The notes below the pieces were generated by a model. The model was not told the DNA's origin. It worked only from the letters and a program-made list of their open reading frames with translations, and searched no databases. From Opitutales bacterium (GTDB lineage Bacteria; Verrucomicrobiota; Verrucomicrobiia; Opitutales; Coraliomargaritaceae), in NCBI GenBank assembly GCA_049606355.1, contig JBMYVL010000005.1, positions 60,001-92,000 of the forward strand: a stretch of 32,000 nucleotides of DNA, given 5' to 3'. The translations under genes and the position numbers were made by a program. Within the stretch, counting starts at the first letter, position 1. Every line of letters starts with the position of its first letter. Shown here piece by piece: positions 1 to 32,000 of the stretch.

Positions 1-621
1 GAAATCTTCCTCTGCTCGGAAGCCTTTACCGCTACCCTCAGCGCGCTGGAGCCTGAACACGGCCTGCAGGCATTGGATGACTTTGGCGACGCGGACAGCG
101 TCGCCCGCTTTCGCAGCGGCACCATGCGACCGGCTGCGCTCAGTGCGGCTCAGGCAATTGCCAACGCCAGCTCGGGCAGCATCCAGCACCGCTTGCAGTT
201 GGAAGCCAATGCGCTTTCGTGGCTGGCGGAAACACTCAGTCAGTCGGCGGATGCCACACAAGCGGCCGTCGCCGGCATTAACGCCAATGATCGCGAAGCG
301 ATCGAGCGCATCACCGCTGCGATGGAGGCAGACCCCAGTCGTGAATTTTCGATGGAGGATCTCTGCGCGATTGGCGGTATCAATGAGCACAAACTGAAAT
401 CCGCCTTCAAGCATCTCCATGGCAAAACCACCTTCAGTTATCTGCGCGAAGTGCGCATGGATTATGCCGCCGGCCTGCTGCGCGACGATCGCCTCAGTGT
501 GATTCAAGTAGCCAACGAAGTCGGCTACTCGAACGCCAGCCACTTTGCGCGCGCCTTTAAGGACCGCCATCAGCTCCTGCCCAAGGCCTACCAATGTCTG
601 CACCGCCTATCGGCAGAGTGA
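1..621 (+). CDS. AraC/XylS-family transcriptional regulator, 3' part (5' end lies left of the window)
   Basis: Frame 1 is open from nt 1 to TGA at 619-621; the TTG at 73 is only the first start-like codon in the ORF track. C-terminal double HTH signature of the AraC family: EDLCAIGGINEHKLKSAFKHLHGKTTFSYLREVRMDYAAGLL...SVIQVANEVGYSNASHFARAFKDRHQLLP. Confidence 0.85.
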   Translation, partial: EIFLCSEAFTATLSALEPEHGLQALDDFGDADSVARFRSGTMRPAALSAAQAIANASSGSIQHRLQLEANALSWLAETLSQSADATQAAVAGINANDREAIERITAAMEADPSREFSMEDLCAIGGINEHKLKSAFKHLHGKTTFSYLREVRMDYAAGLLRDDRLSVIQVANEVGYSNASHFARAFKDRHQLLPKAYQCLHRLSAE

Positions 622-849
622 ACCTGCAAACACTCGACGGCGCCCTCGAGTCGGCGCCCTAATCCATTCGCCTCAGCCGCGATCAAGACACTGCTTTGGT
701 GAATCGGGCCGTTTGACTCCGTCTGCGGGTAGAAAAGACACCGATCGATTTGCTAGGGTCAGAGGCGTCCAACCAAACAGTAGCGATTGCTGGCGCAAGC
801 AGTTCTGCGGAGGCCCATCAGCGAATGGTGCTACAAACTGTGTTCATCC

Positions 850-895
850 AAGGCGTCTGGATGGGGCGACTCATTCAGACGCCTTCTTTTCTCAA
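850..895 (+). terminator. Intrinsic-terminator-like hairpin plus T-tract in the araC-porin spacer (possible leader attenuator)
   Basis: AAGGCGTCTG (850-859) pairs with CAGACGCCTT (876-885). Further pairs are possible inside the loop (ATG 861-863 with CAT 872-874). The hairpin is followed by CTTTTCTC. It lies about 230 nt after the araC stop and about 57 nt before the porin ATG at 952. Confidence 0.5.
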
Positions 896-951
896 GCGGT
901 TATTTTTACTCCGTTTGGGGGCAGAAAGGTAAACGCTCACCTGTTAAACTC

Positions 952-2235
952 ATGACAACAATCAACTCACTCAAGCAACCAACAATGCAACAACTCAAAA
1001 CACTCACCATCGCTGCAACTGCAAGTTTCGCCGCTGTGTTCAGCCTGAATGCAGCGATGCCTTCGCAGGAAGAAATGTGGAAGCTCATCCAAGAGCAGCA
1101 AAAGCAAATCGCTGAGCTCAAGGCTAGGGTCGACAGCTACCAAACCGTCGTCGCTACAGTGCAAACAGAGAGCGCGCGCACCAAGGCCGAGGCTCAACAA
1201 ATAAGCCGTACACTCAGCCAGACGCAGGCACAACTTGACGCCACGACCAGCGCAGTCGAGGAGGCCAGCTCCGGAACATCCGGCGGATGGTGGGAAAAGA
1301 CATCGGTCGGCGGTTACGGCGAGCTACACGCCAATTTTAAAGAAAACGCGGATGACCAAATCGATTTCCACCGCTTCGTGCTCTTCGTCAACCACGACTA
1401 TAACGACTGGATCTCGCTGTACACCGAGCTGGAGCTCGAGCATTCCCTCGCCGGCGACGGCAAGCCGGGTGAAGTTGAGCTCGAGCAAGCCTTCGTCCGC
1501 ATGGACTGGACTGAGAACTTCAGCACCGACATCGGCCTGTACTTACAAACGGTCGGTCTCCTCAACGAAACCCACGAGCCCAACACCTTCTATGGCGTCG
1601 AGCGCAACGCTGTTGAAAAATACATCATCCCGACCACTTGGTGGGAAGGCGGCATCCGCGGCCATTACCGCTTCGCCAACGGGGTCTCGATCGGCGCCGG
1701 CATCAGCTCGGGTTTAGATAGTCAGGATGGCTATATTCGCGGGGGTCGGCAAAAGGTCGCCGAGGCAACCTTCAATGAATCTGCCTTCACGGGAAATGTG
1801 AACTATACTGGTATTGCCGGTTTAAATCTGGGTGCTTCGGTCTTTTACCAGAGTGATATCGATCAGACGGCAGCGGGCGAGACCTCCGCACTGCTCACTG
1901 CACTGCACGCCAATTACCGCAAAGGCGGTTTCGGTTTGCGCGCCCTTTACGCGGCATGGGATCTGGATGGCGATGTCGACGCTGCGGCTGAAGATCAAAG
2001 TGGTTATTACATCGAACCTTCCTACCGCTTTGATCTCGCCGAAGATTATGGCGAGATCGGTTTCTTTGTACGCTTTAGCGATTACGACTACTATAAAAGT
2101 GGCGCCAAAGAAAGTGAGGTCACGAGCTATGGCGTCAACTACTGGCCCACCGAGAATGTCGTGCTCAAAGCCGATGTGCAAAACGTCAAGAATGACAACG
2201 ATGCGATCAACCTAGGATTCGGCTACCAATTTTAA
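952..2235 (+). CDS. Putative outer-membrane porin (beta-barrel with N-terminal signal peptide and coiled-coil segment)
   Basis: ORF 787-2235; the first ATG at 952 (MTTINSLKQPTMQQLKTLTIAATASFAAVFSLNAA) gives a signal-peptide-like N-terminus, with an alternative ATG at 985. A heptad-like Q/E/K-rich stretch (EEMWKLIQEQQKQIAELKARV...) is followed by alternating aromatic/Gly-rich strands. The C-terminus GFGYQF ends in Phe, as is typical of OM beta-barrels. The porin subfamily was not assigned. Confidence 0.7.
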   Translation: MTTINSLKQPTMQQLKTLTIAATASFAAVFSLNAAMPSQEEMWKLIQEQQKQIAELKARVDSYQTVVATVQTESARTKAEAQQISRTLSQTQAQLDATTSAVEEASSGTSGGWWEKTSVGGYGELHANFKENADDQIDFHRFVLFVNHDYNDWISLYTELELEHSLAGDGKPGEVELEQAFVRMDWTENFSTDIGLYLQTVGLLNETHEPNTFYGVERNAVEKYIIPTTWWEGGIRGHYRFANGVSIGAGISSGLDSQDGYIRGGRQKVAEATFNESAFTGNVNYTGIAGLNLGASVFYQSDIDQTAAGETSALLTALHANYRKGGFGLRALYAAWDLDGDVDAAAEDQSGYYIEPSYRFDLAEDYGEIGFFVRFSDYDYYKSGAKESEVTSYGVNYWPTENVVLKADVQNVKNDNDAINLGFGYQF

Positions 2236-2258
2236 ATTCATTCATTCGTATGTAGACC

Positions 2259-2300
2259 GACACCGGTGCTTGCAGAAAGACAGGCACCGGTGTCTTGTTT
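2259..2300 (+). terminator. Rho-independent terminator-like hairpin after the porin gene
   Basis: GACACCGGTGCTTG (2259-2272) pairs with CAGGCACCGGTGTC (2281-2294), including one G-U pair, around an 8-nt loop. It is followed by TTGTTT. A weak T-tail could allow read-through into the FMN_bind gene. Confidence 0.6.
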
Positions 2301-2306
2301 AAAGCT

Positions 2307-2825
2307 ATGTGGATTCGATGCATCACCGTCCTGCTTATCAGCTGGGCTGGCACAACCGCCAATTTGCAGGCGGGCGAATCAGTCTACCTAGAGCCCGAGC
2401 AATTTATTGCGGACAGCTTCGAATCTGAGCCACAGCAGCAAGTGCTCTGGCTGACCCAGACCATGAAAGCCGAGATCAGGCAGGTCTTCGGCAAAGACTA
2501 CCCGGGGCTGCGCATCCGCTACTGGCAATCCGGCGCGCGCACTGCCTGGATCCTTGAGGAGATTGGCAAAGTCAAACCGATCACCACCGGCTTTGTGGTT
2601 GAAAATAATACAGTACAGCAGATGCGCGTCCTCATCTACCGCGAGAGCCATGGCTGGGAAGTGCGCTACCCTTTCTTTACCGACCAATTCCAGGGCTTGG
2701 AGCTGAACTCCAAAAACCGGCTGAATAAAAAGATCGACGGCATCAGTGGCGCCACACTATCGGTGAACGCGCTCACGCGACTTTCCAAACTCGCCCTCTT
2801 TCTGCACCAGCAAGTCAATTCATGA
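2307..2825 (+). CDS. Secreted FMN-binding (FMN_bind) domain protein, predicted flavinylation substrate
   Basis: ORF 2295-2825 starts at a TTG that overlaps the terminator tail, so the ATG at 2307 is preferred. Signal-like N-terminus MWIRCITVLLISWAGTTANLQA. C-terminal DGISGATLSVNAL contains the S-G-A-T flavinylation motif of NqrC/RnfG-type FMN_bind domains. Confidence 0.8.
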   Translation: MWIRCITVLLISWAGTTANLQAGESVYLEPEQFIADSFESEPQQQVLWLTQTMKAEIRQVFGKDYPGLRIRYWQSGARTAWILEEIGKVKPITTGFVVENNTVQQMRVLIYRESHGWEVRYPFFTDQFQGLELNSKNRLNKKIDGISGATLSVNALTRLSKLALFLHQQVNS

Positions 2826-3589
2826 AGCTCACTCTACCCCGCAAACGCACCTTACTTGCCTGGCACCGTTGGGTGGGCTTCGCTTCCGCACTCTTCCTGG
2901 TCATCCTGTCCCTCACCGGGCTGCTGCTAAATCATACAGCGTTTTTTAAGTTGGATGCGATTCAAGTCCGCAACGACTTCATCCTATCGCGCTACGGCAT
3001 GGAGCCTGCCACCAGCGTTCGTGCGTATCGGATTCAACCGGATGCGAACTTGGCCCATCTGGGGGGGCAACTGTTCTACAACAGCCAAGCGCTCTGCTCG
3101 GCCACTCAACCGAAAGGCATAATTCACGGCGAACACTTTACCGCGATTGCGACTGCCGAACACTTGATCTACCTCACCCGCGAGGGTGCGCTCATTGAAC
3201 AAGTCGGAGCCAGCCAACTGCCCTATCATGAATTATTGGCAGTGGGGCGTACTGCCGAAGGGCAGGCAGTGTTAATCGGTGACACCGGAAATTGGTTGCC
3301 CGATGCGGATTGGATCAACTTCCAAGAGTATTCTGGCGCGTATCAGGTAGAGCCCTTAGCTGCCATTGCGCTGCCAACAGAGGAGCTCGACGCGCTCCTC
3401 ACCGCCTTTCAAGGAGCCGGCGTGCCCCTGTACCGCGTGCTACTCGATCTGCACTCGGGCCGTCTCTTCGGTTGGGGTGGGCGCACCCTCATGGATCTCT
3501 CTGCACTCGCCATCTTACTGCTGATCAGTTCCGGCATTTCCGGATGGCTGCGCAAATCCCGCCAGCCACCGACGCATCGTTCCACCTAA
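2822..3589 (+). CDS. PepSY-associated TM-helix (PepSY_TM) membrane protein
   Basis: ATGA overlap with the upstream stop (2822-2825). N-terminal LLAWHRWVGFASALFLVILSLTGLLLNH and C-terminal LHSGRLFGWGGRTLMDLSALAILLLISSGISGWL match the conserved His-containing TM helices of the PepSY_TM family. About 150 aa of predicted periplasmic sequence lie between them. Confidence 0.75.
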   Translation: MKLTLPRKRTLLAWHRWVGFASALFLVILSLTGLLLNHTAFFKLDAIQVRNDFILSRYGMEPATSVRAYRIQPDANLAHLGGQLFYNSQALCSATQPKGIIHGEHFTAIATAEHLIYLTREGALIEQVGASQLPYHELLAVGRTAEGQAVLIGDTGNWLPDADWINFQEYSGAYQVEPLAAIALPTEELDALLTAFQGAGVPLYRVLLDLHSGRLFGWGGRTLMDLSALAILLLISSGISGWLRKSRQPPTHRST

Positions 3590-4539
3590 TGCAGCGCCGC
3601 CGTTTCATTCAAGTTGTCGCGACGAGTCTCGCCGGATTGAGCCTCGGCCAGCTGCAGGCCGGCCCGCTGAAGCCCTTGCGCTGGCGCGGCTATACACTCG
3701 GCGCTGAAGGGCAGTTCACCCTCTACGCTGACAACCGCACAGAGGCCTCCTCCATTCTGGAGGCTTGCTTTGCCGAGATCCAGCGATTGGAAAAATGTTT
3801 CAGCCTGTATGATGCTCGCTCCGAGCTGAGCCGGCTCAACCGACACGGACGACTCGACGATCCGTCCGATGACTGGTTGCCCTTATTGGCAGCTGCCGAC
3901 GCAGCCCACCGTCTCACCGGCGGGCGCTTCGACCCGACGATTCAGCCCCTCTGGAAGCTCTACGCCGAACACTTTGCCAAGCATCCCGATTGTAGTGAAG
4001 GTCCGGAAGCACAACACATCGAGGCAGCCCGGGCGCAAACCGGTTGGCAACAGGTGCACTACGACCGTAGTCGCATTCAATTCACCCAGCCCGGCGTTCA
4101 GCTTTCGCTCAACGGGATTGCCCAAGGCTTTATTACCGATCGTGTGGCGCAGCTGTTGCAAGCCGCCGGCTACCAACACGCACTGATCGAACTTGGGGAA
4201 AGCCGTGCGCTCGGCAGCCACCCGCAAGGCCGTCCCTGGCAACTGGGGATCAAAGACGCCGAGGATCTCGCGCAGATCAAAGAGGTGGTGGCACTCAACA
4301 ATCAGGCCCTCGCCACGAGTGGCAGTTACGGCAGCTCCTTTTCCAAGGATGGCCAGTTCCACCACCTCATCCATCCGCAGACGGGAAAGCCTGTAAGTAC
4401 TTGGAAAAGTATCAGTGTCTTAGCTCCAACTGCCGCCGAAGCCGATGCCCTGTCAACTGGCTTGTCCTTTGCGACGGACGCACAGATCCAAGCGATCCTG
4501 AGCCAGCGCGCCGACTTACAGCTGTTCCGGCAGGGGTGA
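3589..4539 (+). CDS. apbE: FAD:protein FMN transferase (ApbE family) with Tat-like signal
   Basis: The in-frame ATG at 3589 overlaps the upstream TAA by 1 nt (TAATG). N-terminus MQRRRFIQVVATSLAGLSLGQLQA is twin-arginine-like. ApbE signatures are present: LNGIAQGFITDRV and TSGSYGSSF...FHHLIHPQTGKP. The longer ORF from 3292 would overlap the PepSY_TM gene and is rejected. Confidence 0.85.
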   Translation: MQRRRFIQVVATSLAGLSLGQLQAGPLKPLRWRGYTLGAEGQFTLYADNRTEASSILEACFAEIQRLEKCFSLYDARSELSRLNRHGRLDDPSDDWLPLLAAADAAHRLTGGRFDPTIQPLWKLYAEHFAKHPDCSEGPEAQHIEAARAQTGWQQVHYDRSRIQFTQPGVQLSLNGIAQGFITDRVAQLLQAAGYQHALIELGESRALGSHPQGRPWQLGIKDAEDLAQIKEVVALNNQALATSGSYGSSFSKDGQFHHLIHPQTGKPVSTWKSISVLAPTAAEADALSTGLSFATDAQIQAILSQRADLQLFRQG

Positions 4540-5286
4540 GGACAAGCCCGTCTCCGTCTGCCCCTGCCAATACCCCAGCCGCGATGCTGTAGCGGCGACT
4601 GCGGCGACCAGTGCGGTTTCCGCCCGCAGCACCTGCGGTCCGAGATGGGCTAACTTCCAGCCATTCTGGCGCAGGCAGTCGCGCTCGTTCGGCGACCAGC
4701 CCCGTTCGGGGCCAAGGGCAATCGCGCTCGCGTCCGCAGCCGACGGCAAACTGTCACTGAGTACGGCGCTGGCTTCGTAATTATCCAAGGCCACCCGCGC
4801 CGAGATTGGATACAACTCACTGAGGGCAGTCTGCAAATCCGGATACATCGCCACATCCGGCAAGTGCGTACCGAAGGATTGCTCCGCGCCGAGCCACAGG
4901 CGTTGCCGCCAGGCATCCTCCTGCCACAGGCTGCTGCGCGCGTAGGACGGCTCGCCGCGCTCGGCTTCAAAAAAATGCAAGCGCGCCACGCCCAAACTCG
5001 CCGCTTCAAAGAGGACACGCTTCGCCGTGTGCGGACGGGGTAAACCCATCAACACGGTAATCGGCAACGGCTGCGGCGCTGGCTCGGTGCCCAGCAACTC
5101 GAGCGAAACCGATCCGTCCGCCCCCAGCTCAACCACTTTGGCACGCCCGCGTGGGCCGTCCACAAAACCAACAAAAACCAGAGTACCGACTTCTGCGCGT
5201 AGGACTTTACGTAGGTGCTGCGCACGCGTATCCGTTCCTTCGATACAGATCGCTTCAAATTCCGCCTCAAAAAGAATCAAATTCAT
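4516..5286 (-). CDS. rsmE: 16S rRNA (uracil1498-N3)-methyltransferase RsmE
   Basis: 256 aa. C-terminal LGPERGWSPNE...LGPQVLRAETALVAAVA matches the RsmE SPOUT-domain motifs (IGPEGG...LGPRVLRTETA in E. coli, from memory). The N-terminal PUA-like region begins MNLILFE. Confidence 0.8.
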   Translation of the reverse strand: MNLILFEAEFEAICIEGTDTRAQHLRKVLRAEVGTLVFVGFVDGPRGRAKVVELGADGSVSLELLGTEPAPQPLPITVLMGLPRPHTAKRVLFEAASLGVARLHFFEAERGEPSYARSSLWQEDAWRQRLWLGAEQSFGTHLPDVAMYPDLQTALSELYPISARVALDNYEASAVLSDSLPSAADASAIALGPERGWSPNERDCLRQNGWKLAHLGPQVLRAETALVAAVAATASRLGYWQGQTETGLSSPLPEQL

Positions 5287-5331
5287 CTTTAAGATCGCCT
5301 GCGCACGCCCACCCGAGTTTTGCGTTGGCGG

Positions 5332-6549
5332 TTAACGCCGACGGCCAAACTTACTACTCGCTGTGTTGCGGCGGCGACGCTTCGGTTTAGCTGCCTCGGA
5401 GCTGCGTATCATCGGCTCATGGAAGTAATTAAAGCCCTCTAATTTGCGCTGCGGAATCTGCTGTTCGATAAACTTCTCAATCGCATCGAGCTTACTCTGT
5501 TCATCGGGAGCCAAGATCGTCGCGGCATCCCCTTCACGCTGAGCGCGCCCGGTGCGTCCGATGCGATGCACATAATCCTCTGGATGCTCGGGCACATCAT
5601 AGTTGATCACATGCGTCACATTGGCGATGTCCAAGCCGCGCGAAGCGATATCAGTCGCCACCAAGATCTTGATTTTGCCATCCTTAAATTGTTCCAAGGC
5701 CTTGGTACGTGCCTTCTGCGGCAGATTGGAGTGCATCGCCGCACAGCTCAGCCCACGCTCCTGCAACCAGCGCGTGATACGATCTGCCCCGACCTTCATG
5801 CGGCAGAAAATGATCATGCTGTCGATTTCCATCCGTTCGATCAGCGCGATCAGAAGATCGAACTTTTGCATCGCCCCCACCGGATAGACCTCGTGCTTCA
5901 CCGTATCTGCCGGAGAAATCTTAATACTGATCGCGACTTCGACGGGATCTTTCAAGCTGCCCTGAATCAAGCGCTTGATGTCTTCGGAAACGGTTGCCGA
6001 AAAAAGGAGCGTTTGGCGCTTCTTGTTGCGGCAGGAGCGAATGATTCGCTTCACGTCATCGATGAAGCCCATATCGAGCATGCGATCCACCTCGTCGAGG
6101 ATGAGGAGTTCGATCGAGTCCAAGCGGAGCGTCTTTTGCTGTACATGGTCGAGGAGACGGCCGGGCGTGGCGATCACCACATCGGCGCCCGCGGCGAGCT
6201 CATCGCGCTGCTTGCCGTAGCCCACCCCACCGTGAATAAGGCAGCATTTCGGGGCAGCGCTCTGCCCGTATTTCTTAAATTGACCTTCGACTTGGGCGGC
6301 GAGTTCACGCGTAGGGCCCAACACCAGACAACGCGGGGCTGCGCCTTTTCGATGTCCGCCGAGTAGGTGCAGGGCGGGCAGCGCAAAGGCTGCCGTCTTA
6401 CCGGTACCGGTTTGCGCCGAGCCGATCACATCGCGGCCCTCTAAAATATGGGGGATCGCTCCCGCCTGAATGGGTGTCGGCTCGGTGTAGCCGGACGCTT
6501 CGATCGCCTCGAGAATAGCGGGCGCAAGGCCCAGTTCTTGGAATGTCAT
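5332..6549 (-). CDS. DEAD-box ATP-dependent RNA helicase (RhlE-like, basic C-terminal tail)
   Basis: Start taken at ATG 6549 (MTFQELGL..., Q-motif region). Motif I AQTGTGKT, Ia PTRELA, II DEVD, III SAT, VI HRIGRTGRA. Arg/Lys-rich C-terminus. The ORF track extends to 6612 but without homology support. Confidence 0.9.
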   Translation of the reverse strand: MTFQELGLAPAILEAIEASGYTEPTPIQAGAIPHILEGRDVIGSAQTGTGKTAAFALPALHLLGGHRKGAAPRCLVLGPTRELAAQVEGQFKKYGQSAAPKCCLIHGGVGYGKQRDELAAGADVVIATPGRLLDHVQQKTLRLDSIELLILDEVDRMLDMGFIDDVKRIIRSCRNKKRQTLLFSATVSEDIKRLIQGSLKDPVEVAISIKISPADTVKHEVYPVGAMQKFDLLIALIERMEIDSMIIFCRMKVGADRITRWLQERGLSCAAMHSNLPQKARTKALEQFKDGKIKILVATDIASRGLDIANVTHVINYDVPEHPEDYVHRIGRTGRAQREGDAATILAPDEQSKLDAIEKFIEQQIPQRKLEGFNYFHEPMIRSSEAAKPKRRRRNTASSKFGRRR

Positions 6550-6648
6550 AATATACCTGGATGTTGAATGCCCGGCCTGTGCATCACCCGGGTCCCCATA
6601 AGAAGCCGCCACTGTGCGCGTATTTATTTGAGAATCAAGGAGAAAGCC

Positions 6649-7605
6649 ATGCAGCTAAAATTCAGGATCGCGGCGGCGCGACAAACAGCGGCTTGCGCTG
6701 CCACTGATCTTTTGATTCGATCCAGCATCATGAGCTCCAGCTATCGCGGCCGCATCGCCCCGACGCCGACCGGTTACCTTCACCTCGGCCACGCGCGTAC
6801 CTTTTGGATTGCGATGGAGCGCGCGCAGGAAGCCGGGGGGCAGCTCATCTACCGCGATGAGGATCTCGACGCGCAGCGCTGCCGACCCGAATACGCACTC
6901 AGTGCCCTCGAAGACCTGAATTGGTTTGGGTGCAGCTGGGATGAAGGACCGGACGCCGGCGGCGCGTATGCCCCCTATAAACAGAGCGAGCGCAGCGCCC
7001 TCTACCTGGATGCTTGGCGGCGACTCAAAAATGCCGGCTATATTTACCCCTGCGACAAGAGCCGCAAGGATGTCGCGCACGCGGCACAGGCACCGCACCC
7101 CGACGATACGGCAAGCGAACCGCTCTACCCCGAAAGTTGGCGACCGCCGCTCGGCACCGGTAGCGATGCGCCCAGCCCCGGCGGGCAAAACTGGCGCTTC
7201 CGTGTACCGAGCGAGCGCACGATGCACTTTGACGATGGGCGCTTAGGGCCCTGTAAGTTCAACTGCCTGCGGGATTTTGGTGACTTTCTGGTTTGGCGCA
7301 AAGATGAGGTACCGGCCTATGAATTAGCCGTCGTCGTCGACGATGCCGCGATGCATATTACCGAAGTGGTGCGCGGCGAAGACCTGCTGATCTCAACCGC
7401 GCGGCAACTACTGCTCTACGAAGCGCTCGCGCTCACGCCGCCGAGCTTTTACCACACCCCGCTGATGGTCGACACTGCAGGGCAACGCCTCGCTAAGCGC
7501 GACCGCTCACTGAGTCTGCGGGAATTGCGCGAAGCCGGGCACCACCCCGAAGCGCTGCGGGATTCCGAAGACTGGTGGTCCGGGCTGGACGATAGCACGC
7601 CCTGA
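6649..7605 (+). CDS. gluQ: Glutamyl-Q tRNA(Asp) synthetase (GluQRS; truncated GluRS paralogue)
   Basis: YRGRIAPTPTGYLHLGHARTF (HIGH-type motif), DEDLD, and RLAKRD (KMSKS-like). The length (about 290-320 aa) indicates no anticodon-binding domain. ATG 6649 is preceded by AAGGAG with a 6-nt spacer. The alternative ATG 6730 (MSSSYRGR...) fits the usual GluQRS N-terminus better, so the start is uncertain. Confidence 0.85.
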   Translation: MQLKFRIAAARQTAACAATDLLIRSSIMSSSYRGRIAPTPTGYLHLGHARTFWIAMERAQEAGGQLIYRDEDLDAQRCRPEYALSALEDLNWFGCSWDEGPDAGGAYAPYKQSERSALYLDAWRRLKNAGYIYPCDKSRKDVAHAAQAPHPDDTASEPLYPESWRPPLGTGSDAPSPGGQNWRFRVPSERTMHFDDGRLGPCKFNCLRDFGDFLVWRKDEVPAYELAVVVDDAAMHITEVVRGEDLLISTARQLLLYEALALTPPSFYHTPLMVDTAGQRLAKRDRSLSLRELREAGHHPEALRDSEDWWSGLDDSTP

Positions 7606-7634
7606 GGGCGTGCATGCTTGCACAAACTCGCCGA

Positions 7635-8150
7635 CTAAACGTCCGCCAAGATGGCTTTGAGGTGCGCCACGTACGTGGCCGCGCCGCCCCGCATATAACC
7701 GGTGCGCTCGATCAGCTCACCCTCAGGTGTGAGTAACAAAATCGTCGGGAAGCCACGGATTCCATACTTTTCAGCCAGCGCTTCATTTTGCGCTTGGATT
7801 GCGGCGCTCTGCGGCTTGCGCTTCGGAAAGTCCAGCTCCACCAGCACCAGTGACTCGGCCGCATAGGCCTTAAATTCAGGCTGACTGAAGACCTCCTTGT
7901 CCAATTTAATACACCAGCCACACCAATCTGAACCGGTAAAATTCAATAGCATCGGTTTATTCTGAGCGCGCGCTGCCGCCTGCGCCTGTTCAAAATCAAC
8001 CCACCACTCTCCGTGAGTGGGCGCATCGGCGGCCGCAGTCGGCGCGGTCTCCTCGGCATGGCCGACGTGCGCGACCCCCGTGGTAGTGGTGTAGACAAAA
8101 AAGAGCGCAACGGCGCTGCAAAGAAGAATGGAGAGTGTTGATACTTTCAT
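7635..8150 (-). CDS. Secreted thioredoxin-fold protein (CxxC)
   Basis: Signal-like N-terminus MKVSTLSILLCSAVALFFVY. Redox motif DWCGWCIKL in a thioredoxin-like context (PMLLNFTGSDWCGWC...GFPTILLL). Confidence 0.8.
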   Translation of the reverse strand: MKVSTLSILLCSAVALFFVYTTTTGVAHVGHAEETAPTAAADAPTHGEWWVDFEQAQAAARAQNKPMLLNFTGSDWCGWCIKLDKEVFSQPEFKAYAAESLVLVELDFPKRKPQSAAIQAQNEALAEKYGIRGFPTILLLTPEGELIERTGYMRGGAATYVAHLKAILADV

Positions 8151-8283
8151 AAGGATGTGTTTGATATGAGACTCTCAGACGGGTCCGCTTATTCCAAGCT
8201 TGTTTGTCTGCCGCGTTCGCTACCGCGAATTGGATGGGAACAATTATTGCTCTCCAGCGACCAAGTCCTTTTATCAACCACTC

Positions 8284-8949
8284 ATGAACTTCCTCATACT
8301 TATTATTGTACCACTCCTCGTCGGGCTCTGGGCTCAGATGAAAGTTAAAAGTGCCTACGGCAAGTACGTACAGGTCCCCTCGCGCGGGCGCATCAACGGG
8401 CGCGAAGCTGCGGATGCAGTGATGCGCAGCGCGGGCATCCACGATGTCGAAATCGTCGAATGCCACGGCACCCTGACCGATCATTACGATCCGACCCACA
8501 AGCGCTTGGCGCTGAGCCGCGAGAACTACCGCGGCACCAGCCTCGCCGCCCTGGGCGTCGCTGCCCACGAGGCCGGCCACGCCATCCAGCACAAGCAAGC
8601 CTACGCGCCACTGAATCTGCGTATGGCGCTGGTGCCGATCACCAGCTTTGCGTCACAACTGCTGCCGATGGTCATGTTTGGCGGATTCTTTTTTGGCGGC
8701 TTCGGGCCACTGCTGCTCAATATCGGCATTGGCGTCTACCTGGTCTTGACGGTCTTTCAATTGGTAACGCTCCCGGTTGAGTTTGATGCCAGCAAGCGCG
8801 CCAAGGCGCAACTCGTCGGACTCGGCATCATCGAAGCGGATGAGCTCGATGGGGTGAACCGCACACTGGACGCCGCCGCCTACACCTATGTGGCCGCGTT
8901 CGTTTCGAGTCTGGGCTGGTTGCTCTACCTGCTCGCCTCACGCCGCTAA
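8284..8949 (+). CDS. Membrane zinc metallopeptidase, YugP-like (Zn_peptidase_2 family)
   Basis: ATG at 8284 (MNFLILIIVPLLVGLWAQ...) gives a 221-aa protein. HEAGHAIQH (HExxH), hydrophobic C-terminal segments, and overall resemblance to the B. subtilis YugP family. Confidence 0.8.
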   Translation: MNFLILIIVPLLVGLWAQMKVKSAYGKYVQVPSRGRINGREAADAVMRSAGIHDVEIVECHGTLTDHYDPTHKRLALSRENYRGTSLAALGVAAHEAGHAIQHKQAYAPLNLRMALVPITSFASQLLPMVMFGGFFFGGFGPLLLNIGIGVYLVLTVFQLVTLPVEFDASKRAKAQLVGLGIIEADELDGVNRTLDAAAYTYVAAFVSSLGWLLYLLASRR

Positions 8950-8972
8950 GCCCACGCAAACGACCTTCCCCG

Positions 8973-9006
8973 GACCCCGAACCGCTGTGGTTCGGGGTCT
9001 TTTTTT
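8973..9006 (+). terminator. Rho-independent terminator after the Zn-peptidase gene
   Basis: GACCCCGAAC (8973-8982) pairs with GTTCGGGGTC (8990-8999) around a 7-nt loop. A run of seven T (9000-9006) follows immediately. Confidence 0.85.
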
Positions 9007-9071
9007 ACCAATCTTTAGTAAATTTACCGTCGCGCTGGCATCCGCCTTTGCCCTTAAATGGCCTCCGTCGT

Positions 9072-10313
9072 ATGCCTAGCCCCCGTCAGCTTTTCACCTA
9101 CCCCCTGCTCGGCCTCGTCCTGCTGCTGCCGCCGGCCGCGCACGCGCTCATCCTTTACAGCGGCGACAATGCCGCCAACCAAAGCGCACCGGACGCCGCC
9201 TACGGCGGCGCTGCAGTGTTTAATGCGGTGGGTCGTGTGACAAACACCAGCGGCAGCGCAACGAATGGCAGTGCCGTGCACCTCACCGGCAAGTACGTCC
9301 TGACCGCCAATCACAACAACGGCTTACACGCCTTCGAATTTAATACAACGATCTATCTTCGAGATACCTCCTTCGCGCCGGTAAGGATCGGCAGCAGCGA
9401 CATGAAGCTAGTCAAACTCATCGACGATCCGGGCCTGGCAGACACGCCCCTGTATACCGGCACTAGCGAGACGCCCACCGGGCCGTTCTGGAACCGACAG
9501 TACACCAGCGCGACTTTGGTGGGTTGGGGTCGGGGTCGGGATCCGGCGGACAACAGCGGCCCGACCTGGACTTGGGGGAACGATACGACCATCGCGAAAC
9601 GATGGGGGCGCAATCAAATTGAAGGTGCCACAAGCGCCAACTACTCGATCAACAACATCGCGTACAGCTACACCGCCTTATACACCTCGCTCAGTACAAA
9701 CAGCGGAGACATTGAGGCCGCTTCCACTTATTACGATTCCGGATCGGGCTTATTTATTGAGGATGCGGGTACTTGGAAACTCGCCGGATTAACGACCTCG
9801 GTCGAGACCTTCGGTTCGTCAACCTTTGCTTCGAGCGGGGGTGACCAAAATAATTTCGTGCGGATTTCGACCTATGCCGCGGCGATTCAGGCAGCGATTC
9901 CGGACCTCAGCGTCTACGACGACTGGCTCATCGACCACGGCCTCTACAACGCGGCCGCGCTGGCGACCGCAGATACCGATTTCGATGGCATGCCACAACT
10001 GCTTGAGTTTGCCCTCGGGGGTGACCCCAACGCAGCCGACAGCAGTCTCCTCCCTACACAACAGATTGTCGACGAGAACGGCGCGAGCTACCTGGAAATC
10101 CACTTCACCCGCCCACAAGGGCTGACAGGCATCAGTTACGCCGCCCAAACAACCAGCGACCTCGGCAATTGGCCCAGTGACAGCAGCGGTGTCGACGCGC
10201 CCACCCTTGTCAACAATGGCGACGGCAGCGAAACCGTACGCTACCGGCGCAGCCTGCCCCTTGGCAGCGCAGAGAAGGCCTTCCTCCGCATCGTAGTCAG
10301 CACGCAGCCATAA
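9072..10313 (+). CDS. Secreted trypsin-like (S1 family) serine peptidase with C-terminal Asp-rich repeat and beta-rich tail domain
   Basis: ATG 9072 gives the signal peptide [25 protein letters not shown]. Catalytic-triad contexts: His in YVLTANHN, Asp in SSDMKLVKL, Ser in YYDSGSGLF (cf. GDSGGP). The C-terminus carries [19 protein letters not shown] plus an approximately 90-aa tail ending [10 protein letters not shown]. Confidence 0.75.
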
Positions 10314-10359
10314 AGGCTTGACGCGGGAAAGGCCGCAGCGCTTGATGCACAGCCTTCAA

Positions 10360-10440
<81 letters not shown>

Positions 10441-10667
10441 TTTGAAGGTTCGCCATGCGAAACGCAGCCAGGGACGCTTGGCCCCCAGAGATCTGGGCTC
10501 GCGAGCCAGCAGGTTGAACGCAGCAGCTTAGCAACAGACCTTGCGTCTCGAAGCGGCGCAGATAGCCACGAAAGGCCCGCAGGCAGCCAGCGAAGTGTTT
10601 CGGGAATCCGGCAAACAAGAATAATGCGGGTGGGCGGTTGCGCTTGAGCCTTTCGTTGCCGCGGGAC

Positions 10668-12863
10668 TCAATCCGGCCACAACAAGCGCAGTTGAAAAAA
10701 GCGGTCGCCCGTCGACTCGATCGGCACCGAAAGCTCCCCGGCCCAGGCATCGGCTTCGAGCTCGCCCGCATACAACTCGAAGGGAGCACTCAGGGCATCG
10801 GCGGCAAACACCTCGTACACTCGCCCTTGCGAACTCGGCCATTGTAACTTCAACACACCCGCATCGGACGTGGAGGGACGAACACTCAGACGGAATGCGG
10901 ATCCAGCATCCCGAGGGTCGGTACCGGCACGGAACTCCCAGAGGTCTGCGGTACCGTCTCCATCAAAGTCGGAAAGTGCATTGACCTGATTGAGGCCGCC
11001 GAGCGCCAACTCGAACCAATCGGGAACTGCATCGCCGTCGCTATCCATCGCCGCGCCCAGATTGAGTCGGCCGGAGGTGGCCACACGCCCGCTTAAAGCG
11101 CTTTGGGCATCCAAGGCGCTGTACAGCCGCTGCGTGCGTTCGGTCATGCTGTCTTCGGGAAAGTGGCGGGCCAATTCGGCGATGGCGCCGGCTACCATCG
11201 GGGCTGCCATCGACGTGCCACTGAGCAGGCCATAGGCTCCTGTCTCCAGCATCTGCACAGAAAGGGTCAACGAGCTGCCCGTACCGGCGAAGGGCTGTAA
11301 GGCAAGCCCGGCATTGCGCGACAGTGCCACGCTCGGGATCCATCCGTCCGGATAGCGCAGCGTGCCGCTAAACGTGCTATCGGGCATGGTGCTGTCGTTG
11401 TTATAGATGACCGCGCCGACGGCTCCAGCATTCATCGCATTGCGCACTTTCTCCGAGAAATAAAAGCTGCCCCGCTCAATGAGTGCGATATTGCCGACAA
11501 CCTCTGCAGGAAAATCCGCGGGCGAGCCACCTAAGCCACAGTCAATATAAGGCCGCGTCAGACCTTCCGCCAGTCCGGAAAACTCCATAAACTCGGAGCT
11601 GTAGCTGACGTCACCCACTGCCACCGAAGCGGTATAGCTCGCCACCAGGGTTGATAGAATGCGATCGCCCGGTGCAGCCATATCCACCGAGCTTGAACCG
11701 AAGTTGGAAAAATCGGCGAGCGTCTCGCGGCTGTCGGTCGCCGCTACGGAGATCACATTCGGGCTTGGGTAGTTCGCCGGATAAGACGCGACCGTATCGT
11801 TGTCGACCGCCTCATTGCCGGCGGCCGCGGTAAAAATCACACCGAGATCGGCGAGCGCATCCATCGCGTTTTTTTCAGACTGGCTAAAAGAAGGCCCGCC
11901 ATAGGAGCCGTTGACGACCACCACTGGCACCCCGCGTGCGACCATCTGCGCCACATAATCCATCGCTGCGATAACTGCGCTGACCGTCAGGCCATCGCCG
12001 CTGTCGGCCTTCAGGATCATCAGGCGAGCCTTCGAGATGCCTGCAATCCCCAGCGAATTCTCACTCTCAGCCGCGGCGATTCCGGCAACATGGGTGCCGT
12101 GATCAATCGCGCTATTAAAAGCGTCGAGATCGGAAGGATCGTTGTCGCCAAATGCAAAATCCCAGCCGATGAGGTCGTCGACGAATCCGTTTCCATCGTC
12201 GTCGCGATCATTGCCGGGGATTTCCCCAGGGTTGCGCCACAGGCGGTTCCGTAGGTCCGCATGCATGACATCCATGCCGCTATCGATAATTGCGATCACC
12301 ACGGCCTCGTCATCCCCGCGGGCGAGTCGGCGCGCCTCTCCCCAGGCAATGTCTGCACCGGGCACACCGGCTACGCCACCGACCGACTGCCCGCTGTTGC
12401 GAAGCGCCCACTGCTCGGCGTAACGCGGGTCGTTCGGCGCTTCACGCAGCTGCCTCCTGCGGATGTAGTTGGGTTCCGCAAACGCAATGCGGCTGTCGTT
12501 CGACAGCGCTTCAAGGATGGCTGCGGTCGAGCGGGACGAATCGCGCAGGTGCAGCAGCCGCGTGCCGCAAGCACTGCGCAGGTGGTCAAAGCGTGTTCCG
12601 ATGACGCAGTTTGCGAAGCCCTCTTCTGCAGAGAGGCTTTGCCGAAAATCAGGACAGAGGCCCACCAGTACCTCCCCCGCCACAAAATCAGCCGCCGCCA
12701 ACGAGCTCGCATAGCAGAAGAACATCCCTGCCAAGCAAGCCGAAAGGCGACCGGATGTGCTCGCGAGCCAGCGCGAGGAATCGCCCGCGCGTCTGGGCGG
12801 AGGCGAGGTCCTTTTGCGAGGCTGGTAGGAGTAAATAAACACCAACGCCGCACAAAATAGCAA
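10668..12863 (-). CDS. Secreted subtilisin-like (S8 family) serine peptidase with PA-domain insertion and C-terminal Asp-rich repeats
   Basis: Catalytic contexts: Asp in VIAIIDSGMDVMHADL, His in DHGTHVAGIAAAE, Ser in LSGTSMAAPMVAGAI. PA-domain-like GNIALIERGSFYFSEKVRNAMNAGAVGAVIYNN. The C-terminus has DSDGDAVPDWFELALGG and SDFDGDGTADLWEFRAGTDP, then a tail ending FFQLRLLWPD. The start is uncertain: TTG at 12863, other candidates TTG/GTG 12845/12842 and ATG 12725. Confidence 0.85.
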   Translation of the reverse strand: MLFCAALVFIYSYQPRKRTSPPPRRAGDSSRWLASTSGRLSACLAGMFFCYASSLAAADFVAGEVLVGLCPDFRQSLSAEEGFANCVIGTRFDHLRSACGTRLLHLRDSSRSTAAILEALSNDSRIAFAEPNYIRRRQLREAPNDPRYAEQWALRNSGQSVGGVAGVPGADIAWGEARRLARGDDEAVVIAIIDSGMDVMHADLRNRLWRNPGEIPGNDRDDDGNGFVDDLIGWDFAFGDNDPSDLDAFNSAIDHGTHVAGIAAAESENSLGIAGISKARLMILKADSGDGLTVSAVIAAMDYVAQMVARGVPVVVVNGSYGGPSFSQSEKNAMDALADLGVIFTAAAGNEAVDNDTVASYPANYPSPNVISVAATDSRETLADFSNFGSSSVDMAAPGDRILSTLVASYTASVAVGDVSYSSEFMEFSGLAEGLTRPYIDCGLGGSPADFPAEVVGNIALIERGSFYFSEKVRNAMNAGAVGAVIYNNDSTMPDSTFSGTLRYPDGWIPSVALSRNAGLALQPFAGTGSSLTLSVQMLETGAYGLLSGTSMAAPMVAGAIAELARHFPEDSMTERTQRLYSALDAQSALSGRVATSGRLNLGAAMDSDGDAVPDWFELALGGLNQVNALSDFDGDGTADLWEFRAGTDPRDAGSAFRLSVRPSTSDAGVLKLQWPSSQGRVYEVFAADALSAPFELYAGELEADAWAGELSVPIESTGDRFFQLRLLWPD

Positions 12864-12931
12864 AGCCCGCAGAACGCAACTGCATCTGCGGCGGCGCGCA
12901 TCACGGCGAGAGCTGTCGTGCGCAGGCGAGA

Positions 12932-13810
12932 TTAATCACTCGCCAGTTGTAGGGAGCGGGCCAGCTTGGCATCTGTGGCATAGCACACCCCGCAATGGTT
13001 CATAAAGGTATCCCCGGGGCGGTTGAGCTCGAGGCGCTGCCCTGCAAAATCACGCGCAAAGGCGCCCGCTTCGTTGAACAGGCAAGCGGTGGCCGCAAAA
13101 TCCCAAGCGGCTCCCCCTCCGCGCGCAGGCTTGGGTTTCTTGAAGTACAGCGCGGGCGGATGCTCGAGGACGGCACAGGCATTGAGCACCGCCCCGCCAC
13201 CAATCGTGAGAACGGCGCCGGAGTAGCCAAGCTGGGTTGCGCGTCGCTGCAAATCCGCACTGACTGCGGCCCGATCGGGATCGTCAGCGAAGGTGCAGTC
13301 ACCATAAACGTGCAGCCTTGCGTTTGCTGGCGGAGCCTTGGGGGCGAGCCATGCGCTGCCGTTGATCTGTATCCCGCCCCCACGCACGGCACGGTAGAGG
13401 CGTTGGCGCACCGGATCATAGATCACACCGAGCATCGGCTCGCCATCCCGCCGCACCAGCGCGATCGAAACGCCGTAGCCGGGAATTCCCTGCGTAAAGG
13501 GCAAGGTACCGTCCAGTGGATCGATGCACCAAAAATAATCTTTCACGAGGCGGCTGCCATCGTCGGCCAACTCCTCCGTCAGCAAGGCCAAGTCGTAGGC
13601 CGCAAAACTCGGCGCCAGCTCCTCGAGGATGAGCGCCTGTGCCTGCGCGTCGACCTCGGTGACCACCTGCGAGGCAAGCGAGTCGCCGCCCGCTTTGTAG
13701 CGGACCTCGAGCTCTTGTTGGCTGCTGCGCGCAATGAGCTCACCGGCACGTAAGGCAGCCTGCTCGGCACGATCCGCCAGCGCGTGTACCTGTGTCAGGT
13801 CCAGTTTCAT
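12932..13810 (-). CDS. Inositol-monophosphatase-family phosphatase (IMPase/CysQ-like)
   Basis: Family motifs: [37 protein letters not shown], and C-terminal [17 protein letters not shown]. The start overlaps the upstream gene's stop (ATGA, 13807-13810). Confidence 0.8.
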
Positions 13811-14799
13811 AAGCTCTCCTCCTGCAGCGATGTGATTACCGAGCGCGCCAGCGCTTCACTGTAGCCGTGCACCTTCCAGTGCCCGGGGCTCCAGCCTTTG
13901 AGGAAGCGATGGAAGTCCGTCCAGGCGATCGGATACAGCGCACGCCAATCGGCCTCCAGAGCATCCACGTCCACCGTCGGTTGTTTCTCGTAAACGGCAG
14001 TGCGCAGAGCCGCAAAATAGTCGTCCAACACCTGCGCCTCGGCTGCGGCACAGGCGGCTTCGTCGAAACAGCTGCCGACAAAGTACGCGAGGTCCTTCAT
14101 GCCACAGCCGCGACCCACGTATTGAAAATCCACCGCCGCCACCGCAGTGCCCTCCTGCGAAAAACAGAAATTCGCCAACTTGGCATCGCCGTGCACCAAG
14201 GTCTGGTAGGGGCTGTCCTTCAGCCGTGTGTCCAATACCTGCGCGACGGCGTGCAGATCGGGGTCTTCGGCCTGCAGGACCGCCAGCTCATCGGGGCGGG
14301 TTGCTAAGTGCCAGTAGCTACCCGTCTCCCAAAGCCCACTGCCCGCATTGCCCAGGAAGGTGGCATGAAAGGCGGCGAGCCACTGCACACAGGCCGCCAG
14401 TTCGGCAGCGCGAACTGCAGCCACTCGGCGCGGATAGCCTGCCGCATCCAAATCCTCCAGCACGATGATGACCGCCTCGCCGGCGCGCTCGACTGCGAGG
14501 CACTGCGGCACGCGAGCAGCGGCACTGCAGCGCGCCGCGTACTGCTGATACCAGTTCGTCTCGACCGCGTAGGACTGTAACTTGCGCTGATGCGCGCGGT
14601 CGGTATTCCAACCGCGCGGATGGCTGCGCGCCGCGGGCGGCGACACGTGCTTTACGATGACGGATTCGACCGGCGCGCCCAGCAGTTGGTAACGCACGAT
14701 GGCGCCATACCCGCTCCACAACTGCTGCAAGGTCTCGACCGCATGCGCCTCGCGGGCACCGGTCCGTTCCTGCAAAATCGACTCGATACGCTCTCGCAT
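13807..14799 (-). CDS. APH/choline-kinase-fold phosphotransferase (EcKinase/DUF1679-like), substrate unknown
   Basis: ATG at 14799 ([10 protein letters not shown]...); the ORF track start at 14835 is a TTG. Brenner-type catalytic loop [11 protein letters not shown], followed by [10 protein letters not shown] (metal-binding Asp). Confidence 0.7.
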
Positions 14800-14903
14800 G
14801 GTAGGACGGATAACCGCGCCCCGTGCGGATGTCAAAGGCCTGTGCCGCGCGCGACGCTTTTCACTTTCAAAAACAGCGGCCTTGGCATGGGATACTGCCC
14901 GCT

Positions 14904-16331
14904 ATGAACGCATCGCTCGAGACAGCCCTGTTTGGCAAGCATCCGACACCGCGCTTTGCGCGCCGCGGGCTGATGCTCGACATCAGCCGCAATCGAGTGC
15001 CGCGCCTGGCCTGGCTCCGCGAGCTAATCGATGCGCTCGCGACCCTGCGCTACAACGAGCTGCAACTCTATACCGAGCACACCTTCGCCTACCGCGAGCA
15101 TGCGAGTGTCTGGCACGAGGCCTCGCCACTGACCGCGGCTGAGATCCGTAGCCTCGATGCCTATTGTGCGGCGCGGGGCATTGAGCTGGTGCCCAATCAA
15201 AATTCATTTGGGCACATGGAGCGCTGGCTGCAACACGAGCGCTACCGCCAGCTCGCAGAATGCCCGGAAGGCTTTATCCATCCTGTTTCCGGAGAAGCCA
15301 AACCGCCGAGCACACTGCATCCCTGCGCCGAAAGTCTCGAGTTTATGGATGCGCTGTATGCGGAGCTGCTGCCCAATTTCGCATCGGCGCAATTACATGT
15401 CGGCGGCGATGAGCCCTGGGAGTTGGGTAAGGGCCGCAGCCGCGCCGCAGCGGAGCAGATCGGCCTAGCCCGCGTCTACCTCAACTACATGCAGGGGCTC
15501 TTCACGCGCGCGGAAAGACACGGAAAGCGGGCGCAGTTTTGGGCCGACATCATCCTGCAGCACCCGGAGCTGGTCGCGGAAATCCCGCCACAGGTCACCC
15601 CGGTCATTTGGGGCTACGAGGCCGACTCGCCCTTCGCGGAGCACTGCCGCGCCGTCGCTGCGGCTGGCTTTCGAAATCAATTCTACGTGGCACCCGGTGC
15701 GGGCAATTGGAACTCCTTCAGCGGCCGCCTCTCCGTAGCCCGCGCCAATATCCAACTTGCCGCCACACACGGCGCCGCGCACGGCGCGCAGGGCCTGTTG
15801 CTCACCGCTTGGGGCGACAATGGCCACCACCAGCCTTGGGTGAGCCTGTATCCCGCCCTCCTGCTTGCCGCCGCCGCGGCATGGGGAACGGAGCTCTCCG
15901 ATGGCGTACTGGCGCAGGGGATCGACCGGATCTTTTACCCCGAGCAGCCCGAGGGCAATGGGCAGGCGATCCTTGCGCTCGGGCAGATCGATGCGCAGCT
16001 CCCCCAGCCTGCGCCACCGAACAGTTTCCTACACAGCGCCTATTTTGCCAGCCCCCAAAAACTAGACGCGCTCCGCGAGCTCACGTCCGCGCAGAACTTG
16101 CAACTCGTAGCGGACCACTTGGCTGCCTTGCGCAGGGAGACGGACGCGCTCGATCCTGAAATCTCCCTCGCAATTGATTTCAATCAGGCTGCCCTCTTGC
16201 GCTGTTTGAAAACTCCGCTGGACGCGCGCGCGCAGGCGGACCTTCTGAATCGTTTCGCGGAGCTGTGGTTGCGCCGCAGTCGCCCCGGTGGCCTCGCCAC
16301 CAGTCTGGCTGCCTTAGAAGTACAGCACTAA
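14904..16331 (+). CDS. Glycoside hydrolase family 20-like (beta-N-acetylhexosaminidase family)
   Basis: ATG at 14904 (MNASLETALFGKH...). RGLMLDISRNRVP...YNELQLYTEHTF resembles the start of the GH20 TIM barrel. HVGGDEPWELG carries the catalytic D-E pair. No signal peptide is obvious. Confidence 0.7.
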   Translation: MNASLETALFGKHPTPRFARRGLMLDISRNRVPRLAWLRELIDALATLRYNELQLYTEHTFAYREHASVWHEASPLTAAEIRSLDAYCAARGIELVPNQNSFGHMERWLQHERYRQLAECPEGFIHPVSGEAKPPSTLHPCAESLEFMDALYAELLPNFASAQLHVGGDEPWELGKGRSRAAAEQIGLARVYLNYMQGLFTRAERHGKRAQFWADIILQHPELVAEIPPQVTPVIWGYEADSPFAEHCRAVAAAGFRNQFYVAPGAGNWNSFSGRLSVARANIQLAATHGAAHGAQGLLLTAWGDNGHHQPWVSLYPALLLAAAAAWGTELSDGVLAQGIDRIFYPEQPEGNGQAILALGQIDAQLPQPAPPNSFLHSAYFASPQKLDALRELTSAQNLQLVADHLAALRRETDALDPEISLAIDFNQAALLRCLKTPLDARAQADLLNRFAELWLRRSRPGGLATSLAALEVQH

Positions 16332-17360
16332 GGCATTGCGCCAGCGGACATCATCTTTGGCGGCGCCGTTGCCAACATCGCTGTCGTAATTTTGATCGTA
16401 CGAAAATTCCAAGCCGAACAAATCCGTCAGGCGCACACGCAACGCAGCGGTGAGCACGTAATTATAGTGGTTGGGATCCTCCGCATTGGAATAGTAATTA
16501 AACTTCTGCGATAAAGTTGTACGCGCAATCGGGCGCCATTTGAATTCCTGAAAAAGATTGAACACGCCGCTTTGCCCATCGCGAGCATCGCCGCCGTCGG
16601 TTTTAAAGTCTTCGACACCGAAACCACCCCCGAGGACCAGCTCCATCTTCGGCGAGATGCGATATTGATACCCCAGGCCGACGGATTCCTTGAGCTCGCG
16701 GTCGATCCCCTTGATGGCGTCGGTACGATAGCCGATGGCATTTTGAAAAAACCAATCGTTAGCAAACGTGCGGCGGTAGATCATCGTCGCATCATAGCGA
16801 TTCGTCGACACGTAGGTATCGCCATCGACACGTTGGTTACGGCGATAGCTGTAGGAGCCACTGTACCGGTAATAGTTCGGGCTGCCCTTGGCTTGGATCT
16901 CCAATTGCCCGCGCGCGAAATTTTCCGTCCATTTTTTATCGCCCGTACTGACGTTGAGGCCGAGGCGCAGCTGCCCCTTCCAGGAATCCGGAGTCTGGAT
17001 CGCCTTCAGCTGCTGCAAGGCGGCCTCGCCGGCGCGGTTGGCAGCCGCGATCGTCACCGGTGACTTCGCGACGGGAGGTGCTGCGGCGGGTACGGTCGAC
17101 ACCGCTGCCGCATGCGCTTCGATCGCCACCACCGCCGTACGCGGCAGCTTCAATTCGCCCAACACCTGCGACTTTAAATACAAGCTTTGCGCATCGGACT
17201 GCGGCAGGACTTCGCCGATCAACTGCTCCCCTGAGCTCAAGCGGACCGATTGCAGCGCGCCATCCAAACTGGCAAGCGAGCACCAGAAAACCCCAAGCAA
17301 GCACCAGATGCGGCGCTGCGCACCGCGTGTAAAACAGGATAATTTGAATGGCTTCGTCAT
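16314..17360 (-). CDS. DUF481-like outer-membrane beta-barrel protein
   Basis: ATG at 17360 (MTKPFKLS...IWCLLGVFWCSLASLDGA signal-like); the longer ORF to 17600 would overlap the rny 3' end. WKGQLRLGLNVSTGDKKW... is followed by alternating Tyr/Gly-rich strands. C-terminal ...RNALVLYF ends in Phe. The N-terminal soluble segment VRLSSGEQLIGEVL resembles that seen in many DUF481 proteins. Confidence 0.6.
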   Translation of the reverse strand: MTKPFKLSCFTRGAQRRIWCLLGVFWCSLASLDGALQSVRLSSGEQLIGEVLPQSDAQSLYLKSQVLGELKLPRTAVVAIEAHAAAVSTVPAAAPPVAKSPVTIAAANRAGEAALQQLKAIQTPDSWKGQLRLGLNVSTGDKKWTENFARGQLEIQAKGSPNYYRYSGSYSYRRNQRVDGDTYVSTNRYDATMIYRRTFANDWFFQNAIGYRTDAIKGIDRELKESVGLGYQYRISPKMELVLGGGFGVEDFKTDGGDARDGQSGVFNLFQEFKWRPIARTTLSQKFNYYSNAEDPNHYNYVLTAALRVRLTDLFGLEFSYDQNYDSDVGNGAAKDDVRWRNALVLYF

Positions 17361-17454
17361 GACCGTGCCGAGCAACTCAACCAATCTCCTATAAAAGTAA
17401 ACGAAGAAACCGACTGCGCAGGAAAATCGTCGTAAACGGCTACGCTTTGGGTGC

Positions 17455-18981
17455 TTAAACCGCGGTTTCGCTGAAGCGCTGCTCGCGGATAACGGTGATC
17501 TCAATACTGCCCGGATAGTTGAGCTCACTTTCAATACGCGTACGAATTTTTCGAGCGATTTGGCGCGCCTCTTCATCACTGACGACTTCCGGTTCAACAA
17601 TCACCCGGACTTCACGCCCGGCTTGGATTGCATAGGCATCACTGACGCCCGACTGCTTGAGGGCAATGGCCTCAATGCTGCGCACCCGCTGAATAAAGCC
17701 GTCGATCGACGACGCCCGCGCCCCCGGCCGCACGGCCGACAGAGAATCCGCCACCATCACCAAGCCGGCATAGGCGCTCTCCGGCTCCACTTCTTTATGG
17801 TGGGCCGCGACGGCATTGACCACTCGCGCATCTTCGCCGTGCTGCTTGATCACATCCGCACCCACGATCGCATGGCTGCCCGAATAGGCCTCGTCGATCG
17901 CCTTGCCGAGATCATGAAAAAGGCCCGCGCGCTTCGCCAGCGTCACATCCAAGCCGATTTCCGAAGCGAGCAGCGCACACAGGTTGGCCACTTCGACCGA
18001 GTGCGCCAGCGTGTTCTGATTGTTGGAGAGTCGGTAGTGCAGTTTGCCGAGGATGCCAATCACCTCGGGATGCACATTCGATAAGCGCAACTCACGCACT
18101 GCGCCTTCACCCAGCTCGATGACGTTGTTATTCATCTCCTCTTCCGCCTGCAGCACCGCCTCCTCGATGCTTGCCGGGTGAATCCGGCCATCGCGCAGCA
18201 GGGCATCGAGAGCAATGCGGGCGACTTCCCGCCGCACCGGATCGAAGCAGGAAATGAGCACCGAATCCGGGGTTTCATCAATCATCAGCGTGGTACCGGT
18301 CGCATGCTCAAAGGTGCGAATGTTACGCCCTTCGCGACCAATAATGCGGCCCTTCATTTCATCACTGGGCAGGCTGACCACGGTTGCGGTGGCGTCGTGC
18401 ATGGGCTGACTGGTGATGCGCTGCATTGCCGCCAACAAGACGCGCCGCGCCTCTTCGGCGAGCTCCGACTCTGTTTTTCCTAAATATTGCTGACGCAAGT
18501 CCTCCAACTCCTGCGCACAGGCTTGCTCGGTGCTGCGGATCAGGTGCTGGCGCGCCTGTTCGGTATCCATCTGCGCGATTTGGTGAAGCTTCATGCGGTA
18601 CAAACGGCGCGTCTTCTCGGCTTCGTGTTCGGCCTCTTCCACCTGTTGCTGCGCTTCACTCACCGTTTTTTCGCGCTTGCTCAACAGCACGGCACGTTCT
18701 TCGAGCGACTGCGCCGTGCGACGCTGCTCCCGCTGTACGGTCTCGAGTTCGTCGGCCTGTTTGACACGTGCGCGCTCCAATTCCGCTTCCTTCGATTTGA
18801 AGGCCAAGTCTGCATTCGCTTTTTCCTCACGCAGTGTGAGTTGTGCCTCACGTGCTTCGACGTCCGCCTTTTCGCGCATGGCTTCAAACTCGCGTAGCGT
18901 CCCACCACAGCGGAAACGAGCATGCAGAAAAGCCCCGAGGACAGCGCCCATGCCCAACCCAATCAATATTTCTAAAATCAT
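17455..18981 (-). CDS. rny: Ribonuclease Y
   Basis: 508 aa. N-terminal TM helix [19 protein letters not shown], a long E/R/K/Q coiled-coil region, a KH domain ([21 protein letters not shown]) and an HD domain (LAHSVEV...LFHDLGKA). Confidence 0.92.
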
Positions 18982-19133
18982 ATGCAGTTACAGCCGAGAA
19001 GCTGAGTTGGCGGGGTTGACCAAGCTAGCTACGGGTGCTGTAAGCCCGAGTCCGCGGGGCAACACATGCGGACATTAAACTGTGTTAAAGTCGCGTAGCT
19101 TGAGCGACTTACGGCAAATTTCAAGGGAAAGTT

Positions 19134-20858
19134 CTACCGGCGGTTCTGGAACCATTGCTGCACTTCGGCAGCGCTGCGGCAGTTCAACACCTGCTCGGCG
19201 CGCAACCAGCCCTTACGCGCGATGTTAACGCCCGCACGGTAACAGTCCAGGCCCTCGGTGCTGTGCGCATCGGGGTTGATCGCACAGCGTAAGCCCCGCT
19301 CCGCAGCGCGATGCCAATAGCGCCAATCCAGATCCAGGCGGTTCGGATTTGCGTTAATTTCAATGATCACTTGGTTGGCGATCGCTGCATCAATGACCTT
19401 GTGGAGATCAATTTGGTATGGCTCACGCCGCAGCAGCAAGCGCCCCGTCGGATGCCCGAGCATGGTGGTCGCCGGGTGCTCGATCGCGCGAATCACCCGC
19501 GCAGTCATCTCCGCTTCCGACTGGCTGAAGGATGAATGCACCGACACCACGGTGTAGTCGAGGGCGGCCAGGGTTGCGTCTGCGAGGTCCAGCCTACCGT
19601 CCGGCAAGATATCGCATTCGATGCCCGCAAAGACGTGTACCGGCGACGCCCCCGATTCATTAAAATGGCGCACTGCCTCGATCAACTTCAAGACCCGCAC
19701 ATCATCCAAACCATTCGCCTGGTAACTGGCCTTCGAGTGGTCGGCGAGGCCAATATACTCAAAGCCCAGCTGTTCCGCCGCGGCGGCCATCTCATGGATC
19801 GTCGCGCGGCCGTCCGACGCGGTCGTGTGATTGTGGAATACGCCGCGTACATCCGCCACCTCGATGAGCTTTGGTAATTGCCCGGCTTCTGCGGCGTCCA
19901 GTTCGCCCATGCCCTCACGTAATTCGGGCGGAATCTCCGCCAACCCCAGCAAGGCAAATAGCTCCGCCTCCGAGTCAACTGAGGGCACGTCTTCCCCGGC
20001 TTTTGCCTTCAAGCCCCATTCGCTGAGGCTATAGCCGCGCGCCAAGGCACGCTGACGCAAGGCAACATTGTGCTCCTTGGATCCGGTAAAATGATGTAGG
20101 GCAAAGGCGAATTGGGCGGCGGGCACCACGCGCAGGTCTGCCTGCAAGCCGCTTTCAAAACGCACACTGGATTTCGTACTGCCCTGCGCAGTCACCTCCT
20201 GCACGCCGGGTTGCGCGATGAACCAAGCCATAATCGGTTCCGCATCGGCCGCTGCGACGATGAAGTCCAAATCGCCGACCGTTTCACGCAAGCGCCGCAA
20301 GCTGCCTGCCACTTCAGCACGTTCGACCTGTGGCAGCGCACGCAAGCCCTGTACAATCGGCTCCGCGATCGCCGCCGCCGTCCACCACAGGTGTCGTTTC
20401 GCATAGGCGGCTCGATTGCGAATGCCCGTCACGATCTTTTCCTGCGACTTCGGCCCGAAGCCTTTTAGCGCAGCGACGGCTCCCTGCTGGCAAGCTTTCA
20501 GTAGCGCGTCGATACTTTCGACCCCAAGCGCATCGTGTAGTTTTTTAACCTTTTTGCCCCCCAAGCCGGGAATCTCGAGCATCTCGATCAGGCCGGGCGC
20601 CACCGAAGCCCGCAGCTTTGTGTAATAATCCAGCTCCCCCGTCGCGTGGAGCGTCTCGATCTTTTCCACCAAGGCTGCGCCAATGCCCTTCATTCCCGCC
20701 AGCCGACCCTCCGCAATCAGCTCGCCAAGATCGGCCTCCATGGTCTCGAGCGCACGCGCACCGGCGGAGTAGGCACGAATCTTGAACGGGTTGTCGCCCT
20801 TCAGCTCCAAGAGCACGGCGATGTCTTCTAAAATAGCAATGATGTCGGCTTTATGCAT
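19134..20858 (-). CDS. polX: Family X DNA polymerase with C-terminal PHP (phosphoesterase) domain (PolX)
   Basis: 574 aa. N-terminal HhH region [38 protein letters not shown], the Pol-beta-like nucleotidyltransferase core ([17 protein letters not shown]), and a C-terminal PHP region ([11 protein letters not shown]...GLADHS...INPDAHS). Confidence 0.9.
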
Positions 20859-22065
20859 AGGATGGTGTTAAGGTATCCAATGGGCTGACGATGCCAAATG
20901 GCTTTTGCAACAGCTGCGTGTAAATTTGTGTCGCCTGCCGGGAGGGATGCCCGAGTAAGGCCTGAACGGTATCCAAGGCCGCGCCAGCCTCCAGCAGATG
21001 CACGGCAAAGCTATGGCGGAAGACTTGCGGCGTGACCCGCTTTGCAATCGCGGCCTTGTTGGCCGCCGAGCGCACCGCTTGTTGGTAGGAATTTTCGAGC
21101 ACATGTGGGCGATAGCGCGCGCCGCTTGGCGGATCTTCCGTAAGTTTACTGTGCGGGAATAGGTACTGCCAGCTCCACTCAGTCCGTGCCGCAGCATATT
21201 TCCGCGCGAGCGCTGCGGGCATCGCGGCTCCGGCGTACTGCTTGGCCAGATCGGCTTGGTGGACGGCACGCACCTGCTGCAGTTGCAGCTGGAGTGAGTC
21301 GACCAAAGCCTGCGGCAAGACTGTGGTGCGCGCCACCGCTCCGCGACAGACACGAACGACCAACCGCCCGCGGTCCACATCCACATCCCGAATTCGTAGG
21401 CGCAACAACTCATTCAGCCGCAAGCCCGCGCCGTAGTGTAAGCGCCCCATCAAGCGAAACCGAGTCGGCAAGCACTCCAGCAGCTGATAAACTTCCGATT
21501 TCGACAAGACCGTCGGCAATTTTCGATCGACCGCCCGGCGTGCTTGCGCGGCACGCTCAGGAACCGCTTGTTGCAGCACATGCCGAAAAAAGAAACACAA
21601 GGCATTATAGGTCTGATTCTGCGTGGAGGTGGAGGTCGGCGTAGCCGCTGCCAGATGGCTTAAAAACTGCAAGGCCTCCGCCGCATCCACCTGCATGGCA
21701 TCCCTGGGATGAACAAAGGCCTGAAAGCGCCGCAGGCAACCCATGTAGGCTTTTTCGGTACTGGCGGCCACATGCTCACGGCGCAGCGCGCGGCGCATCC
21801 TTTGCCCAGCAATATCAGTGGCCACGACCTCACTAAAAAACCAGTTCAGCGCCGCCTCCCGCTGCGTCGAATCGCCCTGCGTGCGCGGGTTTGAGTGGTG
21901 CAGCTCACGGAGAAAGATGTGGCTATTTTCGCGCTCAAACGGCTCGCCCAAGCCCTTTTTTGCACAATAGCCGAAATACCACTGCAGCGTCGCCCACCAA
22001 GCACGCCGCTGCGCAATCCGCACCCCGGTATGCTCTTTCAAGCGCAATTGCAGCCATTCGTACAT
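20851..22065 (-). CDS. Integron-integrase-like tyrosine recombinase with an approximately 70-90 aa N-terminal extension
   Basis: From about residue 90, 404 aa align by eye without gaps to IntI1 (recalled from memory). Matches include the SAM-like N-domain ([13 protein letters not shown]...[20 protein letters not shown]), the catalytic Arg context YGAGLRLNE, and the IntI-specific insertion ([24 protein letters not shown]...[12 protein letters not shown]). [14 protein letters not shown] and IYTQ (Tyr) are also present. The stop overlaps the polX start by 8 nt. An alternative shorter start is the ATG at 21798. Confidence 0.8.
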
Positions 22066-22078
22066 CTCACATATTATT

Positions 22079-22097
22079 TACATGATAAATTCATGTA
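22079..22097. promoter_or_regulatory. Perfect 7-bp inverted repeat (candidate operator) just upstream of the IntI-like start codon
   Basis: TACATGA-TAAAT-TCATGTA at 22079-22097, 14-32 nt upstream (minus-strand sense) of the ATG at 22065. It sits inside a markedly AT-rich block; line 22081-22140 has 17/60 G+C by hand count. Confidence 0.35.
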
Positions 22098-22270
22098 TTC
22101 AATCATTTAATATAGGACATATACATATGGCTCTGTTTCGGCCGATCAATGCTCAAGTAGCAGCTAAATCCTCCCAAAAACCGCTTTTATCGCTCTATAA
22201 AGCCCTCAAAATCTGCTGATGCGTGGCAGCAAGAGGTCTCATTTATTTAATAGTACACTACATAGTGACT

Positions 22271-22372
22271 CCAACGAAGCTGCCTGAAGCCAACCCAGCT
22301 GCCCTCGCGGTGCGGCAACGGTTTCACTGACCCTGTGGCGAGCACTGAGGCGAACCAAGGAGCTGCCAAGCC
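22271..22372. repeat. Imperfect direct repeat pair CCAA(C/G)G(A)AGCTGCC(TG)AAGCC, with a third AGCTGCC core between them
   Basis: CCAACGAAGCTGCCTGAAGCC at 22271-22291 and CCAAGGAGCTGCCAAGCC at 22355-22372. AGCTGCC also occurs at 22297-22303. The second copy runs into the 14-nt palindrome CAAGCCTAGGCTTG (22367-22380). Confidence 0.4.
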
Positions 22373-22396
22373 TAGGCTTGCTGAGCGTGGCGACGG

Positions 22397-23572
22397 CTAA
22401 TCCAGCCGTTTGGGCAGTTTCGATGCGGGATCGATCCCAACACTGCCGTTGCCTTGCAATAATTCGAGCAGGCGCTGCCCGCAAAAGCCTGCTCGCCACC
22501 CGCGCAACATGCGATGGTCCTCGGGCTTGCCGTCAGCTGCTTCAAGCACCAAAGCGGTGATCTCAGATCGATTGCCGATCAGAGCAGGGTCCACCTTGGC
22601 CGCCAAGCAAGCCCCCTTAATGTAGGCCAATGCCAAATCAACGCGCGCTTCGTAGCCATCGTCCGGTGCCGCGCCGCGGTGGTTGCCGTTGGGTAAATCG
22701 GGCAAATCGCCCGCGACCCCGCGCTCAATCGCCGCCCATATTTTATTACGGTTCCGCTCGAGGGTCTTCTCGGTGAGGCCCTTCATCGGCTTGATGGCAT
22801 CGGCGGTAGCCGGCAAGCGCTTGGTCAATGCCACAATTGCATCGTCGGATAAAATGAAATTACGCGGCCGGTTGCGACGGCGGGCACTGCGCTCCCGCCA
22901 GGCGCCGAGGCAGCGAAGCACATTGCGCTGCTGATGGGTGAGTGCGCCACTGCCCCGCACCCGTGGCATTTCGGCATCTGGGTCCGACTCGTGGTAGAGC
23001 GCCTCTTGCTCGTAATACTGCATTTCATCCTCAATCCACTCCCGCCGGCCGAGGGCGTCAGCTTTGGCAAGGATCCGCTGCATGAGCTCCGTCGAGTGCG
23101 CGACATCATCAATTGCATACTTGAGCTGCGCCTCGGTGAGTGGGCGCGCCAGCCAATCCGATTGCGTTTCGGTTTTTTCAAGGCGCACCTTCAGTAAGGT
23201 CTTTAATAAATCACGTAAGGATATGGTCGCCGACAGGCCGACAAAGCCCGCGCTCCGCTGCGTATCAAAAATATTTTTCGGAAAGGCGCCACAAGCGCGC
23301 TTCAAAATCGTCAGGTCCTGCTGCGCATCGTGTAAAATCTTAACAGTGCCCGCATCCGCCATCAACTCCGCAAAAGGACTCCAATCTTCGATAGCGAGCG
23401 CATCAATCAAATCCGCGTTGCCGTCGGGATAGCCCATTTGCACCACCCCCAAAGTCGGATAATAGGTACGGTTCCAGACAAATTCGGTATCGATACCGAC
23501 GGCTCCGGCAGTGCGTGCAACTTGGCAGGCCTCCGCCAGCGCTTCTGTGGTTGTGATCATATCGGGAAACAA
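22397..23572 (-). CDS. rnd: Ribonuclease D (DEDDy 3'-5' exonuclease plus HRDC domain)
   Basis: 391 aa. GAVGIDTEFVWNRTYYPTLGVVQM matches ExoI of RNase D. ILHDAQQDL (ExoII) and YAIDDVAHS (ExoIII with Tyr) are present. An HRDC-like region RNFILSDDAIVALTKRLP follows. Confidence 0.88.
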   Translation of the reverse strand: MFPDMITTTEALAEACQVARTAGAVGIDTEFVWNRTYYPTLGVVQMGYPDGNADLIDALAIEDWSPFAELMADAGTVKILHDAQQDLTILKRACGAFPKNIFDTQRSAGFVGLSATISLRDLLKTLLKVRLEKTETQSDWLARPLTEAQLKYAIDDVAHSTELMQRILAKADALGRREWIEDEMQYYEQEALYHESDPDAEMPRVRGSGALTHQQRNVLRCLGAWRERSARRRNRPRNFILSDDAIVALTKRLPATADAIKPMKGLTEKTLERNRNKIWAAIERGVAGDLPDLPNGNHRGAAPDDGYEARVDLALAYIKGACLAAKVDPALIGNRSEITALVLEAADGKPEDHRMLRGWRAGFCGQRLLELLQGNGSVGIDPASKLPKRLD

Positions 23573-23721
23573 AGTCGGGCAAAGACGTACGAAAGAAAAG
23601 CAGATTTTTTACTGGTGGCCTGATGTGAATCCGTCGTGCTGATGGCTTGAAGCCGCGCGAACTTTACTTCAGACCTATCCCATTCCTTATGCATTACACC
23701 CGAAGGCCCGCTCCTGAGCCC

Positions 23722-24747
<1,026 letters not shown>

Positions 24748-24749
24748 CG

Positions 24750-25514
24750 ATGCGACATTTCTGCATACTTTTGAAACACGAATTACGGATGCTGCTCATC
24801 AGCCCGACCACGTACATTGCCAGTTTCCTGTTTCTCACACTCATGGGCCTACTCTACTGGATTATTCTCAGCGGGATGGTCACCACTGCGCAGGAGGAAC
24901 TTCCCGCGGTCGAATTCTTTAAAGGATTCTGGATCCCTACTTTTTTTGTCGTGCCCTTACTCACGATGCGGAGCATTGCCGGCGAGCGCAGTCATGGAAC
25001 TTTGGATACATTGTTAACCACCCCTACCTCAAGGGGCTCGATGGTCCTCAGTAAATTTGCCGGCGCTTACTTGTTTTATCTACTCTTGTGGCTGCTGACG
25101 CTCGGTTTTCCGCTGCTGGTGGCGAAGTTTTATCCCGCCGCAGCCGCCAGTGGTAAATTATTGGAGCCAGCACCGATTCTCGGTAGTTTTGCCTTCATCG
25201 CAGTCAGCGGGGTTTTATTCATCTCGATCGGCATCTTTGCCAGTAGCATCACTCGCAGCCAGCTCGTCGCCGGGATGCTCAGCTTCACCACTTTATTCGT
25301 CGTCATTGTCGGTGGCCAGCAATTGAGCAGCTTGACGCCGAGCGACGCCGGGCTGTCCAGCTGGATCTCCGGCACCATTGACTACCTGCAGATCTTTAAT
25401 CACCTCGACGATTTCGCACGCGGGATCGTCGATACACGCCCTCTCATTTACTATACCAGTTTAGGGGCGCTGCTACTCGGGATGGCATCACTCGCGGTCG
25501 AAGCCAAAGCATAA
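24750..25514 (+). CDS. ABC-2 type permease (GldF/NosY-like)
   Basis: Starts 2 nt after the ATPase stop. 254 aa with six hydrophobic segments, e.g. YIASFLFLTLMGLLYWIIL, FAGAYLFYLLLWLLTLGFPLL and FAFIAVSGVLFISIGIFASSI. Confidence 0.85.
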   Translation: MRHFCILLKHELRMLLISPTTYIASFLFLTLMGLLYWIILSGMVTTAQEELPAVEFFKGFWIPTFFVVPLLTMRSIAGERSHGTLDTLLTTPTSRGSMVLSKFAGAYLFYLLLWLLTLGFPLLVAKFYPAAAASGKLLEPAPILGSFAFIAVSGVLFISIGIFASSITRSQLVAGMLSFTTLFVVIVGGQQLSSLTPSDAGLSSWISGTIDYLQIFNHLDDFARGIVDTRPLIYYTSLGALLLGMASLAVEAKA

Positions 25515-26995
25515 TGAAACCAGAGCGATTCAACGAATTTAGTTTTGTGCGCCGTTTCCGCGCCATCAACCGCTCGGTGCAGATACTCTTGTGCATCGGG
25601 TTTGTGGTCGCGCTCAATTATCTGGGTGCCAATTATTTTGAGCGCTACGATCTCACTCAATCGGGCAAGTATAGCCTCGCAGCCGAATCGAAAGGATACT
25701 TACGCGAGCTGATCGATGTCGTGAATATCATCATCACCTTCCCCGAAGATCCCGATGCTCCGGAGCTCGCCCGCATCCATACGGACCTGCGCAAACTACT
25801 ACGCGAATATGAACCGGACGCACGGCGCGACGGCAAAGCTTACATCCATGTTGAATTTGTGGATGTGCACCGTCAGCGGAGTCGTGCGCGCGAGTTAATC
25901 CATCAGTATGGCATCGAGAAGGAAAACTGCATCATCGTAGCCAGTGGGGATCGCATCAAAGAAATTGAACTCCCTGAGCTCTATGAGGCGAAAGACGGGC
26001 AGTGGTCCGCCTTTCGCGGGGAGAAAGTTATCACTTCTGCAATCATTGAAGTCTCCAGTGAAAAAGCCCCCAAACTGTATTTCCTGAGCGGCCATGGCGA
26101 GATGCGTCTCGATTCGGTCGATCCACTTCGCGGGCTCTCGCAAATGAGTAACTTCCTGCGCGAACGAAGCTTCCGCTGCGACGTGCTGGATCTAACCCAA
26201 GCGGGCGAGGTTCCCGCCGATGCAGACCTCGTCGTTATCCCTGCACCACAGGCCAGCCTCTTGCCCGAAGAAGTCGATCCATTGCGGCGCTACCTCAGCG
26301 ATCGTAATGGCCGAGTCATCGTTTTTGTCGATCCGGGGCGGCGCCATGGCATGGATGCGTTATTTCAGGACTGGGGGGTCCTGGTTGAGGACCTCATGGT
26401 CATTGATGTTGATCCTAAATATCGAACTCAAGGCGGGGACTTAATTGTGCGCCACTTCGGCGAACACCCCATCAGTAATCTACTCTTGGAATATGCCGGC
26501 ACCGCTTATTTCGGGCAAGCGCGCCCCGTTCGAATGGATCCACTCGCTCAAGAGGACGCGCGCTTACAGGTCAACTATCTGATTGGAACTTCACCGCAAA
26601 GTTGGGCGGAAAAAGATTTCCGAACCCAATCGCCGATCCAATACGATGCCGAGCGCGACTTACCCGGACCCTTGAGCCTAGCCACTGCCTCGATGCGAAG
26701 TGCGCGTTCCGAACTCGGCATTTCAATACCAGGAGGACGACTGGTTGTGTTTGGAAATTCAGACTTTATTGCGAACAACCGTTTCCAAACGTACGGCAAC
26801 TACACCTTGTTTATTAATTCAGTCAACTGGACCTTAGATCGTAGCAACTTGCTCAACATTCCAACTCGCCCGCTGGAAAGCTACCAAATCATCATGAGCC
26901 ATCCTGCACTGCAACGGATGTTGGCGACCTTTGCGTTGCTGCCCGGTGCCGTCGCCTTGCTGGGTCTCTCCATTTATTTCATCCGCCGCCACTAG
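25514..26995 (+). CDS. GldG-like ABC-transporter auxiliary component (ABC_transp_aux family)
   Basis: TAATG overlap with the permease stop. N-terminal TM (ILLCIGFVVALNYLGANYF) and C-terminal TM (LATFALLPGAVALLGLSIYFI) flank a large soluble domain. Typical segments include YFLSGHGE and LVVIPAP....L..YL..GG-like (DLVVIPAPQASLLPEEVDPLRRYLSDRNGRVIVFVDP). Confidence 0.75.
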   Translation: MKPERFNEFSFVRRFRAINRSVQILLCIGFVVALNYLGANYFERYDLTQSGKYSLAAESKGYLRELIDVVNIIITFPEDPDAPELARIHTDLRKLLREYEPDARRDGKAYIHVEFVDVHRQRSRARELIHQYGIEKENCIIVASGDRIKEIELPELYEAKDGQWSAFRGEKVITSAIIEVSSEKAPKLYFLSGHGEMRLDSVDPLRGLSQMSNFLRERSFRCDVLDLTQAGEVPADADLVVIPAPQASLLPEEVDPLRRYLSDRNGRVIVFVDPGRRHGMDALFQDWGVLVEDLMVIDVDPKYRTQGGDLIVRHFGEHPISNLLLEYAGTAYFGQARPVRMDPLAQEDARLQVNYLIGTSPQSWAEKDFRTQSPIQYDAERDLPGPLSLATASMRSARSELGISIPGGRLVVFGNSDFIANNRFQTYGNYTLFINSVNWTLDRSNLLNIPTRPLESYQIIMSHPALQRMLATFALLPGAVALLGLSIYFIRRH

Positions 26996-27000
26996 CACCC

Positions 27001-28959
27001 ATGCGCCTTCGATTCACAACGCTTCTCATTGTTCTCAACCTTATCGCCTTCGGGATTATTTGGATACTCGACACCCGCCACGAGGACGCCGACACCCAGA
27101 TGGGGGGTCTCGCCGGGCGCATTGGGCGAGCCGTCATCGAGGCGAATCGCATCGAACTGGATGGACAAGGCCTACCGGAAGCTCGTGTCCTTGAACGCCG
27201 TGGCTCCGAGTGGACCTTGGCGAAGCCACTGCAATGGCCTGCGAACAGCTTTGCAGTCAACCGCATGCTGAATCAGCTGCAATTTATTGAAGCAGAAGCC
27301 TCCTTCACTATCGAGGAGATCGAGCGCACCGGACAAGGCTTGGCAGACTACGGCCTGGAGACACCGCTCATCAAACTCACCATTGGCAGCAGTGAGAACC
27401 CGACCCAACTGTTCATCGGCAAGCCAACCGATATCGGCAACAACGTGTACCTGCTTGGCCCGGATCAGGCGGAAATTTTTGTCGTCAGTCGTCAAGTAAT
27501 CGACAGCTTACTGGTTGAACTGAGTGACTTGCGCAGTCGTTCGGTATTTAATATCCCGGTATTCGAAGTCGAAGCACTCAGCCTACAAACCTACAACGGC
27601 AGCGCACCTCAAAATGGCGAGCTGAAGGTACGACTGGCGCGCACATCAACAGGCTGGCTATTTGAAGCGCCGTTGAATGCCGAAGCGGATCCGGCTCTCG
27701 TCGCTACAACAATCAATACACTGACCGCAGCGAAGGTGGCGCGTTTTCCGGAAGGAGATGATGCGGTCGTGCAAGGCCTGGAAAACCCCTCGATGCGCAT
27801 CACCCTACAGGGCAACAAGCGGCAGCAAACCTTGCTATTGGGCAACCAAGACCCTGCCGCCCGCACTGAAGCGACTTATTTCGCCAAACTGGAAGACAAT
27901 CCGACAGTTTTCACACTACCCGCGCAGCCCTTCGATGCACTCCGCGAGGCGCAAGCTGCGCTGCGCGAGCGCAACTTTATCAGCTTCGACCCAGCTTCGC
28001 TGAATGGGATTGATATTAGCCAAGGGGAATTACAAATACGTATCCAGAAACTGGAGACAGGCGACTGGCAAGTGATACGAAGTGACTCGGGGACTGCCAT
28101 CCAGTCCTATCAAGCCGATCCAACTATTTTAAGGACCCTCATGCAGGATCTCCGCAATCTTCGTGCGATTAATTTTGCGTCCGATGCGCCCAATTCCAGC
28201 GACCTAGACCAGCTTGGCTTCAATGCCCCGCGGCGCACGATCACGCTGACAAGCCCTACGGAGAGCCTCACAGTGCAATTGGCGCATCCTGAGACGAACA
28301 ATACTCAGCTCTATGCACGTACGAGCGAATTGGAATACATTTACGAAGTGGACCGTCGAGCCACACTTGAACTTCTTTCGCTCAATGCACTCAAATACCG
28401 CGACCGGCGCCTCGAAACACTGCCGGAGGCAGCGCAAATCACGGCGCTCAAACTTGAGAATCTTGAAACCGGTCAAGTTATCTTCGAGGCAGCGCTGAGC
28501 GACGACCGCAGCACATGGGACAGCGAGCTGATGGACCAGGAACCATCCAGACGCGAAAGCATCCTTGCGCTGCTCGAAGCTATGCGTGCCTTCAACGTTA
28601 AAAATTATCTGCTCGATGAATTCCTACCCGCGTATCCGCTCGAACCCAGCAAAACAATTCCGTGGGCCTACCGCCTGACGGCCGACTTACTTCTCCCGGG
28701 CGACGATTTGGGACAACAGGATAGCCGTAGTTACGTTTTTACCAAGCGACTTTCCGGAACCATACAAGTGGGCGGCTCCGAACAGCACGAAACTATCTTT
28801 GAAGTTACGCCCACCATACTCGATGCGCTGTATCACTTTAATGAGAGCATGCAGCTGCCCCCCGAAGCGACCGGCACGCCAGTCCCGACGCCAGCAGCTA
28901 TTGAGAAACTCCCTGCAGCACAACCGATGGACCCATCCGGATTGACGCCGAATTCTTAA
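27001..28959 (+). CDS. DUF4340-like membrane-anchored protein
   Basis: Starts 5 nt after the GldG-like stop. N-terminal anchor LRFTTLLIVLNLIAFGIIWIL. The long, repetitive beta-rich extracytoplasmic region and the position immediately after a GldG-like gene are the usual context of DUF4340. The assignment rests on context plus general resemblance only. Confidence 0.6.
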   Translation: MRLRFTTLLIVLNLIAFGIIWILDTRHEDADTQMGGLAGRIGRAVIEANRIELDGQGLPEARVLERRGSEWTLAKPLQWPANSFAVNRMLNQLQFIEAEASFTIEEIERTGQGLADYGLETPLIKLTIGSSENPTQLFIGKPTDIGNNVYLLGPDQAEIFVVSRQVIDSLLVELSDLRSRSVFNIPVFEVEALSLQTYNGSAPQNGELKVRLARTSTGWLFEAPLNAEADPALVATTINTLTAAKVARFPEGDDAVVQGLENPSMRITLQGNKRQQTLLLGNQDPAARTEATYFAKLEDNPTVFTLPAQPFDALREAQAALRERNFISFDPASLNGIDISQGELQIRIQKLETGDWQVIRSDSGTAIQSYQADPTILRTLMQDLRNLRAINFASDAPNSSDLDQLGFNAPRRTITLTSPTESLTVQLAHPETNNTQLYARTSELEYIYEVDRRATLELLSLNALKYRDRRLETLPEAAQITALKLENLETGQVIFEAALSDDRSTWDSELMDQEPSRRESILALLEAMRAFNVKNYLLDEFLPAYPLEPSKTIPWAYRLTADLLLPGDDLGQQDSRSYVFTKRLSGTIQVGGSEQHETIFEVTPTILDALYHFNESMQLPPEATGTPVPTPAAIEKLPAAQPMDPSGLTPNS

Positions 28960-28963
28960 GGCA

Positions 28964-31672
28964 ATGCCTAAACCACACCGCAGCACTTCGCGCCGGCGAG
29001 TTTCTGAGCAGTGGCTCCGCGCCCTTCTCTTGGTACTCCTCGCCGCACAATGCTTCGCGATTGGCTGCTTACTCGCCTACGAAAAACTTTCCCTACCGAG
29101 TCGATGGGTGAACCCATGGCTGCACAAACAAGCAGTCGACGGCTTCTACTTTCAGACTGAAGCCATCCACCTGCGCCTTAACGGCGACTTGGAGCTGCAC
29201 AAGGTCAGCCTGCACTCGACCGATCATGCTTCAGCCTTACTCGAAGCTGATGGAGCAGTCGCCCGAGCACGACTATTCGATGGTGTCCGCCCCCAACTGG
29301 GCCTTCGCCACCTGGTGCTCACCAATGGCACACTCTACATGCCCGCGGTCTATGCACCCAATGGCGTGCGCACTCCAATCCTGCAAAAAATTGGCTTTCG
29401 CTTCAGTCCGACCGAAGCCGCCTTAAACTTGGAGCACTTCGTCGCGGCGCATGAAGCGATTCGGATTCGAGGGTCACTGCAATGGCCGCTCACAGGCGCA
29501 CCGATCGACCCACCGCAAAAACAAGCGCAATTACTCAAACAGATCTACAGCAGTCTCGCTACCGCCTTAAAAGCCAAGACCTATGCGGCCCTGTTGGATT
29601 CCCCAAGCCTCTATGTTGACCTGCATAGCGAAGACGGCAAAGCGCTACAGATCGATGCACATCTATACAGCCCGAAGCTGGAGTATGCCGGCAGCAGCGG
29701 CAACAACCTGCACGTACAAGGCAAACTGCAGGTCCATGAGGCACGACTCGAATGTACCGAACCGCTGAGCTTTACACTCGAGAATTTTTCTGCACCGCAC
29801 TACGCCCTAAAGGCAGGCTCGATCGTTGGACAATTGCCAGCATTGAATTGGCAAGCGATCACTCAGGGAGCGTGGCCCGCGTTTGATGTCGCCACTGAAT
29901 ATCTGGAATTCAGACAATTCAATCTGCATGCGCCACAGATAAGTATTGATCCGCATCTTTTCCCGACAGTGACATTGGCAGGCGCTATGGGTGGCTATGG
30001 CGGCACTTCGCGTTTTCAAGCTACGCTCGATTTGCAGCAACTAAATGGCCACGCGCACACTCAGGGCACAGTCGATCTGCTGCAGTTGCTACCCTCCGGA
30101 TTACAACAGCACCTCCCCGATTACCGTTTTGAATCGGCTCCCTATTGTGACTTAAAACTACATTTTGAAAACGGGTTTGCGCTGAGCCGTGCCGAATTTC
30201 ATGCGCAGGCCCACAAGCCGCAACTCGCCGGAGTCGCGTTCGATATGCTGCGGACTCGAGGCAGCTATGCGCAGCAGCAATTAGAGCTTAAACAATTCAG
30301 TTTCGATCGTGGTCAACAGCACCTTGACCTACACTTGCACTACGATCTTGAAAACCAGGCCTATCAAACGGGGCTGTACGGTAGCATTATCCCCAACGAA
30401 TACAATGCACTGATGCCACGCTGGTGGCGGAACCTCTTCAACGATAACTTTCGCTTCACTTCCAACAGTGAAGTCCATGGAGACTTTCGTATTCATGGCG
30501 GCAGCTCTCCCTTTCGGACGGATCTCTACTATGGCACGATTCAGGGCAAAGACCTGAGTTACCGAGCGGTACCTATTGATGCAGGCAGCTTAATTGTACG
30601 CGGTCGCCGCAGTTATTCAGAGATCCACCAATTGCATGCACGCAGCGGTGAGGGCTTTTTGCGTGGCGATCTACAATTCACGAGTTTTCGCGATGCAATT
30701 CGAGCACCGGCTTCGATACGCTATGCCATCAATGCTGAGCTGCCGCTCCAATCCGCACAAAAATTAGTGACCCCTACGATCGCCAAAACTATCGAACGCT
30801 TTAGTGCCGAGCAATTGGTTCAGGTCGAATTAAATGGAGCGCAATTCAATGAAGCGCTGTACCCACAATTCGAAGATAAAAGCTTTGTCCACCTCACCGC
30901 GAATTCTAAGGGTCCAATACAGTATGCCCGTGTGCCACTTGATTATCTACGCTTCCGCCTCGACGCCGCACGCCGCTTCACTGCGATGCGCGAATTAACG
31001 TTCGGCTTTGCGAATGGAACCGGCACGGGAGCCATCGACATCGACTCCACGGATAAAAGCCAGCCCGCAGAGTTACACCTGCAGCTCTCTTTGAAAGATG
31101 CGGACTACAAGAAATCCCTGCAATCCATGCCAACGTCAGCAGATCTCGAGCGAAGCCTCGAAACCGCGCCCGAATCATCTCCCGACCAAGGACGGGAGGA
31201 CGCACGAGTCGCCGTCGACTTACACGCGAACGGCCCTGCAGATGATTTGTATCAACTGAACGGATACGGATCTTTCATTGTCAATGATGATGCGCTTGGC
31301 TCGATCCAGTTACTCGGCCCATTATCCAAAGTGCTACAAGAAACACCGCTCGGCTTTACGTCGTTTAATTTAAACCGAATGCATGGTGTTTTTTCGATTG
31401 GCGAAGCGCAACTCGACTTTTCCTCGCTCTCCATCGATGGTCCTCAGGCGAAAATTAATGCATCCGGCACCTTGCAACTACGCGACCATGCCCTGGACAT
31501 GCTAGTCGGCGTCGACCTATTTGGTAACATTGTCGGCACTACCAATGGCGTCCAACAGACCATCAAGATGCTGAATCCGCTCAATTACTTACTGCAGTTT
31601 CAACTTACAGGTACACTGCAGCAGCAGCGCTTCCGGTCGCTCTTCGATCCGCGCAATTTTTTACCGTTCTGA
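28964..31672 (+). CDS. Large (902 aa) membrane-anchored protein, AsmA/YhdP-like (tentative)
   Basis: Starts 4 nt after the DUF4340 stop. Basic N-terminus plus a single TM (WLRALLLVLLAAQCFAIGCLLAY). The body is long and beta-rich with no catalytic motifs. The C-terminal segment FTSFNLNRMHGVFSIGEAQLDFSSLSIDGPQAKINASGTLQLRDHALDMLVGVDLF resembles the AsmA_2 C-terminal region. The CDS itself is solid; the family call is tentative. Confidence 0.55.
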   Translation: MPKPHRSTSRRRVSEQWLRALLLVLLAAQCFAIGCLLAYEKLSLPSRWVNPWLHKQAVDGFYFQTEAIHLRLNGDLELHKVSLHSTDHASALLEADGAVARARLFDGVRPQLGLRHLVLTNGTLYMPAVYAPNGVRTPILQKIGFRFSPTEAALNLEHFVAAHEAIRIRGSLQWPLTGAPIDPPQKQAQLLKQIYSSLATALKAKTYAALLDSPSLYVDLHSEDGKALQIDAHLYSPKLEYAGSSGNNLHVQGKLQVHEARLECTEPLSFTLENFSAPHYALKAGSIVGQLPALNWQAITQGAWPAFDVATEYLEFRQFNLHAPQISIDPHLFPTVTLAGAMGGYGGTSRFQATLDLQQLNGHAHTQGTVDLLQLLPSGLQQHLPDYRFESAPYCDLKLHFENGFALSRAEFHAQAHKPQLAGVAFDMLRTRGSYAQQQLELKQFSFDRGQQHLDLHLHYDLENQAYQTGLYGSIIPNEYNALMPRWWRNLFNDNFRFTSNSEVHGDFRIHGGSSPFRTDLYYGTIQGKDLSYRAVPIDAGSLIVRGRRSYSEIHQLHARSGEGFLRGDLQFTSFRDAIRAPASIRYAINAELPLQSAQKLVTPTIAKTIERFSAEQLVQVELNGAQFNEALYPQFEDKSFVHLTANSKGPIQYARVPLDYLRFRLDAARRFTAMRELTFGFANGTGTGAIDIDSTDKSQPAELHLQLSLKDADYKKSLQSMPTSADLERSLETAPESSPDQGREDARVAVDLHANGPADDLYQLNGYGSFIVNDDALGSIQLLGPLSKVLQETPLGFTSFNLNRMHGVFSIGEAQLDFSSLSIDGPQAKINASGTLQLRDHALDMLVGVDLFGNIVGTTNGVQQTIKMLNPLNYLLQFQLTGTLQQQRFRSLFDPRNFLPF

Positions 31673-31676
31673 CGCC

Positions 31677-32000
31677 TTACTGCTTTAACTTCAAAAAGTG
31701 GTCCCACTCACGGTCATAGCTCTGCCCGATTAACGAGCTAATAAAAGGGCGCCAGCGGGGACGCTCTGGCTTACGGATCAAATGCATACTGGCCTGATGT
31801 GGCAGACGGTTGGCCTTCCGAGAATTACATTGTATGCATGAGGTCACGATATTTTCCCACGAGGTACGGCCACCCCGATCACGCGGAATCACGTGATCCA
31901 TGTTGAGCTCTTTGGCCTCGAAGGCGTGTCCACAATATTGGCAGCGGTAGCTATCTCGCTCAAAGAGATTTTCTCGTGTAAACTTAACCTCTTGTGCCGG
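31677..32000 (-). CDS. HNH endonuclease (McrA-like small HNH protein), 5' end beyond the window
   Basis: The minus-strand frame stays open to nt 32000 upstream of the listed Met: ...ERDSYRCQYCGHAFEAKELNMDHVIPRDRGGRTSWENIVTSCIQCNSRKANRLP. This gives a CxxC...DH...N...CxxCN HNH/zinc-finger pattern. The stop lies 4 nt from the convergent AsmA-like stop. Confidence 0.85.
   Translation of the reverse strand, partial: PAQEVKFTRENLFERDSYRCQYCGHAFEAKELNMDHVIPRDRGGRTSWENIVTSCIQCNSRKANRLPHQASMHLIRKPERPRWRPFISSLIGQSYDREWDHFLKLKQ

Follow-up and report, generated by a model that had tools for sequence, protein, structure and literature searches.

What keeps an integron-integrase gene open, and in place, at a chromosomal site where no cassettes can be recognised? 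To our knowledge, no role other than cassette recombination has been described for integron integrases, and in dying chromosomal integrons intI normally decays by frameshifts, stops and deletions. The question is raised by a 32,000-nt stretch of DNA from an Opitutales bacterium (Verrucomicrobiota; contig JBMYVL010000005.1, positions 60,001 to 92,000), referred to here as the window. A 404-aa open reading frame in it, designated intI* with the product IntI*, was originally predicted to encode an integron-integrase-like recombinase, and two readings were offered for it: an empty platform of the In0 type, or an IntI paralogue that has been domesticated. The ORF is present as predicted in the ORF listing of the window and lies in the following context.

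22397..23572, minus strand: rnd, an RNase D-like 3'-5' exonuclease with an HRDC domain, the upstream neighbour (Pfam PF01612, PF00570)
22066..22396, minus strand: the rnd-intI* spacer, 331 nt, with no recognisable attI or attC (alignment with the marine lineage, covariance-model searches)
22079..22097, minus strand: palindrome TACATGA-ATTTA-TCATGTA, within a promoter-like site and with its end 14 nt ahead of the ATG (read from the sequence and the alignment)
20851..22065, minus strand: intI*, full-length integron-integrase-derived gene (ORF, TIGR02249, 2a3v alignment, AF2 model)
20851..20858, minus strand: the 8-nt overlap ATGCATAA, with the polX start codon within the last intI* codons and stop (coordinates, sequence)
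19134..20858, minus strand: polX, a family X DNA polymerase with a PHP domain, downstream and co-oriented (Pfam HHH_8, HHH_5, DNA_pol_B_thumb, PHP)
17455..18981, minus strand: rny, RNase Y, downstream of polX in the conserved block (Pfam, synteny)

The order rnd-intI*-polX-rny and the overlap are shared by 4 or more GTDB species representatives and also occur in metagenomes, and the sub-lineage with this order consists of the window species and marine Puniceicoccaceae/Coraliomargarita MAGs. The 8-nt overlap recurs at loci L004-6, L010-12 and L021, and it is from the overlap alone that we infer probable co-transcription of intI* and polX. Between the two branches of the sub-lineage the neighbouring genes are 73-83% identical and the IntI* proteins are 50-53% identical. 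Coraliomargarita and Lentimonas have polX orthologs that are 78-80% identical, with no intI upstream. An Rfam search returned a tRNA only.

The membership of IntI* in the integron integrases was borne out by a family-specific profile. Residues 89-399 match the NCBIfam model TIGR02249 (integron integrase; model positions 4-315) with 313.7 bits, above its curated cut-off of 265. Pfam places SAM_4 (PF13495) at residues 88-169 (E 4.8e-19) and Phage_integrase (PF00589) at residues 187-386 (E 3.3e-26). The nearest solved structure by sequence is VchIntIA, 2a3v (E 1.2e-57, 36% identical), which is also the best PDB match of the AF2 model of the product (pLDDT 87.6, TMt 0.86). The alignment with VchIntIA covers the IntI-specific insertion (ALxRK...W.WQYLFP...DP.SG..R.H), in agreement with the claim that the protein carries the insertion that sets IntI apart. 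The Xer profiles score far under their equivalog cut-offs (TIGR02225, 120 vs 329.6; TIGR02224, 107.5 vs 335), and with the IntI insertion present an identity as XerC or XerD was ruled out. The protein is divided as follows.

21802..22065, minus strand: N-terminal extension, aa 1-88, a four-helix module and diverged second SAM-like core-binding domain (conservation, hhalign, AF2)
21541..21801, minus strand: SAM-like core-binding domain, canonical copy, aa 89-175 (Pfam PF13495)
20854..21540, minus strand: catalytic domain with the IntI-specific insertion, aa 176-404 (Pfam PF00589, VchIntIA alignment)

The extra N-terminal residues, which had been put at roughly 70-90, number 88. They are coding, being conserved in 16+ homologues with a dN/dS of 0.04-0.12 within the marine sister group, and the extension is a diverged duplicate of the core-binding domain. 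Comparison of the wider extension family with the SAM-like domain by hhalign gave a probability of 97.8% (E 1e-12), and 80% (E 1.4e-5) after obvious SAM-profile matches had been removed; the narrow clade profile alone gave 3%. The AF2 model of the extension (pLDDT 86.7) has the Xer and IntIA core-binding domains as its top PDB matches (TMq 0.65-0.69, E>1). Canonical homologues with the same extension (motifs GKGDKDR/HVLRH/IYTH) adjoin genuine attC arrays at L002, L008 and L018-20. Since cassette-bearing canonical integrases share the extension, it is not a mark of domestication, and the idea that N-terminally extended homologues form a clade lacking cassettes is refuted by these arrays. About 40% of the closest environmental IntIs have an extra N-terminal core-binding-like domain, some of them beside real cassette arrays. 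The N-terminally extended IntI is an undescribed architectural variant, and its extra domain may influence attI or attC recognition.

Cassettes were searched for with R1, an attC covariance model specific to the clade. Its seeds are 15 verified sites that adjoin P0003 and P0015 and were located by a regex and MFE scan. The attC structure of this seed set is supported by pairing at 82% of positions and by 56 double-sided compensatory cells (0/500 shuffles). In L003 and L008 the model also picks up sites outside this set, and it detects attC arrays at L002, L008, L014 and L018-20. In the window, with filters off, R1 found no attC (best match 11.5 bits, E 0.55), as the original prediction had held, and none was found with it at L001, L004-7, L010-13, L017 and L021. 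The inspection covered 10-20 kb around each intI* copy, and neither the window nor any polX-linked locus has an adjacent attC-bounded array detectable with R1. Of more than 10 true attC sites, a hand-written scanner based on R-box plus L-box pairing picked up 2-6, and its counts for the window were similar; being insensitive and unspecific, it was replaced by the covariance model.

The upstream side holds a spacer and then rnd, as described originally, the spacer being 331 nt rather than 330 nt. Conservation between it and the marine lineage is limited to the proximal ~60 nt; in that lineage the equivalent of the palindrome upstream of intI* reads ATGATAATTATCAT. The promoter-like element TTGAAT-18-AATAAT at 22102-22073 is statistically not significant. 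None of three known types of LexA box (CTGT-N8-ACAG, GAAC-N4-GTTC and the TGTTC direct repeat of Verrucomicrobia) was seen by eye in the 331-nt spacer.

With an IntI-specific profile match and no attC in the flanking 4 kb, the locus answers to the operational IntegronFinder definition of an In0. The original definition requires attI as well, and the label is used here in the operational sense. As an ordinary In0 the locus would encode a working integrase that tolerates its altered residues, has an unrecognisable attI and acts in trans on attC clusters (CALINs) at other genomic sites. Both In0 elements and CALINs are common (PMC4889954), and IntI* does pass the IntI-specific model. Against this reading stand the absence of attC within 10-20 kb at ~10 loci and the fixed site with the polX overlap, which is unlike integron platforms. 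The active site bears on the same reading, and three codons are central to it.

21343..21345, minus strand: codon 241, CGC = Arg, at the catalytic beta2-beta3 Lys position, IntI1 K171 (alignments)
21025..21027, minus strand: codon 347, CAA = Gln, at the HxxR His position, IntI1 H277 (alignments)
20920..20922, minus strand: codon 382 = Tyr, the nucleophile position, kept (invariant column Y382)

The catalytic set of IntI, R146-K171-H277-R280-H303-Y312 in IntI1 numbering, reads R216, R241, Q347, R350, H373 and Y382 in the window. In the 2a3v alignment the corresponding IntI* and VchIntIA motifs are cRGavaR/gKGgknR, tpQvfRH/tcHtlRH and IYTQ/IYTH. The Lys to Arg change in the beta-hairpin and the His to Gln change in the HxxR box, first read by eye, thus stood when the protein was aligned to VchIntIA and to 118 canonical IntI sequences, in which the K241 column is Lys in 99% and the H347 column is His in 100%. 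The reading that both Arg, the second His and the Tyr are retained was likewise upheld (R216, R350, H373, Y382), and E219 is also kept. Shewanella IntI sequences keep both K171 and H277 without exception (182/182; PMC9229058). In Cre, the H289Q variant is close to wild type, and K201R has weak activity in vivo only and none in vitro (PMC2943603), which lends some support to a working enzyme. Given the kept Tyr, both Arg, Glu and second His, the nearly neutral H to Q change in Cre and the hairpin Lys of the marine branch, IntI* may still recombine.

The changes extend beyond the two catalytic positions. Across 74 near-invariant columns (those at least 93% conserved among the 118 canonical IntI sequences), the window protein has lost 12 and P0010 has lost 21; for canonical sequences the median loss is 1 and the highest 7. 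The replacements, which affect otherwise invariant catalytic and attC-contact positions, are split by branch, with H347 changed to Q or R, H320 (which aligns with the first RRHH His of VchIntIA) to P or N, and R365 to D or H. Only the window lineage has the K to R change at 241; its marine sister has Lys in a remodelled loop and H to R rather than H to Q. The marine branch has also lost K289 (the IntI1 K219 position) and 6 residues of the IntI-specific insertion. The different replacement residues in the two branches indicate relaxed constraint at those sites, which, together with the near-invariance of K241 and H347 elsewhere and the loss of 12-21 near-invariant positions, speaks against an ordinary In0. 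W110C was considered as a shared derived marker of the polX-linked lineage and was dropped, being also found in the canonical integrases at L018-20. An ordinary In0 gains from the kept R, E, R, H and Y and from the purifying selection that also acts on the catalytic domain (omega ~0.2), but on balance we regard it as unlikely.

The whole IntI* protein is under purifying selection. Its dN/dS is 0.135-0.176 at a dS of 0.48-0.80 (0.17 for the window against L001) and is below 0.3 in every domain; the comparison values are 0.11-0.12 for PolX and 0.06-0.08 for RNase Y. The frame is intact, with 404-407 codons, in the window, L001, L017, L004-6, L010-12 and L021. A pseudogene or decaying intI was ruled out by the intact frames and these ratios. 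A related proposal is that of a relic, in which the protein is functionless and the frame stays open only through the need of polX for a promoter and translational coupling. In its favour, IntI* evolves faster than its neighbours (50% vs 73-83% identity), catalytic residues are lost, the L013 copy has one in-frame TGA, and decay of chromosomal intI is common (10.1101/2025.06.18.660453). However, coupling constrains the continuity of the ORF and not the amino-acid sequence, 9/10 copies have no frameshift or deletion even though synonymous divergence between the branches is saturated, and the dN/dS of 0.14-0.18 for the protein and 0.04-0.12 for the extension is far under the neutral value of 1 and near that of polX. 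The relic is already disfavoured by dN/dS, and we consider it the least probable of the explanations.

A neighbour-joining tree recovers the polX-linked lineage as a single clade (100/100) that branches from within the canonical N-extended IntIs. Long-branch attraction could inflate the monophyly of the two long branches; the shared synteny is an independent argument for it. The label of paralogue is not supported: intI* is an ortholog inside the integron-integrase clade and has become fixed at one chromosomal site.

A further explanation is a recombinase that has been retargeted to a new chromosomal substrate, such as a dif-like site or an invertible segment, and that would still be catalytic, although slower and differently regulated. 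Consistent with this, the Tyr, Arg, Arg and His are kept under purifying selection in both branches, and intI* is closely preceded by a conserved palindrome. Conversely, no conserved pair of inverted or direct repeats flanks any segment of the locus, the gene order is the same in all copies with no trace of inversion or excision, and the catalytic His/Lys region drifts between branches, which is unexpected if catalysis is selected. Retargeting therefore seems improbable, more so than an ordinary In0.

The reading that we prefer, with a probability of roughly 0.6, is that intI* is an exapted or domesticated IntI that serves a non-cassette function. It is supported by the rnd-intI*-polX synteny in several species, the 8-nt overlap, a dN/dS of ~0.15 and the loss of many IntI-invariant residues; the fixed locus, the lack of attC nearby, the 12-21/74 losses and the low dN/dS point to neither a pseudogene nor an ordinary In0. 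The domesticated half of the original prediction is the part that stands; its link between the N-terminal extension and cassette loss falls away, and the paralogue label is not supported. Exaptation would have begun when an integron integrase was fixed directly upstream of polX in an ancestor of the marine Puniceicoccaceae/Coraliomargarita-like lineage (Verrucomicrobiota). The cassette array would then have been lost, with selection keeping the protein for a non-cassette role. The cassette recombination chemistry is probably strongly weakened or lost, and the IntI fold and the two core-binding domains may be retained for DNA binding, the likely target being folded or structured single-stranded or branched DNA, as for IntI. 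IntI* may be co-expressed with the PolX repair polymerase and possibly cooperate with it, and the kept R-R-H-Y would leave room for slow nicking or covalent attachment.

A more specific and only tentative version is that IntI* is a host DNA-repair accessory factor, with a structure-specific DNA-binding or slow nicking role, acting with the translationally coupled PolX/PHP polymerase. Hairpins, branched or single-stranded DNA would be recognised through the IntI fold and the duplicated core-binding domain. That sister genera run PolX without intI* counts against the partnership. Literature searches found no precedent for a domesticated integron integrase or for an association with polX. The conservation of intI* without cassettes, with an altered active site and coupled to polX, suggests recruitment to a new chromosomal job. 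If so, the core enzyme of the integron has been domesticated, and IntI* would, if the accessory-factor version is true, be the first case of an IntI taken up for a cellular function. The lineage is also a natural experiment that separates the IntI residues needed for fold and DNA binding from those needed for chemistry.

IntI* can be compared with several known systems. It shares the fold and the IntI-specific insertion with integron integrases (VchIntIA/IntI4 2a3v, IntI1) and is nested among cassette-associated IntIs, but differs from them in having no recognisable attI/attC array, in K171 to R, H277 to Q and ~10 more near-invariant changes, in the extra N-terminal core-binding-like domain and in the fixed operon-like site with polX. 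XerC and XerD, the closest non-IntI relatives, belong to the same superfamily and are chromosomally fixed; IntI* differs in its IntI insertion, and no partner recombinase or dif-like site was seen for it. In TnsF of Tn6022-like Tn7 transposons the tyrosine-recombinase fold is kept for DNA binding or target selection after the loss of catalysis (PMC10293859). TnsF works for a transposon, contains zinc fingers and is without the catalytic tyrosine pocket, whereas IntI* retains Y382, R216, R350 and H373, is IntI-derived and lies in a host repair-gene context; with no sequence relationship between the two, the resemblance is conceptual only. Xanthomonas intI is likewise an ancestral chromosomal acquisition at a fixed locus (next to ilvD, as intI* is next to polX), and its descendants lost activity, as IntI* may have done. 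Decay of the Xanthomonas gene proceeds through frameshifts, stops and deletions, with the cassette arrays still in place (10.1101/2025.06.18.660453), whereas intI* has lost the array and has an intact ORF that is under purifying selection. Finally, In0 elements resemble intI* in having no attC in their flanks, and intI* fits their operational definition (PMC4889954). They are usually recent, mobile (class 1) or transient and have a canonical integrase, whereas the state of intI* is conserved across species, its active site is altered and it is tied to a housekeeping gene.

The integron-integrase-like gene intI* is located between rnd and polX, and the features of this locus are as follows.

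20851-22065, minus strand: intI*, an ORF of 404 aa
22397-23572: rnd, the upstream neighbour of intI*
19134-20858: polX-PHP, downstream of intI* and followed by rny
20851-20858: intI*/polX overlap of 8 nt (ATGCATAA), with the last intI* codons and stop over the polX ATG
21343-21345: codon 241 of intI* (CGC), Lys to Arg
21025-21027: codon 347 of intI* (CAA), His to Gln

Pfam assigns a SAM-like core-binding domain (PF13495) to residues 88-169 of intI* and a Phage_integrase catalytic domain (PF00589) to residues 187-386. The NCBIfam integron integrase model TIGR02249 matches residues 89-399 with 313.7 bits (curated cut-off, 265 bits), and the XerC and XerD equivalog models score ~110-120 bits, below their cut-offs of ~330. 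Among solved structures, 2a3v, the integron integrase of Vibrio cholerae, is the closest (E 1.2e-57), and the alignment to it is unbroken across the IntI-specific insertion. The AlphaFold2 model of intI* (73 homologues) is confident (pLDDT 87.6) and also has 2a3v as its top PDB match (E 8.7e-22, TM 0.86 on target).

The gene order and the 8-nt overlap were also found in two near-identical metagenome contigs, L001 (a JGI contig, 98% identical) and L017 (97%), and in a marine sister group. In the latter they occur with the IntI-like protein P0010 on three contigs, in the GTDB species representatives L010 (Puniceicoccaceae), L011 (Coraliomargarita), L012 (Verrucomicrobiota) and L013 ('Porticoccaceae'), and in the TARA scaffold L021. 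L013 is probably mis-binned, since the contig is syntenic with Verrucomicrobiota loci. The IntI-like protein of the marine group is 50-53% identical to that of the window (about 51% between the branches), and its neighbours are 73-83% identical between the two branches (PolX 79%, RNase Y 81-83%, Rnd 78-81%). The polX-linked sequences form one clade in a neighbour-joining tree (100/100 bootstraps), which falls within the canonical N-extended group; its branches are long, and long-branch attraction is a caveat. The shared synteny argues for a single origin independently of the tree. Coraliomargarita isolates, Lentimonas and a further complete genome have polX orthologs that are equally similar (78-80% identical) and no integrase upstream of them, and the intI*-polX linkage is therefore lineage-specific. 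The polX-rny(-DUF481) adjacency (window 17455-20858) is kept at the loci L022 and L025, both without intI*. The gene upstream of polX varies among L022-L025 (menE-like, ribB-like, NTP-transferase), so that this flank of polX resembles a rearrangement hot spot.

Upstream of intI*, a perfect palindrome (TACATGA-ATTTA-TCATGTA, 22079-22097) lies within a promoter-like site (TTGAAT-18-AATAAT, 22102-22073) whose end lies 8 nt ahead of the ATG, which suggests an operator and a nearly leaderless intI* mRNA. The marine lineage (L004, L011, L012 and L013) has ATGATAATTATCAT at the equivalent spot, with the arm spacing off by 1 nt. The palindrome did not match the LexA-box types known to us.

Several other features of the window were observed. 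The sole RNA-family match is tRNA-Pro(GGG) at 10364-10440 (+). A 902-aa protein (28964-31672, +), whose orthologs have no precomputed Pfam match, is 34-41% identical between lineages, and the adjoining DUF4340 protein (27001-28959, +) is 59% identical; the two genes lie downstream of an ABC-transporter module that is well conserved, and evolve fast in a block that is conserved otherwise. For the ABC ATPase (23647-24747, +), the alignment to the marine orthologs begins only at residue 26, so that the listed TTG start is probably too far upstream and an internal start is likely to be the true one. RNase Y is one 508-aa ORF in the window and is split in two genes (296 + 144 aa) at L001:13103-14408, probably by a frameshift or an assembly error.

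The original prediction allowed that intI* might begin at an internal ATG at 21798. The annotated start at 22065 is right, because residues 1-88 are conserved in 16 database proteins (43-56% identical) that span intI* end to end, the dN/dS of the extension is 0.04-0.12 within the marine sister group, and the ~60 nt preceding the ATG are conserved while the remaining spacer is not. In the AlphaFold2 model the extension is a four-helix module, and its helices 2-11, 17-37, 45-58 and 60-81 mirror helices 85-96, 101-118, 128-140 and 146-163 of the core-binding domain. When the profile of the N-extension family was compared with that of the SAM-like domain, the probability was 97.8% (E 1e-12), and it was 80% (E 1.4e-5) in an unchanged register once all sequences matching the SAM profile on their own were removed. 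The window extension by itself matches the SAM HMM at E 0.0015, and two longer relatives, P0050 and P0055, have two Pfam SAM_4 stretches each. In isolation the extension is predicted to fold with confidence (pLDDT 86.7), and the PDB structures that match it best are core-binding domains (archaeal Xer, TMq 0.69; VchIntIA, 0.65; Cre), with Foldseek E-values >1. These observations point to the extension being a tandem copy of the core-binding domain that has diverged. Extensions of at least 60 residues are present in 48 of the 121 compared sequences (~40% of the closest environmental integron integrases), and IntIs with an additional core-binding-like domain seem to be widespread, an architecture of which we know of no description. 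The N-extensions (P0019-P0119) span 60-259 residues and have a common W..L...YC...ALRWF signature.

N-extended relatives whose active sites are canonical are genuine integron integrases, associated with cassettes. P0003 (L002, a Verrucomicrobiota MAG) and P0015 (L008) are divergent from runs of small ORFs, many without a Pfam match and others encoding toxin-antitoxin pairs, acetyltransferases and one glyoxalase; the picture for P0008 is alike. Repeats with attC architecture sit between these ORFs. In 15 aligned repeats, 82% of cells are paired and 56 cells, in 14/19 pairs, show double-sided compensation, values reached by 0/500 shuffles, and the signal vanishes when the pairing register is slid. 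A covariance model made from these 15 sites, R1, recovers further non-seed sites in L008 and L003 and detects arrays upstream of canonical relatives obtained later (L014, L018-L020). A cassette-less N-extended clade, as considered in the original prediction, is thus contradicted, and the extension belongs to a working integron clade. The sedentary arrays at L008:4500-9750 and L002:250-4300, both in Verrucomicrobiota MAGs, have attC sites of 57-127 nt, whose bottom strand starts AACGTCGAG and ends TTGTT, and cassettes for VapBC, ParDE and YoeB/Phd toxin-antitoxin pairs, a GNAT acetyltransferase and many ORFs without a Pfam match.

The absence of attC sites from the 32-kb window was borne out, as the best R1 match with all filters off reached 11.5 bits (E 0.55) and falls inside an ABC-transporter gene. 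R1 found no attC on any locus of the polX-linked lineage in the 10-20 kb read per genome. Stretches of this length leave room for an In0 integrase acting in trans on distant attC arrays, which we consider unlikely. A recombinase retargeted to a new site is more doubtful still, as no candidate site was seen at the locus and the gene order is invariant.

The active site had been read correctly by eye: the catalytic beta-hairpin Lys is replaced by Arg (CRGAVAR versus GKGGKNR/GKGDKDR), the HxxR His by Gln (TPQVFRH), and both Arg, the LLGH His and the Tyr are present. In 118 canonical IntI sequences, 74 alignment columns show conservation of 93% or more. Of these, intI* deviates at 12 (W110C, K241R, D245A, H320P, H347Q, T355V, D363A, I364L, R365D, T378A, H384Q and V385L) and P0010 at 21; the number for canonical sequences has a median of 1 and reaches 7 at most. 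The two polX-linked branches have different replacements at H347 (Q or R), H320 (P or N), R365 (D or H) and D245 (A or C). H320 corresponds in the alignment to the first His in the RRHH motif of VchIntIA, and this motif reportedly touches an extrahelical attC base in the 2a3v structure. In the marine branch the His after the second Arg is altered (RH to RQ/RD), the Lys hairpin is remodelled to NPAKVHVxR, and six residues of the IntI insertion are deleted. R216, E219, R350, H373 and Y382 are invariant across the lineage. The changes in the two branches suggest that recombination chemistry and attC contacts came under weaker constraint in the common ancestor.

In Cre, every Lys201 substitution abolishes in vitro recombination, and K201R has only weak in vivo activity, which fits the expected ~100-fold loss of general-acid catalysis (PMC2943603). 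Cre His289 is tolerant, with H289Q nearly wild type, and in Flp the equivalent H305Q change causes a severe defect (PMC2943603). The corresponding K171 and H277 are kept in 182/182 Shewanella IntIs (PMC9229058). From these mutant data and this conservation, the window protein is expected to be a poor recombinase; sequence alone cannot declare it dead.

Selection on intI* was estimated from three marine genomes whose synonymous divergence is not saturated (dS 0.48-0.80). The dN/dS was 0.135-0.176 for intI*, 0.11-0.12 for PolX and 0.06-0.08 for RNase Y, and every intI* domain, including the catalytic one, was <0.3; the window and L001 copies gave 0.17. The reading frame is intact in 9/10 copies, and intI* is not decaying. 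The exception, L013, has a single TGA (8632-8634, codon 230) in place of an Arg codon in LRLRVRD in an otherwise intact copy; this stop may reflect either a sequencing error or a genuine inactivation of recent date. These dN/dS values disfavour a relic whose frame is open only for polX expression, the least probable of the explanations.

Exaptation of an integron integrase is the best-supported reading, with a probability of about 60%. An integron integrase would have been fixed upstream of polX, the polX-linked integrase would then have lost its cassette array, its catalytic and attC-contact residues would have relaxed, and intI* would since have been maintained as a protein. The retained fold, two core-binding domains and phosphate-binding Arg/Arg/His/Tyr suggest that intI* may bind DNA, possibly in a structure-specific manner as in IntI, and translational coupling suggests co-expression with PolX.

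Full-text literature searches, of limited coverage and leaving novelty unproven, turned up neither a domesticated integron integrase nor an association of IntI with PolX. Of the two possibilities originally predicted, the domesticated IntI is supported; the other, In0, an operational category of IntegronFinder, fits intI* formally only (PMC4889954). The category carries no implication of changed catalytic residues, of conservation at the species level or of an integrase fused to a host operon. Failing chromosomal intI genes, such as those of Xanthomonas, are described as decaying through frameshifts, stops and deletions while their arrays persist (10.1101/2025.06.18.660453). TnsF of Tn6022-like transposons, an exapted inactivated tyrosine recombinase (PMC10293859), is a precedent for exaptation, although it has no tyrosine pocket and shares no relationship with IntI.
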